Positions 1 through 64,000 of a stretch of DNA of 64,000 bases are shown one piece after another. The stretch is from a virus. Each line of letters opens with the position of its first letter. Positions within the stretch are counted from its first letter, which is position 1. Made by a program: the position numbers and the translations under genes. The notes under the pieces are model-generated. The model made no database searches, was not told where the DNA came from, and was given only the letters and a program-made list of their open reading frames with translations. Where the stretch lies: positions 64,001-128,000 of IMG/VR virus record IMGVR_UViG_3300032092_000004. One strand, written 5' to 3'.

Positions 1-17
1 TATATTATAAAATAAAA

Positions 18-233
18 ATGGACGATATTATCAAACCAAAGATTGATCTTAGACAACAACAGACAATCAAATGCGAAAAATGTGAGTCAAAATTCTTCAA
101 AGAAGTAACAATGTTGAAGAAAGTACCTAAATTATTAACAGGAAGTCATGAGGACACTATTGTGCCATTCCCAACTTATATGTGTAATGAGTGTGGTAAC
201 GTTAATGATGACTTTGAATTATTTATTGACTAA
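18..233 (+). CDS. small zinc-ribbon protein
   Basis: CEKC and CNEC pairs in 71 aa. Confidence 0.6.
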   Translation: MDDIIKPKIDLRQQQTIKCEKCESKFFKEVTMLKKVPKLLTGSHEDTIVPFPTYMCNECGNVNDDFELFID

Positions 234-236
234 AAT

Positions 237-482
237 ATGACACACAAAGAATTTTATATTTGGTTAGACGGTTTTATGACCAACAGAGATTGGGTTGTTA
301 TCAAACAAGTGGATATTGAAACCATCCAAGAAAAAATGAAAGAGGTTAAAGAAGATTATAAGATTGGTATTGCGGAACCATATAGAATTCCAATTCCTGT
401 AAATCCATTTCCTGTAAAAGATGATCCTTACAGTCCACCATACGAAGTATATTGCGGAGACAAAACACAATTAAATGATTAA
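237..482 (+). CDS. hypothetical protein
   Basis: ORF tightly packed between neighbours. Confidence 0.6.
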   Translation: MTHKEFYIWLDGFMTNRDWVVIKQVDIETIQEKMKEVKEDYKIGIAEPYRIPIPVNPFPVKDDPYSPPYEVYCGDKTQLND

Positions 483-1254
483 GAAACTAATACACTTTTC
501 AGATTTGCATATCCGTCTTTTTAAAGACCACGATTTGTATAAATCAATTTTGGAAACTGCCATTAAACAATGGATAGAGTTAGAACCTGATCGTATTGTA
601 TTCACTGGAGACTTAGTTCATTCCAAAAACCAAATGACACCTGAGCTTATTGAGATGGTTAGATGGTTATTAACAGAATGTTCGTTTATTGCGAAAACTA
701 TCATAATTCCTGGTAATCACGACTTTTTGGTAAACAACACAGAAAGATTGGATGCTCTAACACCGATTATAAGTTCACTTAATAGTAAAAACATTGACTA
801 TTATAAAGACAGGGGTGTGTATGAGGATGAGAACATAAGTTGGTGTGTGTATTCACAATATCAAGGAAATATTCCGCCTGACATTACCGAATCAAAAGGT
901 AAAAGAATTGGTTTATTTCACGGACCAATTCAGGGAATGAAAACGGATCTTGGTTTTGACTTTGGTGAAGAGGCTTATGATGTTGAAAAGTTTGATGGAC
1001 TCGAAACTGTTTTGTGTGGGGACATTCATAAAAGACAAGAGTTCAAATTCAAAACAGGTAAAGGTTATATGATTGGAAGTCCGATACAACAAAACATAGG
1101 AGAAAGTATTGGAAGACATGGGTATGGAATATATGATGTTGATACAAAAGAATATTCGTATGTTGATCTACCAAACCCAAAACCATTTTTAAAGTTCTCC
1201 ATAAAGTCATTTGAAGATATTGAAAATGGAACCGAAAAACTCCAAAATATTTAG
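475..1254 (+). CDS. sbcD: SbcD/Mre11-like (gp47-like) metallophosphoesterase nuclease
   Basis: SDLH, TGD, GNHD, FHG and GDIH motifs; near SbcC. Confidence 0.85.
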   Translation: MIKKLIHFSDLHIRLFKDHDLYKSILETAIKQWIELEPDRIVFTGDLVHSKNQMTPELIEMVRWLLTECSFIAKTIIIPGNHDFLVNNTERLDALTPIISSLNSKNIDYYKDRGVYEDENISWCVYSQYQGNIPPDITESKGKRIGLFHGPIQGMKTDLGFDFGEEAYDVEKFDGLETVLCGDIHKRQEFKFKTGKGYMIGSPIQQNIGESIGRHGYGIYDVDTKEYSYVDLPNPKPFLKFSIKSFEDIENGTEKLQNI

Positions 1255-1885
1255 TAAGGAAATGATGCAGACGGTGTCTGCATTCTGTGAATCCAAAGAA
1301 ATAAAGGATATCGATAACTTCATATACCTATGTTTCAAGCAAGGTTTTGATATTAGGAAGTACGGTCTTTTGGGAAAAACACTTAATGAAGGTGAAAAAC
1401 ACTTAAAAACGGGTGGAACTCAAGAAAAATGGGTGGAAATTGAGGTAATAAAAGAAATACGGGTGGAAGTTCCTGTTGAAGTTATCAAGGAGGTTGAGAA
1501 AATAATCTATACCTCTGACGATACCCAAGTAAATAAACTGTTGTTAAAAATAGAACAGTTAAACGGGGAAATTTCGATTAAGACTTCCGAAATTGACAGA
1601 ATTAGACAAGAATTTTCTACTAAAACTGAAGAAATGGAAAATATTTTCCAAAATAGAATGTCTAAAAAGGATGAAGAATTAGACGAACTTAGACATAATT
1701 TAGACATTCTCGTAACAAATGATAAGGCAAAAATGTTACAAGAAACACTCCAAAACTTGAGAAGTGAGTTACAACAAAAGAACGAACAAATAAGAGAATT
1801 GGAAAAAATAAACCGAGAACTTCTTAATGGTAGTCAAAATCAAGCTTACCTTTTGAGGGGATCAAACTTAAATAGACGAGTATGA
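1226..1885 (+). CDS. coiled-coil protein with VEVPVEVIKEVEK repeat
   Basis: ATG at 1226; heptad-rich C-terminal half. Confidence 0.6.
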   Translation: MEPKNSKIFSKEMMQTVSAFCESKEIKDIDNFIYLCFKQGFDIRKYGLLGKTLNEGEKHLKTGGTQEKWVEIEVIKEIRVEVPVEVIKEVEKIIYTSDDTQVNKLLLKIEQLNGEISIKTSEIDRIRQEFSTKTEEMENIFQNRMSKKDEELDELRHNLDILVTNDKAKMLQETLQNLRSELQQKNEQIRELEKINRELLNGSQNQAYLLRGSNLNRRV

Positions 1886-2235
1886 TAGTTTTAATGTGGA
1901 TGATCGCAGCTTACGGTATGACCAATATTTTGGTTTACGGATCAATCTTTAACGGATTAAGAAATTGGATCCATAACAACGCACAACCAAACGTGAGTTG
2001 GTTTTTTAGACCAGTATTTGAATTCATTTCAAGTTTAATAAAATGTGTTTTATGTACATCAACATGGGTGGGATTCTTCTTATCCTTAACATTGTTTGCA
2101 CCTTGGCACGAAATAATTGGACTTAACAAATATATTTCTATATTTTTTGATGGAATGTTGTCTGCAGGTGCTGTATGGGCAATTAATAGTGTAATCGAAT
2201 GGTTCGAAGAAAATAGACCAAATAATAATAATTAA
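1882..2235 (+). CDS. membrane protein, DUF1360-like
   Basis: hydrophobic helices and CxxCxSxWVG motif. Confidence 0.55.
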   Translation: MIVLMWMIAAYGMTNILVYGSIFNGLRNWIHNNAQPNVSWFFRPVFEFISSLIKCVLCTSTWVGFFLSLTLFAPWHEIIGLNKYISIFFDGMLSAGAVWAINSVIEWFEENRPNNNN

Positions 2236-2246
2236 CAAAAAGTAAA

Positions 2247-2531
2247 ATGGGAAAAGCGGCAAAAGAACACAGAAAGAAAGTTGCAAAACGAAATGTAAAA
2301 ATTAAACAAGAAAAGGCTGGTATGCAAAAAGCTTTTGATTTATTATTACAAGAACAATTGGAAAAATTAAAAAATGATGAAATGACCGCAACGGTTGGAG
2401 ATCAAGAAGTTAAAATGGAAATTGTTGAAGATAAAATAGTTGACCACGGATTTAGATTTACACCAAACGAAGAAGAGTCCGCAAAAATCAACAAAGAATT
2501 TGAAGAAGTAACGACAGAAGATGAAAAATAA
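2247..2531 (+). CDS. hypothetical protein
   Basis: ORF with basic N-terminus. Confidence 0.6.
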   Translation: MGKAAKEHRKKVAKRNVKIKQEKAGMQKAFDLLLQEQLEKLKNDEMTATVGDQEVKMEIVEDKIVDHGFRFTPNEEESAKINKEFEEVTTEDEK

Positions 2532-2533
2532 TA

Positions 2534-4906
2534 ATGGATCTTTTTAATCCACCAAAATTATACAATTACGAAATTATGATAAAAGATTTGGACTTTTCTA
2601 TGTTTGAAAACCCAATTATACAAGTTGTATGGGAAGATTTACCAGAAAACTTTACACAAGATAAACTTAAAAGTGTAAAACATTACTTCTCAAAAAAGTA
2701 TAACACAACCAACGTTAATGTCTTAACAAAGGCAAAAAACGTTGAAACTGAAATAACACAAAGTATTGATGTGTCGGTAAATATTAACGATGCTCAATAC
2801 CAACTTGAACTAATTACCAATTATCTAAAGTCAAAAGGACATGAAGATAAGAGTGAAGATGTATTGGCTATTAATAAAATGGTTGAAAATAGAATGTCTG
2901 GTGATGAAGAAAACCAAGCACAATTTAAAAAGTGGTATATTCGAAACATTGAGTTCTCAAACTTTTTATCATATGGTGAAAATCAAAGATTGGACTTTGA
3001 TAAGTTAAATGGAATTGTGGTGGTTGAGTCTGATCCACCAAACTTTGGGGGGAAAACGGTTCTTACCGTTGACCTCCTAATGTTTTTATTCTTTAATGAA
3101 ACAACAAAGACAACCAAAGCCGAGGAGATATTTAATCGATTTTCAAACAAAGATAAAGTTCACGTTAAGGGTGAAATTACTATCGATGGTGAGGATTACG
3201 TTATTATAAGAAACATTGAAAGAAAGTTATCTAAAAAAGGTGATTGGAACGTTAAAACAGAATTGGACTTCTTCAAAAAATTATCGGACGGTACCTTATT
3301 AAATTTTACTGGAGAACAAAGAAGAGAAACGGAAGCCTTCATTAAGAATTCAATTGGAACTAAAGAGGACTTCTTAATGACAATTCTAACAACAGGATCA
3401 AATCTTGAAGAGCTGTTAGAGTCAAAACCAACGGCACGAGGTCAGGTCTTGTCTCGTTTTATGGGACTTGAGTTTTTGAAAAGAAAAGAAGAAGTTGCAA
3501 AAGAAATCTATTCGGAGTTTTCAAAACAAAAGATTTCCAACATTTATTCATCAGAACAATTAAAAAGTGATATTGAAACACATCAAAACTCAATTTCTGA
3601 ATTACAAAATCAAATTAAGGAAAGTAAAGAAAAATTAGTTGAGGTTGATGATGCAATAACAAAAGGTAAAACATATCGTGATGATATGTTAAAGAAAAAA
3701 CACACAAACATTGATCAAGAATTGAGTTTGTTAAACCCTGAAAAAACCAAAGATGAAATTAAAGAAATTGAACGTGAGAAATCGGGATATCTTACAAAAA
3801 TATCCGAAATCAAAGTTGTTGAACCTTCTAAATTCTATGAAGAAGACATCCACGACAAGGTTAAAGAGGAGATCGGATTACTTTACAAAGATATCGTACA
3901 AGTTGATACAGAAATTGCGTCAATCAATAAACTAAAGTCTTCAGTTGAAGGTGGGATCAAATGTGAACACTGTGGAATTGAGTTGATGAACGCGGCAATT
4001 ACTAATGCAAAAATTGCAGAACTTGACGGATATACCCAACAGAAAACTCAAAAAGATGGGTTAATGCAGGAATTAACCATCAAAGAACAAAGTTTTGTAC
4101 AACTCAAAAAAGAGTTTGATGAATATGAGAAAAACAAGTTGGTTAAAGAAAAGTATGAGATTTCGGTTGAAAGTTGTGACCTTAAGATTGGTTCGTTAAA
4201 TGACAAGATCAAAAGGTGGGAGGAAATCCAAGATAAAATCCAAGAAAATCAAAAAATTGAATCTCAGTTAATAAAGGCCGATGTGAGATTAGATGAGTTG
4301 GAAAATCAAAGAAGAACAATTAATAATTCAATCACAACAAACGAGGGATCAATCAAATCTATCGAAGAAAAGATTGATACCAACCAAAAGAAAATTGTTA
4401 CAATTAAAGAGGAAGAAGAGAAGGAAAAGATATATAAGATCTACTTGGAACTTTACGGTAAGAATGGAATATCAAAAATGATTATGAAAACAATGATGCC
4501 ACTAATCAATTCTGAATTACAAAGATTGATGGAAGATTCATGTTATTTCAAATTGGAAATTCGTATTAATGACAAGAATGAGGTTGAATTTATCATGACT
4601 GACAATGCAACTGGTGTTGAAAAATTAATGACTTCAGGATCAGGTTTTGAAAAAACAATTTCTTCTTTGGCTTTGAGATCGGTCCTTACTAAAATTGCAA
4701 GTTTACCTAAACCAAATCTTGTTGTTCTTGATGAGGTGTTTGGAAAAATTGCCAATGACAACTTAGAGATGGTTTATGAATTCTTCACAAAAATTAAAGA
4801 TTATTTTGAAAAGATTTTTGTAATAAGTCACAACTCAATAGTGTCAACTTGGGGTGATCATGTTGTAAAAATTAAGAAGGAAAACAATTTGTCAAAAGTT
4901 TTATAG
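2534..4906 (+). CDS. sbcC: SbcC/Rad50-like (gp46-like) ABC ATPase
   Basis: NFLSYG, Walker A NFGGKT, coiled coil with CEHC hook, SGFE signature, VVLDE Walker B, ISH switch. Confidence 0.9.
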   Translation: MDLFNPPKLYNYEIMIKDLDFSMFENPIIQVVWEDLPENFTQDKLKSVKHYFSKKYNTTNVNVLTKAKNVETEITQSIDVSVNINDAQYQLELITNYLKSKGHEDKSEDVLAINKMVENRMSGDEENQAQFKKWYIRNIEFSNFLSYGENQRLDFDKLNGIVVVESDPPNFGGKTVLTVDLLMFLFFNETTKTTKAEEIFNRFSNKDKVHVKGEITIDGEDYVIIRNIERKLSKKGDWNVKTELDFFKKLSDGTLLNFTGEQRRETEAFIKNSIGTKEDFLMTILTTGSNLEELLESKPTARGQVLSRFMGLEFLKRKEEVAKEIYSEFSKQKISNIYSSEQLKSDIETHQNSISELQNQIKESKEKLVEVDDAITKGKTYRDDMLKKKHTNIDQELSLLNPEKTKDEIKEIEREKSGYLTKISEIKVVEPSKFYEEDIHDKVKEEIGLLYKDIVQVDTEIASINKLKSSVEGGIKCEHCGIELMNAAITNAKIAELDGYTQQKTQKDGLMQELTIKEQSFVQLKKEFDEYEKNKLVKEKYEISVESCDLKIGSLNDKIKRWEEIQDKIQENQKIESQLIKADVRLDELENQRRTINNSITTNEGSIKSIEEKIDTNQKKIVTIKEEEEKEKIYKIYLELYGKNGISKMIMKTMMPLINSELQRLMEDSCYFKLEIRINDKNEVEFIMTDNATGVEKLMTSGSGFEKTISSLALRSVLTKIASLPKPNLVVLDEVFGKIANDNLEMVYEFFTKIKDYFEKIFVISHNSIVSTWGDHVVKIKKENNLSKVL

Positions 4907-4936
4907 GATTTTTAAAACTAATTAGAATTTTATCAG

Positions 4937-4944
4937 TATATTTG
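4937..4944 (+). promoter_or_regulatory. Bacteroidota-type -7 promoter element TATATTTG
   Basis: matches TAnnTTTG, intergenic upstream of 4966. Confidence 0.6.
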
Positions 4945-4965
4945 TAGAACAATTAAAACACACAA

Positions 4966-5490
4966 ATGAACTACTTACTTTTTGTTTATTATAATTCTGA
5001 GGTAGAAAACTCAGAAGAAAAAACACAAGAAATCGGAACACAACTTGCAGAACACATGACTAGTGGTCAGGTTAAATTTATGTATGGTGATCAACACGCA
5101 ATCTTTCATTTTGGGTGTAAAAGTGATTTCCAAGACGTATCTGATGTGGTATTTTTTATTTCCGAAGAAATACCGGGATTTGAATACCTTTTAACAAAAA
5201 AGGGTAGAGATTACAGTTCAAACTTTGATGAAGACAACCTTGGGCACTTAATGTCGTTAAAGAACACCACACCGAAGAAACATAAACCTGCAGCACCAAA
5301 GTTAAGAACAAACGATATTAAAGATGGAGAACCATTTTTGGATCTATCAAAACTTTTTTTAAATTTAAAAAGAAAAGAGGTTTGTAACCTAACGTTAGAT
5401 GAGTTATTGGATAAGATCGGTAACGAAGGTATCGAGTCATTGTCAGACTTAGAAAGACAAAAATTAGACGAATATTCAAAATCATTTTAA
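4966..5490 (+). CDS. hypothetical protein with C-terminal DUF6576-like helix pair
   Basis: LDELLDKIGNEGIESLSDLERQKL. Confidence 0.55.
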   Translation: MNYLLFVYYNSEVENSEEKTQEIGTQLAEHMTSGQVKFMYGDQHAIFHFGCKSDFQDVSDVVFFISEEIPGFEYLLTKKGRDYSSNFDEDNLGHLMSLKNTTPKKHKPAAPKLRTNDIKDGEPFLDLSKLFLNLKRKEVCNLTLDELLDKIGNEGIESLSDLERQKLDEYSKSF

Positions 5491-5499
5491 CAAACATAT

Positions 5500-6300
5500 A
5501 TGAAGGACAAAAACACAAGTGCCCCTATCAATCAGGACGAAATTTACCACTACCTTAAAGACATTAGAAAAATTAAGGTAATGACCGCAGAACGCGAACG
5601 TCATTTGGCAACACGAATGAAATCTAATGATCTAACGTTGATTGAAAAACAACAAATCGAACAAGAGTTGTTAACAGGAAATCTACGTTTTGTGATAACC
5701 GTGGCAAAACAATACCAAAATCAAGGTTTAGATTTATCGGATCTTATCGCTGAAGGTAATTTTGGTTTGATGAAAGCGATTAAGAACTTTGATTGGAATA
5801 AAGATTTACGATTTATTTCTTATGCTGTTTGGTGGGTCAAACAATCGATTATCCAATCTTTGAACGATAATTCAAGAACAATCCGACTACCGGTGAATGT
5901 TGTTCAGGATTTACAAAAAGCCAAAAAAGAATTGGAACAAACGGGCAAAAAACTTGATGATAAATTCCAAACTTTACCATCTATTATAGATTTGGATATG
6001 AATATCAATGAAGACGGTGATACTCTAATAGATATGATTGAGAATAAAGATGCTGTTGCACCTGACGCTAGTTTTTACACAAAAGACATATTAAAAGATA
6101 AGTTGATGAGACTTTTAGATGTTTTGGATGAAAGAGAAAAAGTCATTGTTGGGGATTATTTTGGGTTAACAGGAACACCAAGAACGTTGGAAGATATTGG
6201 ATCTGATTTTGGTTTAACTAAAGAACGTGTTCGTCAGATTAAAGAAAAGGCTCTTCGTAGACTTAGAAATGATTCTTCAGAGTTATTTGATTATTTATAA
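5500..6300 (+). CDS. RNA polymerase sigma-70 factor, Bacteroidota RpoD-like, lacking region 1.1
   Basis: NLRFVITVAKQYQNQG, DLIAEGN, FISYAVWW, region 4 TLEDIG..FGLTKERVRQIKEKAL. Confidence 0.92.
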   Translation: MKDKNTSAPINQDEIYHYLKDIRKIKVMTAERERHLATRMKSNDLTLIEKQQIEQELLTGNLRFVITVAKQYQNQGLDLSDLIAEGNFGLMKAIKNFDWNKDLRFISYAVWWVKQSIIQSLNDNSRTIRLPVNVVQDLQKAKKELEQTGKKLDDKFQTLPSIIDLDMNINEDGDTLIDMIENKDAVAPDASFYTKDILKDKLMRLLDVLDEREKVIVGDYFGLTGTPRTLEDIGSDFGLTKERVRQIKEKALRRLRNDSSELFDYL

Positions 6301-6301
6301 A

Positions 6302-6392
6302 ATGGGTTGAACCGAGATTACCCATACAACTCGGCAGAAGGTGCCTGAAGTCACCAAGGTGAAACTCCTCAATTCTATCTATACGGTAGAAT
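6302..6392 (+). ncRNA. candidate structured RNA (H-type pseudoknot plus hairpins)
   Basis: ATGGGT/ACCCAT stem whose loop CCGAG pairs with downstream CTCGG; ATTCTATC/GGTAGAAT hairpin; GC-rich relative to flanks. Confidence 0.45.
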
Positions 6393-6403
6393 GAAATTAC
6401 ACT

Positions 6404-6429
6404 CCCCCATCGGCGCCGGTGGGGGTTTT
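6404..6429 (+). terminator. intrinsic terminator
   Basis: CCCCCATCG-loop-CGGTGGGGG followed by TTTT. Confidence 0.75.
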
Positions 6430-6498
6430 ATTGTTTTATAGGGTTTATAATTATCAATCATTTGATTATTTTGATATTTATCAAACAAAACAAATTAA

Positions 6499-7734
6499 AT
6501 GAATAAAAAATTTTTACCCTGGTTTTTACTGTTTTGCGCATTAGGATTGTCAGGGACCGCAGCGTATTATAGTGTAATAGGTTTATCAATAATTTTTTCG
6601 GCGGTGGCAATTCCTGTCATCATAATGGGAACATTTTTGGAAATCTCTAAATTAGCAATTGCAACCTACCTTCACGATAAATGGAAAGAAACTTACGGGA
6701 TATTGAAAATATATCTAACAACCGCACTTGTGGTCCTGTCAGTACTTACTTCCATAGGAATATACGGGTTACTTTCAACGGGATTTCAAAAAAATATTGC
6801 AGGTCTTGAGATAAACAATAAAGTGATTGAAAATATTGAAGTTAAAAAAGATAGGTTCGAAGAAATTAAAACTGACTATCAAAAAGAAAAAGGTGTATTA
6901 GACAAAGACATCACCAATCTTAGAAACGCACTATCAACCAACACAACTACCCAATCAATAGATAGAACGACAGGACAAGTCGTTACAAGAGCAAATGGGG
7001 GTAATAGAAAGGCATTTGAATCCCAATTAAAAGTAGCACAAGAGAATAGAGACGGGATCTCCAAGAAAATTGAGTCACTTAACGATAGTATTACTAGATT
7101 AGATTTAGAAATATTAGATCTTGCATCATCTGAAATTGAATCAGGTGAGTTAGGGGCTATTAAATATTTAAGTGAGATTACAGGATGGGATGTTAAAAAA
7201 ACAGCAAACTTCTTTATTTTAACTTTAATATTTGTATTTGACCCTTTGGCAATTGCTTTGGTTATTTCTACAAACCAAGCTTTTAAAATTTATGGAAGAA
7301 AAGAAGAGGACGAAGACAAGGTTGAAGATGAATATCCTTTTTATGGTGAGGTGGAAATTCCTGAAAGTTATTTTGGTAATTCTACCCCCCAAGTCACCCC
7401 CCAAGTCGAACCTGAAATTATTGAAAGAATTGTTGAGGTTCCTGTTGAAGTTATTAAGGAAGTTGAAAAAATTGTTGAGGTTCCTGTTGAAGTTATAAGG
7501 GAGTTTCCTGTTGAAGTTATAAGGGAGGTTCCTGTTGATAGATTGGTTGAGGTTGTAAGGGAGGTTCCTGTTGAAGTGATAAAAGAAATTGAGGTTCCTG
7601 TTGAAATCCCATTCAAATATTATGTAAACGATAATGGTCAAATATTTGATGATCAGGGAAATGAAGTAGAGGAAAGGTTATTTAATAAAAAGTTAGAGGA
7701 GATTGAAAAGAGGGTTTTAAAATATCAAAAATAA
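6499..7734 (+). CDS. multi-pass membrane protein with coiled coil and EVPVEVIKEV repeats
   Basis: N-terminal TM helices, central coiled coil, FDPLAI TM, repeats. Confidence 0.7.
   Translation: MNKKFLPWFLLFCALGLSGTAAYYSVIGLSIIFSAVAIPVIIMGTFLEISKLAIATYLHDKWKETYGILKIYLTTALVVLSVLTSIGIYGLLSTGFQKNIAGLEINNKVIENIEVKKDRFEEIKTDYQKEKGVLDKDITNLRNALSTNTTTQSIDRTTGQVVTRANGGNRKAFESQLKVAQENRDGISKKIESLNDSITRLDLEILDLASSEIESGELGAIKYLSEITGWDVKKTANFFILTLIFVFDPLAIALVISTNQAFKIYGRKEEDEDKVEDEYPFYGEVEIPESYFGNSTPQVTPQVEPEIIERIVEVPVEVIKEVEKIVEVPVEVIREFPVEVIREVPVDRLVEVVREVPVEVIKEIEVPVEIPFKYYVNDNGQIFDDQGNEVEERLFNKKLEEIEKRVLKYQK
7417..7610 (+). repeat. coding tandem repeat GAGGTTCCTGTTGAAGT.. (EVPVEVI)
   Basis: about 6 imperfect copies. 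Confidence 0.8.
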
Positions 7735-7737
7735 TAT

Positions 7738-8331
7738 ATGGAAATAATTGAAAATTTAATCCAAACAAATTTTAAAAAAGAAGATAAAAAAAATCAAATA
7801 GTTCTTTGTCACACGTCAAGAACTCTTTTTGATTACATGGTATCTATAAAGTTTAGATTTGGAGGGAAACCGATTAGATTACCACACTACATTATTAGTA
7901 GAGACGGTAGGATTTTACAGTTATTAGATGAAAAACTAAATGGGTATTTTACCAATAACGATAGAATAAATTCCAAATCAATTGTAGTTTGTTTGGAAAA
8001 CTTGGGATGGTTAGAAAAAGAACCATTAAAACATCATCACATTAATTGGATTGGTAATATTTATAAAGAGAAAGTTTTTGATCGTAAGTGGAGAGATTAT
8101 TTTTTTTGGCACCCATACACTGACATACAAGTTGAAAAAACCGCAGAGTTGTGTTTAGAGTTAACAAAAAAACATAAAATTGAAAAAAACTTTATTGGAC
8201 ATAACACCAAGGTAAAAGGTGTTGAGTCTTTTATTGGAATTATTACGAGATCAAACTTCGATGAATTTGCGACGGACTTAAGTCCAGCATTTGATTTTGA
8301 AAAATTTAATAAATTATTGAATGATGAGTAA
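7738..8331 (+). CDS. N-acetylmuramoyl-L-alanine amidase-like protein, possibly degenerate
   Basis: IVLCHT, HYIISRDG.ILQL, SIVVCLEN, YTDIQ. Confidence 0.65.
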   Translation: MEIIENLIQTNFKKEDKKNQIVLCHTSRTLFDYMVSIKFRFGGKPIRLPHYIISRDGRILQLLDEKLNGYFTNNDRINSKSIVVCLENLGWLEKEPLKHHHINWIGNIYKEKVFDRKWRDYFFWHPYTDIQVEKTAELCLELTKKHKIEKNFIGHNTKVKGVESFIGIITRSNFDEFATDLSPAFDFEKFNKLLNDE

Positions 8332-8914
8332 TTACGATGAAATAAAAAATTTGATTAAAGCTTCAAGAAATGCTTTTAATACAAATTTAAATGAAGATAC
8401 CCAACTTATTAAAAAACAATATGGGTTATTAACAGAACAAACAGTTGAAAAAGAAGAAGAGGTTGTTAAAGATGAAAATCAAATGTTCCAAAAGGAGAAA
8501 AAAGATTCTGATGAAATTGGAACCCAAAGAGACAAACAAAAGGCTTTTAGAATATTAGCTAACATCATCGTTCTTCATGGTAAAACAAAGGCAGATCTAC
8601 AATTAACCACAGATGAAAAAAACGCATTTACCTCAAGTGTTGATGAGTTTAGAACTGATGTTGCAGAATTAGTTGAATTTGGTAGACTTAATGTTTTCCC
8701 GAATAATGTTGAGTGGTCAGGAAAAATATTAGAAAATGACATCGAGTTTTTCTACACGATCAACGAACCGAATGGTATATATATTAATGGTCAAATGATT
8801 AAAATTGATCAAGATTATTTGGAAACGATTAATAAGTTACAGGCTTATTATGAGAAATTTAAAAATAAATGGAGTAAAATTGTCGCAACAAGACAAGAAG
8901 ATGTTGAAAAATGA
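8321..8914 (+). CDS. hypothetical protein
   Basis: ORF overlapping neighbours; LLTEQ motif. Confidence 0.6.
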   Translation: MMSNYDEIKNLIKASRNAFNTNLNEDTQLIKKQYGLLTEQTVEKEEEVVKDENQMFQKEKKDSDEIGTQRDKQKAFRILANIIVLHGKTKADLQLTTDEKNAFTSSVDEFRTDVAELVEFGRLNVFPNNVEWSGKILENDIEFFYTINEPNGIYINGQMIKIDQDYLETINKLQAYYEKFKNKWSKIVATRQEDVEK

Positions 8915-9264
8915 AAGAGTTTTTAATTAAAAATTGGAAAAATATTATTCTTGGTATATTAGGAATAATATTTATATATCTATTAGTCAGAGTTTTTACA
9001 CCAACACCTGACATGTCCGAACTTAACAAATATAAGTTAGAACAAATTGATAAACATATCAACGAGATGAAAACCATTCAAAAAAGTCTAAGTGACTCGA
9101 TTCAGGTTTATCAAAATAAAATTGACGAGATCGATGATAAAATCTCACACATAAAAGTTGAAAAAAAAGAAGTGAATAACTTTTACACTCAAAAAAGAGA
9201 AGAGATAAAAAACGCAGACAAGAAACAAATCGATAGTCTGTTAAGAAGTAGATATAATTTTTAA
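8911..9264 (+). CDS. N-terminal TM plus coiled-coil protein (spanin-like candidate)
   Basis: single TM then coiled coil, near amidase. Confidence 0.45.
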   Translation: MKEFLIKNWKNIILGILGIIFIYLLVRVFTPTPDMSELNKYKLEQIDKHINEMKTIQKSLSDSIQVYQNKIDEIDDKISHIKVEKKEVNNFYTQKREEIKNADKKQIDSLLRSRYNF

Positions 9265-9265
9265 C

Positions 9266-9682
9266 ATGAAAAAGCTAATATTTTTAATTTCATTTGTATT
9301 TGTTAGTTTCATATCTGAAGCTCAAATAAAAAAACCTGTTGATACAACCCAAATGTGTATTCCTTACGATGTCGCACAAAAAATGTTATTAGAACTTAAT
9401 GATTACGACAGATTAAAAGAATTATCAAAACTGGATAAGAAAGAAATCACTGAACTTAATAATAAAATAGGTTTACTAGAAAAAACAAATAACGCTTGGG
9501 AAGTTAAAGATTCTTTAAGTGGACAGATAATTTTACAAACAGAGGAGAAAGTAAAAATTTACAAAGAAGAAAATGAAAATTTAAACAAGGAATTAAAAAG
9601 ACTCAAAACGAAAAATACACTATTTAATATTATAGCAGGAGCAATTGTTGCTCCATTAACATATATTGCAGTTTTTAAATAA
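9266..9682 (+). CDS. signal peptide, coiled coil and C-terminal TM protein (spanin-like candidate)
   Basis: signal ending SEA-Q; C-terminal hydrophobic helix. Confidence 0.45.
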   Translation: MKKLIFLISFVFVSFISEAQIKKPVDTTQMCIPYDVAQKMLLELNDYDRLKELSKLDKKEITELNNKIGLLEKTNNAWEVKDSLSGQIILQTEEKVKIYKEENENLNKELKRLKTKNTLFNIIAGAIVAPLTYIAVFK

Positions 9683-9927
9683 TGGCTCTTACATCCTCAG
9701 ATAAAAAAGAAATTGAAGTAATGATTAGAAAAGAGATCAAAGATTTCTTTAATTCTAACACCGCAAAACAATTTGAGGATAAGTTGATTGATAAAATCTC
9801 CAAAGAAATGCAAAAGGGAGGTCTTAAAAAAGACGTTAAAGAAATCGTCATAAAATCATTCCAAGAATACTTTCAGACGATGTATCAACAAAGATATTAT
9901 TGGGAGTCAAAATTTAGAAGCATATAA
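9682..9927 (+). CDS. hypothetical protein
   Basis: coupled ORF. Confidence 0.6.
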   Translation: MALTSSDKKEIEVMIRKEIKDFFNSNTAKQFEDKLIDKISKEMQKGGLKKDVKEIVIKSFQEYFQTMYQQRYYWESKFRSI

Positions 9928-10697
9928 TGGAAGATATTTTTAACAAAATAAAAGAAAAAGTTAGTTATGGATTGGCAGATAATGCTGATGCAAAATACGA
10001 TACTTTGAAGGCATTAAATAAAGCCTCATCAGAACTATCAGAAGAAAAACATTTTACTGACTTTCTAAAAGATAAAGAAGATTTAATGAAAGTTTATTTG
10101 TTAGTAAAAAACAAAAAACTATCAAATAATCAAATAAGAAAAAAAATAAAAGAATATTTGAAAGACCCTGAGGAACTTAGAATTTTCCTCCAATCCATTT
10201 TAGACTCTAACAAAACAAAACATAAAGAAGAATCTAAAGAAGCCATGGGTGCGGCTTCGGCTGGTGGATACTCAATGCCATTGTTCTCAACAACTAAAGG
10301 TGATATTGTTAAAGGTGTTAAGACTGTTAGAGAACAAGCCGAATACGACTTAAGTTTTGAGGATGGTGATGGAGAAGTAACAAAAGCTGAAACAAAAGAA
10401 GCGACAAGTTCATCGTCAAGCGGACAATATAACCAACCTTCAATTTGGGCAAAATCCATGAAGAAAAAAGATTTTAGAGGTTACTCCAAATCACAAATTC
10501 CTGGTGGAAAGTTTGTTCAAGTTAAGAAAAAGTGTAAAAAATTCCCTTATTGTAATCAGGGTGATATAAAAGCATTGAAAATATTTGAAAACGAATCAGT
10601 GCAGAATGCAATAGAAAGTGTCTCGAGTAGCTACGGGATTGATAAAAACTATATTTCAGAAATTGTCTTTCAGGAAATCAGACAAAGACAAAAGTGA
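9927..10697 (+). CDS. hypothetical protein, possible head-internal protein
   Basis: two EA(M/T)..S.G.Y motifs; KCKKFPYCNQGD. Confidence 0.55.
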   Translation: MEDIFNKIKEKVSYGLADNADAKYDTLKALNKASSELSEEKHFTDFLKDKEDLMKVYLLVKNKKLSNNQIRKKIKEYLKDPEELRIFLQSILDSNKTKHKEESKEAMGAASAGGYSMPLFSTTKGDIVKGVKTVREQAEYDLSFEDGDGEVTKAETKEATSSSSSGQYNQPSIWAKSMKKKDFRGYSKSQIPGGKFVQVKKKCKKFPYCNQGDIKALKIFENESVQNAIESVSSSYGIDKNYISEIVFQEIRQRQK

Positions 10698-10721
10698 AGA
10701 TATTTATAAAGAAAAATAATT

Positions 10722-12179
10722 ATGAACACAAGACAGTATATCAACTCAAGATTTGAAAAAATTATATCAGAAAATATTAATGAGAAGGCCGACGCTATCT
10801 TACAAAGATTGAATTACGATGAGGAAGCACCATTCAACCCTGCCGGTGAAGCGTTTGACTATGTACAGGAAGGCATGAAAGAAACTTGTGAACAATGTGG
10901 AACAGAAATGACTGAAGGTGAATGTTCAGAATGTGGTTACAAAAATGAAGAAATTATGGAACTTGGTGGTATGGATGACGGACACCCAAAATATGGAAAA
11001 ATGAATTTTTCTAAATTATCAAGAAAAGAAATCGAAAAAATCATGAAAGATATGGGAAATATGGAAGATGATGAGGAAGAAGATTTTATTGAATATGGTG
11101 ATGACGATGACGATGAGTGGGAAGAAGTTGATTTAGATACTGAAACTGATTGGGATCAATTAGAAGAAGATGAGTGTACTGAATGTGGTGATATGTATGA
11201 AATTGAACTTGATGAAAAATTATACGGAAACCAAACAAAACTTGACAAGAACAAAAATGGCAGAATAGACAAAGAGGACTTCAAAATTTTGAGAAAACAA
11301 CAGGATGAAGAAGAAACTCTTTATGAAGTAGAATTTGAAAAGCGTGAATACAATGAAGGTAGTAAACCTGACTTTTTGGATTTAGACAATGACGGTAATA
11401 AAAAAGAATCTATGAAGTCTGCGGCTAAAAGTAAAAAAATGAAAAGAAAAGTTACTGAGTCTTTGATTTTTACCGAAAATGAGTTGATCAGTATGATTGA
11501 AAAAATGGTCAACGAAGAAAAGAAATTTAAAATAGATGAACCTAAAGGTTATAGAGAATATGAAAAGGCTCATAAAGCTGATAAGAAAGAAAATGATGCT
11601 TATTTAAAAATGGTCGCTAAAAAAATGACTGATTATTTGAAAGGAGCATCTGACAAAGAGTCTAAATATGAAATGAAAGAGACTCAAAAATTCCCAACTG
11701 AAAATGGTGGTAAAAGAAAAAAATACACACCATCTGAGGCTGTTGATGATTATATCGATGCATTTTCTTACCCTGGTCAAACTAATTTAGTTTATGATGA
11801 GATTAAACCAAATGATGAAAGAATTGAAAAATATTTAAAAGGTGACAGTACTACAGGAAATGCACAAGTTGATAAAGACGGAAAAGCTTTAGGTAATGTT
11901 GTACCAAGTAATGTTGGAGATAAGTTCTTTAAAAATTATAAAGACAATTTATACGGTCAAGAACAACAAAATGCTTCTTATAAAAGACAACCACAACCTG
12001 TTGATCAAGCTGGTGAAGAAACTGAAAGAGGTTCTTTAAAATCAAAAAGAGGTAAAAAGACATCACAAAGTGTTTTGAATAAAGTTGAGGAATCTGTTAA
12101 TCAAAAAGAAAAACAAAAATTAACAGAAGAATTTGAAAGAATTCAAAATCTAATGGGTTATAACCAAAAGACTCAATAA
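10722..12179 (+). CDS. acidic putative prohead core/scaffold-like protein
   Basis: CxxCG knuckles, EF-hand-like LDKNKNGRIDKEDF and DLDNDGN, LIFTENEL and LTEEFERIQNLMGY motifs; TATTTATA upstream. Confidence 0.5.
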   Translation: MNTRQYINSRFEKIISENINEKADAILQRLNYDEEAPFNPAGEAFDYVQEGMKETCEQCGTEMTEGECSECGYKNEEIMELGGMDDGHPKYGKMNFSKLSRKEIEKIMKDMGNMEDDEEEDFIEYGDDDDDEWEEVDLDTETDWDQLEEDECTECGDMYEIELDEKLYGNQTKLDKNKNGRIDKEDFKILRKQQDEEETLYEVEFEKREYNEGSKPDFLDLDNDGNKKESMKSAAKSKKMKRKVTESLIFTENELISMIEKMVNEEKKFKIDEPKGYREYEKAHKADKKENDAYLKMVAKKMTDYLKGASDKESKYEMKETQKFPTENGGKRKKYTPSEAVDDYIDAFSYPGQTNLVYDEIKPNDERIEKYLKGDSTTGNAQVDKDGKALGNVVPSNVGDKFFKNYKDNLYGQEQQNASYKRQPQPVDQAGEETERGSLKSKRGKKTSQSVLNKVEESVNQKEKQKLTEEFERIQNLMGYNQKTQ

Positions 12180-12226
12180 TTTACATTACTAAGTATTATC
12201 CTATAATTTTTTCATAGTTTTTTACT

Positions 12227-12694
12227 ATGGATAATTTTCTTAATTACATTACAAAAAATCTTGACCCTGAAGAGGTGGACATCTGGTTCAGGGTCAATAA
12301 TATAATTCCTGAAAAAATGGAATTGTATTATGACTTGTCTTATAGTCTATTCTTATTAATTAAAACCACATATCTTGGAGATGAATCTGAGGTTGGAGAA
12401 ACAACTGTAAAGATGAATGATACCGATAATGAAAAACATTTCAATTGGTGTTGGAAAAGAGTCATTGATAATTTTGAAAGGGAGAGCATTTCTTTCGACA
12501 TTGAAGGAGATCATTATGAGTACTTTTTTACCCTGTTCAATGAGATATATTATAGACAAAGTAAGGAAGTGATAAAAAATTCAATAGATGTATTCTTCAA
12601 CGATTTATTCAATAGAGAAAAGGCATTCACGCAAGTTGATCTTGATTTAATCTTCAATATATACAAAACACTTGATAAAAATCTTAAGGTTTAA
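12227..12694 (+). CDS. hypothetical protein
   Basis: 155-aa ORF. Confidence 0.6.
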   Translation: MDNFLNYITKNLDPEEVDIWFRVNNIIPEKMELYYDLSYSLFLLIKTTYLGDESEVGETTVKMNDTDNEKHFNWCWKRVIDNFERESISFDIEGDHYEYFFTLFNEIYYRQSKEVIKNSIDVFFNDLFNREKAFTQVDLDLIFNIYKTLDKNLKV

Positions 12695-12757
12695 ACTTTA
12701 CAATAGTTTATTTAGAACCTAATTTATGTGTAATAAACAATAATTTTTTAATTTTAA

Positions 12758-12928
12758 ATGGAAACTTTAGAAAAAATTAAAGAGCTTACTGAGCAACTTA
12801 GTGTTGACGTTAACAAATTCTTTGGCGGAAACAAAAGTGCTGGTACAAGAGCTAGAAAAACCTCACAAGATTTAAAAGCACTTTTACAACAATTAAGAGG
12901 TGAAATTTTAGAGGAGAAAAAAAAGTAA
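12758..12928 (+). CDS. histone H1-like protein Hc1 family (not in ORF track)
   Basis: manual translation METLEKIKELTEQLSVDVNKFFGGNKSAGTRARKTSQDLK...; GNKxAGTRARK signature. Confidence 0.8.
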   Translation: METLEKIKELTEQLSVDVNKFFGGNKSAGTRARKTSQDLKALLQQLRGEILEEKKK

Positions 12929-12929
12929 T

Positions 12930-13124
12930 ATGAGGGAATTGGATATTTTGTTTCTTTTTGTTTTTGTTTTATCAATAATATTTGTAGTCAATCAAATATT
13001 TAAGATTTCTGCGGAAATATTAAGTGAAAATCCTCAGAAGATAGTTTATAGAGGATTTGAAAAAATATCCAATTACTTCTTTGCATCCTACTTAATAACT
13101 TATATTTTAATCAAATTTTTTTAA
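12930..13124 (+). CDS. small membrane protein
   Basis: two hydrophobic segments. Confidence 0.55.
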   Translation: MRELDILFLFVFVLSIIFVVNQIFKISAEILSENPQKIVYRGFEKISNYFFASYLITYILIKFF

Positions 13125-13127
13125 AAA

Positions 13128-13556
13128 ATGTATAACGAATTAAAAGACATATTTCAATTTTTAGTGTCAGTTAGAAAATTGAAAACATACTTGACAATAG
13201 ATATTGAATTTCCGGTTAATTGGAAAATACCTAAAAAATATGTAATAGAAGATAAGATTGTTGAGAATGAAAAATTAAATGAAAATTTTAGATTTTTCTC
13301 GTTTGTTACTGAATTTAACGAAGTAGAAATGAATCAAACAGTTTCTAACATAAAGAAAATAATTTCTTATAATAAAGAAATCGAAATGAAAGAAAAACTG
13401 TTGAAACAAAAAATAGATGAGTTAAAACGAATTTTTGAGAAAGAAAACTTAGACAATTTACAGTCATTAAAATTTGATATTTTAGAAGAAAAATTAGATG
13501 ATGGAGAAGAAATCGTTGACACGAGAGGAACAAATGGTGGATTGGTTGAACAATGA
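13128..13556 (+). CDS. hypothetical protein
   Basis: ORF. Confidence 0.6.
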   Translation: MYNELKDIFQFLVSVRKLKTYLTIDIEFPVNWKIPKKYVIEDKIVENEKLNENFRFFSFVTEFNEVEMNQTVSNIKKIISYNKEIEMKEKLLKQKIDELKRIFEKENLDNLQSLKFDILEEKLDDGEEIVDTRGTNGGLVEQ

Positions 13557-13698
13557 AATTGAAAAAGACAAGATCGAATTAGATAAAGAAAAAAAAGATT
13601 TAATAAATTCATTGAAATCAATTAAAAAAGAAGAAGTTTTACCAAAACAAGAAAAACTTAGTTTATGGAAGAAAATAAAGAAAGTGTTATTGGGGTAA
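13498..13698 (+). CDS. hypothetical protein
   Basis: ORF. Confidence 0.5.
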   Translation: MMEKKSLTREEQMVDWLNNEIEKDKIELDKEKKDLINSLKSIKKEEVLPKQEKLSLWKKIKKVLLG

Positions 13699-13982
13699 TA
13701 GAAAAATTGGCATTAGTTACTGATGGACTACAAAATATTTTTCCTGACGGTAAAATCATTTGTGTTTATGAATTAAATGATGATGACTTCACACAAGTAC
13801 AAGAAAATTTTCGTAAAATAGATCACACACACAAAAGATTTTCAATTGATATTTCAGGAATTGAACACGTATTTATTCATGAAAATTTTGAAAGATCTGA
13901 AAATAAAAAAGAAGTCAAAATAGAAGAACCAAAAAAACAAAGTTTGATCAGAAAAATACTATCTAGTTTTAAAGGTAGTTGA
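13665..13982 (+). CDS. hypothetical protein
   Basis: ORF. Confidence 0.5.
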   Translation: MEENKESVIGVIEKLALVTDGLQNIFPDGKIICVYELNDDDFTQVQENFRKIDHTHKRFSIDISGIEHVFIHENFERSENKKEVKIEEPKKQSLIRKILSSFKGS

Positions 13983-14597
13983 TCTTCTATATAGAGATTG
14001 TTTACTAATACCTTTTTCAGATAAAATATCATACAAGTATTTCTTTTGAGCTTTAGAGGATTCAGAAACTATTATACAATCAATTCTTTCTTGAGAAATT
14101 AAAAATTCATTAAGACTATCCAAAAATCTTTTGGATTCGTTTTCATCCTTTAAAGAAAACAACTTAACGTCATTATCATTTTGTAAAACAACCTTATTAT
14201 TTAATCTTGAAATTAACTTTATTGAATTTTTTGGTAAGTAGTTTTCGATAAAAACCTCCATAGTTATTTTTGTCTTTTTATCAACATCGTAGATTTTTTC
14301 AGGTATTTTGTATTTTACGACTTTAACAATTTTATAATCAGGATCATCTAAGTCCACCAAAACCTGTCTACCCATCTCATCCCTAACAAACATCTTATCA
14401 AAAATATTATTTTTCTTTTCAAGGATAGATAATTCATAATCACAAGGTTTTGCATTCTCAACTTTAGTTTCAAAAATGACAGATCTATTTTCATCAATTA
14501 GTCTATCAAAGAAAAGATTGGCCCTTTCTTTAGTTTTAAATTTGTTGATTATTTTTTTTCTTTCTTTATTTTTAAAGATAACAACTAAGTAGTTCAT
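13959..14597 (-). CDS. hypothetical protein
   Basis: 212-aa ORF, divergent from dnaJ. Confidence 0.65.
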   Translation of the reverse strand: MNYLVVIFKNKERKKIINKFKTKERANLFFDRLIDENRSVIFETKVENAKPCDYELSILEKKNNIFDKMFVRDEMGRQVLVDLDDPDYKIVKVVKYKIPEKIYDVDKKTKITMEVFIENYLPKNSIKLISRLNNKVVLQNDNDVKLFSLKDENESKRFLDSLNEFLISQERIDCIIVSESSKAQKKYLYDILSEKGISKQSLYRRSTTFKTR

Positions 14598-14626
14598 AAA
14601 TTAATAATAATATTTTCTTTTTATAA

Positions 14627-15544
14627 ATGAATAATGAAAATTTTTACCAAGTTCTAGGAGTCCAAGAAAATGCGACTCAAGATGAAATAAAGAAGTCATA
14701 CCGTAATTTGGCGAAAAAGAATCACCCAGATGCAGGAGGTGATGAAGACAAGTTTAAAAAGATTTCGGTTGCTTACGATGTTTTGAGCGATGAATCCAAA
14801 AGAAGAGAATACGATGCTAAGAGAAGAAATCCATTTGGTAATCATGATAACTATGAAGATATGTTCTCTAACATGTTTGGTGCTAGAAAAACAAGACAAA
14901 CTGTTCATACCACAAATATCACAGTAAATGTTGGTGTTTTAGATTCATACAGAGCAAGTAAACATTCTCTATCGTATAGAAGACAAACAATGTGCGAACC
15001 ATGTTCAGGTACTGGAGGTGATAAAAAAACTTGTGTGACTTGTAATGGATCAGGTGTTGTAGTTAGACAAGTTGGGTCAGGATTTTTCGTACAAGTAGTA
15101 CAGATGGCTTGTGATGGATGTGGTGGAACTGGAAGTATAACCATTAACCCATGTTTTATGTGTAGTGGAAGTGGGTCAAAACCTGAAATAAAAAACTTGG
15201 ATATATCTTTACCCCATGGGATAGATAATGGTCAGTTTTTAAGATTACAAGGAATGGGAGATTTCAAAAACGGAAACTATGGTGATTTAGTTGTTAGAAT
15301 TGATTTGAAACCACAAGATGGATTTGATAAAATAGGTAACCACTTGGTTTATAATGTTTATATGAATCTTGATGAACTTAAACAAGGAAGTTTTAATGTA
15401 CCACATCCTGATGGTATGTTGAATGTTAAAATGCCAAAGAAAGTGGACACATCATTACCATTAAGAGTAAAATCAAAAGGATTTAGATTGGATACTGTTG
15501 GTGATTTGATGATCAACCAATACGTAAGATTTGATAGGGATTAG
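14627..15544 (+). CDS. dnaJ: DnaJ chaperone
   Basis: J domain with HPD, four CxxCxGxG repeats, C-terminal domain. Confidence 0.92.
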
Positions 15545-15702
15545 AATAAAGATACGATGTCTTTAATAAACGATACAATACCGTAGATACCAAAAAAGAA
15601 AAATATCCCACCACCAATTAAAACGAATCTTTGGGTGTTCTGTACTTGTTTACTTTCTTCACAAGTTTTACATTTTACTTCTGTTGCTTTTTCCTTTTCC
15701 AT
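15541..15702 (-). CDS. small CxxC and TM protein (not in ORF track)
   Basis: [16 protein letters not shown]...[22 protein letters not shown]. Confidence 0.55.
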
Positions 15703-15710
15703 ATAATAAA

Positions 15711-16223
15711 TTATAATACAATGGTTTTAATATGAAAATAGTTTTCCAACATTACTTTCTTCTGTTGGGGTTTGTTTTTGTTGAAGAATCTAAGATAATT
15801 ACCATCTAATGAATAAGTACTAGTCGGAACTACGTAAAGATTATCTCTACGAGTGGATTTCTCAAGTATAAATTCTATATAATCAAATACCTCTTCGTCG
15901 AAATTATCTTCATCTCTGAAGACAAACTTCAAACGATCACCTTGTGGATACCCTTCAAAAGAATTTAAGATTTTTCTATATTTTAACTCTATAACTTGTG
16001 ATAAAATGTTGTTTGGGACAGCAACTCTTTCGTGTGTTAAAGTGTCAGAATCAATTGAGTCTAAAATCGCACTTCGTATGAAATTAAAATTTCTGTTACC
16101 CATTCTATCAATTGTTTGATGAGTTGAAGCATAAAATGAATCACCTTCAGGACTGATAAATAATAAATCCTCCATATCGGCTTGCTCAACTATAATTGAT
16201 CTTAAAATTTGAAACATTTTCAT
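15711..16223 (-). CDS. hypothetical protein with leader-like N-terminus
   Basis: start MKMFQILRSIIVEQ just after a TATTTATT motif. Confidence 0.6.
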   Translation of the reverse strand: MKMFQILRSIIVEQADMEDLLFISPEGDSFYASTHQTIDRMGNRNFNFIRSAILDSIDSDTLTHERVAVPNNILSQVIELKYRKILNSFEGYPQGDRLKFVFRDEDNFDEEVFDYIEFILEKSTRRDNLYVVPTSTYSLDGNYLRFFNKNKPQQKKVMLENYFHIKTIVL

Positions 16224-16291
16224 ATTAGAATAAATAGTTGTAAAATGAAAATACAATTGATTAGTCGTCTTGTTTTTACTATCTTTATTAC

Positions 16292-17131
16292 ATGTTAAGT
16301 TATATTGGTGGAAAAAGTAAAATTGGTAAATGGATTGTTCCATTCTACGATAAAGATATGGAGGTTTATGTAGAAACTTTTGGCGGAATGTTTTGGTGTT
16401 TTTTTAATATGGACCTGAAACAGTTCCCAAACCTTAAAAAAGTCGTTTATAATGACTTTAACCCGCTGAACTACAACCTCTTCAAATGCGTTCAAAACCC
16501 AACTGAACTATTGAAAGCGATAAACGCAATTGATTGTCAAAAGTTGGGTGAGGAACCAACCCCACCAATATATAAAGAACAATTTGTAAGCTTTCAGGCT
16601 GAATTATTTGGTGAAAATTTCAGCGTAGAACCTGGCAATTATGAAGTTGCCGCTAAATATGTGTACATTCTAACACAAGTCTTTAGTGGGTCAAAACCTG
16701 AAACATCAAACTTTATTGATCTTAAAGGAAAGTATAAATCAAAATATCTTACCTTTAGAGATAAGTTATCAAAACCTGATTGGATTGATCATTTCCTTAA
16801 AATTACAGAAGTAGAGAACATGGACTTTGCGGATGTAATTGAGAAATACGACTCACCGTCTACTTACATATATTTAGACCCACCATACTGGAAAACAGAG
16901 AATTACTACTCCAACCACGACTTTGATCGTCAAGATCATGAACGTTTGGCTAATGTACTACATGGAGTTCAAGGTAAATTTTCTTTATCTTACTATGACT
17001 TTGAATTACTTCACGAATGGTTCCCCGAAGACCAATACACTTGGGTTAGAAAAGAGTTCGCCAAAGCGGCTTCGGCTAAGAAAGGGGAGAAACAAAATAT
17101 GGGGGAAGAATTATTGATAATGAATTATTAA
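16292..17131 (+). CDS. DNA adenine methyltransferase (Dam/D12 class)
   Basis: YIGGKS, ETFGG, VYND, catalytic DPPY. Confidence 0.88.
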   Translation: MLSYIGGKSKIGKWIVPFYDKDMEVYVETFGGMFWCFFNMDLKQFPNLKKVVYNDFNPLNYNLFKCVQNPTELLKAINAIDCQKLGEEPTPPIYKEQFVSFQAELFGENFSVEPGNYEVAAKYVYILTQVFSGSKPETSNFIDLKGKYKSKYLTFRDKLSKPDWIDHFLKITEVENMDFADVIEKYDSPSTYIYLDPPYWKTENYYSNHDFDRQDHERLANVLHGVQGKFSLSYYDFELLHEWFPEDQYTWVRKEFAKAASAKKGEKQNMGEELLIMNY

Positions 17132-17171
17132 TTTTTTACAGTTTACAAATATTTATTAAATAAAAAATATT

Positions 17172-18554
17172 ATGTCACTTAGGTTCACCAATCTATTAAG
17201 AGATCTTATTGTTGAAAGTTCAAGATTTCAAGTATTATTCGATAAGTTCGTAAAACCAAAAGAAAGAGGTCAAAGAGGTATTATGCCTTTTGAAACTTTA
17301 TTCGCACTAATCGCCGCAGATCCAACTACAAAGGTCCCTGAAGGTATGGACATTGATAATGTTAAACCTGAACAGATGGAGAAGGTTAAAATTGGAAAAT
17401 ATGCTCAGTGGTTATTAAAAAACTTTACCACACCTAGATTGGAACCAAACCATCCTTTGATGGTATTAGACCCACAATCAAGTCAATATAAATCAGCTTT
17501 AACGCAATTCCAAGATCTTTTCATGGAAGACTTATATAAGGTAACAACAAACCTCCAAAAATACGAAAGATTTAAAAATAGATTATCTCAAGAATATAGA
17601 GATATTAACAAACTAACTCCTGAGACTCTTTATGATCAAGTTAAAGATTTTAGTTTAGAAAAAACTAAAGCAACAGCTGCTGAGAAAAAAGAAGCATCTC
17701 AGACATTCGCTCACCCTGGTGCTGATATCGTCTATAGAGGTCAAGATTGGACAGTTGCCAAAATATCAGACAAAGGTCCATTAGGTAAAGAAGCGGCATG
17801 TTTCTATGGTGGATCTCATAATGAGGCAAGACGAGGTGAAACTAACTGGTGTACATCATCACCTGGACTTTCTTGGTTTGATCGTTATATCGGTAAAGGA
17901 CCGTTATATGTTGTGATCCCAAATAAACCATCATCGTTTAAATCTTACGGAAAAGAAACGGGTGAAGTTTCAGGATTACCAGCAAACAGATACCAATTCC
18001 ACTTCCCTGATAACCAATTCATGGATGCGGATGACAGACAAATCAATTTGATTGAATTCTTAAATACAAATGAAGAAGGGCTAAAACAATTCTTCAAACC
18101 TGAGTTTATGAAGTCATTAGCTGGAGATAAAGGTGAAAAAGTCGTGATTGATTATCCAGGTGATTCGGCATCAAAATTCATTGCACTTTATGGTTTTGAC
18201 GAATTCTTTGCCACTCTTCCTCAGTCATTGAAAAGACTTACATTCAAAAACACATCAAGAGACAAAATATCATTAAATATTCCAAACGACATTGGAAGAT
18301 TCAAACAGTTAAACGCAATCAACTTTGTTGGGTGTGTTGCAACTATACCTGAAGCAATTTGTCAATTACAAAATTTACAATATTTATCTTTAGTTAATAA
18401 CCCAGACCTTCAAAGATTACCCGAATGTGTTGGGGATATGCAAAACCTTATGGTACTAAACCTTGGAGGATCCGATCCTAAGAAAGTTCTACCTGAATCT
18501 GTATTCAGAAGAGCTGAAACAGACGAAGACTTCAACTTATTTACACACTCTTAA
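17172..18554 (+). CDS. protein with WCT-motif domain and C-terminal leucine-rich repeats
   Basis: TNWCTS, PLYVV, RYQFHF; IPEAICQLQNLQYLSL and LPECVGDMQNLMVLNL. Confidence 0.7.
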   Translation: MSLRFTNLLRDLIVESSRFQVLFDKFVKPKERGQRGIMPFETLFALIAADPTTKVPEGMDIDNVKPEQMEKVKIGKYAQWLLKNFTTPRLEPNHPLMVLDPQSSQYKSALTQFQDLFMEDLYKVTTNLQKYERFKNRLSQEYRDINKLTPETLYDQVKDFSLEKTKATAAEKKEASQTFAHPGADIVYRGQDWTVAKISDKGPLGKEAACFYGGSHNEARRGETNWCTSSPGLSWFDRYIGKGPLYVVIPNKPSSFKSYGKETGEVSGLPANRYQFHFPDNQFMDADDRQINLIEFLNTNEEGLKQFFKPEFMKSLAGDKGEKVVIDYPGDSASKFIALYGFDEFFATLPQSLKRLTFKNTSRDKISLNIPNDIGRFKQLNAINFVGCVATIPEAICQLQNLQYLSLVNNPDLQRLPECVGDMQNLMVLNLGGSDPKKVLPESVFRRAETDEDFNLFTHS

Positions 18555-18556
18555 AA

Positions 18557-19231
18557 ATGAATAGAAGATTAATAATTAATGAAGAAGAAAAAAGAAGAAT
18601 TTTAAATCTTCATGAAAGTAGAAGATCTAAAGAATTAGGTTTTTTATTTGAAGCCGATAATGATCAAGTAGACGGTGTTTACAACAATGACAAAGATTAC
18701 GACTACAAAAAAGAAGGAGACAATTACTTCTTCAAATTGAAGGAAACCCCTGCCAGTCCTAAGGCTCAGGCATATAAAAAACAAGGGAAATTTGCAGATT
18801 GGACAGCAGCGACAGGGGATGCAAAAGATGCTATCGCAAAATTACCATTCTTAGCCAATTTAACCGCATTCCAAGGGCCAGGTGATGTTGACGGAAGTGA
18901 TGAGGCGTTTGGCGAACCACAAACCGCACCTACAACATCTGCAAATACCGCATCAGTCACAACATCGGCAGCAACACCTACCGCTTCAACAACACCCGCA
19001 GCTTCAACAACACCAACAACTACGTCAAAAAACCCTGATGTTTTAGCAGACTTAAAAACAGCATCACAAATCAGACAAGAATTTAGACAAGGTAAAAGAG
19101 ATAAAAACAAAGCGACAAGACAATACAATCAAATGGTTAATAAATATAACAAATTAAAAAGTAAAATGAGTCCACAAGATAATTCTGCTTATCTACAAGC
19201 AATTAACCAATTAAAACAACAAATTGGATAA
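18557..19231 (+). CDS. leader-bearing protein with Thr/Ala/Pro linker
   Basis: INEEEKRRILNLHE leader; YDYKKEGDNYF domain. Confidence 0.65.
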   Translation: MNRRLIINEEEKRRILNLHESRRSKELGFLFEADNDQVDGVYNNDKDYDYKKEGDNYFFKLKETPASPKAQAYKKQGKFADWTAATGDAKDAIAKLPFLANLTAFQGPGDVDGSDEAFGEPQTAPTTSANTASVTTSAATPTASTTPAASTTPTTTSKNPDVLADLKTASQIRQEFRQGKRDKNKATRQYNQMVNKYNKLKSKMSPQDNSAYLQAINQLKQQIG

Positions 19232-19251
19232 TAAATAAATAACACTATTTC

Positions 19252-19283
19252 AAACCCCCCCTTCTTTTGATCGGGGGTTTTTT
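19252..19283 (+). terminator. intrinsic terminator
   Basis: AAACCCCC..GGGGGTTT followed by T run. Confidence 0.65.
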
Positions 19284-19306
19284 ATTTTACAAAGTATTTA
19301 TCTTAT

Positions 19307-19681
19307 ATGAAAATCATCATAACCGAAGAACAATATAATCTAATTCAAGAAGAATATAGAAGGGATCGTTTCGATGCTGAGTATGCAGATGAATATCCTC
19401 AGTATAAGAAGTTGTTTTTAAAGACCATTTCTAAAGATGTTGGAAGTTGGGGTGAAGCACACAACTCAATATATTTAACGGATGAAAAAGGAAATCCTCT
19501 GTTTGTTTATAGAAGACCATATAAAACCCTATACTACGACTACTCAATAGATAGGGATATGGAAGATTATATACCTTCCCATATAATATCAAGACACTTA
19601 AAAAATGCGGTTTATGATTTCTTCAAAGGACTCTTCCCTGATGTTGAAATAAAAGAGGTAAATGGAGCTAATATTGGTTAG
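19307..19681 (+). CDS. leader-bearing hypothetical protein
   Basis: MKIIITEEQYNLIQE. Confidence 0.7.
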   Translation: MKIIITEEQYNLIQEEYRRDRFDAEYADEYPQYKKLFLKTISKDVGSWGEAHNSIYLTDEKGNPLFVYRRPYKTLYYDYSIDRDMEDYIPSHIISRHLKNAVYDFFKGLFPDVEIKEVNGANIG

Positions 19682-19683
19682 TT

Positions 19684-20088
19684 ATGAAAATAATAATATC
19701 TGAACAACAATATAGAATGTTATCTGAGTCAAAATTAGACCGAATGCAAAATCTTATTGACATGGCTTTTGAGGAGGTAAAAGAAAATTGCGAAGGTGGT
19801 TATTACGTAATGGCACACCAAGATTATATATGCGATCCAATAGATATGATTGAAGAAATTAAAGTTGTCGATGTCTCAAAGTCAACATCTATGAATTATT
19901 TTGAAAAAAATAAAATGGAATCAATAAACATTACTATTGATTTTTATATTGATTCAATACGTAAATATAATAATTTAGACAATTTTATTTATGAATTACA
20001 AGAAGAGGCAAGAAATGTAATTGGGGCTAAAGTAATTATTATATCCGTAAGAGATATAATTAATAAAAGAAAAGACTTTAATTTTTGA
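19684..20088 (+). CDS. leader-bearing hypothetical protein
   Basis: MKIIISEQQYRMLSE. Confidence 0.7.
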   Translation: MKIIISEQQYRMLSESKLDRMQNLIDMAFEEVKENCEGGYYVMAHQDYICDPIDMIEEIKVVDVSKSTSMNYFEKNKMESINITIDFYIDSIRKYNNLDNFIYELQEEARNVIGAKVIIISVRDIINKRKDFNF

Positions 20089-20642
20089 TGAAAATAATAA
20101 TATCTGATAACCAATATAGTCTTTTAAAAGAATCAGTCGCCATTAAAAACATTGAAGGTCTTAAAAAGTATTGGAGAAACCAACAAAAAAAAGGTGAACA
20201 AATTAGATTTAATAAAGAAGATTTAGAATTTTGGGGTATTACAACCAGACAGGAAAAGTATTACGCTCAACAGGCATTTCGAGAATTAGTTGGAGATGAA
20301 GAATTTACTAAAAAATTTATTAAAAAATTAATTGGTAAAACATTTTCAACAAAAGACTTCGATGAAAAAATTGTTGGTGGATATGATTTTGAGTGGGTAA
20401 TCACTGATATGGAATATATAGATTATGATTTTTATTTATATGGAAAAACATTACCGGGAGGAATTGTTACTCTTATTAGTGGTAGACACTTATCTTTAAA
20501 TGAAGCGATAAAAGATGAAGATTTAGGTTGGGAAATCCAAGAAGAAATTAGAGACGTTGTCCAAGACTCTATGGATGAAATAATTTTACCTGTTACTGGA
20601 AATGAAGTAATAGTACCATATTTTACAATATCTGAAGAATGA
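20088..20642 (+). CDS. leader-bearing hypothetical protein
   Basis: MKIIISDNQYSLLKE. Confidence 0.7.
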   Translation: MKIIISDNQYSLLKESVAIKNIEGLKKYWRNQQKKGEQIRFNKEDLEFWGITTRQEKYYAQQAFRELVGDEEFTKKFIKKLIGKTFSTKDFDEKIVGGYDFEWVITDMEYIDYDFYLYGKTLPGGIVTLISGRHLSLNEAIKDEDLGWEIQEEIRDVVQDSMDEIILPVTGNEVIVPYFTISEE

Positions 20643-21226
20643 AAATAATAATTACAGAAAAACAATATAATAAACTAACTGAGGATAAACTTCAGAAACT
20701 TTGTTATACAGTATGGAACCAACAAAAAAAGAGAGGTGAAGAACCTTATATTGATGATATAATATACGACATTACAGATATTAGAAAAAACTCAAACGAA
20801 GACTATCAAATCATTAGACCCATTTGGTATAGATATAACGGTGGGTTTAACAATTTATTTGAAAAACTTAAAAATGAAATTGATGGTAAAATATTTGATT
20901 TAGAAACTGATTGGGGTAACGTTGATACAAGAGTAGAAGTTATTAATGTAAATCAGTTTGGTAGATTAGGTGAAGATTTTGGAGTAGATATATTTGTAAA
21001 TCTAGATCCATACGGAACTATGGATTACCGTATGTACGAAGAAGGAACTGATAATGAAATTGAAGTTAACGATACAATAGATGCCGCATACCATGAGGCT
21101 ACTTTGAATTATGAAAGTAGTGATCTTCTTGGATTTTTAAGAGGAGAAGTTTATAGTCTTTTTTATGAAAAATTAGAAAAATATGGAATTCCAATTGATG
21201 TGGATGTTGATCTAAAAGAATTTTAA
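20639..21226 (+). CDS. leader-bearing hypothetical protein, probable paralogue of the upstream gene
   Basis: MKIIITEKQYNKLTE; shares W.NQQKK.GE. Confidence 0.7.
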   Translation: MKIIITEKQYNKLTEDKLQKLCYTVWNQQKKRGEEPYIDDIIYDITDIRKNSNEDYQIIRPIWYRYNGGFNNLFEKLKNEIDGKIFDLETDWGNVDTRVEVINVNQFGRLGEDFGVDIFVNLDPYGTMDYRMYEEGTDNEIEVNDTIDAAYHEATLNYESSDLLGFLRGEVYSLFYEKLEKYGIPIDVDVDLKEF

Positions 21227-21245
21227 CAATATATTTATTATCACT

Positions 21246-21485
21246 ATGGGACCAATCGAAAAAAAAATTTTAGAATTATTAAAAACAGAAGGACTTTGTG
21301 CTGAAACTGTAATGGTTTTGACTATGATTAAAAATCAAGTTAGAGAAGATGAAAAACGAATTGTCAATGAGGCATATCAAAAAGGTTATCATGACAAAGA
21401 AATGAGTCGTAGACCCACTTGGAATTACTTTGATCGTCAATACAAGTGTTACTTCTCAAATATGAAACTTGGTGAATTTAAATAA
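21246..21485 (+). CDS. hypothetical protein
   Basis: ORF. Confidence 0.6.
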   Translation: MGPIEKKILELLKTEGLCAETVMVLTMIKNQVREDEKRIVNEAYQKGYHDKEMSRRPTWNYFDRQYKCYFSNMKLGEFK

Positions 21486-21503
21486 TTTTCGTATCTTTGT
21501 GAT

Positions 21504-21794
21504 ATGGAAGACTTAAACAAACTTGAATTACCCGAAATAAAATCACTATGTAAACAATACGGGATTAGTCCCGTTGGTGACAAAAAATCTCTAATTAAAA
21601 AACTCAAATACTATTTGGATCCTGTTGAGGATGTATTAAATTCTCATCCTGGTAGAAAAATACCAAAGGATAAACAAATTGTTGGTGTCAAGGCAGATAA
21701 AAACGCTGAGATTAACCCTATATTAAAGGCTAAAGGAGTATTCCTATATTATTCTTTAGGATATAATTACTACATGGTGGATAAATCTAACTAA
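21504..21794 (+). CDS. SAP-domain-like DNA-binding protein
   Basis: LNKLELPEIKSLCKQYGISPVGDKKSLIKKL. Confidence 0.6.
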   Translation: MEDLNKLELPEIKSLCKQYGISPVGDKKSLIKKLKYYLDPVEDVLNSHPGRKIPKDKQIVGVKADKNAEINPILKAKGVFLYYSLGYNYYMVDKSN

Positions 21795-21818
21795 TGTAAT
21801 ATTTATAATAAAAAAACT

Positions 21819-22151
21819 ATGAAAAATAATATTAACGAGGAGATCCAAGGAATGAAATTTTTGTTTCACTACAAACCTGGTGTTGTTTTATCTGAACAAT
21901 TTGAAGATGAAGAATTGGAGGGTGATGAAGTTGAAGACGAGGAATTTGATTTTGATACGTTTGATACTGAAATGGACGAAAACAGAGAAATTCAAATACC
22001 TGTAAGACCTGATGTTGATACACCAACAAAACCAAAAAAACCTGGCACACCATATAGTCCTAAACCAGGACCAAAGAAAAACCCTAAAGCTAAAAAAGGT
22101 GATATGCCTGATTGGTTAAGTTTTGATGAACTTGGAATTGATTTTGAATAA
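21819..22151 (+). CDS. acidic and Pro/Lys-rich leader-bearing protein
   Basis: INEEIQGMKFLFHY..LSEQ. Confidence 0.6.
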   Translation: MKNNINEEIQGMKFLFHYKPGVVLSEQFEDEELEGDEVEDEEFDFDTFDTEMDENREIQIPVRPDVDTPTKPKKPGTPYSPKPGPKKNPKAKKGDMPDWLSFDELGIDFE

Positions 22152-22152
22152 T

Positions 22153-23385
22153 ATGAAAAATATAAATAAAAAATTATACACGGGAGGTATTCCAAAAAAA
22201 GACTTTATTAGACTTATGGAAGCCCCAATTGACTATGAAGGACCTGAAAGAATGGCTTCGGATGTTGAGGGAAAAATTATCAGTAGGAAAACCCCATATA
22301 ATGAATTTCCCGCAATCCCTAATATGGATAGAGACTTTATTGAATTAATCTCATCTAAAAGATTTAAAGACTCAGTTGAAAAAGTTAGAATGGCTATGGG
22401 AGACACAAGAGTTATCCAAGGTCAAAACGCTCTTATGCAATTGATGATGTCTGTTGGACAGGCAATGCAGAGACTTGTTATGATTCAGTCACAAAACAAA
22501 AAACAACTTGAAGATTTAGCAGTTGAACTTGTAAAAAAAGAAATGGGAATCCCTGAAGGAGCAATGCAATTCAAAGCTGAGCTTGTGATGCAACCTATGG
22601 GTGCCGCTGAAGGAATGCAAAGTAAGCCTGAAATGCCAAGTGAGGAAGAAGTTGAGGAATTAATGGGGGACATTGAAAACTTCAACTTAGAAAGGGCTAA
22701 AAGAAGATTTATCAACTCGTTAATTCAAGGAGCAGCTTTCAAAGGTGGTCACATGTATAATCTTGTAAGAAATGAGATTAATGACATCAACCCACAATTA
22801 ATGAACCTTTACGCAGTTACACAATCTTTAATGGAACATGCCTATTGGATCTTCCCTGATATGGAAGGTATGGCCGGTGGCGGTGGTGGTCAAATGGGAC
22901 AATCAGAAGTTGATGAGGAAACTGATCCACCAACAGTTAAAGCTAAGGCGGTTACATTCCCATTGCTTGTACATGAATTAGTTAAAGGTGTATATGAGAT
23001 CTTTGGTACACATGGATTACCTGACGACCCAAGACAACAAGAAATGATTTTAAAGGCTGAAGACACACTTCCTGCTGAGATTTGGGACTCTCGTTTGGGA
23101 CCTATATTTTGGGAAAAGTTTGTAGCGACATACCCAATTGAATTGTTTGATGACGATATGAAACATATCCAACATTACCTATTCATGCGTTTTTCAGCTT
23201 TAAACGCTGAAGAATTTATTAGTTTGGCTAAAAAAATCCTAAGTGGTGATCCAAAAGGACAACAAATAATCCAAAGAATGGTTGATGATATCGTTAAAGA
23301 TTTGAAAGACCAAGATTATAAAGATGCCATGGGAGATGATGATGAAGATTACGGCGATATCGATCTAAGTGATTTGGGACTTTAA
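22153..23385 (+). CDS. hypothetical protein
   Basis: long ORF, ATG at 22153. Confidence 0.7.
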   Translation: MKNINKKLYTGGIPKKDFIRLMEAPIDYEGPERMASDVEGKIISRKTPYNEFPAIPNMDRDFIELISSKRFKDSVEKVRMAMGDTRVIQGQNALMQLMMSVGQAMQRLVMIQSQNKKQLEDLAVELVKKEMGIPEGAMQFKAELVMQPMGAAEGMQSKPEMPSEEEVEELMGDIENFNLERAKRRFINSLIQGAAFKGGHMYNLVRNEINDINPQLMNLYAVTQSLMEHAYWIFPDMEGMAGGGGGQMGQSEVDEETDPPTVKAKAVTFPLLVHELVKGVYEIFGTHGLPDDPRQQEMILKAEDTLPAEIWDSRLGPIFWEKFVATYPIELFDDDMKHIQHYLFMRFSALNAEEFISLAKKILSGDPKGQQIIQRMVDDIVKDLKDQDYKDAMGDDDEDYGDIDLSDLGL

Positions 23386-23435
23386 TAAGTCCCATTTCTT
23401 TTTTATATGGAATTTTTTTCCTATAATTATTAAAA

Positions 23436-23741
23436 ATGTTAGGTATGAAAAATATTGATTGTGAGATATACATTAAACAACTAATTTCTTTTTTTGAAAA
23501 TAATCCTGGTGACTTAATGCAACTTATAGGGAACGTTCAAAAAAAAGACTTTTATTTGAAACTAAGAGAAAAATCGGAAAATAATGTTGATGAAGGATTG
23601 GATCATGTTTTATCTAGACAACAAATGATTGACATTGTCTTGGAATTGAAAATTCCTGAACTATTTGAAAAACCTAACCCTAAGGCTGTTGTTGAAGGAT
23701 ATGTCCAAAAAACAAAGTGGGGAAAAATTATTTTAAATTAA
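23436..23741 (+). CDS. hypothetical protein
   Basis: ORF. Confidence 0.55.
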   Translation: MLGMKNIDCEIYIKQLISFFENNPGDLMQLIGNVQKKDFYLKLREKSENNVDEGLDHVLSRQQMIDIVLELKIPELFEKPNPKAVVEGYVQKTKWGKIILN

Positions 23742-23796
23742 AGTTGGTATTTATTGAAAAATTATTATCTTTGTAGAGAGATAAACGAGAAACAAA

Positions 23797-23919
23797 ATGA
23801 AAACTATTGAAATAACGATACAGGAGATTTGGCAAGCAACCAGACCTATCGTGCAAAAAAGTAAGAAATCATATACTCGTAAAGTCAAACACAAAAACAA
23901 AGAAAATAATAAACTATGA
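23797..23919 (+). CDS. small basic peptide, ArfA-like (not in ORF track)
   Basis: MKTIEITIQEIWQATRPIVQKSKKSYTRKVKHKNKENNKL; TATCTTTG promoter at 23766; ATGA overlap with next gene. Confidence 0.55.
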   Translation: MKTIEITIQEIWQATRPIVQKSKKSYTRKVKHKNKENNKL

Positions 23920-24674
23920 TATACACACCAGAACTAATCAAATCAATTGCACCGGCAGTGTTTGCTACATCACCATCTTCTAAAATGACGAACAAGTATG
24001 AGTTCGTACCAACCAACGAAGTAATGGAGATCTTCGACCGAGAAGGTTGGAAACTATCATCTGTTAAACAAACAGGTAGAGGAATCCACTCAATGCACGA
24101 ATTGAAATACCGAAACAGTGAATTACCAAAAGTTGGTGACACAGTTGTAGAAGCGATTGTTAGAAACTCTCACGATGGAACCGCAACATTCTCTATGGGA
24201 GCAGGGCTATTCCGATTGGTATGTTCAAACGGACTTACAGTTCCTACGTCAGTTGCAGAGAAATTCTCAATTCGACACAATCACTTTTCATTCGACGATG
24301 TTCGAGGTTTAGCTGAGGACTTCTCTAAGAAACTCCCACGAATCGAAGAATCAGTTACCCGAATGATGGAAAAAGAGTTAACTGAAAAAGAAAAACTCCG
24401 TTTAATCAAAGAAGCTGTTAAGATTCGTTGGGCGGTTGGAAATGGACCTGAGTCTATCGACATTACAGACCTTCTAACACCGTTTCGACCTGAGGATGAA
24501 GGAAGTGATCTTTGGACTGTGTTTAATGTGATCCAAGAGAAAATGACTCGAGGTGGATTCACCTACAAAAGTCCGAGAGGAAGACAAACAACACTTCGTG
24601 GAATCAAGAGCATCCAAGCTACGAATCGTTTAAACACTAAACTTTGGGAAGCGGCAGAATTGATGTTGATTTAA
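23916..24674 (+). CDS. DUF932/DUF945 family protein
   Basis: NSHDGT, GLFRLVCSNG, LWTVFNVIQE, LNTKLWE. Confidence 0.85.
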   Translation: MIYTPELIKSIAPAVFATSPSSKMTNKYEFVPTNEVMEIFDREGWKLSSVKQTGRGIHSMHELKYRNSELPKVGDTVVEAIVRNSHDGTATFSMGAGLFRLVCSNGLTVPTSVAEKFSIRHNHFSFDDVRGLAEDFSKKLPRIEESVTRMMEKELTEKEKLRLIKEAVKIRWAVGNGPESIDITDLLTPFRPEDEGSDLWTVFNVIQEKMTRGGFTYKSPRGRQTTLRGIKSIQATNRLNTKLWEAAELMLI

Positions 24675-24680
24675 AACTAC

Positions 24681-24702
24681 GGGGGTGAAAAGCCCCCTTT
24701 TT
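24681..24702 (+). terminator. intrinsic terminator
   Basis: GGGGGT-GAAAA-GCCCCC followed by T run. Confidence 0.7.
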
Positions 24703-24707
24703 ATATT

Positions 24708-25052
24708 ATGGAAAAATTCAAACACGAAAAAAGACTTTTAGATTTTCTTGTAGAGGAAAATAAAATACTGTATTCAACAACCCAACTAACGGGTTTTATT
24801 GAACTAACACCTGAAAGTTTACTTGAAAAACCAAGATTTGAGAATTATTTATTGGACGGTATGCAATATACTGACGGGGTTTCATATTCTGATGGAATAT
24901 TTATTTATGATAACAATATTTACATATATTTATCTAAAACTGACCCATTAGTCTCTTCATTTTCTTGTAAGATATATTATCCTATAAATAGAAAAAAAGA
25001 CGTTGAGTTCTTTATATTAAACTTAAAAAAATTAAAAAAAGATGGAAATTAG
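24708..25052 (+). CDS. hypothetical protein
   Basis: ORF. Confidence 0.6.
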   Translation: MEKFKHEKRLLDFLVEENKILYSTTQLTGFIELTPESLLEKPRFENYLLDGMQYTDGVSYSDGIFIYDNNIYIYLSKTDPLVSSFSCKIYYPINRKKDVEFFILNLKKLKKDGN

Positions 25053-25356
25053 TAGCGTTGACTTACAACAAAAAATAAATGCTGGTGAAAAACTTGTGGT
25101 CGAGTTTTGGGCTGAGTGGTGTGGACCATGTAAAATGATGAAACCAATTTTTGAAAGAGTTGCATCGTCAAATGAAACTGAAGTTCAAATGTATACTCTT
25201 AATATTGATAATAACAGAGAAGTCGCTTTAAGTCTTGGTATCAGAAGTATCCCAACCGTAAAGATGTTTAATTCAGGTGAAGTAGTTGAAACAAAGGTGG
25301 GTATAATGAATGAAGGGCAGATAAAAGAAATGGTAAGTGAATTAATCAATGGATAA
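25042..25356 (+). CDS. trxA: thioredoxin
   Basis: WCGPC and SIPT motifs. Confidence 0.92.
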   Translation: MEISSVDLQQKINAGEKLVVEFWAEWCGPCKMMKPIFERVASSNETEVQMYTLNIDNNREVALSLGIRSIPTVKMFNSGEVVETKVGIMNEGQIKEMVSELING

Positions 25357-25636
25357 AATTGCAGTTGTGTTTACAATGAAGAGTTGTCCTCATTGTCACA
25401 CATTTAAAAAAATGTTAGAAGAAGCTGACATTGAATTTATTGATAGAGATATTGATGAATATGAAGAAGAATATGATATGTTTGTTGAAGTCACAGGAAA
25501 TGACTTTGTACCGGCATTCATGTTAATTGAAAATCCTGAAAGTGAATCACCAACATCAAATCTATACGCTCCTGATCGAGATTTTGAAGATATAGATGAA
25601 GGATTGCAAATAATCAAAGAATTTTACGAAAGATAA
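25349..25636 (+). CDS. glutaredoxin-like protein
   Basis: CPHC and FVPAF. Confidence 0.8.
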   Translation: MDKIAVVFTMKSCPHCHTFKKMLEEADIEFIDRDIDEYEEEYDMFVEVTGNDFVPAFMLIENPESESPTSNLYAPDRDFEDIDEGLQIIKEFYER

Positions 25637-25662
25637 AAAAACCCCTCAATTGAGGGGTTTTC
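25635..25662. terminator. bidirectional terminator
   Basis: AAAACCCCTCAATTGAGGGGTTTT palindrome between convergent genes. Confidence 0.8.
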
Positions 25663-25664
25663 TT

Positions 25665-26360
25665 TTATATTAATATTATGTCTTTTAGTCTATCTTGAAT
25701 CAAGTATGGTTTGTCTAATGTCTGATCAGTGACATCTTTTGTAAAGTCGTAGTTAGACATCCTTTCTTTAAACTCAGTAAGATCCATATCAAAACAATCT
25801 AAAACAAGACTTTCAATGGTTTTCTTTGGAACTTGAGAATCACAGATCACTTTAATTCTATAATCCTCATCTTCATTTAGATCACTTGAGTAATGAAAGT
25901 ATACCTTATCAACACCTAACAAAGAATACATTTGATTGAATATGTAATGTGAGTAATATAATATTCCTCTACCACATCCTAAACTATGACCATAAGGAAA
26001 CTCTGATGAAGTGTTTATTTCTGAAATGGGGTCTAATTCGTTAACATACAAAAATTTATTAACTGTGATCCATGCTCTTGGAAAATCTGTGATTTCTTGT
26101 TCATACTTAATGATGTCAATAATGTTAAGACTTTCTTTATTAAGTGATTTAAATAATTCTTTGTTTGATTCTATGAATTCTATTTTAAGTTCATTAAGAT
26201 TTAAAACATTACTACTTATGGTTTGACCGTTTACAACCACAAAGTTTTCACAATCTGTTACTTGAATTATTGTATTTTCTGATTTGTTGAATTTTGACAG
26301 GATGTAGTCTGCGAATAGATTCACAAAATACCGTTTTGTGTTTTTTTCTAATTTTCTCAT
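25665..26360 (-). CDS. hypothetical protein, weak S-adenosylmethionine synthetase N-terminal resemblance
   Basis: VNLFADYILSK..IQVTDCENFVVVNGQT resembles MetK CDQISDAILD..ACET..V.VAGEIT. Confidence 0.45.
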   Translation of the reverse strand: MRKLEKNTKRYFVNLFADYILSKFNKSENTIIQVTDCENFVVVNGQTISSNVLNLNELKIEFIESNKELFKSLNKESLNIIDIIKYEQEITDFPRAWITVNKFLYVNELDPISEINTSSEFPYGHSLGCGRGILYYSHYIFNQMYSLLGVDKVYFHYSSDLNEDEDYRIKVICDSQVPKKTIESLVLDCFDMDLTEFKERMSNYDFTKDVTDQTLDKPYLIQDRLKDIILI

Positions 26361-26409
26361 ATTCTTGGTTTTTATAATGAATATGAGAATTAAATGAAAC
26401 TATAAATAG

Positions 26410-27522
26410 TTAGATATATTCAGGAAACATTTCGTTGATGTTTTTCTGTGTTAAAGAGTAATCAGGGTAGTCTGGAATTCTAGCGTCAATACATTCAATT
26501 ATATCATTATTTATTAAGCCTACCAAGAATTCACTATAAGTACCGTAATATTCTAAAAACGAATCACTATAAGTTGAACCCTTGTTATTTTCTAAAAACC
26601 CTCTAATTTCTTTTACAAAATATCTAATTTTAATGTATTGAATGTAACGAGTTTTTCCGTCTTTTCCTGATATCGGAACATCATCAATTTTACCTTCAAA
26701 CAACTCATCTAAACCACCGTAAATGGCATCATAAATTTCTTGTTCGTATGCTGAATTTTCAGAGTTATAATAAAGACTTCTTAATTCTTGACCAATCTCT
26801 TCTAAATCATTACTGAACAGCTCATTAGTTGCGTCGGTATCTTTTAACAAATCGTTTAGATCTTCAGGTCTTATTCTAAAATAACCAGGAGTTCCTTGTT
26901 CTTCAGATAAGGACTCAAAAAAGTCAGAATCATAGTCATCTAAAGATAATTCAGTATTACCAATTTCTTTGTAAACAACATCTTTTAGTTTGGTTAAGTT
27001 TGTGTCGTCTAATTCAGTTACTGTCTCATATGGTAAAGCACCACTATCGTAATAACCATAATCCAAACCTTCCTCACTGAATATTTGTTCTGCAATATGT
27101 CTTACTCCTTCTCTTCTCCCACTACTCCCACAATAAAAGTTTGCCAACTCTTCTCTATTTTTTAGAAATAAATAAAAACCACCATTTCTAATTTCAACAT
27201 CGGTTAATAAATTATTAATAATAAAAAGAATTGTACCTTCATAGTCTTCATCTAATTTACGAAGTAGAAGAACATTTTTTAATTCATCAGGTGCATCATC
27301 ATAACTAAGATTACCTAAAACACCATTTTCATTCAGATATTCTATGATCTCATCATCCCACTGACGGTAACCTACTTGACCTAAATCTAATTCATCTAAA
27401 AGACCGTATTTTTTAACAAACTTAAAAAATGTAATTAAATCATTAAAATACGGCTCAATGTCGTCATCAAAATCGCCATCATTAAATGAATTAACTAATT
27501 GTCTTGCTCTATCTAAACTCAT
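26410..27522 (-). CDS. acidic hypothetical protein
   Basis: 370-aa ORF. Confidence 0.7.
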   Translation of the reverse strand: MSLDRARQLVNSFNDGDFDDDIEPYFNDLITFFKFVKKYGLLDELDLGQVGYRQWDDEIIEYLNENGVLGNLSYDDAPDELKNVLLLRKLDEDYEGTILFIINNLLTDVEIRNGGFYLFLKNREELANFYCGSSGRREGVRHIAEQIFSEEGLDYGYYDSGALPYETVTELDDTNLTKLKDVVYKEIGNTELSLDDYDSDFFESLSEEQGTPGYFRIRPEDLNDLLKDTDATNELFSNDLEEIGQELRSLYYNSENSAYEQEIYDAIYGGLDELFEGKIDDVPISGKDGKTRYIQYIKIRYFVKEIRGFLENNKGSTYSDSFLEYYGTYSEFLVGLINNDIIECIDARIPDYPDYSLTQKNINEMFPEYI

Positions 27523-27524
27523 TT

Positions 27525-27779
27525 TTAGTTGTTTTGATTCTCAGGTTCTTGATATAATACGTTAGTTTCATTTAAATTAATAGTGATATTATCAACAGTT
27601 AATAAATCACCGTTAACTTGAAAATCAGTTCTATATTGTAATACTGATCCTGAAGGAATGTTTGATGTGTCAACATCCAACCCCATAACTTCTTCACCAA
27701 TAAAGATGTTAAAGATTAAATCTTGGATTACCTCAACTGCGGTAATTGTTCTTCCGTTTAAATATTCATTAATTGTCAT
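27525..27779 (-). CDS. hypothetical protein
   Basis: ORF in minus-strand operon. Confidence 0.6.
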   Translation of the reverse strand: MTINEYLNGRTITAVEVIQDLIFNIFIGEEVMGLDVDTSNIPSGSVLQYRTDFQVNGDLLTVDNITINLNETNVLYQEPENQNN

Positions 27780-27808
27780 AATTTTGTTTTTTTATTTTTA
27801 TTTAGTTA

Positions 27809-30364
27809 CTAACTATTTAACCCATTTCCACCCAAAAGTACAGCGTTCATTTGAGTTACAGAACCACCATTAAGACCTATCCAAACCGGATGTGGAACAC
27901 TCACCAATGAAGCACTTCCATCACAAATAAGACAGTCAATATATTCGGTGTTTGCACTGATAGGTATAACATAACCATTACATATTTCACATTCTGAGAA
28001 GAGTTCTAATGCGGTATATTCTGATTCAAGAGGAACACTCAAAAGACCGGTAAATTTATATGCGTTTAAATTGGCGATTTCAGTAAAATTACCACCAACC
28101 AATATATTACCATTTGATTGTAATTTTATTGAATAAATTTCTGAGCCTTGGTTAAATCCACTACCAACGTTAAAATTTGTATCTATAGATCCATCTGAGT
28201 TTAATCTTACTATTTCACCTTCAGATAAACCATTGTATGAATTAAAAGGACCACCAGCTAAGATTTTTCCATCTGATTGTAATGCTGATGCATAAACATT
28301 ACCAGCAAATCCACTACCAATAGAAAAACTAGAATCTATTGATCCATCAGAGTTTAATCTAATAATTCTATTTCTGGATGACCCACTATAAGTTGTGAAA
28401 GTACCCACAACTAATATTTTTCCATCCGACTGAACTTCAATATCCCAAACAATACTGTTAAATCCGGTACCAACAACAAAACTAGAATCTATTGACCCGC
28501 CTGTGTTTAATCTAATAATCCTATTAATAGATACACCACTATATGATGTAAAATTACCACCAACTAATATCTTCCCGTCTGATTGTATGTTAATTTTAAA
28601 TACCGAATTGGCCGTAAATCCAGTACCAATAACAAAACTAGAATCTATTGATCCATCGGTATTTAATCTAACTATACAATTTCTACTTACACCACTATAA
28701 GAAGAAAAATAACCCCCAACTAATATTTTCCCATCTGTTTGTATTTCAATACTATTTACATTACTAGTAAATCCTGTACCAATAGAAAAACTATTATCGA
28801 TAGATCCATCGGTATTTAATCTAACGATTCTATTTTTAGTCACACTACTATATGATGTAAATAGACCACCAACTAATAACTTTCCGTCTGATTGTGGTGT
28901 AATTACGGTAACTCGGTTATTAAATCCGGTACCAATAACAAAACTAGTGTCTACTGTATAGTCGGTGTTTAATCTAATAATCCTATTTATGGATACCCCA
29001 CTATATGATGTAAAATCACCACCAACTAATATTTTTCCATCTGTTTGTGTTTGAATAGCCCATACGGAACCATTAAATCCAGTTCCAATATCAAAAAGAG
29101 GGTTTATATTGTTGAACGATTCATTCAATGCCTCGTAACATCTAAAATCTGTCGTGTATAATATTGGGTTATTATCTAAAGAATCTAATTGACAAATACG
29201 ATTGCAAAAATATCCATTAAATTTTGTGAAGGAACTACCACCAACAATTATTTTTCCGTTTGAATTTGTCACAAACGAAATAACACTACCGTCAAACCCG
29301 AAGCCAGTTACAAAACTAGAATCTATTGATCCATCAGAGTTTAATTTAATAATTCTATTTTTAGATACCCCACTATACGTTGTGAAATCACCACCAACTA
29401 ATATTTTTCCATCCGACTGAACTTCAATATCCCTAACATTATTGTCAAATCCAGTTCCAATAACAAAACTTCCATCTTTGCCACCATTAGAGTTTAATCT
29501 AACAATATAATTATCAATTGATCCACCAAATGTTATAAAATTACCACCAATTAATACCTTCCCGTCTGATTGTAATGCAATTGAAAAGACGGTAGCTTCA
29601 TCTATACCGGTACCACTATTCCATGATACGTCTCTTGTTCCATCTGAATTTAATCTTACTATACCAGAACCAATATAAGCTCCATTATATTGAGTAAATC
29701 CACCACCAACAATTATTTTTCCGTCTGGTTGGTATTGAATTGCGAAAACAGATCCATCACCCCCTTCACCATAAGTATTATAAAATCCTGAACCGGTATT
29801 AAATGTATTATCTATCGATCCATTAGTATTTAATCTTATTAAACTCGCACCTACTGATACCCCACTATAAGAAGTAAAATAACCACCAACCAATATCTTT
29901 CCGTCCGATTGTAACTCAAGATCATAAGGGGGTAAATTCAAACCGGACCCAATACTAAAACTGTTGTCAATAGACCCGTCTGTGTTTAATCTAATGATAT
30001 AATTTCTGGCAACACCACTATACGATGTAAAACCACCAACAACTAATATTTTCCCATCTGTTTGTACTTCAATATCACTTACATACGATGTAAAACCACT
30101 TCCATTAACAAAACTATCATCAACAGAACCATCAGTATTTAATCTAACAATATAATTTTTGGCAACACCACTATAAGAAGTAAAATAACCCCCAACTAAT
30201 ATCTTCCCGTCTGATTGTAACTTTACACTATTAATTTGATTGTTAACCCCAGACCCAATATCAAAACCAACATTTGGAATACCTGGTAATGGAATCGATA
30301 AATCCCCTCCATCAATATATTTGTTTTCGCCTGTTAGGCAAGATTCGCAGTAGTATGTACTCAT
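27809..30364 (-). CDS. delta-60 repeat (DUF5122-like) double beta-propeller protein
   Basis: 14 repeats of Q.DGKILVGG.F...I.RLN.DGS.D..F..G.GF in two sets of 7. Confidence 0.88.
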   Translation of the reverse strand: MSTYYCESCLTGENKYIDGGDLSIPLPGIPNVGFDIGSGVNNQINSVKLQSDGKILVGGYFTSYSGVAKNYIVRLNTDGSVDDSFVNGSGFTSYVSDIEVQTDGKILVVGGFTSYSGVARNYIIRLNTDGSIDNSFSIGSGLNLPPYDLELQSDGKILVGGYFTSYSGVSVGASLIRLNTNGSIDNTFNTGSGFYNTYGEGGDGSVFAIQYQPDGKIIVGGGFTQYNGAYIGSGIVRLNSDGTRDVSWNSGTGIDEATVFSIALQSDGKVLIGGNFITFGGSIDNYIVRLNSNGGKDGSFVIGTGFDNNVRDIEVQSDGKILVGGDFTTYSGVSKNRIIKLNSDGSIDSSFVTGFGFDGSVISFVTNSNGKIIVGGSSFTKFNGYFCNRICQLDSLDNNPILYTTDFRCYEALNESFNNINPLFDIGTGFNGSVWAIQTQTDGKILVGGDFTSYSGVSINRIIRLNTDYTVDTSFVIGTGFNNRVTVITPQSDGKLLVGGLFTSYSSVTKNRIVRLNTDGSIDNSFSIGTGFTSNVNSIEIQTDGKILVGGYFSSYSGVSRNCIVRLNTDGSIDSSFVIGTGFTANSVFKINIQSDGKILVGGNFTSYSGVSINRIIRLNTGGSIDSSFVVGTGFNSIVWDIEVQSDGKILVVGTFTTYSGSSRNRIIRLNSDGSIDSSFSIGSGFAGNVYASALQSDGKILAGGPFNSYNGLSEGEIVRLNSDGSIDTNFNVGSGFNQGSEIYSIKLQSNGNILVGGNFTEIANLNAYKFTGLLSVPLESEYTALELFSECEICNGYVIPISANTEYIDCLICDGSASLVSVPHPVWIGLNGGSVTQMNAVLLGGNGLNS

Positions 30365-30398
30365 TTTCCTTTTAATTTATAAATATCAAGAAATAAAA

Positions 30399-30424
30399 AA
30401 AGGTGTCCCAAAATGAAACACCTT
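30399..30424 (-). terminator. possible terminator
   Basis: AAGGTGT..ACACCTT inverted repeat preceded by an A run. Confidence 0.5.
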
Positions 30425-30446
30425 ATTATTCGATGATACGCAAATA

Positions 30447-30596
30447 TTATCTTCTGTAATATTTGTTAATGATTTTTTTTACCGACTCTTGAACGTTAGT
30501 ATTATTTTGAGTGGTATTAGCACCTTGTTGTGTTTGAGTTTGTGTTTGTGTTTGAGGTTGTTGTGCCTGTTGCTTGTTTTTACATCCGCAGCCCAT
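30447..30596 (-). CDS. small MGCGCK peptide (not in ORF track)
   Basis: MGCGCKNKQQAQQPQTQ...VKKIINKYYRR; TATTTATA motif upstream on the minus strand. Confidence 0.6.
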   Translation of the reverse strand: MGCGCKNKQQAQQPQTQTQTQTQQGANTTQNNTNVQESVKKIINKYYRR

Positions 30597-30702
30597 AACT
30601 AAATGTTTTTATTGGTTTATTTATCTATAAATAGTATCTAAAACAAGTTTAATTCAGAATAAATAAAAATCAATTATTTTTATTTTGTTATATTTATAAA
30701 GT

Positions 30703-31908
30703 ATGAGAGACTTCATTAAAAATTTCTTATTAGAACAAGATGAGAATCTTGTCACACTAACTCCTGATCAATATACAGAAACATTAGAGGATGTTGGAGG
30801 TATTGCAGCAAGAGTTGCAAATCTCAAACCTTATCGTGGTAAGGGTATTGTTATTAATGGTGGTTTAGATCTTAGAAAATTTAAAAACATTGGTCCTTTA
30901 ACTGGCGTTGTTAGAGTTATGGGACGATTAGACATATCTAATACGAATATTTCAAATCTTGATGGAACTAAGGTAGATGGGTATGTTAGTAGTTGGGGTT
31001 CAACAATGCATACAAATAAATTAAAACAAGAAAGAAATAAAAAACTTTCAGAATTAGCCGATTATAGAGAAGATGATGAATGGAATATTGAAAATAATGA
31101 TGATGAATCTGAAAGAACTGAAGCGTTATATGAATTCTTAGTTGAAGAAGGTATTCCTACCTTATATGAAGACGACAATGGTGATGAAATAGAAGAAGAT
31201 AAATATTTTATTTATCCAAATGGTACTGGAAATCACGGTATTGGAAAACAATACGAATGGTTAGGTGGTGGAACTTTACAACCTGACACATATGATGTTT
31301 ATACTCAAGACGAGTTAGATGTTGCGGCTAAAAGATATGTTGAAAGATCGGTTGATGACATGGGTTATGATGCATTCTCAAGTTGGGTTTGGGATCAAGC
31401 GATTAATAAAGGAGAGTGGCAAAGTTGGTTAGATGATTTTTTTGAAGATATAGTTAGAGTTGATCCTGAACATTATGATATAGGACTTGAATTATCTAAA
31501 AATCAACAACATCAAGTTAATCAATTAACAAAAACTATAGAAAATCTAAATAATAGATTAGAAAAAGAGGAATTGTCTGACGAAGAATTCGAAAACATCG
31601 AAAGAAAAATTGAAGGTTTAGAAGAGACAATAGAAGACATCAAAGAAGATCCACAAGGTGGTTATGATGAAAGTTCTATACAGAATGAAATCAATGATAG
31701 AGTTAATGAATATGTTGATGATATTGATGAGTTTATCAAACATTACGGTTATGAAAGTAGTTTTATAATGGATTTTGTTGATTTAAATGAAGTAACTGAC
31801 ATTGTAGTTAATAGTGATGGGTATGGTAATTTATTAAACTCACATGATGGAGAAATGTTTGAAACAAAGGTAAATGACGATTGGTATTTTGTAATGAGAG
31901 CTGGTTAG
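30703..31908 (+). CDS. leader-bearing acidic protein with short LRR-like G.LD repeats
   Basis: FIKNFLLEQ; GGLDLR and GRLDISNT. Confidence 0.65.
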   Translation: MRDFIKNFLLEQDENLVTLTPDQYTETLEDVGGIAARVANLKPYRGKGIVINGGLDLRKFKNIGPLTGVVRVMGRLDISNTNISNLDGTKVDGYVSSWGSTMHTNKLKQERNKKLSELADYREDDEWNIENNDDESERTEALYEFLVEEGIPTLYEDDNGDEIEEDKYFIYPNGTGNHGIGKQYEWLGGGTLQPDTYDVYTQDELDVAAKRYVERSVDDMGYDAFSSWVWDQAINKGEWQSWLDDFFEDIVRVDPEHYDIGLELSKNQQHQVNQLTKTIENLNNRLEKEELSDEEFENIERKIEGLEETIEDIKEDPQGGYDESSIQNEINDRVNEYVDDIDEFIKHYGYESSFIMDFVDLNEVTDIVVNSDGYGNLLNSHDGEMFETKVNDDWYFVMRAG

Positions 31909-31948
31909 GTCTTTATTTGTTGAACAATATATCATATTTTTATTATGA

Positions 31949-32716
31949 ATGGCACGAAGAAAAAAAATAGAATTTTTGATGAACACCGATTGGATGTTTG
32001 AAAAACCTATTGATAGAGAATACAAAGAATACAAACTACTTTCTTATTTTCAAAAAATGGGAGATAAACTCGATAAGTTAGAGTTATACCCTGGTTTTAT
32101 TGAATTATCATTACACTTAATGAATATCCAAGCTCTTATGAGGGATAAGAAAATTGTCTACACGGATAAAAAATTAAATACCGTAGACGATGAAATTATG
32201 GTGAAGGATCTGAAAGTAAAAGACGCTCCGACCATGTCTATTGAAGAAAATGAAGAGTTTAGAAAAATTTTATCTTATTCAGCACCAAGAATCATGGAAT
32301 ACTTTAATGTAGCCAAGTCTGTTTGGACGATAGTATTTGATTCTTTGGATATGAAAATCAAAAGAAACAAAAAAAATATCTTACACCCAAAAGGGTATTT
32401 CTTTTATACTGAAACAGAAAGTAAAAAAACTTATGTGTGGGAGTACATTATAAAGAAAGAAACAAAAAGTAACCCACAAAGAATGGCGAATATAAATTTA
32501 ATTTATTTCGATGAGATCGGAGAGTTGACCATCCCAAATATAATATCTACATTTTCAACATACGAACCAAAAGACAAGAGAATGGGGCCAGTATTTCAAA
32601 TGTCATCAAACGGAATTTTTCCTGTTAATGAAACATTATTACCCCTCTTCAAAAGAAGAATTGCGGGACTCATATCACAAACAAAAAACCAAGAAGAAAA
32701 ACAAGAAACAGAATAA
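31949..32716 (+). CDS. hypothetical protein
   Basis: PID.EYK.Y.LL.Y and FP..ETLLP motifs. Confidence 0.65.
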   Translation: MARRKKIEFLMNTDWMFEKPIDREYKEYKLLSYFQKMGDKLDKLELYPGFIELSLHLMNIQALMRDKKIVYTDKKLNTVDDEIMVKDLKVKDAPTMSIEENEEFRKILSYSAPRIMEYFNVAKSVWTIVFDSLDMKIKRNKKNILHPKGYFFYTETESKKTYVWEYIIKKETKSNPQRMANINLIYFDEIGELTIPNIISTFSTYEPKDKRMGPVFQMSSNGIFPVNETLLPLFKRRIAGLISQTKNQEEKQETE

Positions 32717-32719
32717 GTT

Positions 32720-32902
32720 ATGGGATTTAATAAGAGAATTTTAAAGAAAGAAAACATTTTAAAAAACCTCCCAAACCTTATGACCTATTTGGACGCCGAT
32801 GCGATAATTTGTACCGACGATTTCTCACGCAAAGTTTATAGGATGTATAGTGAAGGTTTTACCGAAGAAGAAATAATAAATATAATAAATAAAATGAAAT
32901 GA
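32720..32902 (+). CDS. hypothetical protein
   Basis: MGFNKR start, coupled ORF. Confidence 0.55.
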   Translation: MGFNKRILKKENILKNLPNLMTYLDADAIICTDDFSRKVYRMYSEGFTEEEIINIINKMK

Positions 32903-33282
32903 AAGACATGATGACTTCTTTTGTGGATATGGATGGTTTAAGTGGAAAATACGGAACAATCTCTAATGATGAATTATTAAAAGAATATAGTGAGGAGGAA
33001 AATATGATGGATAATTTAAAAGTATGTTTATGTAATGGTACAGGACCTTGTCAGTGTACCTCACCAAAAGTAGAACAAGTAAATCATCCACAGCATTACG
33101 GAGGTAAAAATAATCCTTACGAAGCAATTAAAGTTATTGACGCTTGGGATTTAGGATTTAGTTTAGGAAATACAGTAAAATATATAAGCCGTGCAGGAAA
33201 AAAAGGAAAAGATAAAGAACTTGAGGACCTCAGAAAAGCACTCTGGTACCTCCAACACCACATCGAAACACTCGAAAAGTAA
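32899..33282 (+). CDS. DUF3310 family protein
   Basis: VNHPQHY, GNTVKYISRAGKK, EDLRKALWYL. Confidence 0.85.
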   Translation: MKDMMTSFVDMDGLSGKYGTISNDELLKEYSEEENMMDNLKVCLCNGTGPCQCTSPKVEQVNHPQHYGGKNNPYEAIKVIDAWDLGFSLGNTVKYISRAGKKGKDKELEDLRKALWYLQHHIETLEK

Positions 33283-33586
33283 CACAGGTTTTGATAAAGA
33301 GATCAGTGTTTGGGATGCTCTTACAACCCCAAATGAATTATTGAGAGAAACCCTAATTAACTTTATGTGGGGGTTTTTAGGTAACTCTATTGTTGTGTTT
33401 GCATCAAAAGAACTGGACTTTTTGGTCCTTATAAATTATATTACTTATTACATACTGATTTCTTACATTGTGAATAGAAAAAAATATGAAACTATGTTAG
33501 GTAAGTTCATTATTCTTCCTGGATCTGCAGCAGCAGGGGCATTCACAGGATATAAATTGGCTCAGATGATCTCAAATTTTATTTAA
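33191..33586 (+). CDS. membrane protein (start uncertain)
   Basis: three hydrophobic segments. Confidence 0.55.
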   Translation: MQEKKEKIKNLRTSEKHSGTSNTTSKHSKSNTGFDKEISVWDALTTPNELLRETLINFMWGFLGNSIVVFASKELDFLVLINYITYYILISYIVNRKKYETMLGKFIILPGSAAAGAFTGYKLAQMISNFI

Positions 33587-33588
33587 AA

Positions 33589-33738
33589 ATGGAAAAAGAT
33601 TGGAACCCAAATGACTTTCAAGGAAGATCAAAAGATCAAATGGAAAGAAACTATAGAATTTTTGCAATTCTAATTACATTATCGTGGTTAGTTGGGACTG
33701 GACTTGTTTCATTCAAATTAATTAGTTACATTTTTTAA
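33589..33738 (+). CDS. small membrane protein (not in ORF track)
   Basis: MEKDWNPNDFQGRSKDQMERNYRIFAILITL... Confidence 0.55.
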   Translation: MEKDWNPNDFQGRSKDQMERNYRIFAILITLSWLVGTGLVSFKLISYIF

Positions 33739-33749
33739 TCTATAATAAT

Positions 33750-34280
33750 ATGAAATATTACAAAATTACAATCGGAGGTAAAGGAGCTGAAGTTTACCCA
33801 TTTCAATTAAACACAAAACAATATGAAGCACTAAGAGATGGTGGAGTTGAACATGATGAATTGGATCACGATCAGATCTCTGAAATTTTGGGGGTTGATA
33901 CTTTTTTTGATTCACCAAACGAATCTATTATGGGACCATATCCCGACGCATTCTTTGTGAGAGTTGAGGACGAGGAAGGGAATGTTGTTTATCAAAGTGA
34001 GGAACTTGATAACGAAAAAAGTGATTACGAAGAACAATATTGTGGTGAGGTTGCTTACCTAATCATCGAAGACTATTGCAAGGGAGAACATCTTGTTTAT
34101 GATATTCCATTAGAAGAGGACTTCGAGATCGATAAGTTAAGATTCAAAGTCGATGACATTGGATGTAGAGTTGAGGTAGTAAGTGGTATACTATACGAAG
34201 AAAAAGAATACACTATATATAAATCATTTGGTGATACATCCAGTAAAGGATACTACTACCATTTAACCGCAGGAATTTAA
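33750..34280 (+). CDS. hypothetical protein
   Basis: ORF. Confidence 0.65.
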   Translation: MKYYKITIGGKGAEVYPFQLNTKQYEALRDGGVEHDELDHDQISEILGVDTFFDSPNESIMGPYPDAFFVRVEDEEGNVVYQSEELDNEKSDYEEQYCGEVAYLIIEDYCKGEHLVYDIPLEEDFEIDKLRFKVDDIGCRVEVVSGILYEEKEYTIYKSFGDTSSKGYYYHLTAGI

Positions 34281-34283
34281 ATA

Positions 34284-35135
34284 ATGATAGAAACAGGAAA
34301 AATAATTAATGGAGATTGTATTGAGGTGATGAAGACATTACCTGAAGGATCTGTGGATTTAATCGTAACGTCTCCACCCTACGGAGTTGGGATTGCTTAC
34401 GATGTTCACGAAGATGACGTTGAGTTTAACGAGTATGTGGAGTTTGCAAAGTCTTGGTTATCTGAGGCCTATCGACTATTAAAAGATGATGGAAGAATTG
34501 CTCTTAACATTCCTTACGAAATTAATAGACAGAAAAAAGGTGGACGTATTTTCTTTGTGTCGGAGATGTGGCAAATCATGAAAGAAATTGGTTATGGTTT
34601 CTTTGGTATTGTTGATCTTGAAGAACAATCACCACACAGAAGTAAAACCACTGCTTGGGGATCTTGGATGAGTCCAAGTTCACCGTACATTTATAACCCA
34701 AAAGAATGTGTCATTTTGGCATACAAAAATAAACACATTAAAAAAATCAAAGGTCAACCACAATGGACTGGAGAATTAACTGAAATTGAAAATGAAGATG
34801 GTTCAAAAAGGAACAAAATGGTCTATGACGAGAATGATAAAAAAGAATTTATGGAACTTGTGTTTGGTCAGTGGAATTACTTTGCAGATACTAAATCACT
34901 CACCAAGGCAACTTTCTCGATGGACATACCAACTAAAGCGATTAAAATATTATCCTACAAAAACGATGTAGTTTTAGATCCATTTGCGGGTTCAGGAACT
35001 AGTTTAGTGGCCGCTGAGATATTGGATAGAAGATGGTTAGGAATTGAATTATCACCAAACTATTGTGACGTTGCAAGAGGGAGAGTTCAATCTTTTGTTG
35101 ATGAAAAAACAAAAGTAAAAATTGAAAGTGAGTGA
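34284..35135 (+). CDS. beta-class N4-C/N6-A DNA methyltransferase
   Basis: VTSPPY before DPFAGSGT; GIEL. Confidence 0.9.
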   Translation: MIETGKIINGDCIEVMKTLPEGSVDLIVTSPPYGVGIAYDVHEDDVEFNEYVEFAKSWLSEAYRLLKDDGRIALNIPYEINRQKKGGRIFFVSEMWQIMKEIGYGFFGIVDLEEQSPHRSKTTAWGSWMSPSSPYIYNPKECVILAYKNKHIKKIKGQPQWTGELTEIENEDGSKRNKMVYDENDKKEFMELVFGQWNYFADTKSLTKATFSMDIPTKAIKILSYKNDVVLDPFAGSGTSLVAAEILDRRWLGIELSPNYCDVARGRVQSFVDEKTKVKIESE

Positions 35136-35147
35136 TATTTATATCAT

Positions 35148-35336
35148 ATGAAAAATTATTTAATCAACGAAAAACAACTTAAGAGAATTCTTGAACAAGT
35201 TGAGGACGAAGAAAACGATCCTAAAGATGAGGAAACTAATGATGAAAATGTAAGTAGTGGTTTTTTTGATGATATCACAAAAAAACCTATAGATAGTAGT
35301 GATCCTTTAAAGATTTTTTTTGATTCTTTAAATTAA
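35148..35336 (+). CDS. short leader-bearing protein
   Basis: MKNYLINEKQLKRILEQ; TATTTATA 4 nt upstream. Confidence 0.6.
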   Translation: MKNYLINEKQLKRILEQVEDEENDPKDEETNDENVSSGFFDDITKKPIDSSDPLKIFFDSLN

Positions 35337-35672
35337 TTCAATTAAATCTTCTTCTTTAATATTGTATTTTTTACAAGTATTAGAAGGTAATTCTAAGATC
35401 ATATCTCCTTCACCAGAATAGTGTTCGCAATCATCAGAATGACAAGGTTTACAATTGTGATGTATTTTTGTTATTTTATTACCATTTATAAAAACAATAT
35501 CTAAAGGTATAATACAGTTTTTCATCCAAAAAGAATGTGGTTCATTTTTCATTAGAAACAACATACCGTCAAATGTATCATCGAATTTTTTATTCATCAT
35601 ACCTTGTTGAGTGTCTTTATCAGTAAAAACAGTTTTTAGGTTAAAAAGATTATTATTTATTTTTGCCTTCAT
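35328..35672 (-). CDS. DUF192 family protein
   Basis: GMLF, FWMKNCIIPLDIVF, ILELP. Confidence 0.88.
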   Translation of the reverse strand: MKAKINNNLFNLKTVFTDKDTQQGMMNKKFDDTFDGMLFLMKNEPHSFWMKNCIIPLDIVFINGNKITKIHHNCKPCHSDDCEHYSGEGDMILELPSNTCKKYNIKEEDLIELI

Positions 35673-35684
35673 ATTTATAAATAT
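35671..35684. promoter_or_regulatory. palindromic bidirectional TATTTATA promoter candidate
   Basis: perfect palindrome ATATTTATAAATAT between divergent start codons. Confidence 0.55.
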
Positions 35685-35686
35685 CT

Positions 35687-36103
35687 ATGAAAAAGTTTAG
35701 AAGAAGTTCTGGTGTTATTTTAAAACATGGTGATGAAGTTTTACTTTGTAAAAGATCACCAAAAGAAACATTACCAAATATTTGGTCCATACCCGGAGGA
35801 GGTATCGAAAATGGTGAAACGCCAGGTCAAGCGGCAATAAGAGAATTCCATGAAGAGACAAATATTGAAATTGGAACAGACTTGGACCTTGTCGGTATAA
35901 TTGATAACTTCAATGACGACGGTACCAAAAGAGGAATGATGTTTGTTTTTTTACAAAACATTGAAGAAAAAAAAGAACCTGACTTATCTGAAGCTTCACA
36001 TGGACACGAACACACGTCTTGTAAATATTTTAAATCTGAAGATATTCCTGAACAGAAAGGGAGTGAACAACTTTACAAAATTTTAAAAAAAGTTTTTAAA
36101 TAG
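35687..36103 (+). CDS. Nudix hydrolase
   Basis: GGIENGETPGQAAIREFHEETNI Nudix box. Confidence 0.9.
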   Translation: MKKFRRSSGVILKHGDEVLLCKRSPKETLPNIWSIPGGGIENGETPGQAAIREFHEETNIEIGTDLDLVGIIDNFNDDGTKRGMMFVFLQNIEEKKEPDLSEASHGHEHTSCKYFKSEDIPEQKGSEQLYKILKKVFK

Positions 36104-36149
36104 TAGTTTGGAACAAAAATTTTTATTATATTTGTAGAAATAATTAGAG

Positions 36150-36425
36150 ATGATAAAGACGACCTTAAACCATAACATTAAAATCATGAACGAAAAATTC
36201 GGAACTTTGCTTTCTGAATCATTCGTAGACCCAATCCAATTTAAGATCTTCTTAAAGATGGTAGATGGAGCATTAAATTTAGGTGAGGATTTATCTTACT
36301 TTGATGGTAATACCTTCTTGGTTCACATACCAAATAAGATCCTAAAAGAATCTGTTATTTTAACAAACACAACTGAGATTAGTTTGGTAGAACAAGTTAG
36401 AAACAAAATTGAAAGTTTAGTATGA
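36150..36425 (+). CDS. hypothetical protein
   Basis: ORF after TATATTTG at 36127. Confidence 0.6.
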   Translation: MIKTTLNHNIKIMNEKFGTLLSESFVDPIQFKIFLKMVDGALNLGEDLSYFDGNTFLVHIPNKILKESVILTNTTEISLVEQVRNKIESLV

Positions 36426-36859
36426 TGAAGTCATTTGTAGTTTTTTTATTAAGTAACATTTTATTAACTTCTTGTTATAAAGAAGATATTAAACCTCAAC
36501 AACCATTGAGTCCTCAACCGATAATTACTGACTCAACTTTAGTTGATACTACATTATCATTGGCGGGACAAACTTGGGTTATCAAAAAAGTTTTAAACAC
36601 TGATTTTGATGACGACTTAAGATCTGACACTTTAATTTTTATTGATGTTGATGACTACACTTTTAACGGTTATCCATCTAAATATAAATTAACAACAACA
36701 TCAACCACATATAATTTAACGTTATATGATACGCCTTGGGGTAACATTAGTGGAAATTTAATTAACTTTAATATTGTATCAGGTACAATAGAGAGTAAGA
36801 CATTCAATGATATACTTGGTATATACGGTGAGACAAAAATATGGATGTATAGATTATAG
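36422..36859 (+). CDS. lipoprotein
   Basis: LLTSC lipobox. Confidence 0.7.
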   Translation: MMKSFVVFLLSNILLTSCYKEDIKPQQPLSPQPIITDSTLVDTTLSLAGQTWVIKKVLNTDFDDDLRSDTLIFIDVDDYTFNGYPSKYKLTTTSTTYNLTLYDTPWGNISGNLINFNIVSGTIESKTFNDILGIYGETKIWMYRL

Positions 36860-36914
36860 TTTCCTTGTTCTATAAAAATAAGGTGGTGGAGAAACTGACA
36901 TTCAATGTCGGTCC
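36858..36914 (+). ncRNA. candidate small structured RNA
   Basis: AGTTTC/GAAACT encloses CTTGTT/AATAAG; GACAT/ATGTC hairpin. Confidence 0.3.
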
Positions 36915-36920
36915 TAAAAT

Positions 36921-36948
36921 AAAAGGTGAGGCTTTCTCACCTTTTTTT
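36921..36948 (+). terminator. intrinsic terminator
   Basis: AAAAGGTGAG-GCTTT-CTCACCTTTT followed by T run. Confidence 0.8.
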
Positions 36949-36982
36949 ATTTTTCATATATTTATATAATAAAAAATTTGAT

Positions 36983-37945
36983 ATGAAAAATAAATTTATT
37001 TTAACAGAGGAAGAATCTAAAAGAATTCTTTCTTTACACAAACAAAAAATCCAAGAAGAAAGAGAAAATATAGAAGAATATTCAGATCAAGGTCAGTCAG
37101 CAACTAGAATTGGAGGATCATTAGCTGCTGGCGCTGGAGTAGGTGCTGGTGTAGGTACAATCATTGCACCAGGTGTTGGAACAGTTGTTGGTGCAATTAT
37201 TGGTGCTGGTGTTGGGGCATTAACAGGTTGGGCAACAACAGGAGGTGGATATTATGAAAGAGTTGCTAAAGCATTCAAATTTTGTCGTGATAATAGAAAA
37301 TATATGGGTAAACCTGTAAACTCACCTGAAAAACTCCAAGACATTGCAGACTTTATAAGATCTGCAGTTACTGGTTTAGGTACTGATGAAGTTTTAATTG
37401 CAAAAAATTTAAGAAAATTAAAAACAATTCCTGATTTTTGTGCTTTAAGTAAAATTTATAATGAAAGATTTACTGAAACTTTATTCGATGCTTTGGACGG
37501 TGATATAGATCAAGATAATGAATGGAGAGATTATGTTTGGTTACCAATTTCTGAATTGGCAAAAAATACAAAAAAAGTTAGCGAAGATAAGTTAAAAGAA
37601 AACGCTAAAAAATGCGGTTGGGGAACTGACATTAATGGTTATAGAAATTCAGGATGGCAATGTCCTAAAGGAGGAAAACCAACACCAAATCCTATTCCTA
37701 ACCCTAATCCAAACCCTAATCCAAACCCTAACCCAAATCCTAATCCAAACCCAAGAAGAAAAAGATATTATTTCAATTACCAAGATGCGTTAAACGCATT
37801 GAATAAAAAAGGATGTCCTACCGGAGGTGGTGGTGAAGAAGGTAAAAAAGAAGATGGTTTTGCCGATGATTGGAGAGTACCTCAAGCAGATCAAAAAGTT
37901 GATCCTGTAGTTTCATCTGACGATTTTTCAAATTGGTCTAAATAA
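36983..37945 (+). CDS. leader, glycine zipper, annexin-like repeat and (PN)n protein
   Basis: FILTEEESKRILSLH; GAGVGAGVG..GAIIGAGVG; AVTGLGTDEVLI. Confidence 0.65.
   Translation: MKNKFILTEEESKRILSLHKQKIQEERENIEEYSDQGQSATRIGGSLAAGAGVGAGVGTIIAPGVGTVVGAIIGAGVGALTGWATTGGGYYERVAKAFKFCRDNRKYMGKPVNSPEKLQDIADFIRSAVTGLGTDEVLIAKNLRKLKTIPDFCALSKIYNERFTETLFDALDGDIDQDNEWRDYVWLPISELAKNTKKVSEDKLKENAKKCGWGTDINGYRNSGWQCPKGGKPTPNPIPNPNPNPNPNPNPNPNPNPRRKRYYFNYQDALNALNKKGCPTGGGGEEGKKEDGFADDWRVPQADQKVDPVVSSDDFSNWSK
37685..37753 (+). repeat. coding hexanucleotide repeat (Pro-Asn)n
   Basis: about 11 CCnAAy units. Confidence 0.85.
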
Positions 37946-37961
37946 AAAAAAACAAATAACT

Positions 37962-38186
37962 ATGAGCAAGATTAAATTAACAGAAAGTCAATACAACAAA
38001 TTAAAAAATAATATTGTTGAATCCGCATTAATTACTGAAGCATCGAATACAAGAGAAGAGGTGATGACAGTTCAAAAAGCATTAAATAAATGCTTTAAAG
38101 CTGGTTTAGCTGAAGACGGAATTTGTGGAAAGAATACAAAATCTGCAATTGAGAGATACTTAGGAATTCCGGTTATGGAAGTTTAA
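37962..38186 (+). CDS. leader plus peptidoglycan-binding domain protein
   Basis: IKLTESQY leader; VQKALN...LAEDGICGKNTKSAI. Confidence 0.7.
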   Translation: MSKIKLTESQYNKLKNNIVESALITEASNTREEVMTVQKALNKCFKAGLAEDGICGKNTKSAIERYLGIPVMEV

Positions 38187-38209
38187 GTTTAGTATCCTAT
38201 AAAAATAAT

Positions 38210-38234
38210 AAAGGGAGTTAAACTCCCTTTTTTT
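38210..38234 (+). terminator. intrinsic terminator
   Basis: AAAGGGAGTT-A-AACTCCCTTT followed by T run. Confidence 0.75.
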
Positions 38235-38262
38235 ATGCAATTTTTTTTCATATCTTTGTATT

Positions 38263-38682
38263 ATGGAAAAAGTATTATATATCGTTAGAGGAATACCGGG
38301 TAGTGGAAAATCCACATTGGCAAAAAGATTGGTTGGTGAAGATTTTTTGGTTTGCGAAGCCGATAAATATTTTATCAATGAAGAAAATGGTAAATATGAA
38401 TTCGATATTTCAAAAATAAGAGACGCTCATAAATGGTGTCAAAATTTAGTTGAAACTTACATGAGGGATAGTCTAATTAATGACCAGTATTATCGTGAAA
38501 TTGCGGTATCCAACACATTTACACAGGAATGGGAAATGGAACCGTATTTTGAATTGGCTAAAAAATATGGGTATAAAGTATTTTGTGTTGTTGTTGAAAA
38601 TAGACATGGTGGTAAAAATCAACATGATGTTCCTGAAGAAAAGATTGAGTTAATGAAAGAAAGATTTGAAATAAAATTATAA
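38263..38682 (+). CDS. polynucleotide kinase-like P-loop protein (AAA_33)
   Basis: RGIPGSGKS, EAD.YF, VSNTF, HDVP. Confidence 0.8.
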   Translation: MEKVLYIVRGIPGSGKSTLAKRLVGEDFLVCEADKYFINEENGKYEFDISKIRDAHKWCQNLVETYMRDSLINDQYYREIAVSNTFTQEWEMEPYFELAKKYGYKVFCVVVENRHGGKNQHDVPEEKIELMKERFEIKL

Positions 38683-39335
38683 TGAAGTTTGATAAAATAT
38701 TAACAACAGGTAAAGTGTGGGTTACATCGGATCCACACTATAACCACAAAAATATTTGTAGGGGAGTCACCAATTGGCGAACAAAAGATGGACTTGTACC
38801 TGATTTGTCAACAAGGGATTTCCCAACATTAGAACTAATGAACTCAACATTAGTAGAAAATATCAATGCAAAAGTTGGTCAGGATGATACTTTAATTATT
38901 TTGGGTGATGTGGCTTTTGGCGGATTTGAAAATATTGGAATTTTCTTAAACAGATTGGTATGTAAAAACATTCACTTGGTTCTTGGGAATCACGATCACC
39001 ACATTAGAAACAACAGAGATAACATCAAAGATATGTTTATATCTGTTAGTGATTACTTACAGGTTAATATTTTTGGGGTTGACTTTGTAATGACTCACTA
39101 CCCATTTGAAAGTTGGAATGGTCTTAACAAAGGTGTTATTCACCTTCACGGACACGTTCATTTACCTATGAATAAAAAGTGGGGTAAAGGTAAACGATTG
39201 GATGTTGGTGTTGATGGAAACAACTTACAACCGTATAGTATTACTGAGATTGTTCACATGATGGACAAACGAGAAATTGCATCTCAGATGGACGATGATC
39301 ACCATTTAGACGATTTAGTTGGGGTTGTAGGATAA
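38682..39335 (+). CDS. calcineurin-like metallophosphoesterase
   Basis: SDPH, LGD, GNHD, HYP, HGHVH, DVGVD. Confidence 0.88.
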   Translation: MKFDKILTTGKVWVTSDPHYNHKNICRGVTNWRTKDGLVPDLSTRDFPTLELMNSTLVENINAKVGQDDTLIILGDVAFGGFENIGIFLNRLVCKNIHLVLGNHDHHIRNNRDNIKDMFISVSDYLQVNIFGVDFVMTHYPFESWNGLNKGVIHLHGHVHLPMNKKWGKGKRLDVGVDGNNLQPYSITEIVHMMDKREIASQMDDDHHLDDLVGVVG

Positions 39336-39361
39336 ACTACAACTCCAACATATTTATTGTT

Positions 39362-40609
39362 ATGAGAAATATTGTTATTACCGAAAGTCAATTAAAATTA
39401 ATTACAGAAGCTTTAGGCGTTCCTGATTATATTTTAGATGCGGCTGAGATGTTATATGATGTTGTTGAAAAAGACATCAAATCAATAGATAGTGTTGAAG
39501 ATGAATATGAATTCGATGGTGAGATTGAATTTGAGTTAGGTGATAAGAAAAAAATCAAAATTGATTCTTATGAATTAAAAGTAGAAATAGAAAAAGTAGA
39601 AGGTCACGGAGATGGAGTGATAGACATCATCTCAATGGGTATGTCTGGTGGGTTTGGATTTAACAGAGATGTTTATATGAAAGAAACTCAACCATCGACA
39701 ACTTTGGAATTAACAATAACATTTGCGGTTGGCGAAAATTGGGAACCTGAACAACTAATTAAAAAAATGGAGGAAGAAAGAGATGAATATGTTGCATCTT
39801 TGGCTCATGAAATTAAACACAAATACGACAAACAATCAAAAAAGTTTGGTTTAATCGGTCCTGATGCTACATATCAAGCAACACAAAGAAGGGGTAATTT
39901 TGGAATACCAGTATTAGATAGAGTTTTCTTTAGGTATATGTATTATATCCACGGTATTGAAAACCTCGTTAGACCCGTTGAGGTTGCATCTTCAATGAGA
40001 AGTAAAAACGTTACAAAATCACAATTTTTGGATTTCTTACAAAACAATAGAGTATTCAGAGAGTTGGTGGAAATTAAAAAATTCACATTTGAGGATTTTA
40101 TTAATGAGTTAAAAGAAAATGAAGATAGGTTAGATGCTCTTATTGAACATATAGGTGAAGATCCATCTGAAATGACTTTAGATGAGAAAATTAATAGAGT
40201 ATTGGAAGTTGCTTACATTGATTTAGTTAATAATAGAATGGAGATTTTTGTTATAATGACACAACATCATATGGATGATATGATAAAATTTGGGGGACAA
40301 CTTGGGATGTTACCGCCAAATTTAGATGATGAGGTAAAAAAATTAGAAAAAACAGATGAGATTAGACGGAAGTTTTTATCTTATGTGACGAAATATGAAA
40401 AGAACCCAACTAAATTCTTTGAAGATGAAATCGAGAACTTTCAATACATTGCAAACAAAATGTTAAAGAAAATATCAAAACTATATTCTATGGCAAAAGA
40501 CGACGAACAAGTTAGTGAATCAATTCTAAATTGGGATCTTCACCAACAAATCATGGAAAAAAAATACGGTACAAGAAAAATAGAAACCGAATACAAGTTT
40601 AAGAGATAA
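39362..40609 (+). CDS. leader-bearing protein with HExxH zincin-like motif
   Basis: IVITESQLKLITE; LAHEIKH. Confidence 0.6.
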   Translation: MRNIVITESQLKLITEALGVPDYILDAAEMLYDVVEKDIKSIDSVEDEYEFDGEIEFELGDKKKIKIDSYELKVEIEKVEGHGDGVIDIISMGMSGGFGFNRDVYMKETQPSTTLELTITFAVGENWEPEQLIKKMEEERDEYVASLAHEIKHKYDKQSKKFGLIGPDATYQATQRRGNFGIPVLDRVFFRYMYYIHGIENLVRPVEVASSMRSKNVTKSQFLDFLQNNRVFRELVEIKKFTFEDFINELKENEDRLDALIEHIGEDPSEMTLDEKINRVLEVAYIDLVNNRMEIFVIMTQHHMDDMIKFGGQLGMLPPNLDDEVKKLEKTDEIRRKFLSYVTKYEKNPTKFFEDEIENFQYIANKMLKKISKLYSMAKDDEQVSESILNWDLHQQIMEKKYGTRKIETEYKFKR

Positions 40610-40654
40610 CCCCAAAATCTTTATTTATTGATATTTTTTTCATATTTTAATAAT

Positions 40655-41020
40655 ATGAGAAAATTATTCATACCAATATTATTTTTAACTTTATCGTTAA
40701 CAATTCCTGGTGAAGTATATAAAGGTACCGCATCATACTATGGTCAGAACTATACAGGAAGATTAACAGCATCGGGTGAAAAGTTCCATAAAGATAGTTT
40801 ATTCGCAGCACATAAAACCTTGAAGTTCGGAACTTTAGTTAAAGTTATTAATCTGATTAATGATTCTGTTAGGTTTGTAAAAATAAACGACAGATTACCA
40901 AAATCATCCAAACACATAATAGATTTATCATATGGTACCGCAAAAGAATTGAATTTTATTAAACGAGGTATCGTTCCTGTATCTATTGAAATTGTTGGAT
41001 CACTACCAATTAAAAAATAA
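40655..41020 (+). CDS. rlpA: RlpA-like lytic transglycosylase (DPBB fold)
   Basis: GTASYYG, TASGE, AAHKTL.FGT, INDR, IIDLS. Confidence 0.88.
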   Translation: MRKLFIPILFLTLSLTIPGEVYKGTASYYGQNYTGRLTASGEKFHKDSLFAAHKTLKFGTLVKVINLINDSVRFVKINDRLPKSSKHIIDLSYGTAKELNFIKRGIVPVSIEIVGSLPIKK

Positions 41021-41057
41021 TTTTGTTTTATTAGGAAAGTTTTCTTATCTTTGTTCT

Positions 41058-41285
41058 ATGTGGACAACTAAAGAAACTAAAAGAGAATATCGTGGTTTTG
41101 AGATCATCAAGTATGAAGGATCCAAGATGAAGGATTATTTTAGAAAAAAAGACCCAAGGACATTTCAAAATGGTGATAGTAAGTTCACCAAGTGGCATTC
41201 CTACGAAGTAACCATTGATGGTGTTAAATATGATTTTGACAAGTTAAAGGATTCAAAAGAATTTATTGACTCAAAGTTAAAATGA
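41058..41285 (+). CDS. hypothetical protein
   Basis: ATG 4 nt after TATCTTTG. Confidence 0.6.
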   Translation: MWTTKETKREYRGFEIIKYEGSKMKDYFRKKDPRTFQNGDSKFTKWHSYEVTIDGVKYDFDKLKDSKEFIDSKLK

Positions 41286-41473
41286 AAAAACCTTGTAAAG
41301 AATGTCCACATGTGATTCGTAATCGTCATAATGATATGATTGTTGACTTTGGTCGTAGAACTGGTAAAAAACATAATTGTCATATGACCGAAGGAGTTAA
41401 AGATTTGTGGAATGTTAAAGATGGAAAATTAGAATGTTATGGATCAAAGAGAGATAATTTACGGAGTGTGTGA
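41282..41473 (+). CDS. small Cys/His metal-binding protein
   Basis: PCKECP, CH, CYG. Confidence 0.55.
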   Translation: MKKPCKECPHVIRNRHNDMIVDFGRRTGKKHNCHMTEGVKDLWNVKDGKLECYGSKRDNLRSV

Positions 41474-41660
41474 TAAGACAGGATCTTGTGATTCCTACTT
41501 CGGATTCTTCAAAACCAAAGAAGATGCTGAACACGAGGTATCTGTACAGGCAAAACGACTCAAAGAAGATTTGGGAATGATGGATATTGACATCCGATCA
41601 GACCGAGCGTTATACAATGGTAAATTAGTAATAGTAATTCATTCATATGTATTGAGATGA
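41439..41660 (+). CDS. hypothetical protein, paralogue of 44519..44764
   Basis: IYGV.D....CD.YFG.FK...DA shared. Confidence 0.6.
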   Translation: MDQREIIYGVCDKTGSCDSYFGFFKTKEDAEHEVSVQAKRLKEDLGMMDIDIRSDRALYNGKLVIVIHSYVLR

Positions 41661-42019
41661 AAAAAATAGAGACAAAATTTGGAACCTATATGGAAAGAGA
41701 AGATGACCCTACAAAATTGACTGGTGATAAAATCAAGGTCTTTGTAGAAAGATTAAAAAAACTTGGAATTGAAATTAAACTTAAGGGTAATTTCCCTTGG
41801 GTTTATATTGATGAAATCTGTGGTATTAAAGTGAATGAGAGGTTATATGGTAATCACGGTTTTACTTTGATATTCTTACCGGGTAGGATCGATAGTCCAC
41901 CATCTGATTTTACGGATATTACTGAGACTTTCAAACTAATACGAAAGTATAGTAGAAAAGCTTTGTTGATTCAGATGATGAAAGACGATGAAAAAGATGG
42001 TATGTATGATGTTGAATGA
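41657..42019 (+). CDS. hypothetical protein
   Basis: ORF; GNFPWVY. Confidence 0.6.
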   Translation: MKKIETKFGTYMEREDDPTKLTGDKIKVFVERLKKLGIEIKLKGNFPWVYIDEICGIKVNERLYGNHGFTLIFLPGRIDSPPSDFTDITETFKLIRKYSRKALLIQMMKDDEKDGMYDVE

Positions 42020-42395
42020 GTTAAGGGTAGGTAGTATTGTGACCCACCCACTTTTTGAAACTCCAACTAATGTTAAGGCGATTGCATTTAACGGACTTTA
42101 TATTGGAACCAAAGATGGTTTACCACTACATATTGACGACTTTAACCCCGTTAAAATAACTGATGAGGTTTTGGAGTTACTTCATTTTGTTAAGATGAAA
42201 GACACGGCACTTGGTATTGGTGAGTTTGATTGGTGGGAAACAGATGATATATCACTTACACACATACATAAAGGTTTATACGGCATCGAAGGATTAAGTG
42301 GTATTAAACCGATGAAATATGTTCACGAATTACAAAATGCGTATTTTGTGATAACAGGAAAAGAATTGAATACAGAAAAATTATTATATTTGTAA
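42006..42395 (+). CDS. hypothetical protein of a common Bacteroidota-phage type
   Basis: ELRVG..P..IT.E.L and KYVHELQN.YF..TG.EL. Confidence 0.6.
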   Translation: MMLNELRVGSIVTHPLFETPTNVKAIAFNGLYIGTKDGLPLHIDDFNPVKITDEVLELLHFVKMKDTALGIGEFDWWETDDISLTHIHKGLYGIEGLSGIKPMKYVHELQNAYFVITGKELNTEKLLYL

Positions 42396-42397
42396 AA

Positions 42398-42808
42398 ATG
42401 GAAAAAGCAAGAATTTATTTAGATGATGTAAGAACACCTGTTGATCCAAGTTGGACAGTAGTTCGTTCTTATGACGAGTTTGTAAGTAAGGTAAAAGAGA
42501 TTGGTTTAGAAAATATTGAACTAATTTCTTTGGACCACGATTTGGGTGATAGTGCAATGAAAGAATGGTTACATGGTGTTGTTAGAAACTATGAAATCAA
42601 CTATGATAACATCACCGAAAAGACTGGTATGGATTGTGCCAAGTGGTTGGTTAATCAGTGGATGGATGGTAAACCACTTGTTGATGTTGTAGTACATTCA
42701 CACAATGCTATTGGTGCGGGTAATATGATGGGATATATTAACAATTATCGACACATCAACAAATTACCACAAAATTGTAACAGAGTATTTTGGGAACACA
42801 CAATATAA
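42398..42808 (+). CDS. cyclic-phosphate-processing receiver-like domain protein
   Basis: IYLDDVRTP, VRSYDEF, ISLDHDLG, TG.D...W, HS.N. Confidence 0.8.
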   Translation: MEKARIYLDDVRTPVDPSWTVVRSYDEFVSKVKEIGLENIELISLDHDLGDSAMKEWLHGVVRNYEINYDNITEKTGMDCAKWLVNQWMDGKPLVDVVVHSHNAIGAGNMMGYINNYRHINKLPQNCNRVFWEHTI

Positions 42809-42818
42809 AAAAATAGTT

Positions 42819-43082
42819 ATGGAATTAGAAAAATTTGAACAAGCAAAAAAAGTTAAAGAAAACCTTGATAGATTGGAAAGACAGAAGCGTAAATTGGAAT
42901 CCGCTTTAGAATCTTGTTCTTTAAATGTGACGATTGAATTTAAACCGTCAAAGGTATTTCTCTCAAGAAAAGATGAGGTTAGTGTTTATAGTAAAGACGC
43001 CATTAAAGAAATGATATCTAAAGAACTTGACAGGTTGAATAGTGAAATAGAGTTAGTAAAAGAAGAATTTGAAAACGTATAA
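42819..43082 (+). CDS. hypothetical coiled-coil protein
   Basis: ORF. Confidence 0.6.
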   Translation: MELEKFEQAKKVKENLDRLERQKRKLESALESCSLNVTIEFKPSKVFLSRKDEVSVYSKDAIKEMISKELDRLNSEIELVKEEFENV

Positions 43083-43085
43083 GAA

Positions 43086-44219
43086 ATGGAAAATTTAAAT
43101 AGTGTATGTTATGTTGGTGTGATCGGTGAGATTCGACCAATAGAAGGGGCAGATAACATAGAACTTGCAATGGTTGGTGGATGGCATGCCATTACCAAAA
43201 AAGGCGAATACAGTGTAGGTGATAAGGTTGTTGTTGCAACTACCGATGCGGTAATCCCTGTTGAGTTATCTGACTTGATGGGTGTGACTGGATACTTGAG
43301 AAAAGGTCAAAGAGTTAGAACTGTGAAATTACGTGGAGTTTACTCTGAGTGCTTGTTAATACCATTCAAATACTTAGCGCCAAAATCTTTGGAGAACAAT
43401 GTAAGTGAAGGTCACGATATGATGGGTATCTTGGGTGTTACCAAATACGAACCACCAGTTAAGATGGTTGAGATGAGTGTTGGAGGTAGAAAATTCAAAT
43501 ACCACCAAAACCCTAACTTCCATGTTTACCACAAGTTCCCTAACTTGAAGAATGTGCCTGAGTTATTTACCGAGGAGGATAGAGTATCTATCACTCGTAA
43601 ACTTCACGGAACCAATGCTCGTTACGGTATAGTTAGAAAGAAAAAACTTTCTATCTTGGATCGTATCAAAAAATTCTTTGGAAACAAATGGGTTGAGTTT
43701 GATTATGTTTATGGATCTCATAATGTTGAAAAAGGATCTACTTCTCAAGGGTTCTACTCTACTGATGTTTGGAGAACCGCCGATGGGGACTACAACATCC
43801 AAGAAAAGTTGTGGAACTACGTAAAAAAACATTACACGCCTAAAATGTTAGGAAGTGGTATTGTTATCTATGGTGAGATCTACGGACACGGAATCCAAAA
43901 GAACTACGATTATGGTTTAACTGATATTCGTTTTGCGGGATTTGACGTTGAGGTTAATGGTGAATACTTACCGTTCTTTACTGAGAGAGGTATATTCGAA
44001 GAGTTAGATTTACCGAAGGTTGATGTGCTATATACAGGTCCTTGGGAGAAAGAAACTCAAGATAGTTTTGTATTCAATAACTTTATAGAAGGAACTAAAG
44101 TTCCGCACGAAGGTATTGTTGTAAAATGCTTGAGTGGTGATCGTCACAAAGTAGCGAAGGTAATCAATCCTGATTACCTCATCTACGGAGAGAAGAATAA
44201 TGTTGGTGACTCCCATTGA
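43086..44219 (+). CDS. RNA ligase, DRB0094 family
   Basis: N-terminal OB (IEGADNIE, VKLRGVYS), motif I KLHGTN, YGEIYG, FDV, EGIVVK. Confidence 0.88.
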   Translation: MENLNSVCYVGVIGEIRPIEGADNIELAMVGGWHAITKKGEYSVGDKVVVATTDAVIPVELSDLMGVTGYLRKGQRVRTVKLRGVYSECLLIPFKYLAPKSLENNVSEGHDMMGILGVTKYEPPVKMVEMSVGGRKFKYHQNPNFHVYHKFPNLKNVPELFTEEDRVSITRKLHGTNARYGIVRKKKLSILDRIKKFFGNKWVEFDYVYGSHNVEKGSTSQGFYSTDVWRTADGDYNIQEKLWNYVKKHYTPKMLGSGIVIYGEIYGHGIQKNYDYGLTDIRFAGFDVEVNGEYLPFFTERGIFEELDLPKVDVLYTGPWEKETQDSFVFNNFIEGTKVPHEGIVVKCLSGDRHKVAKVINPDYLIYGEKNNVGDSH

Positions 44220-44237
44220 TGGAGTCACCTTTTTTTA
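44205..44237 (+). terminator. intrinsic terminator
   Basis: GGTGACTCC..GGAGTCACC followed by T run. Confidence 0.75.
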
Positions 44238-44258
44238 TTATTATTTAAAAAAAAAATT

Positions 44259-44519
44259 ATGGCAATATTTTGGACACAAGCAGAAGTAGATTTATCGGTT
44301 GATGAGATCTACGAAAATTTATCAGATCGTGAAGTTCTGAAGTTGGTTGATTTATTTGTTGAAGAAGGTTTGGTTATCTCAACTAACACAAGTAAAAATG
44401 AAAGTATGAGTTTTTTAGATGAAGAGTGGAAGAAGACACTATTGAATCTGATGAACAACAGACACAGGCTTTCAAATGAAGATGAAGAAACAATTAAGAC
44501 ACTCGCTAACAAACTATAA
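44259..44519 (+). CDS. hypothetical protein
   Basis: ORF. Confidence 0.6.
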   Translation: MAIFWTQAEVDLSVDEIYENLSDREVLKLVDLFVEEGLVISTNTSKNESMSFLDEEWKKTLLNLMNNRHRLSNEDEETIKTLANKL

Positions 44520-44764
44520 TGACAAAAGAAAACGACCTGATCTACGGGGTCTACGACAGAACAAGAGGAGTGGGTGGTTGTGACGACTACTTTGGGTACT
44601 TCAAAAAAGAATCAGACGCGAGAACAGAAATGAAAGCTCAATTTGAACACTTAAAAACAAAAAACCCAAAAGAAACTCTGAAACTCCATAAAGATAGAGT
44701 TGTGAAAGTAAAAGATAAAACAGAAGAAATATTAATAATTATACACCCAATTTTAGTAAGATGA
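44519..44764 (+). CDS. hypothetical protein, paralogue of 41439..41660
   Basis: shared motif. Confidence 0.6.
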   Translation: MTKENDLIYGVYDRTRGVGGCDDYFGYFKKESDARTEMKAQFEHLKTKNPKETLKLHKDRVVKVKDKTEEILIIIHPILVR

Positions 44765-45750
44765 GAGAGGACCAAATTCAAGACTACATCCAAGAGTTAA
44801 AGATGATTGAAGAAATGGAAAATATTAGAATACCAAACGATTATATTGAAACAACTAGTTATGATGATGACAAGATTGTAACTAATTCACCAACATGTTG
44901 GGGAACATTACAAGATGAAGAGTTTGTACCAGCATTTAAATCAGTTCCTAAAGTACCATCCGGTATTTATGAAATTGTTTGGAACAGACAATTAAATCAA
45001 CACACATTAAAAAAACAACCATTCAAGACAGATGAGTTGTATCAGTTACCTTCTTATGAAATTATAGATATCCTTAAAGACATTCAAAATTTTTGGGATC
45101 GTAAAGACAAGTATAAAGAATATAGTTTTGTTCACAAAAGAGGTATTTTAATGTATGGTGAACCAGGTTGTGGTAAGTCAGGTATTATTCAGTTAATCTC
45201 AAAACAATTAATTGAAAATGATGGTATTATCATTAACATTAAAGATCAAGAAGATATTGATTACTTCATGGATTTTATTGCGACATTCAGAAAGATTGAA
45301 CCAGATCGACCATTGATTGTTTTATTAGAAGACATAGACTCAATTGCCGGTGAGAATAGCCACTCAACAAGTAGATTGTTAAACATCTTAGATGGTGTAA
45401 AACAGATTGAAGATGTGGTGTATATTGCAACAACCAACTATCCTGAAAAACTACAAGATCGTATTACTAACAGACCATCTCGTTTCGATAGAAGATACAA
45501 AGTTGAATTACCAAACGATGAGATTCGTGAAGCATATATTCGTCACAAATTAACAGACGAAGATATAAAAAATGTTGATGTCCAAGAATGGGTAAAAAGA
45601 ACAGACGGAATGTCACTTTCACACTTGAAAGAAGTTGTAATTTCAACTATAGTTATGGGAAGAGAATTTGAGGAAGTGATGGATAACCTCGAAGGATTAA
45701 AGAAAGCACCATCAATTAAAGGATCAGGAAAAGTAGGATTTGGACGATGA
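44761..45750 (+). CDS. AAA+ ATPase
   Basis: GEPGCGKS, LLEDID, ATTN, RPSRFD. Confidence 0.9.
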   Translation: MREDQIQDYIQELKMIEEMENIRIPNDYIETTSYDDDKIVTNSPTCWGTLQDEEFVPAFKSVPKVPSGIYEIVWNRQLNQHTLKKQPFKTDELYQLPSYEIIDILKDIQNFWDRKDKYKEYSFVHKRGILMYGEPGCGKSGIIQLISKQLIENDGIIINIKDQEDIDYFMDFIATFRKIEPDRPLIVLLEDIDSIAGENSHSTSRLLNILDGVKQIEDVVYIATTNYPEKLQDRITNRPSRFDRRYKVELPNDEIREAYIRHKLTDEDIKNVDVQEWVKRTDGMSLSHLKEVVISTIVMGREFEEVMDNLEGLKKAPSIKGSGKVGFGR

Positions 45751-45899
45751 AAAAAGGAATTTATTATGTGCCATTATTTTTAATTTTGTTATTCGTAATG
45801 GGAGGAACATTTTATGTTGAGGATCGATTAGGATTTGCAATGTCTACATTATCATTGTTATTATTAGGTGAAGTTTATTATTTAAGATTTTTAAAATGA
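45747..45899 (+). CDS. small two-TM protein (not in ORF track)
   Basis: MKKGIYYVPLFLILLFVMGG...; ATGA overlaps at both ends. Confidence 0.55.
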   Translation: MKKGIYYVPLFLILLFVMGGTFYVEDRLGFAMSTLSLLLLGEVYYLRFLK

Positions 45900-46063
45900 A
45901 GAATTTTAGTTTAATTATTGGATTGATATTATTATCAAGTTGTAAAACATCAAAAAGTAACTGTGATGCATACTCATCATACGAGATAAAAGTAGAACAC
46001 TGCCATATTGAGGAAGAAAATTATTGTTATTATACAGTTGATACAATTCGCTTGACCAAGTAA
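45896..46063 (+). CDS. small lipoprotein (not in ORF track)
   Basis: MKNFSLIIGLILLSSCKTSKSNCDAY. Confidence 0.6.
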   Translation: MKNFSLIIGLILLSSCKTSKSNCDAYSSYEIKVEHCHIEEENYCYYTVDTIRLTK

Positions 46064-46080
46064 AAAAGATTACTTATACT
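46052..46080 (+). promoter_or_regulatory. sigma70-like promoter TTGACC-17-TATACT
   Basis: canonical spacing, 19 nt upstream of 46100. Confidence 0.5.
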
Positions 46081-46099
46081 TTCAAAACAAAAATAAAAC

Positions 46100-46534
46100 A
46101 TGACAATTAAACAGGCACTTAAACAGAAAAACAAACTGGTTAAAAACATTGCTGAGAACACGAAGTTGATGCAACAACACAACTCAGTTGAGGTTGGTAA
46201 CCAAAGACCATACAGCACGGTGGTGTTGTATAAAGAAATCCAAAAAGACACCAAAGAATTGGCGTCTTTGAAGGCAAAAATCCACATCGCAAACGCAGAG
46301 GTGATGGAAGACATCTTTTGGATGTCAGAAATGAAATCCACAATTGCGGCCCTAAAGAAAATGGACTGTACTGAAGGAAAATCAAATCGTGACCGTTACC
46401 GAATGGAAAGTGAAGTGGTTTTAACTTCTGAAATCTCTTTAGTGAATAGAAATCAAGAGATCAAATTGTTGGAATCAAAAATTGAAGAAATTCAAGATAA
46501 GTTGGACACCTTCAACGTAACCACTGAAATTTAA
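46100..46534 (+). CDS. DIP1984-like (DUF6847-like) helical hairpin protein
   Basis: MTIKQALK.K..L start, LK.KI..AN centre, IQDKLD.FN.TT.I end. Confidence 0.65.
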   Translation: MTIKQALKQKNKLVKNIAENTKLMQQHNSVEVGNQRPYSTVVLYKEIQKDTKELASLKAKIHIANAEVMEDIFWMSEMKSTIAALKKMDCTEGKSNRDRYRMESEVVLTSEISLVNRNQEIKLLESKIEEIQDKLDTFNVTTEI

Positions 46535-46713
46535 TATGGTTTGTAGATAGGGTTAAAAAGTTATGGTTGTTCTACACTTAGTATCCGACTGGATGGATAA
46601 TTGATGAAGATAACGAACTGACATTAAACGAAATTTCAAATATTCAAAAGTCATTTGATTAAAACTTAAAACTCTCTTTTGAACCTATTTTCGACTCTTG
46701 AAACAAATCATAT
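46534..46713 (+). ncRNA. candidate ~180-nt ncRNA closed by long-range stems
   Basis: 46534-46544 pairs with 46703-46713; 46545-46560 pairs with 46676-46690; internal TATCC/GGATA hairpin; A-rich repeats. Confidence 0.6.
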
Positions 46714-46714
46714 G

Positions 46715-46829
46715 AACCCCTATCCTTGTGGTGGGGGTTTTTAAAAGACCCCATCCTTAGTGGTGGGCTTTTAGGACCGTTATCCGTTAGGGTAACGATT
46801 TAAAGGGGGAATTCGCTACTCCCCCTTTT
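46715..46829 (+). terminator. cluster of four hairpins, terminators likely
   Basis: AACCCC..GGGGTT plus T run; near-duplicate second hairpin; CGTTATCC/GGGTAACG; AAAGGGGGA/TCCCCCTTT. Confidence 0.6.
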
Positions 46830-46852
46830 CTATTTGGCATATACCATTATCA

Positions 46853-46884
46853 TTTGTATATGTGGGGAATTTTATTTATATTTG
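46853..46884 (+). promoter_or_regulatory. Bacteroidota -33/-7 promoter TTTG-20-TATATTTG
   Basis: both consensus boxes with typical spacing. Confidence 0.65.
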
Positions 46885-46930
46885 TGGTAATTATGTTGGC
46901 TATTTTTAAAAAAAATCAAAAACTCAAACG

Positions 46931-47518
46931 ATGAAAGTTTTATTTTTAGATAATGATGGTGTAATCTGTCTCTCAAATAATTGGGGTGGAAGAACAAAAA
47001 AATGGGCTAAATACCGAAGTGAATATCCTGACAGTAGTAAAGAAAAAAAAGAGGCTCCTGTTGATTATCGCTTTGATGATTTTGATAAAAAGGCTGTTAA
47101 GGTATTAAATGAGATCGTCGAAGAAACAGGATGTGAGATTGTTGTTAGCTCTGATTGGAAATTACACGCGACACTTGAAGAACTTGGTGATTACTACGAA
47201 AGTCAAGGAATTATCAAACGACCAATCGCGTTAACACCAAACATTCAGAATTGTACCGCTCATAGCGATTTATTTATATGGTCACCACAATGGGAGTTAG
47301 AACAAACACGAACTCTTGAGATTAGACAATACTTACACGATCATCCTGAAGTTACTCATTGGGTTTCAGTTGATGATTTGAACATGGGTAAGAATGGTGA
47401 ACCTTGGAAAGACGCTTGGGCAATTGATAATTTTGTTTTAACACCTAAATCAAATGAGGGTATCAAACAAAGTGGAGTAAAAGAAAAAATTATTAAATTT
47501 TTAAATGATGGTGAATAA
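46931..47518 (+). CDS. HAD domain protein, Swiss-Army-Knife RNA-repair type
   Basis: FLDNDGV, IVVSSDW, EI..YL, VDD. Confidence 0.8.
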   Translation: MKVLFLDNDGVICLSNNWGGRTKKWAKYRSEYPDSSKEKKEAPVDYRFDDFDKKAVKVLNEIVEETGCEIVVSSDWKLHATLEELGDYYESQGIIKRPIALTPNIQNCTAHSDLFIWSPQWELEQTRTLEIRQYLHDHPEVTHWVSVDDLNMGKNGEPWKDAWAIDNFVLTPKSNEGIKQSGVKEKIIKFLNDGE

Positions 47519-47738
47519 AAAAATAAATGAGAAAGAATTATGGTGTGAGTACAGCAATATGCCATCACCTATTGCTTATGCTCAATGTGCTGACTACGAT
47601 AGTATGGGTAATCACGGAAGATTTCCAAAAATAAAAGATGAAAAAATAACTATCTTGAAAAGACTAATACAGAAATTAGCTCTTTGGGTATCATATAAAT
47701 TACCTAAGAGAAAAAGAAAAAGTATATGGGATCTATGA
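47505..47738 (+). CDS. hypothetical protein
   Basis: WCEYS.MPSP.AY motif. Confidence 0.55.
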   Translation: MMVNKKINEKELWCEYSNMPSPIAYAQCADYDSMGNHGRFPKIKDEKITILKRLIQKLALWVSYKLPKRKRKSIWDL

Positions 47739-48046
47739 AGAACATAAAACAAATATTTAAGACTAATACCCATCTGATGGATCATCCTGAAGTTCAGGAA
47801 TTGATCGATTATTGTGTTGAGTTAGAAGGTCAAGTTGTTGAAAAAAAAATTGATGATACTTATAGTAAAGAAGAGATTTATCTTCAGATGCTTAAGGACA
47901 TCTATGATAGTTGTGATAAAACTTTGACTGATGATCAGCTGTCAGAAAGGTTTAAGGAGACACCAAGAGTGGACTTCAAGCAAGCTGTGATAAATCTAAA
48001 AAAATATATGGGAGCCGTATCACAAATGTACGGGTTTATGTTATGA
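47726..48046 (+). CDS. hypothetical protein
   Basis: ORF. Confidence 0.6.
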   Translation: MGSMKNIKQIFKTNTHLMDHPEVQELIDYCVELEGQVVEKKIDDTYSKEEIYLQMLKDIYDSCDKTLTDDQLSERFKETPRVDFKQAVINLKKYMGAVSQMYGFML

Positions 48047-48360
48047 GTGAAAATACAAAACAAACAGTTAAATTAATTATGGTTGAGGAAAGACCATATG
48101 TTGTGTCCTTAGACAAAGTAGAAATTGGTGATAAAGTTATTGTTACGGTGAACGGTCAATACCCATCGATTGTTGAATGTGAAAACCAAACAGTTCTCAC
48201 ATTGTTAACTGATTCTAAACTATCATTAACCAAGGCTTTCAAAATCTTTATGGAACCTGAGAACATTAAATTCCAACCAGACCAAATTGAAAAGATTTTG
48301 GAAAATGATGGATTGATGGAGGTTGAGTTTGATAATGGCGTGTATAAGTATAGTTTATGA
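48043..48360 (+). CDS. hypothetical protein
   Basis: ORF. Confidence 0.6.
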   Translation: MSENTKQTVKLIMVEERPYVVSLDKVEIGDKVIVTVNGQYPSIVECENQTVLTLLTDSKLSLTKAFKIFMEPENIKFQPDQIEKILENDGLMEVEFDNGVYKYSL

Positions 48361-48447
48361 TATTTACAACACAAACCAAATAAGCGTTACTTCAAATCAT
48401 ACTTTATGTTTTAATTTGAAGGACAAATAAAATTTAAATTTTTAAAG

Positions 48448-48669
48448 ATGAAAACACTTGATTTACATGGAGTTAAACATGCAGATGTTCCAAAATTGAT
48501 GGATCAATTTTTATGGGAACAGATGAATAAAAAAACTATAGAAGTTGAGATCATTACAGGATTGAGTACGACCATGAGAGAAATTGTAATAAAAAATTTA
48601 AAAGATTATGATTTTATTTACAACGATGGGTGGAACAATCCTGGTAAGGTATTGGTTAAATTAACATAA
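48448..48669 (+). CDS. stand-alone Smr-domain protein
   Basis: TLDLHG, IITG, NPG. Confidence 0.75.
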   Translation: MKTLDLHGVKHADVPKLMDQFLWEQMNKKTIEVEIITGLSTTMREIVIKNLKDYDFIYNDGWNNPGKVLVKLT

Positions 48670-48684
48670 TAAAAAAAGTTGAAT

Positions 48685-48713
48685 CCCCCGGTTGAATAAG
48701 TCGGGGGTTTTTT
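48685..48713 (+). terminator. intrinsic terminator
   Basis: CCCCCGG..TCGGGGG followed by T run. Confidence 0.7.
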
Positions 48714-48726
48714 GTATCTTTACTTT

Positions 48727-50484
48727 ATGTTAGAAGTAGAAGGTAAAACATTTCATAAGTTTGTAGAGATAAAGAACTATAGAACTAGTTTATATCTTAA
48801 CTATTGTGATATAAATCAAAAAGATAGAAATGTCTTAGGTTTGTATGTTGAAACAAAACATAAAGACAAGTTCTTTTCTGATGTTCAGTTCTATACTGAA
48901 GATGCTTTTGTTAAACATTTTGGAAATCCATTTGCGTCAGTCCATTTTGATAGAGTAAGATTATTCATAGAAGAGGGTGATGATAAAATATCAATCAAAC
49001 ACCAATTTCACATAAAAAATAGACAAGTAGGTGGTAGGTACTTCACAGAAAGAAAGGTAACAAACTACCTCACATTCAATTTCAAAAAGAAAATGTTTTA
49101 TTCAGGAACATTCTCAACCAAAAAGAAACAAGTTATTGGAAGAAGTATGAAAGTGAATCCAACATACTTCGTTATAGAAACTTTTTTAAGGAGTCTTAGA
49201 ATTGAAAATAGTGTTGCTGTGGAACAGTACCTTTATTTTTTCTTAGAAAAGATTTGGGATAGAATGGGGATTGAAAACCCACAAAACTTTCAGTGGGATT
49301 GTATGAGGTCTTTTTATAGTTTAACTTACTATTTGGTTAATGGTATTAAAATCCCAAACAATTGGAGAAAATTCACAGGCACATTCTTTTCTAAAAAAGA
49401 ATTGAAGAAGTTTGATATGAACTTGGTTGATACCGCGATGGATAAACTAAAACTCAAAGGATCCAAAGTTAAACAGATTTTCAATGAAATGGAATGGATT
49501 GATTTTGATAGGTTGTATATGGTTTATAACATTTTAGGTATTGACAGGTTTAATAAAATTGAAAACAAAGTATTTGACCCATACTATGGCGATGAGACAA
49601 TGCCAATTGAGATGAATCAAATGGGTGCGTCTTATGAATGTTTTTATTCAGATAAAGAACAATTTAGTCGATATTTCTTGGGTAGAATATTAGTTCCTTT
49701 AACTCCAAAAGAAAAAGATAGAATTTTAGATTTGATGCCATATTTTGACCATTATAAATGGAGAACCTTAATTGATCATTTAGAGATGAAAAAAGATTTA
49801 ATGAATCTTGGAGAGGATGTTAAATTTAAATTCACAAACATGAGTAGTTTTAATTTAGAACACGAGGAGTTTAGTCGTCTTTTACAATCATACAGAAAAG
49901 GTGAGGTTGAAAGATTTTATGGTAATGCCGATAGTTTAGAAACTCCAATTGAACACGAAGGTGAAACATATTATCCGGTACTTCTTACTAAAACATCGGA
50001 CTACGAAAAAGAATCACAACACCAACGAAATTGTGTTAGAACTTATAGTGAAAGGCCTGATTGTATTATATTCTCAATTCGTAAAGGATCCTCAGATGGT
50101 GATGATAGAGTTACGGTTGAATACCAATACAGAAAAAATGAGATATTGAATGTTCAAGAGAGAGCGAAGTTTAATGCTTTACCTTCAGATGAGTTTTCAC
50201 AAGTTGCCAAAATACAACTTGCGAACATCAACCTTATGTATAAACTTGGAACTTTGAAGTTGCCAAGGTTGGTTAAAAAATATCGTAGCGGTAAAGTTAT
50301 TGAACAACAAGCAACCTTTGATGAAATGAGTGTGAGTGAGAAAAGATATGAATCAAGAATTATAAATATGACACCACAATGGGACACCTACACACCTGAA
50401 TTACAAAATTGGCAAAATGAACTTTTGGACTATAATGAAATACCTGTTAGAGATTTTGCTGATTGGATTGATGAATTACCATAA
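48727..50484 (+). CDS. PcfJ-like domain protein
   Basis: ESQHQRNCVRTY, IFSIR, VTVEY, VQ.RAKFN. Confidence 0.7.
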   Translation: MLEVEGKTFHKFVEIKNYRTSLYLNYCDINQKDRNVLGLYVETKHKDKFFSDVQFYTEDAFVKHFGNPFASVHFDRVRLFIEEGDDKISIKHQFHIKNRQVGGRYFTERKVTNYLTFNFKKKMFYSGTFSTKKKQVIGRSMKVNPTYFVIETFLRSLRIENSVAVEQYLYFFLEKIWDRMGIENPQNFQWDCMRSFYSLTYYLVNGIKIPNNWRKFTGTFFSKKELKKFDMNLVDTAMDKLKLKGSKVKQIFNEMEWIDFDRLYMVYNILGIDRFNKIENKVFDPYYGDETMPIEMNQMGASYECFYSDKEQFSRYFLGRILVPLTPKEKDRILDLMPYFDHYKWRTLIDHLEMKKDLMNLGEDVKFKFTNMSSFNLEHEEFSRLLQSYRKGEVERFYGNADSLETPIEHEGETYYPVLLTKTSDYEKESQHQRNCVRTYSERPDCIIFSIRKGSSDGDDRVTVEYQYRKNEILNVQERAKFNALPSDEFSQVAKIQLANINLMYKLGTLKLPRLVKKYRSGKVIEQQATFDEMSVSEKRYESRIINMTPQWDTYTPELQNWQNELLDYNEIPVRDFADWIDELP

Positions 50485-50502
50485 AATTATTATATTTGTA
50501 AA

Positions 50503-50781
50503 ATGGAAGACAAACAGTACGAGTTACTAAACGAAATGATCGTTAAAATTAACGAGGCAAGAACCTATAACATAATTTCAGGTATACTTATACTTCTTTG
50601 GGTTATTGAATGTTTCTTTGAAATTTTTTGGATTCAAAAATTTGATGGGTTTTATTGGGTAATTTGGATTTTTTGTATGGTTGGTTGGTACCACATGAAT
50701 CAAAAGTTCAGAGGTGCTATGAATGAATATGAAGAATTAAAAAAAGAATACGATATAAGATTTGATGATGAAAACAATTAA
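50503..50781 (+). CDS. two-TM membrane protein
   Basis: hydrophobic pair; TATATTTG 4 nt upstream. Confidence 0.6.
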   Translation: MEDKQYELLNEMIVKINEARTYNIISGILILLWVIECFFEIFWIQKFDGFYWVIWIFCMVGWYHMNQKFRGAMNEYEELKKEYDIRFDDENN

Positions 50782-51013
50782 TATTTTACTACTAACTATT
50801 TTATTATTTTCCTGTACAGGAAAAAAATACAAGTACGAAATTAAAGGAAAAGTTTATGTACCAACCTCAGGAGTAAACCCTCTACACGACGCAATTTGGT
50901 ACACAGACACAATAAATTTTGATGGAGATACGATATATTACTTCAACAGTGATGGATCTGAAGTCAGAATCAATCCACCATTTATTTTAATTGATCATAC
51001 ATTAGACAAATGA
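50762..51013 (+). CDS. lipoprotein
   Basis: LLFSC lipobox. Confidence 0.65.
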   Translation: MMMKTINILLLTILLFSCTGKKYKYEIKGKVYVPTSGVNPLHDAIWYTDTINFDGDTIYYFNSDGSEVRINPPFILIDHTLDK

Positions 51014-51591
51014 AAATATACAAACAACTACCTATCCCTGAAGATAGTGCTTGGAGTAGAAATACTTTATACGGTAAACTACATTGGAGAATAAGATATT
51101 TCCTTACCGGTATTAAAAACATCATCAGATGGATACCAACTATATATCATGACAGAGATTGGGATGGAGATTATATTTTAAAGATCTTACAAAAGAAAAT
51201 AGAGTACCAAAGAAAAGAACTTGTCAATGCCAATAGACATACAGAGGTTGAAAGAGATAATCGTTATATGACCTTGGCTCTTAACTTACTTGAAAGAGTC
51301 AGACAAGACCACTATTCATTAGAGTGTATGGATTATTGGGATAATACTATGAGTTTTGAGGATGTACCAGATAACCCAAACTTAAAATCTATTGAGATTG
51401 AAACAACTGCGGAAAGATTTGAAGAGTACTTAAATAAATATCCTTCTTCAGTTCGTGCTATCATTAAAGAACATGGTGAACAAGATGACAAAAAACGTTT
51501 ATGTTTATTAGTATCTTACTATAATCATAATAAAGCAAATAAACTTCTTTTCCGAGTTTTAGAGGAAAGACTAGCCCAATGGTGGGATTAA
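51010..51591 (+). CDS. hypothetical protein
   Basis: W.P.I..DRDWD and terminal WWD. Confidence 0.65.
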   Translation: MKIYKQLPIPEDSAWSRNTLYGKLHWRIRYFLTGIKNIIRWIPTIYHDRDWDGDYILKILQKKIEYQRKELVNANRHTEVERDNRYMTLALNLLERVRQDHYSLECMDYWDNTMSFEDVPDNPNLKSIEIETTAERFEEYLNKYPSSVRAIIKEHGEQDDKKRLCLLVSYYNHNKANKLLFRVLEERLAQWWD

Positions 51592-51601
51592 AAACAAAAT
51601 T

Positions 51602-51781
51602 ATGCAAGACAAAAGAATTATACACGGACAATTGATGAATGAACATCGAAAATTAGCAAACGAGATTGCCGATATCAAGGCAAATAGTTACGAACTAAAT
51701 GAGGAAGAAAAAAGAAAGGTTGCCGATCTACAAAGACGACAAATGGTCATAATGAAACAACTTGAAAATTTGTTTAGATAG
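51602..51781 (+). CDS. small helical protein (not in ORF track)
   Basis: MQDKRIIHGQLMNEHRKLANEIADIK... Confidence 0.55.
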   Translation: MQDKRIIHGQLMNEHRKLANEIADIKANSYELNEEEKRKVADLQRRQMVIMKQLENLFR

Positions 51782-51782
51782 T

Positions 51783-52709
51783 ATGAGAGTAGTTGTAACT
51801 GGAGGAGCGGGATTTATTGGTTCCGCATTTATAAATTATTTATTGGATAACTTTGAATGTGATGTTCTTTGTGTTGATAAACTAACATATGCCGGACGTA
51901 GAGAGAACATTAAACATAATGTTTCATTTTTACAAAAAGATATTTGTGACGTAACTGCCGATGAATTAGGTGAATTTGATTATATGGTTCATTTTGCTGC
52001 AGAATCACATGTTGACAATTCAATCACTAACGGGTTACCATTTGTGAGAACAAACGTAGAAGGAACATTCAACCTATTAGAGATATCAAGAAAAAATAAA
52101 AACCTTAAGAAATTTATTCACATCTCAACAGATGAAGTTTATGGTGACATGGATGATCATATCGCAATCAATCACATAGCACAAGAAGGAGATAACTTAT
52201 CACCAAGTTCATATTATTCGGCAACAAAGGCCGCTTCGGATATGTTGGTATTATCTGCTAACAGAACTTACGGATTACCTTATTTGATCACAAGAACTTG
52301 TAATAACTTTGGTGAACATCAGTTTGAAGAAAAGTTTTTACCAACAATTGCAAGATCAATCCAAGAAGGAAAACCAATACCTGTTTATGGTGATGGAAAA
52401 CAAGTCAGAGAGTGGATGTATGTTCATGATAACGTTAAAGTTATTTGTGATTTCATGTTTGATGATACTATCATTAACCAAATAATGAATATTGGAACAG
52501 GATTTAGAGTTACAAATTTGGATATCATTAATAAGATTGCATCGATTCTAAATAAAGAAGTTCAAATAAAACATGTTGAAGATAGATTAGGTCATGATAG
52601 AAAGTACGGACTATTTTCAAAAAAGATGATGTGGTTTTATCAAAAAAAAGAAGAGACAATTGACTTTAAAAACCTTTATAATTATTTAGAAGAACAATAT
52701 GGAAAATAG
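51783..52709 (+). CDS. rfbB: dTDP-glucose 4,6-dehydratase
   Basis: TGGAGFIG, DKLTYAG, AAESHVD, STDEVYG, YSATK, R.GHDRKY. Confidence 0.92.
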   Translation: MRVVVTGGAGFIGSAFINYLLDNFECDVLCVDKLTYAGRRENIKHNVSFLQKDICDVTADELGEFDYMVHFAAESHVDNSITNGLPFVRTNVEGTFNLLEISRKNKNLKKFIHISTDEVYGDMDDHIAINHIAQEGDNLSPSSYYSATKAASDMLVLSANRTYGLPYLITRTCNNFGEHQFEEKFLPTIARSIQEGKPIPVYGDGKQVREWMYVHDNVKVICDFMFDDTIINQIMNIGTGFRVTNLDIINKIASILNKEVQIKHVEDRLGHDRKYGLFSKKMMWFYQKKEETIDFKNLYNYLEEQYGK

Positions 52710-52944
52710 AAGCAGACACTACGGAGATGTAGGAAAATGGATTGAAAAAGTAATTGACTCTTGTAAGACAACTGATCAAGTTATGACAACAAGAAAATTA
52801 ATTAAAAACTTTGACAAACAAATACAAAATAAACATATTGACGCTTACTGGCACACATACTATTACGAGTTAATACAACCACTTGAATACTACCTACAAA
52901 GTAAAAGCGACGAAATCTTTAATGAAAAACTCAAACAATGTTAG
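52699..52944 (+). CDS. hypothetical protein
   Basis: WIEKVIDSC motif. Confidence 0.6.
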   Translation: MENRSRHYGDVGKWIEKVIDSCKTTDQVMTTRKLIKNFDKQIQNKHIDAYWHTYYYELIQPLEYYLQSKSDEIFNEKLKQC

Positions 52945-53189
52945 GGTATTTAATAACTAAAAATGATGAGTGGATGGTGAAATATGATGATGGTGGAAAT
53001 TTAAAGTTCTACCCATTATGCCCTGATACTCAAAAATGGTCAGAAAAACCTGAAACTAAAAAATTTTTAAAAGAAGAAATTGAGGTGGTATTTGATTTCA
53101 TTGTTATGGGTGAATATTGTGAAACCAAAGAACAAATGACCAAAAATTACTTTGCAAAAATTAAACGAATAGAACACCACAGTTTATAA
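52938..53189 (+). CDS. hypothetical protein
   Basis: ORF. Confidence 0.55.
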   Translation: MLGYLITKNDEWMVKYDDGGNLKFYPLCPDTQKWSEKPETKKFLKEEIEVVFDFIVMGEYCETKEQMTKNYFAKIKRIEHHSL

Positions 53190-53632
53190 TGAAAGATTTA
53201 ACAAACTTCAGAATCATCAGATTCGAATACCCATTCCCAACGGAAGAACTTACGGTAAGAATTTGGGATAAGATGGATGAAACTGAAACAAAATGGGCAA
53301 TCCAATTGACCTTGAAAGGAATTAATGATACGGGAGATTCGCCTATGGGTTCTTGGGATATATTCTTCTTGGATGATAAGTTACAAGAAAAAATTGAAGA
53401 GATATTAAAAAAGTATGACGTACCTTTCAAGATAGAAGATCGTAGCGATCGTTTATTAAATGATCTTGAATACTTCTCAGAAGAATTTTTGGAAAAATTA
53501 GATTCGTACTTAGGTGAGAATTTGACTATTGATGATATTTTGGATAGAATTTTAGAAGTAGGTTATGAAAATATAACTGTGTTTGAAAAATACTATTTAG
53601 GAAACAACATCGAGATTAGAGAAAAAAAATGA
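53189..53632 (+). CDS. hypothetical protein with C-terminal DUF6576-like motif
   Basis: LTIDDILDRILEVGYENITVFEKYYL. Confidence 0.55.
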   Translation: MKDLTNFRIIRFEYPFPTEELTVRIWDKMDETETKWAIQLTLKGINDTGDSPMGSWDIFFLDDKLQEKIEEILKKYDVPFKIEDRSDRLLNDLEYFSEEFLEKLDSYLGENLTIDDILDRILEVGYENITVFEKYYLGNNIEIREKK

Positions 53633-54732
53633 AAAATCCAACAGGAAATAAATTAGAGAAACTTATCTTTGGGATGTTTGACCAAATGGTTGAAGGTGCC
53701 GACAAGTATGTGACAAAACAAGAATCGACTTGGTTGATCTTCACCGAAGACAAAAGATGGGTGATTGAGTTCACAAGAGATAAAACCTTATGGTTCAATT
53801 ATAACATATTCCAAAGTGAGTTGGAACTAATCGGTAAGGACTGTACCGAAGAAAGAGATTTGATTAAGAGATGGTTTGAATCAAGATTTTTGAATAAACC
53901 AAAGGTGAAAGAGGCCCATCATGTTGATGTTATGAAGTTTTTTGATAAAAAAATGGAAAATACAATTGAAAATGGGGTGAAGAACACCTTGGGTAAAAAC
54001 TATGACCCTACGCGAGGTGTTGAAGACATCATTCAAAATGGAGTGAAACGCACCGAAGTCGATGAACACAAAATCATATCCGATATTAAAGATGTGATTC
54101 AAAATGGTGTGAAGGAAACAAAACGCAATTATGACGGTTCAAGAAAACAGAGAACAAAATACGTCATTGAAAATGGGGTGAAGGAAGCAACACCTAGCGG
54201 TTATTTGGGTTCAATAGAGATGAAAGGTAAAATAGTTCATCAAATTGAATCTCCAAAACAAAATAATGAGGTTGAAGACACCATTCAAAATGGTGTGAAG
54301 GAAACCAAAGAGAATAGACTTATTCGTACCATAAGTGTTATAAGTACGATTAATAATGGTGTAAAAGAAACTAAAGAAAGTATGTTGGAAAGTTTGGAAC
54401 AAATAGACCATCAGGTAACTAATTGTGAGATTACCGAAAGTATTAACGACGTAATTGAAAATGGAGTTAAAGAAATTAAAGAAATTTCAAATATTAGTTT
54501 AACGTCTGAAATTTTTAAGGTTAAAGCAAAACAAGCAATAAGTGATGGTGTTAAAGAAATACAACCACTACCAGCACAAGATGGTAATAGAGATTGGGGG
54601 TTATATTACCAAAGACAAGGAAACCTAACAAAACCACATACTGAATACGTGAAAGAAATAATTGAAGATTCTTACAATCATATGGGTAGAGTTGAGGGTG
54701 TAATTAGAAATACAGATAAAGATGGGATTTGA
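53629..54732 (+). CDS. protein with interspersed I(Q/E)NGVKE repeats
   Basis: 8 motif copies separated by unrelated spacers. Confidence 0.7.
   Translation: MKNPTGNKLEKLIFGMFDQMVEGADKYVTKQESTWLIFTEDKRWVIEFTRDKTLWFNYNIFQSELELIGKDCTEERDLIKRWFESRFLNKPKVKEAHHVDVMKFFDKKMENTIENGVKNTLGKNYDPTRGVEDIIQNGVKRTEVDEHKIISDIKDVIQNGVKETKRNYDGSRKQRTKYVIENGVKEATPSGYLGSIEMKGKIVHQIESPKQNNEVEDTIQNGVKETKENRLIRTISVISTINNGVKETKESMLESLEQIDHQVTNCEITESINDVIENGVKEIKEISNISLTSEIFKVKAKQAISDGVKEIQPLPAQDGNRDWGLYYQRQGNLTKPHTEYVKEIIEDSYNHMGRVEGVIRNTDKDGI
53956..54561 (+). repeat. repeat-spacer-like coding array ATT(C/G)AAAATGGnGT(G/A/T)AA
   Basis: conserved ~30-nt core, base period about 66 nt, some longer spacers. Confidence 0.7.
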
Positions 54733-55039
54733 TAAGAAGATATTAGATTTGAGTAGAACAATCTACCAAACATCTGTAATGGTATATGGGTCAAAACAGA
54801 ATCCAACGGAACAGATTGGTAAGATAAAAGATATGATCCGTGAGTTCATTAGAACAGAAGTTGTTCCTTATGAGTTGACAAATCAAGAAAAATTGTCTTT
54901 TATTTTAAAAAACGAGGGAATTATTAACGAGGCGGTTGTCAAAGGACACAAGGCAAGTAATGGAGACGAGTTCCAACCTGTCAGAGACAAAATAAGAAAA
55001 TACAGAATTGAATTAGGAATTATTAAAGATGGAAAATAA
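54722..55039 (+). CDS. hypothetical protein
   Basis: ORF. Confidence 0.6.
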   Translation: MGFDKKILDLSRTIYQTSVMVYGSKQNPTEQIGKIKDMIREFIRTEVVPYELTNQEKLSFILKNEGIINEAVVKGHKASNGDEFQPVRDKIRKYRIELGIIKDGK

Positions 55040-55214
55040 CATAGAACAAAGTCCTGTAGACTGGTTAGTTGATCAGTACAAAAAAGTTGGTGGGATTTCT
55101 ATTAGTATGGCAGAAAAGGCCAAACAAATGGAGAATGAAAAATTGGAATCCCTCAAAGATTTTGAAACTTGGAAAGAATGGAAAAATAGACCAGAAGATG
55201 AACAAACTAGATAA
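55029..55214 (+). CDS. hypothetical protein
   Basis: Q.PV.WL...EKAKQME motif. Confidence 0.55.
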   Translation: MENNIEQSPVDWLVDQYKKVGGISISMAEKAKQMENEKLESLKDFETWKEWKNRPEDEQTR

Positions 55215-56178
55215 ACAATACCAAGATTTACTCCAATCAATCTTAGATTACGGAGTTGAAAAGAAAGACAGAACAGGTACAGGAACCAAAAGTATTTTTG
55301 GTTATACCATTCGTCATAATATGCAAGATGGATTTCCAGTTCTTACAACCAAGAAAATGGCTTGGAAAACTATGGTAACCGAGTTATTATGGTTCCTTCG
55401 TGGCGATACAAACATCAAGTTCCTTGTTGATAATAATTGTCATATTTGGGATGGTGATGCTTATAAACGATATAAAAATACTAATCCTGATAAATTAGCT
55501 AATGATGAAATGTTTGAAAAAGAGTATAGAATAGATAATAAAACATTTAGATATTTTACTCAAGAAGAATTCATCAACAAAATCAAAACAAATGATGAGT
55601 TTGCTAAAAAGTGGGGTGAACTCGGTCCTGTGTATGGTAAGCAATGGAGAAAATGGGGTATTGAATGGGAAGACACTGAAAGTATCATATACATAGACCA
55701 AATTCAAAACCTAATCAACGACCTTAAAACAAATCCTGACTCAAGACGATTGATGGTTAATGCTTGGAATGTAGGTGAATTAGACCAAATGACACTTCCA
55801 CCTTGTCATTATGGATTTCAATGTTATGTCAGAGAGGGTAAATATCTTTCTTTAATGTGGAACCAACGTTCAGTAGATACATTTTTAGGCTTACCATTCA
55901 ACATTGCATCTTATGGATTGTTACTTACAATTTTGGCAAAAGAGGTAAATATGATTCCTGACCAATTGATTGGAAACTTGGGTGATACTCACTTATACTT
56001 AAATCATATTGAACAAGCGAAAGAACAGATTGGTAGAGAACCATTTGAGTTACCGACACTAAATCAATTCCCAACTTATGAAGGGTCAAGACCAAGTATT
56101 GAATCTTATGTTGTAAGTGACTTCAGATTAAAAGATTATCAATCACAACCATCAATTAAAGCACCATTATCAAATTGA
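55198..56178 (+). CDS. thyA: thymidylate synthase
   Basis: DRTGTGT, ELLWFLRG, LGPVYG.QWR, LPPCH, QRSVD.FLGLPFN, DTHLY.NH. Confidence 0.95.
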   Translation: MNKLDKQYQDLLQSILDYGVEKKDRTGTGTKSIFGYTIRHNMQDGFPVLTTKKMAWKTMVTELLWFLRGDTNIKFLVDNNCHIWDGDAYKRYKNTNPDKLANDEMFEKEYRIDNKTFRYFTQEEFINKIKTNDEFAKKWGELGPVYGKQWRKWGIEWEDTESIIYIDQIQNLINDLKTNPDSRRLMVNAWNVGELDQMTLPPCHYGFQCYVREGKYLSLMWNQRSVDTFLGLPFNIASYGLLLTILAKEVNMIPDQLIGNLGDTHLYLNHIEQAKEQIGREPFELPTLNQFPTYEGSRPSIESYVVSDFRLKDYQSQPSIKAPLSN

Positions 56179-56423
56179 TTATGAGAACAATTAAAATTAG
56201 ATTTGTAAAAAATAAAAAGGGTTATTACAACATCCAAAGAAAGGGATGGTTTGGTAAATGGAAATATATTGGGTATTCCGTTGATATGGGATATGGTGGT
56301 TATCACTCATATTATAGTGGAGAAACAAAAGAGGTGTTACTTGAGGAAGTTTTAGATACACATTACGAAGTATGTAGAAAACATGTTGAGATTATAGAAT
56401 ACCCAACAATAAAAATTTATTAA
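56175..56423 (+). CDS. hypothetical protein
   Basis: ORF. Confidence 0.55.
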   Translation: MIMRTIKIRFVKNKKGYYNIQRKGWFGKWKYIGYSVDMGYGGYHSYYSGETKEVLLEEVLDTHYEVCRKHVEIIEYPTIKIY

Positions 56424-56428
56424 AGATT

Positions 56429-57154
56429 ATGAATTACGGAAAAGAGTTTAGAAGTTTCGCAAAAAGCGAAGGAATTAGTTCACTGGCGTTGGACCAGTTT
56501 GAAGCATCACTAACCCCATACATTTTGGAGGAAAGAGAATTAAGAGCAACACAAATCGATATCTTCTCGAGATTGATGCGTGACCGTATCTTGTGGTTGT
56601 CAGGGCCTGTCGATCAAAGAATGTCTGACATTGTACAAGCACAATTATTGTTTTTGGATTCAGTTGAGAAGAAAGACATCACACTTTATATCAATAGTCC
56701 TGGTGGTTCTGTGATGTGTGGTCTTGGAATTGTAGATTTGATGAACTACGTAAGTTCAGATATTGTAACCACAAACTTGGGTATGTGTGCATCTATGGGT
56801 TCAGTTCTTGTGTCATCAGGAACAAAAGGAAAAAGATCATCTTTGATACACGCAAAAGTAATGACTCACCAAGTAAGTCACGGAACACGAGGAAACATCC
56901 AAGATACTCGTATTGATCAAATGGAAGGTGAAAAATACAATTACATCTTATTTAAAATCTTAGCCGAAAATTGTGGTAGAACATTTCAGGAGGTATTAGA
57001 TTTTTCGTCAAGAGATAGATGGTACAATTCAGAAGAAGCAAAAGAGTTCGGACTTATTGATGATATAATCGGAGCGGATAAAAACAAATCAATTACAAAC
57101 TACTTGGATGGTTTTGATGATTATTACAAGAAAGAAGTATTGGGTGTGAAGTAA
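56429..57154 (+). CDS. clpP: ATP-dependent Clp protease proteolytic subunit
   Basis: DIFSRLMRDRI, YINSPGGSV, CASMGS, MTHQ, RDRW. Confidence 0.95.
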   Translation: MNYGKEFRSFAKSEGISSLALDQFEASLTPYILEERELRATQIDIFSRLMRDRILWLSGPVDQRMSDIVQAQLLFLDSVEKKDITLYINSPGGSVMCGLGIVDLMNYVSSDIVTTNLGMCASMGSVLVSSGTKGKRSSLIHAKVMTHQVSHGTRGNIQDTRIDQMEGEKYNYILFKILAENCGRTFQEVLDFSSRDRWYNSEEAKEFGLIDDIIGADKNKSITNYLDGFDDYYKKEVLGVK

Positions 57155-57191
57155 ATATTTACACCCAAATATTTTTAATTAAAATTAAATT

Positions 57192-57482
57192 ATGGAAAAA
57201 GAAATATTAAAAGAAACGGTAAGCAAAGAAAGACCAGCACCGCAAAAGAAAAGAAATTACAAACCAAGAAAGAAAAAAGAAACTAAACAAGAAGAATTTA
57301 CAGGTTTAGAAATGGAAATGGTCCAAAGATCAAATGAAATACATAGTATCATAAAACCAAACCAAGCAGGTTCTTACAAGGTTGGAAAGAACTTTCACAT
57401 TTTCTTTGAGAAAAAACCAAATTCAATACACAGATTCTTCACCAAATTATTTTTGGGTTGGATATGGCAAGACCAAAAATAA
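57192..57482 (+). CDS. hypothetical basic protein
   Basis: ORF. Confidence 0.55.
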   Translation: MEKEILKETVSKERPAPQKKRNYKPRKKKETKQEEFTGLEMEMVQRSNEIHSIIKPNQAGSYKVGKNFHIFFEKKPNSIHRFFTKLFLGWIWQDQK

Positions 57483-57712
57483 AAAGAATTCATGTGAATC
57501 AACATCACATCAGATCTAATAAAACAAAAGGAACTGATCTACCTGTCATTACAATAAAGGAAGGTAAAACAAATACCTATTGTAATGAAGTTGAAATCTT
57601 AGGTCCAAGTAAAATTATATATGGTGGATCAGGTTGTGATGAAAAACCACTTTTGAGTTGTGGAGCAAGAGTGGTGATTGAAACTACAAGTGATATAAAT
57701 ATTATATCATAA
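57458..57712 (+). CDS. conserved-type phage hypothetical protein
   Basis: IHVNQH.I, PVITIK, SCGARV.IET. Confidence 0.65.
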   Translation: MDMARPKIKRIHVNQHHIRSNKTKGTDLPVITIKEGKTNTYCNEVEILGPSKIIYGGSGCDEKPLLSCGARVVIETTSDINIIS

Positions 57713-57738
57713 AAAAACCCCGAGTGATCGGGGTTTTG
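57711..57738. terminator. bidirectional terminator
   Basis: AAAACCCCGA-GTGA-TCGGGGTTTT between convergent genes. Confidence 0.8.
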
Positions 57739-57742
57739 TGTT

Positions 57743-58579
57743 TTACTTAAGTAAGTTGTAATACTCTTTAAAGTGTTTGATTCTATCAGGTAAACCAATA
57801 GTCCCACCATTCACTCTCTTTGTTACCGCAGTAACCGTAGCATCGTCAGCACCTTTATCACATATTGCCCACAATTTGTTTGAGTCAAAGAAGAATGCTG
57901 CCGAAGCCAAAGGATATTTTGTTGCAACTAAATCAGGATTAGAAACACAATCTTCACCAATAAATTTTGTGAAGTTAGTATAGTTCGCTTTACCTGTTAA
58001 TTGAATGTAACCTCTTCCTCTAAACTTAAAACCTTCTTTAGATGCTTCATCACCGTTACCCATTCTTGATGCGTAAACACGAGCGGCAATCTTTTCAGGT
58101 TGACGAGCGTAAGACTCATTTAGATTACCAGGGAAATACTTACCGAAGATCTTTTTCAAACCATCCGCAGAGTAATTTAAGTTCTCACTAACCGCTTTGA
58201 AATTACCTGATTCATGACCACATTGTGCCAAAAAATGAGCTAGTCTCAAATTATTTGTGATATTGAATTTTTTCGCGGTGTCAGGAATCTGAGCAAGAAC
58301 CGCATCAGGAACATGACCTTTTAATTTTTCAATATTTAATGGACCTCCCGATGGGATAACCACATCCTCTTTGATTACTTCTGTGGTAGGTTTTGACTCA
58401 CCAAATAGTTTTGCCCATGTTGCATCACCAACGATACCATCATCTTTTAAACCATTTGATTTTTGCCAAGCTTTAACCGCAGCTTCTGTTTTAGGTCCAA
58501 ATTTTCCTATGGCTTCTACGCCTAATTTTTCTTGGAGTTTTTTTACATCAGCCCCTTCTGATCCAACTTTTAGTATCAT
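57743..58579 (-). CDS. endolysin: peptidoglycan-binding domain plus GH19
   Basis: VK.LQ..LG...G.FGP.T, DGIVG; HFLAQCGHESG, FRGRGYIQLTG, VNGG..GL.DR. Confidence 0.9.
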   Translation of the reverse strand: MILKVGSEGADVKKLQEKLGVEAIGKFGPKTEAAVKAWQKSNGLKDDGIVGDATWAKLFGESKPTTEVIKEDVVIPSGGPLNIEKLKGHVPDAVLAQIPDTAKKFNITNNLRLAHFLAQCGHESGNFKAVSENLNYSADGLKKIFGKYFPGNLNESYARQPEKIAARVYASRMGNGDEASKEGFKFRGRGYIQLTGKANYTNFTKFIGEDCVSNPDLVATKYPLASAAFFFDSNKLWAICDKGADDATVTAVTKRVNGGTIGLPDRIKHFKEYYNLLK

Positions 58580-58687
58580 AATTTTTGATTTTCCTATAAA
58601 TAGTAAATTCTCAAACAAAGTAAAGATTTTAATATAAAAAAAACATCAGTTAGTGATTTTTAAGATACTTATTAGAAAAAGAGAATT

Positions 58688-59287
58688 ATGGGATACACAA
58701 GAGAACAGGTCGAGGCTGCCGTCAAAGCCAAAGGTTATGTTTACTTCGAAGACACAAACAACAAAGGGTTCGATGTAAACATTATAGGTATAAGAAATGC
58801 TGCTACTGGTCAAAAGGTAACAAATGCATTTGATGACTTATTAACAATAAGTTATAAAGATGAAACAGGTGCGTGGAAATATCACGAATGGCCGGCAACC
58901 ACGGATCCTGGAAAAAAAGGTGTAATGGAATATCACAACGCCGCAGGAGTTGCTAGACTTGTTGAAGGACAATACAGAGGTTCACACGGAATCGGTCTTC
59001 ATCAAGGAAAGTACGAAGCATTAAAACAAGCAAAAAATGTTAAAGTTTATCGTGACCCAAATCGTGATTTAACTTATGACGAAACAAAAATTGCTGAAGG
59101 CGTATTTGGTATTAACATTCACAAGGCTGGTGCTGACTCAACTTATGTAGAGAATTGGAGTGAAGGATGTCAAGTCTTTAAAAAAGCTGCAGACTTTGAA
59201 TCTTTTATGAAAATCTGTAGAAAGGCTAGAGACACTCACGGAAACTCTTTTACTTACACATTGATTGAAAGTTCGGACATAAAATAA
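58688..59287 (+). CDS. L,D-transpeptidase-like (YkuD-type) Cys enzyme
   Basis: GINIHKAG...WSEGCQV His/Cys motif. Confidence 0.6.
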   Translation: MGYTREQVEAAVKAKGYVYFEDTNNKGFDVNIIGIRNAATGQKVTNAFDDLLTISYKDETGAWKYHEWPATTDPGKKGVMEYHNAAGVARLVEGQYRGSHGIGLHQGKYEALKQAKNVKVYRDPNRDLTYDETKIAEGVFGINIHKAGADSTYVENWSEGCQVFKKAADFESFMKICRKARDTHGNSFTYTLIESSDIK

Positions 59288-59316
59288 ATAAAAACTAAAA
59301 CTTAAAAACCACGTAA

Positions 59317-61224
59317 ATGAAACAATTAAGAAGTCTGTTATTTGGACTTTTATTTTTATTACCATTCATTGGTAAAGCTCAAGTACCTGCGGCCCCTTCA
59401 AACGGATTGTGGGGAATTATTGCATCCCAATATCAAGTTGGGACAACCGCACAAGGCACAACAGATGCGAAGATTACATTACAAAACACAACCCTTACAA
59501 AATTTGCGGGGGTACAGTTTAGAGTATTCTACGATAATGTAGCGTTTACAAATGCAACCGTATCTCTTATCGGATCATCAACAAACTTAGACCTTCAGTT
59601 TATCACCAACACAACAAATGGTTACATTACCATTACTTTGGTTTATACAGGTCCAAGTGCGACTTATACGATTCCAAATGGTGAGAGATTTTTAATTACC
59701 TTTACTCACGCACCAGCAGCAACATTTAATAACTTGGCGTCTATTTCCAACTTAACTTGGACAGGACCTCAGTCTTTTACACCATATGCTGCTAAACAAG
59801 ATGGTATGGATACCACATTAAGTGTTCATAACTATGGTGGTGTGTTCACACCTGTTAACTTCGACTATCATGGAACATTCACTAATGTTACAGGTACTTC
59901 GGCTAAATATTTAAATTTAGCATTAGAAAGAAGACCATTCGGTGGAAACACTTGGACACAACATTCTACTTATGTTACAGATATCAACGGAGACTTCAAT
60001 ATTTCAGTTCCATTGGACACAACATATTGGGATGTAAGATTAGCGATTCAAGGAGACACTATGGGTGTGGGTAATATTATTTCATCAACAGATGCTCAGT
60101 TGATTAATCAGTGGGTTCTTGGAAACGGTACCATGACTGGTTTTGATTATTATACAGCAGATGTTAACGGATCTAATAACACAACAATATCTGATGTGTG
60201 GGGTGTATTTGGTAGAATCTCAGGTAGATTTACTCAATGGCCTAACAACACAAAAGATGTTAAGTTCTTTACAGCATCTGAATACACAACTATTAACGGA
60301 TCTGTAACTAACTACACATCAACAATTGCAGGTGTAACAAACTTTACATTTGATATCTTACCGGGTCAACCTGACTCTGTAGTTTATTATGTAATGGTTC
60401 CTGGTGATGCCAACGGAACAGGTTATCATATGGCTCGTGTAACTCCTATCGAAGTATTGGTCGGACCAATACCAGGTTTAGAGTCACAAATTTATAATGT
60501 AATCGACACCAAAGTTGAGTATGATTTCCCAACTTCAACAATTGAAGTTAATGTACCTAACATTTCTGTAGATGCAGGAAACTTGGTTGAATTACCAGTT
60601 AAAGTTTTTACAAACGGAGAAGTGTTATCATCACTTCAGTTTGGATTGAAATACGACACTGACCTATTAGAATTTAAAGGTGTGTATTCTTCATCAAATG
60701 CTATGGAATGGATTACATATGTAAATCCAAACGATGGTCAAGTTGATTGGGGTGGATTTGATCCTACAAATAATGAACAACCATTAGTGAATGGGGATGA
60801 GGTTGTGACTCTACAATTTATTGCTAAACAACCACAGAACCTATGGGAAGAAAGTCCTCTTTACACTTCTTTGAAGTTTGCGGGAACGACACAATCTAAA
60901 GATCTAACAATTACACCAACAAATGGAATCCTTCAAGTATTAAAAAGTAATATGGGTGAAGTAGTTGGGAATACAATTTCAGTAGTCCCTAATCCTGTTA
61001 TTGATGAAGTAACAATTTCATTTGAAGTTAAAGAAACAACAAATGCAAATCTATCAATTTCAGATGTTGTTGGAAGAAAGTTAATTACGATCTTGGATGG
61101 TCAATTACCTAATGGAGAGTATAGCTATGTTGAGAACTTAGGTAGTTTAGATAGAGGTCTTTACTTAGTTACATTAAGTATGGAAAACGGAGAAACAAAA
61201 GTTTCAAAAATTGTAAAACAATAA
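59317..61224 (+). CDS. secreted cohesin/dockerin-like protein with T9SS type A C-terminal sorting domain
   Basis: signal KA-Q; two cohesin-like segments (QF...YD); ADVNGSNNTTISD; VPNP...DVVGR...GLYLV...SKIVK. Confidence 0.75.
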   Translation: MKQLRSLLFGLLFLLPFIGKAQVPAAPSNGLWGIIASQYQVGTTAQGTTDAKITLQNTTLTKFAGVQFRVFYDNVAFTNATVSLIGSSTNLDLQFITNTTNGYITITLVYTGPSATYTIPNGERFLITFTHAPAATFNNLASISNLTWTGPQSFTPYAAKQDGMDTTLSVHNYGGVFTPVNFDYHGTFTNVTGTSAKYLNLALERRPFGGNTWTQHSTYVTDINGDFNISVPLDTTYWDVRLAIQGDTMGVGNIISSTDAQLINQWVLGNGTMTGFDYYTADVNGSNNTTISDVWGVFGRISGRFTQWPNNTKDVKFFTASEYTTINGSVTNYTSTIAGVTNFTFDILPGQPDSVVYYVMVPGDANGTGYHMARVTPIEVLVGPIPGLESQIYNVIDTKVEYDFPTSTIEVNVPNISVDAGNLVELPVKVFTNGEVLSSLQFGLKYDTDLLEFKGVYSSSNAMEWITYVNPNDGQVDWGGFDPTNNEQPLVNGDEVVTLQFIAKQPQNLWEESPLYTSLKFAGTTQSKDLTITPTNGILQVLKSNMGEVVGNTISVVPNPVIDEVTISFEVKETTNANLSISDVVGRKLITILDGQLPNGEYSYVENLGSLDRGLYLVTLSMENGETKVSKIVKQ

Positions 61225-61246
61225 ACACAAAATAAACAAAAACAAA

Positions 61247-61585
61247 ATGTCAGAAGAAACACAAGAGACAAATGACGGAACATGGTCAGGATTAAAAAAG
61301 ACCATCGTTGGTACATTATCAACAGTAATTGCTGGTGGTGGAACTTGGTTAGGTGTGATGTTATATGGTGGTGGTGAAGAAGAACCAAAAGAGGAAACAA
61401 AAACAGAACAAAATGGAGGTCAAGCACCAATCACAATTAATGTACAACAAAACCAAGAGAATAAACAAAAAACTGAGAACAATAATGGTGGTGGTGTAGT
61501 TCGTGAAAGAATTATCGAAAGACCGGCACAACAACCAGCAACACAACCTGAAAAACCAAAAAAGGTTGAAGAGGAATCTTGGTAA
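61247..61585 (+). CDS. single-TM protein with low-complexity tail
   Basis: LKKTIVGTLSTVIAGGGTW. Confidence 0.6.
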   Translation: MSEETQETNDGTWSGLKKTIVGTLSTVIAGGGTWLGVMLYGGGEEEPKEETKTEQNGGQAPITINVQQNQENKQKTENNNGGGVVRERIIERPAQQPATQPEKPKKVEEESW

Positions 61586-61618
61586 TAAAAAATAAATTAT
61601 AAAAAAATTAAAAATAAA

Positions 61619-61900
61619 ATGGCACAAAAGAAAACAAAAAAATCATTCTTGGTTAGAATGTTTATGGATAAAAATGACATCAACGAGAAATCAATTGTAG
61701 GTTTTGGATCGTTTTTGATGATGGTGATTTGTCTTGGTGTTGATATCTACACAGGATTACACGGACAAGAAATGCCAATTAACAAATTCATCTACGATGG
61801 TTTTTTATGGATCACTTTAGGTTCATTTGGTATTGCTTCAGTTGACAAATACTTGTCAGGTAAAAATCAAACTAACGAGGAAGAAGAAGTAGAAGGATAA
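61619..61900 (+). CDS. two-TM membrane protein (holin-like candidate)
   Basis: INEKSIVGF.SF; LGSFGIASVDK. Confidence 0.55.
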   Translation: MAQKKTKKSFLVRMFMDKNDINEKSIVGFGSFLMMVICLGVDIYTGLHGQEMPINKFIYDGFLWITLGSFGIASVDKYLSGKNQTNEEEEVEG

Positions 61901-62640
61901 TGAAAAGAATACTTTACATATTATCACTTTTATTGATTGGATGTAAAACAGTACAAGCCCAACCCCCTCAAAAAGGAGGGGGTATTGGCTCTGTTAAGAC
62001 AGAACAATATGTTGCTGATTTTGAAAAGAAACAATCAATAGACTCGGTTGCTGATTACGACGGATCAATTCAGGTTCCCATCCAATTATTAAAGATTGGT
62101 ATCAACGAAGAACTTTATGAATTATATCCTGAGTTAAAAGATAAAAGAGTAGGTCTTGGCGTAACGAATATCGTAATCGAATATTTGGAATACACTAACA
62201 GATTTATTTTTACCGAAGAAAAGGAAGAGATCAAACAAAGAATGATTGCTCAAGACAAAGCATCAGACAAGGGAGTATCTTCAAACAAAATCGAAGTGAA
62301 AGGTAATGTTGTATTAGCTAAATACTTTGTTTATATTGAGGTGTATGATTTCTCGGTATCTGAGGACGAAGTTGTAAAAGTTAATGGACAACAAACTGTA
62401 AATCAAACTACAAGATTAGGTCTTCAGATCAAATTTGTAGATGCTGAAACAAGTCAAGTGATTGTAGGATCAGGACTTGGAGAAGCCGTAACAATTAAAA
62501 CAACATCAATCTTGGGTGATATCTCAGATGATGTTAAATTCAATCAATCAACCGTAGGTATATCTACAAAAAAAGCTTTAGAGACAGCGTCATCAAGAGT
62601 TGTAACTAGACTTATATCAAAAGGTGTATTTCCAAAGTGA
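61900..62640 (+). CDS. CsgG/HfaB-like lipoprotein
   Basis: LLIGC lipobox; GVTNIV.EYL..TNRF...E; IKFVDAET.QV..GSG.G. Confidence 0.65.
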   Translation: MKRILYILSLLLIGCKTVQAQPPQKGGGIGSVKTEQYVADFEKKQSIDSVADYDGSIQVPIQLLKIGINEELYELYPELKDKRVGLGVTNIVIEYLEYTNRFIFTEEKEEIKQRMIAQDKASDKGVSSNKIEVKGNVVLAKYFVYIEVYDFSVSEDEVVKVNGQQTVNQTTRLGLQIKFVDAETSQVIVGSGLGEAVTIKTTSILGDISDDVKFNQSTVGISTKKALETASSRVVTRLISKGVFPK

Positions 62641-64000
62641 GAATAAACATTTTAATATCTTTGTTATTTGTCTTATTTAGTTTTTTCAATCTAAACGCAC
62701 AGACTTATAACTATTCTTACACCGATCCTTGTACAGGAAATGTAAAAAATATCATAGTCCCCATCAATGGTTCAGTCACGGTGGGGTACTATGGTTTTGT
62801 CGAGAACTTTACTCAACAACAATTTACCGATGGAACTTTTGAAACTTGGACTAACCAAGTTTTTTCGCAATATCAAGGATCTCCTTGTTCAGAAATAGTA
62901 GGACTTGGTGGTCAGATAAACATGGCTCAAGATGTTGCTTTAAATACAATAGGTATTATCAATTCACTATCGTCTTTAATGGACATATCAAATGGGGCAA
63001 CAGATTTTCTTAGCGGTAGTTTAACCGCAGCATCTAACTCTTCTAATACCAATAATTCAGGTAATAAGAAGAATGGGAATAGTTCCCAAAATAATGGAAG
63101 TGGAAATAATAATAACGTTACAACAACAAATACTAATAACTCCACAACCAATAACAATCAAAACCAAAATAATGGAACAAGTAACACTACTGAAGGAAGT
63201 CAAACCACTTCTGGAACAAATGAAACAAGTTCAAACAACGGAGGAAATGGAACCGCTAATACAAATGTTGGAACTCAAGGTACAACATCAACAGGAGGCT
63301 CTACAACTCAAAGTGGATCAAATGAAAATGGAAATTCACAGGCTGTGTCGCCTATAAACAATCAAAACACTAATACGAATGAAAACAATAGCAATACTAC
63401 TGTCGGTAGCAATACTGGGGAGTCTAGTGGGAATGGGACTAGTGGGAATGGTGAAGGAAATAATCAAACGAACCAAGAAGTAACGACTAATGGTTCTAAC
63501 GGTAATGGTAATTCTGGTGTTGGGAATAATAATGAAAACCCACCTAGTGGTGAGGAAACTACAACCCAAACAGAAGAACAAGGTGGTGGACAAACCAACG
63601 TTACACAAGGAGCAACAAAAACAGTAAATCAGAATAGGGAAGGTGGAAAACCCACAGTCATCGCGTCAAGTGACTTTGTGGGTTTTAACTTTCAAAACTC
63701 TGAAGTTAAAACAGGATTGAAATTAACAGGAGGATATCATAACCTGCGTTGGGATGGTGAAACTGCTCGTGGTGGTTTAGTTGATTACGTGTCAGCACAA
63801 AAGGGGCCAAACATGACAGGATATCACGCATGGATCAACAAAAAAAGTGTTGGACTTTTATCGGGAACTTTATCTTTAGGATTTGAAGGTAGGGGATCTG
63901 TCTATGGAACTTTAGCGGGTGGACAAATGTTCATGTTCCCAAAGATCCCAAGTCTTAAAGCGGTTTATATGGGAACAGTATCATACGGACAAGTTTATAA
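62637..64000 (+). CDS. large secreted or outer-membrane protein with Asn/Thr/Gly-rich linker (partial, not in ORF track)
   Basis: GTG start overlapping the previous TGA; MRINILISLLFVLFSFFNLNA-QTYNYSYTDPC; appears open to the window end; beta-strand-like C-terminal part. Confidence 0.7.
   Translation, partial: MRINILISLLFVLFSFFNLNAQTYNYSYTDPCTGNVKNIIVPINGSVTVGYYGFVENFTQQQFTDGTFETWTNQVFSQYQGSPCSEIVGLGGQINMAQDVALNTIGIINSLSSLMDISNGATDFLSGSLTAASNSSNTNNSGNKKNGNSSQNNGSGNNNNVTTTNTNNSTTNNNQNQNNGTSNTTEGSQTTSGTNETSSNNGGNGTANTNVGTQGTTSTGGSTTQSGSNENGNSQAVSPINNQNTNTNENNSNTTVGSNTGESSGNGTSGNGEGNNQTNQEVTTNGSNGNGNSGVGNNNENPPSGEETTTQTEEQGGGQTNVTQGATKTVNQNREGGKPTVIASSDFVGFNFQNSEVKTGLKLTGGYHNLRWDGETARGGLVDYVSAQKGPNMTGYHAWINKKSVGLLSGTLSLGFEGRGSVYGTLAGGQMFMFPKIPSLKAVYMGTVSYGQVY

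What the first reader, a model, noticed from the sequence alone, without database searches (positions are those of the whole stretch)
46052..46829. DIP1984-like gene plus end-paired ncRNA with repeated AAA motifs: candidate protein-RNA module
Seen: a self-contained unit of promoter (TTGACC-17-TATACT), a 144-aa all-helical ORF, and a ~180-nt non-coding segment starting at the stop codon. Its ends pair: ATATGGTTTGT/ACAAATCATAT (11 bp) and AGATAGG..AAAAG/CTTTT..CCTATTT. The large internal loop carries about five short units (ATTAAAC, TTTCAAA, ATTCAAAA, ATTAAAAC, TTAAAAC), and terminator hairpins follow. This is the longest non-coding gap in the region. Knowledge: the ORF ends resemble the functionally obscure DIP1984/DUF6847 family. 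Inference: the protein may oligomerise on the repeated single-stranded motifs of its own cis-encoded RNA (RNP scaffold, sponge or type III TA-like logic). Its position between an RNA ligase and a HAD RNA-repair gene hints at a role in RNA-based conflict.
Basis: partly seen in the sequence, partly recalled or inferred. Interest (0 to 1): 0.82.

Follow-up and report, generated by a model that had tools for sequence, protein, structure and literature searches.

The report
Helical protein with 7-base-repeat RNA
Right behind a small helical-protein gene of unknown function, this lake jumbo phage encodes a conserved, uncatalogued folded RNA of about 180 bases carrying a row of 7-base units; gene and RNA are gained and lost together in phages and also pair up in bacteria and hospital plasmids, so they are probably two halves of an undescribed protein-RNA particle.

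Summary
Confirmed, with corrections. ORF 46100-46534 has the DIP1984 fold (3KDQ: TM 0.79, Z 13.3) but falls below the family cut-offs. The 180-nt element behind it (46534-46713) is a real structured RNA by comparison: its end stems covary in 30 relatives (14 pairs changed on both sides, covariation score above all 500 shuffles), it follows the gene in essentially every phage homologue examined, all 29 viral contigs found by the RNA pattern carry the gene, and 21 syntenic relatives lack both. The loop holds about seven Y-Y-A units spaced 7-8 nt plus a GAT block. Planctomycete and canonical bacterial DIP1984 genes (including Acinetobacter 'septicolysin' plasmids) have their own structured downstream RNAs with the same periodic tract. 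No Rfam match, no paper found. Linker bases are not hypervariable, arguing against a VIPR-type guide; gene order argues against type III toxin-antitoxin. Best reading: protein dimers assemble on the periodic tract, forming an accessory RNP; a link to RNA-damage conflict is weak. Expression and binding are not shown. This scan noted similar gene-plus-heptad-RNA pairs on at least eight other genomes.

The parts
46052..46080 (+). promoter-like site (TTGACC-17-TATACT)
   Evidence: pattern before 61/74 homologues vs 17/150 control genes; inferred, no start mapped
46100..46534 (+). 144-aa DIP1984/DUF6847-fold protein gene
   Evidence: Pfam PF20935 E 0.0013 and NF038048 E 4e-7, both below cut-off; AF2 pLDDT 91; 3KDQ TM 0.79, Z 13.3 over 140 residues
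46534..46713 (+). predicted ~180-nt non-coding RNA, ends paired
   Evidence: conserved in homologues; covariation; no Rfam match
46534..46544 (+). P1 5' strand (pairs with 46703-46713)
   Evidence: 95% of cells paired in 30 sequences, 4 pairs with double-sided change; 13 G-U vs 0 A-C in inner pairs
46549..46559 (+). P2 5' strand (pairs with 46688-46698)
   Evidence: 84.6% paired, 6 pairs with double-sided change
46596..46617 (+). block of 3-4 GAT-type units, 6-7 nt apart
   Evidence: near-invariant G/A/T columns in alignment A4; also in distant loci L230, L233-L235
46624..46673 (+). periodic tract: about seven Y-Y-A(A) units spaced 7-8 nt
   Evidence: autocorrelation peaks at lags 7, 8, 15; low entropy at unit cores
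46688..46713 (+). 3' strands of P2 and P1
46714..46741 (+). terminator-like hairpin closing the unit
   Evidence: a stable hairpin follows the element in 61/74 homologues, with varying sequence

Best explanation
A two-part accessory module: one transcript from the module's own promoter carries the gene and, behind it, a self-closing ~180-nt RNA ending at a terminator. The end stems hold open a large loop whose conserved feature is a Y-Y-A word every 7-8 bases. The helical protein forms dimers through its long middle helix, leaving a conserved basic N-terminal helix and conserved Arg/Tyr/His/Asn residues free; several protein units most likely bind the units one by one (TRAP/HutP-like repeat reading) and assemble into a ribonucleoprotein of fixed size with the RNA as ruler and scaffold. 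Shown: fold, covariation, periodicity, joint gain and loss. Modelled: self-association. Inferred: expression, RNA binding, stoichiometry. The biological job is most likely in phage-host or element-host conflict, possibly as a decoy or sensor for RNA-cutting enzymes (about 0.3 for that specific role).
For: Element follows the gene in 119/131 loci by HMM (49 used to build it), and the 12 misses show paired ends or the tract by inspection. 29/29 viral contigs found by an RNA-only pattern are contigs that carry the gene. Of 23 new syntenic loci, 21 lack the gene and lack the RNA; the 2 with the gene have it. Covariation: phage clade 14 pairs, canonical bacterial clade 17 of 19 pairs, covariation score 0/500 shuffles in both; cognate end-pairing -21.1 vs cross-paired -15.5 kcal/mol. 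The 7-nt tract recurs in three clades whose proteins and RNA scaffolds are otherwise very different. The RNA survives insertion of an ORF between it and the gene (L148, L152, L160) and occurs twice behind one gene in L237, so it behaves as a unit. Four-copy model: ipSAE 0.60 vs best control 0.02 (mark reached by 20/30 solved pairs and 1/23 single chains; runs agree in at least 81% of contacts, pLDDT at least 84; may reflect memory of 3KDQ); invariant K4, K8, K10, K79, Y100, F138 are not among the named interface residues.
Against: No expression data and no binding data. Net charge of the protein is near neutral (pI 7.8). Unit spacing is irregular (5-8 nt). Protein-RNA similarity correlation (rho 0.81) is expected from linkage alone. 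The phage and canonical bacterial RNAs do not match each other's models, so their homology rests on position and on the periodic tract. Covariation controls are not tree-aware.
Confidence: 0.65

Rival explanations
1. The element is only a structured 3' untranslated region that the protein binds (or not) to control stability or translation of its own mRNA.
For: It starts at the stop codon and no internal promoter is evident; it lies between stop and terminator in nearly all loci.
Against: Stays intact when an unrelated ORF is inserted before it; tandem duplicate in L237; elaborate multi-helix form in bacteria; unit cores more conserved than silent sites. An autoregulatory loop with no other output would be odd.
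Confidence: 0.13
2. The RNA is a decoy or sponge for a host RNA-binding protein or nuclease (the bacterial form carries a tRNA T-loop-like hairpin), and the phage protein is only its chaperone or shield.
For: T-loop-like hairpin in most canonical bacterial copies; neighbours include rtcB/rtcA and tRNA arrays; distant phage clades keep RNA-repair genes nearby.
Against: The phage form here has no T-loop; module dispensable for the repair cluster; most bacterial neighbours are unrelated.
Confidence: 0.12
3. A VIPR-like RNA-guided system: the protein clamps the fixed words and the variable linker bases spell a gapped target.
For: Alternating fixed and variable bases, minimal phage locus, analogous to vrRNA (10.64898/2026.04.26.720920); the two tandem copies in L237 differ in their tracts.
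Against: Linkers are as conserved as or more conserved than fourfold-degenerate sites (0.86 vs 0.77, 0.72 vs 0.56, 0.62 vs 0.52, 0.58 vs 0.58); nearly fixed among planctomycete genera; one copy in the genome fragment; protein is not a RAMP; irregular period.
Confidence: 0.06
4. Type III-like toxin-antitoxin pair (RNA neutralises a toxic protein).
For: Patchy spread on phages and small plasmids; repeat-bearing RNA next to a small gene.
Against: RNA lies after, not before, the gene; no long tandem direct repeats; no toxin or nuclease fold.
Confidence: 0.04

Closest known systems
DIP1984 family / DUF6847 (PF20935, NF038048, PDB 3KDQ), often annotated 'septicolysin' on Acinetobacter plasmids
   Same: Same fold over the whole chain (TM 0.79; Z 13.3, rmsd 3.1 A, 140 residues); canonical members also have a structured downstream RNA with a 7-nt tract.
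   Different: 15-16% identity, below both cut-offs; no RNA partner or function found in the papers searched.
TRAP-trp leader and HutP-hut leader of Bacillus (own knowledge)
   Same: Oligomeric protein reading short, evenly spaced single-stranded words.
   Different: Unrelated folds; those are 5' leaders controlling termination; here the RNA is a self-closing element behind its own gene.
VIPR (10.64898/2026.04.26.720920)
   Same: Minimal phage module of one protein plus an RNA with fixed words alternating with variable bases.
   Different: Period 7-8 not 5, word Y-Y-A not GGY, linkers not hypervariable, no RAMP fold, RNA closed by long end stems.
Ro60/Rsr with Y RNA (PMC4201824 abstract)
   Same: Cis-encoded ncRNA partner with paired ends, sometimes tRNA-like and near RNA-repair genes.
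   Different: No TROVE protein in the module, no Y RNA match in Rfam.
Period-7/8 'beads-on-a-string' arrays of 10.64898/2026.10.21.760802 (clusters 8,581 and 156,623)
   Same: Fixed words alternating with variable 3-mers at period 7-8.
   Different: Those have a full reverse-complement copy of the array and no co-localised protein; here a protein is strictly linked and GAT-block pairing with the tract shows no cognate specificity; paper does not mention this family.

Membership tests
DIP1984/DUF6847 | Score above curated cut-off (PF20935 27 bits; NF038048 70 bits) | tested here: not met
   19.2 and 30.3 bits; a divergent clade
DIP1984/DUF6847 | DIP1984 (3KDQ) fold over the full length | tested here: met
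   Foldseek prob 1.00, TM 0.79; VIA Z 13.3 vs next 9.4; Atlas features 0.96 to DUF6847-bearing clusters
VIPR | RAMP/RRM protein | tested here: not met
   helical DIP1984 fold
VIPR | 5-nt GGY/NN repeats | tested here: not met
   period 7-8, Y-Y-A words
VIPR | hypervariable guide positions | tested here: not met
   linker identity at or above fourfold-degenerate sites
Type III toxin-antitoxin | antitoxin repeat array and terminator upstream of the toxin gene | tested here: not met
   RNA is downstream of the gene in all loci
Type III toxin-antitoxin | endoribonuclease toxin (ToxN/TenpN/CptN) | tested here: not met
   no such Pfam match; best fold is 3KDQ
Type III toxin-antitoxin | toxicity rescued by the RNA | not testable with these tools
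   needs a bench assay
Ro60-Y RNA | TROVE protein and Y RNA model match | tested here: not met
TRAP/HutP-type repeat readers | sequence-specific binding of oligomer to spaced words | not testable with these tools
   only periodicity and self-association model
Any Rfam 15 family | gathering score | tested here: not met
   0 matches in window and over the elements of 20 homologous loci

The most novel reading that the evidence does not exclude
The whole DIP1984/DUF6847 superfamily, from jumbo phages to Acinetobacter hospital plasmids, is the protein half of an undescribed class of ribonucleoprotein in which a helical protein polymerises on a 7-nt-register RNA tract to build a defined particle that acts in RNA-damage conflict (decoy, sensor or helper of repair), giving a function to a 15-year-old structural-genomics orphan.
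Probability: 0.4. Interest if true: 0.9.

Novelty: categorically new. Interest (0 to 1): 0.78.

Why it matters
It turns a widespread orphan protein family (about 1,700 clusters at 50% identity) with a solved structure and a misleading 'septicolysin' label into a directly testable protein-RNA system: two small parts, a defined RNA with a countable repeat register, and culturable carriers (A. baumannii AB5075 plasmid p2, Enterococcus plasmids, a Deinococcus radiodurans gene hit). A new way for a protein to read a periodic RNA would be of interest for RNP biology, phage-host conflict and possibly RNA scaffold engineering.

Tried and rejected
A published small-RNA list of A. baumannii ATCC 17978 (PMC5538643) has plasmid entries, but pAB1 and pAB2 of that strain do not carry the module: dead end. 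RNAalifold on the broad 49-sequence alignment gave no pairs because of misalignment, so model R1 is sequence-only; covariation was counted on the closer 30 sequences. Single-sequence folding of the element is not significant. Pairing of the GAT block with the tract: own -7.39, cross -7.39, shuffled -6.89 kcal/mol, no specific support. Contiguous target of the loop in the own genome: nothing on the complementary side beyond 12-nt chance hits. Other RNA copies in the genome fragment: only weak hits; the best (L199) lies in an open frame by inspection. Short peptides in the element: frames not conserved (indels of 1-2 nt). The gene after the RNA in L189 looked like a Ro60 start by eye but had no Pfam match: not claimed. 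PHROGs: no match. A canonical-type RNA pattern found nothing in viral contigs (narrow pattern).

Full report
Setting. The window lies in a 153-kb linear virus record, about 49% complete; close relatives reach 290-305 kb, so this is a jumbo phage, probably freshwater. The finding sits in a run of small co-oriented genes: RNA ligase (43086-44219), two small ORFs, an AAA ATPase, two small ORFs, the gene in question, then a HAD_SAK_2 phosphatase.

The protein. ORF 46100-46534 (144 aa) hits DUF6847 and NF038048 over its whole length but below their cut-offs. An AlphaFold model from 38 homologues (pLDDT 91) has three long helices and a beta-hairpin; its only clear structural match is DIP1984, PDB 3KDQ (TM 0.79; Z 13.3, rmsd 3.1 A, 140 residues). 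A profile finds 1,704 clusters at 50% identity. A four-copy model supports self-association through the middle helix (0.60 vs best control 0.02; reached by 20/30 solved pairs and 1/23 single chains; contacts agree at least 81%, pLDDT at least 84; possibly memory of 3KDQ). Invariant basic and aromatic residues of the N-terminal helix, hairpin and C-terminus are not among the named interface residues, which is compatible with, not proof of, an RNA-binding face.

The RNA is real by comparison. On its own the element folds no better than shuffles (z -1.23). But every phage homologue inspected, down to about 33-40% protein identity, has a 160-196-nt element with paired ends behind the gene. In 30 closer sequences the end helices are 86% paired, 14 pairs change on both sides, and percentage paired and covariation score exceed all 500 shuffles and all slid registers (controls not tree-aware). 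Inner P1 pairs show 13 G-U and no A-C, fixing the strand. Each element's 5' end pairs better with its own 3' end (-21.1 kcal/mol) than with that of others (-15.5). A promoter pattern precedes 61/74 homologues (control 17/150) and a stable hairpin follows 61/74.

Anatomy. P1 (46534-46544/46703-46713), a 4x4 internal loop, P2 (46549-46559/46688-46698), a variable small hairpin, a block of GAT units (46596-46617) and a tract of about seven Y-Y-A(A) units (46624-46673). Autocorrelation of the word peaks at lags 7, 8 and 15 (117, 88, 120 vs about 40 expected; sequences are related). Unit cores are more conserved than silent codon sites; linkers evolve at or below the silent rate, unlike the hypervariable NN of VIPR RNAs.

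Gene and RNA travel together. An RNA-only pattern finds 29 viral contigs, all already known to carry the gene. A search with the separate hairpin element downstream found 23 further loci from the same phage group: 21 lack the gene and also the RNA, though most keep the ligase/AAA/HAD neighbourhood; the two that have the gene have the RNA. In three loci an unrelated ORF is inserted between gene and RNA and the RNA is intact. The module is thus an accessory cassette, roughly 46052-46744.

The pairing is family-wide. Planctomycete homologues (about 30% identity) have a GC-rich end-paired element with a tract of the same kind of word at period 7. Canonical DIP1984 genes from metagenomes, Paracoccus, Mycobacterium, Enterococcus and Acinetobacter have a more elaborate RNA, usually with a T-loop-like hairpin, strong covariation (17 of 19 pairs, 0/500) and a tract of (T/G)YAC words at the same spacing. 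One genome has two RNAs in tandem behind one gene. The Acinetobacter gene, labelled septicolysin in some records, is on more than 300 plasmids together with its downstream segment. None of these elements matches Rfam; full-text searches for DIP1984, DUF6847, 3KDQ and the family accessions give one passing mention, and a recent non-coding survey does not name the family.

RNA-repair link. In close relatives HAD is within 3 kb in 27/46 loci and the ligase in 14/46, as are non-repair neighbours, i.e. synteny. In clades below 50% identity the neighbours still detected are mostly repair genes (kinase, phosphoesterase, ligase, HAD) in another order, but these are also the easiest to detect. In bacteria two loci lie directly before rtcA, one within rtcB-X-gene-RNA-rtcA, three lie beside tRNA genes, and most others have unrelated neighbours. 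The link is suggestive only.

Mechanism and verdict. The part of the RNA that survives across clades is the spaced word, while the scaffold is rebuilt; the simplest reading is that the cognate protein, an oligomer, reads the words one unit at a time and forms a particle of set size (0.65). A pure 3' regulatory element, a host-factor decoy, a VIPR-type guide and a type III pair are less likely for the reasons listed. Expression and binding could not be tested. It works most like TRAP/HutP-type repeat reading or VIPR assembly but belongs to neither. Earlier notes of this scan describe similar DIP1984-fold gene plus heptad RNA pairs on at least eight other genomes; they are unchecked and are not counted as evidence. 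What was tested here independently: covariation, joint gain and loss, the non-guide behaviour of linkers, and the extension to chromosomal and plasmid DIP1984 genes.

Noticed in passing
window 46745-46829: Three-hairpin element (about 85 nt, fold z -3.7) conserved almost base for base in 29 viral contigs, independent of the DIP1984 module and of the upstream gene; no Rfam match. Possibly a second small RNA.
   Followed up: partly
L254, L257, L265, L249: about 130-170 nt before the three-hairpin element: In many relatives lacking the module another conserved non-coding element of about 100 nt, with a tRNA T-arm-like hairpin and its own terminator, occupies the same slot; no Rfam match. The slot looks like a hotspot for exchangeable small RNAs.
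   Followed up: partly
L173:2474-3152 (A. baumannii plasmid p2AB5075): The gene often labelled 'septicolysin' is a DIP1984 family gene with the structured downstream RNA; the cytolysin label looks wrong.
   Followed up: partly
L175:681-4238: Acinetobacter operon rtcB - 166-aa unknown gene - DIP1984 - RNA - rtcA; the 166-aa protein has no Pfam or PHROG match.
   Followed up: partly
L237:1062-1486 (- strand): Two tandem, diverged copies of the canonical RNA behind one gene; the second lacks the T-loop hairpin.
   Followed up: partly
window 38263-48669: Dispersed RNA end-healing set: P-loop kinase-like and phosphoesterase-like ORFs, cyclic-phosphate receiver, DRB0094-type ligase, HAD_SAK_2.
   Followed up: partly
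window 15702-16292 and 62640-63073: Two longer gaps without ORFs of 45 aa or more (589 and 432 nt); no Rfam or tRNA match.
   Followed up: no
L075-L083, about 20-50 nt upstream of the start codon: Planctomycete homologues share a GAACC-N15-GTGTC motif upstream, resembling an ECF sigma promoter (from memory).
   Followed up: no
L230:505-3516: A distant homologue lies behind Band_7 and tRNA_bind genes, families known from RNA-repair neighbourhoods (own knowledge).
   Followed up: no
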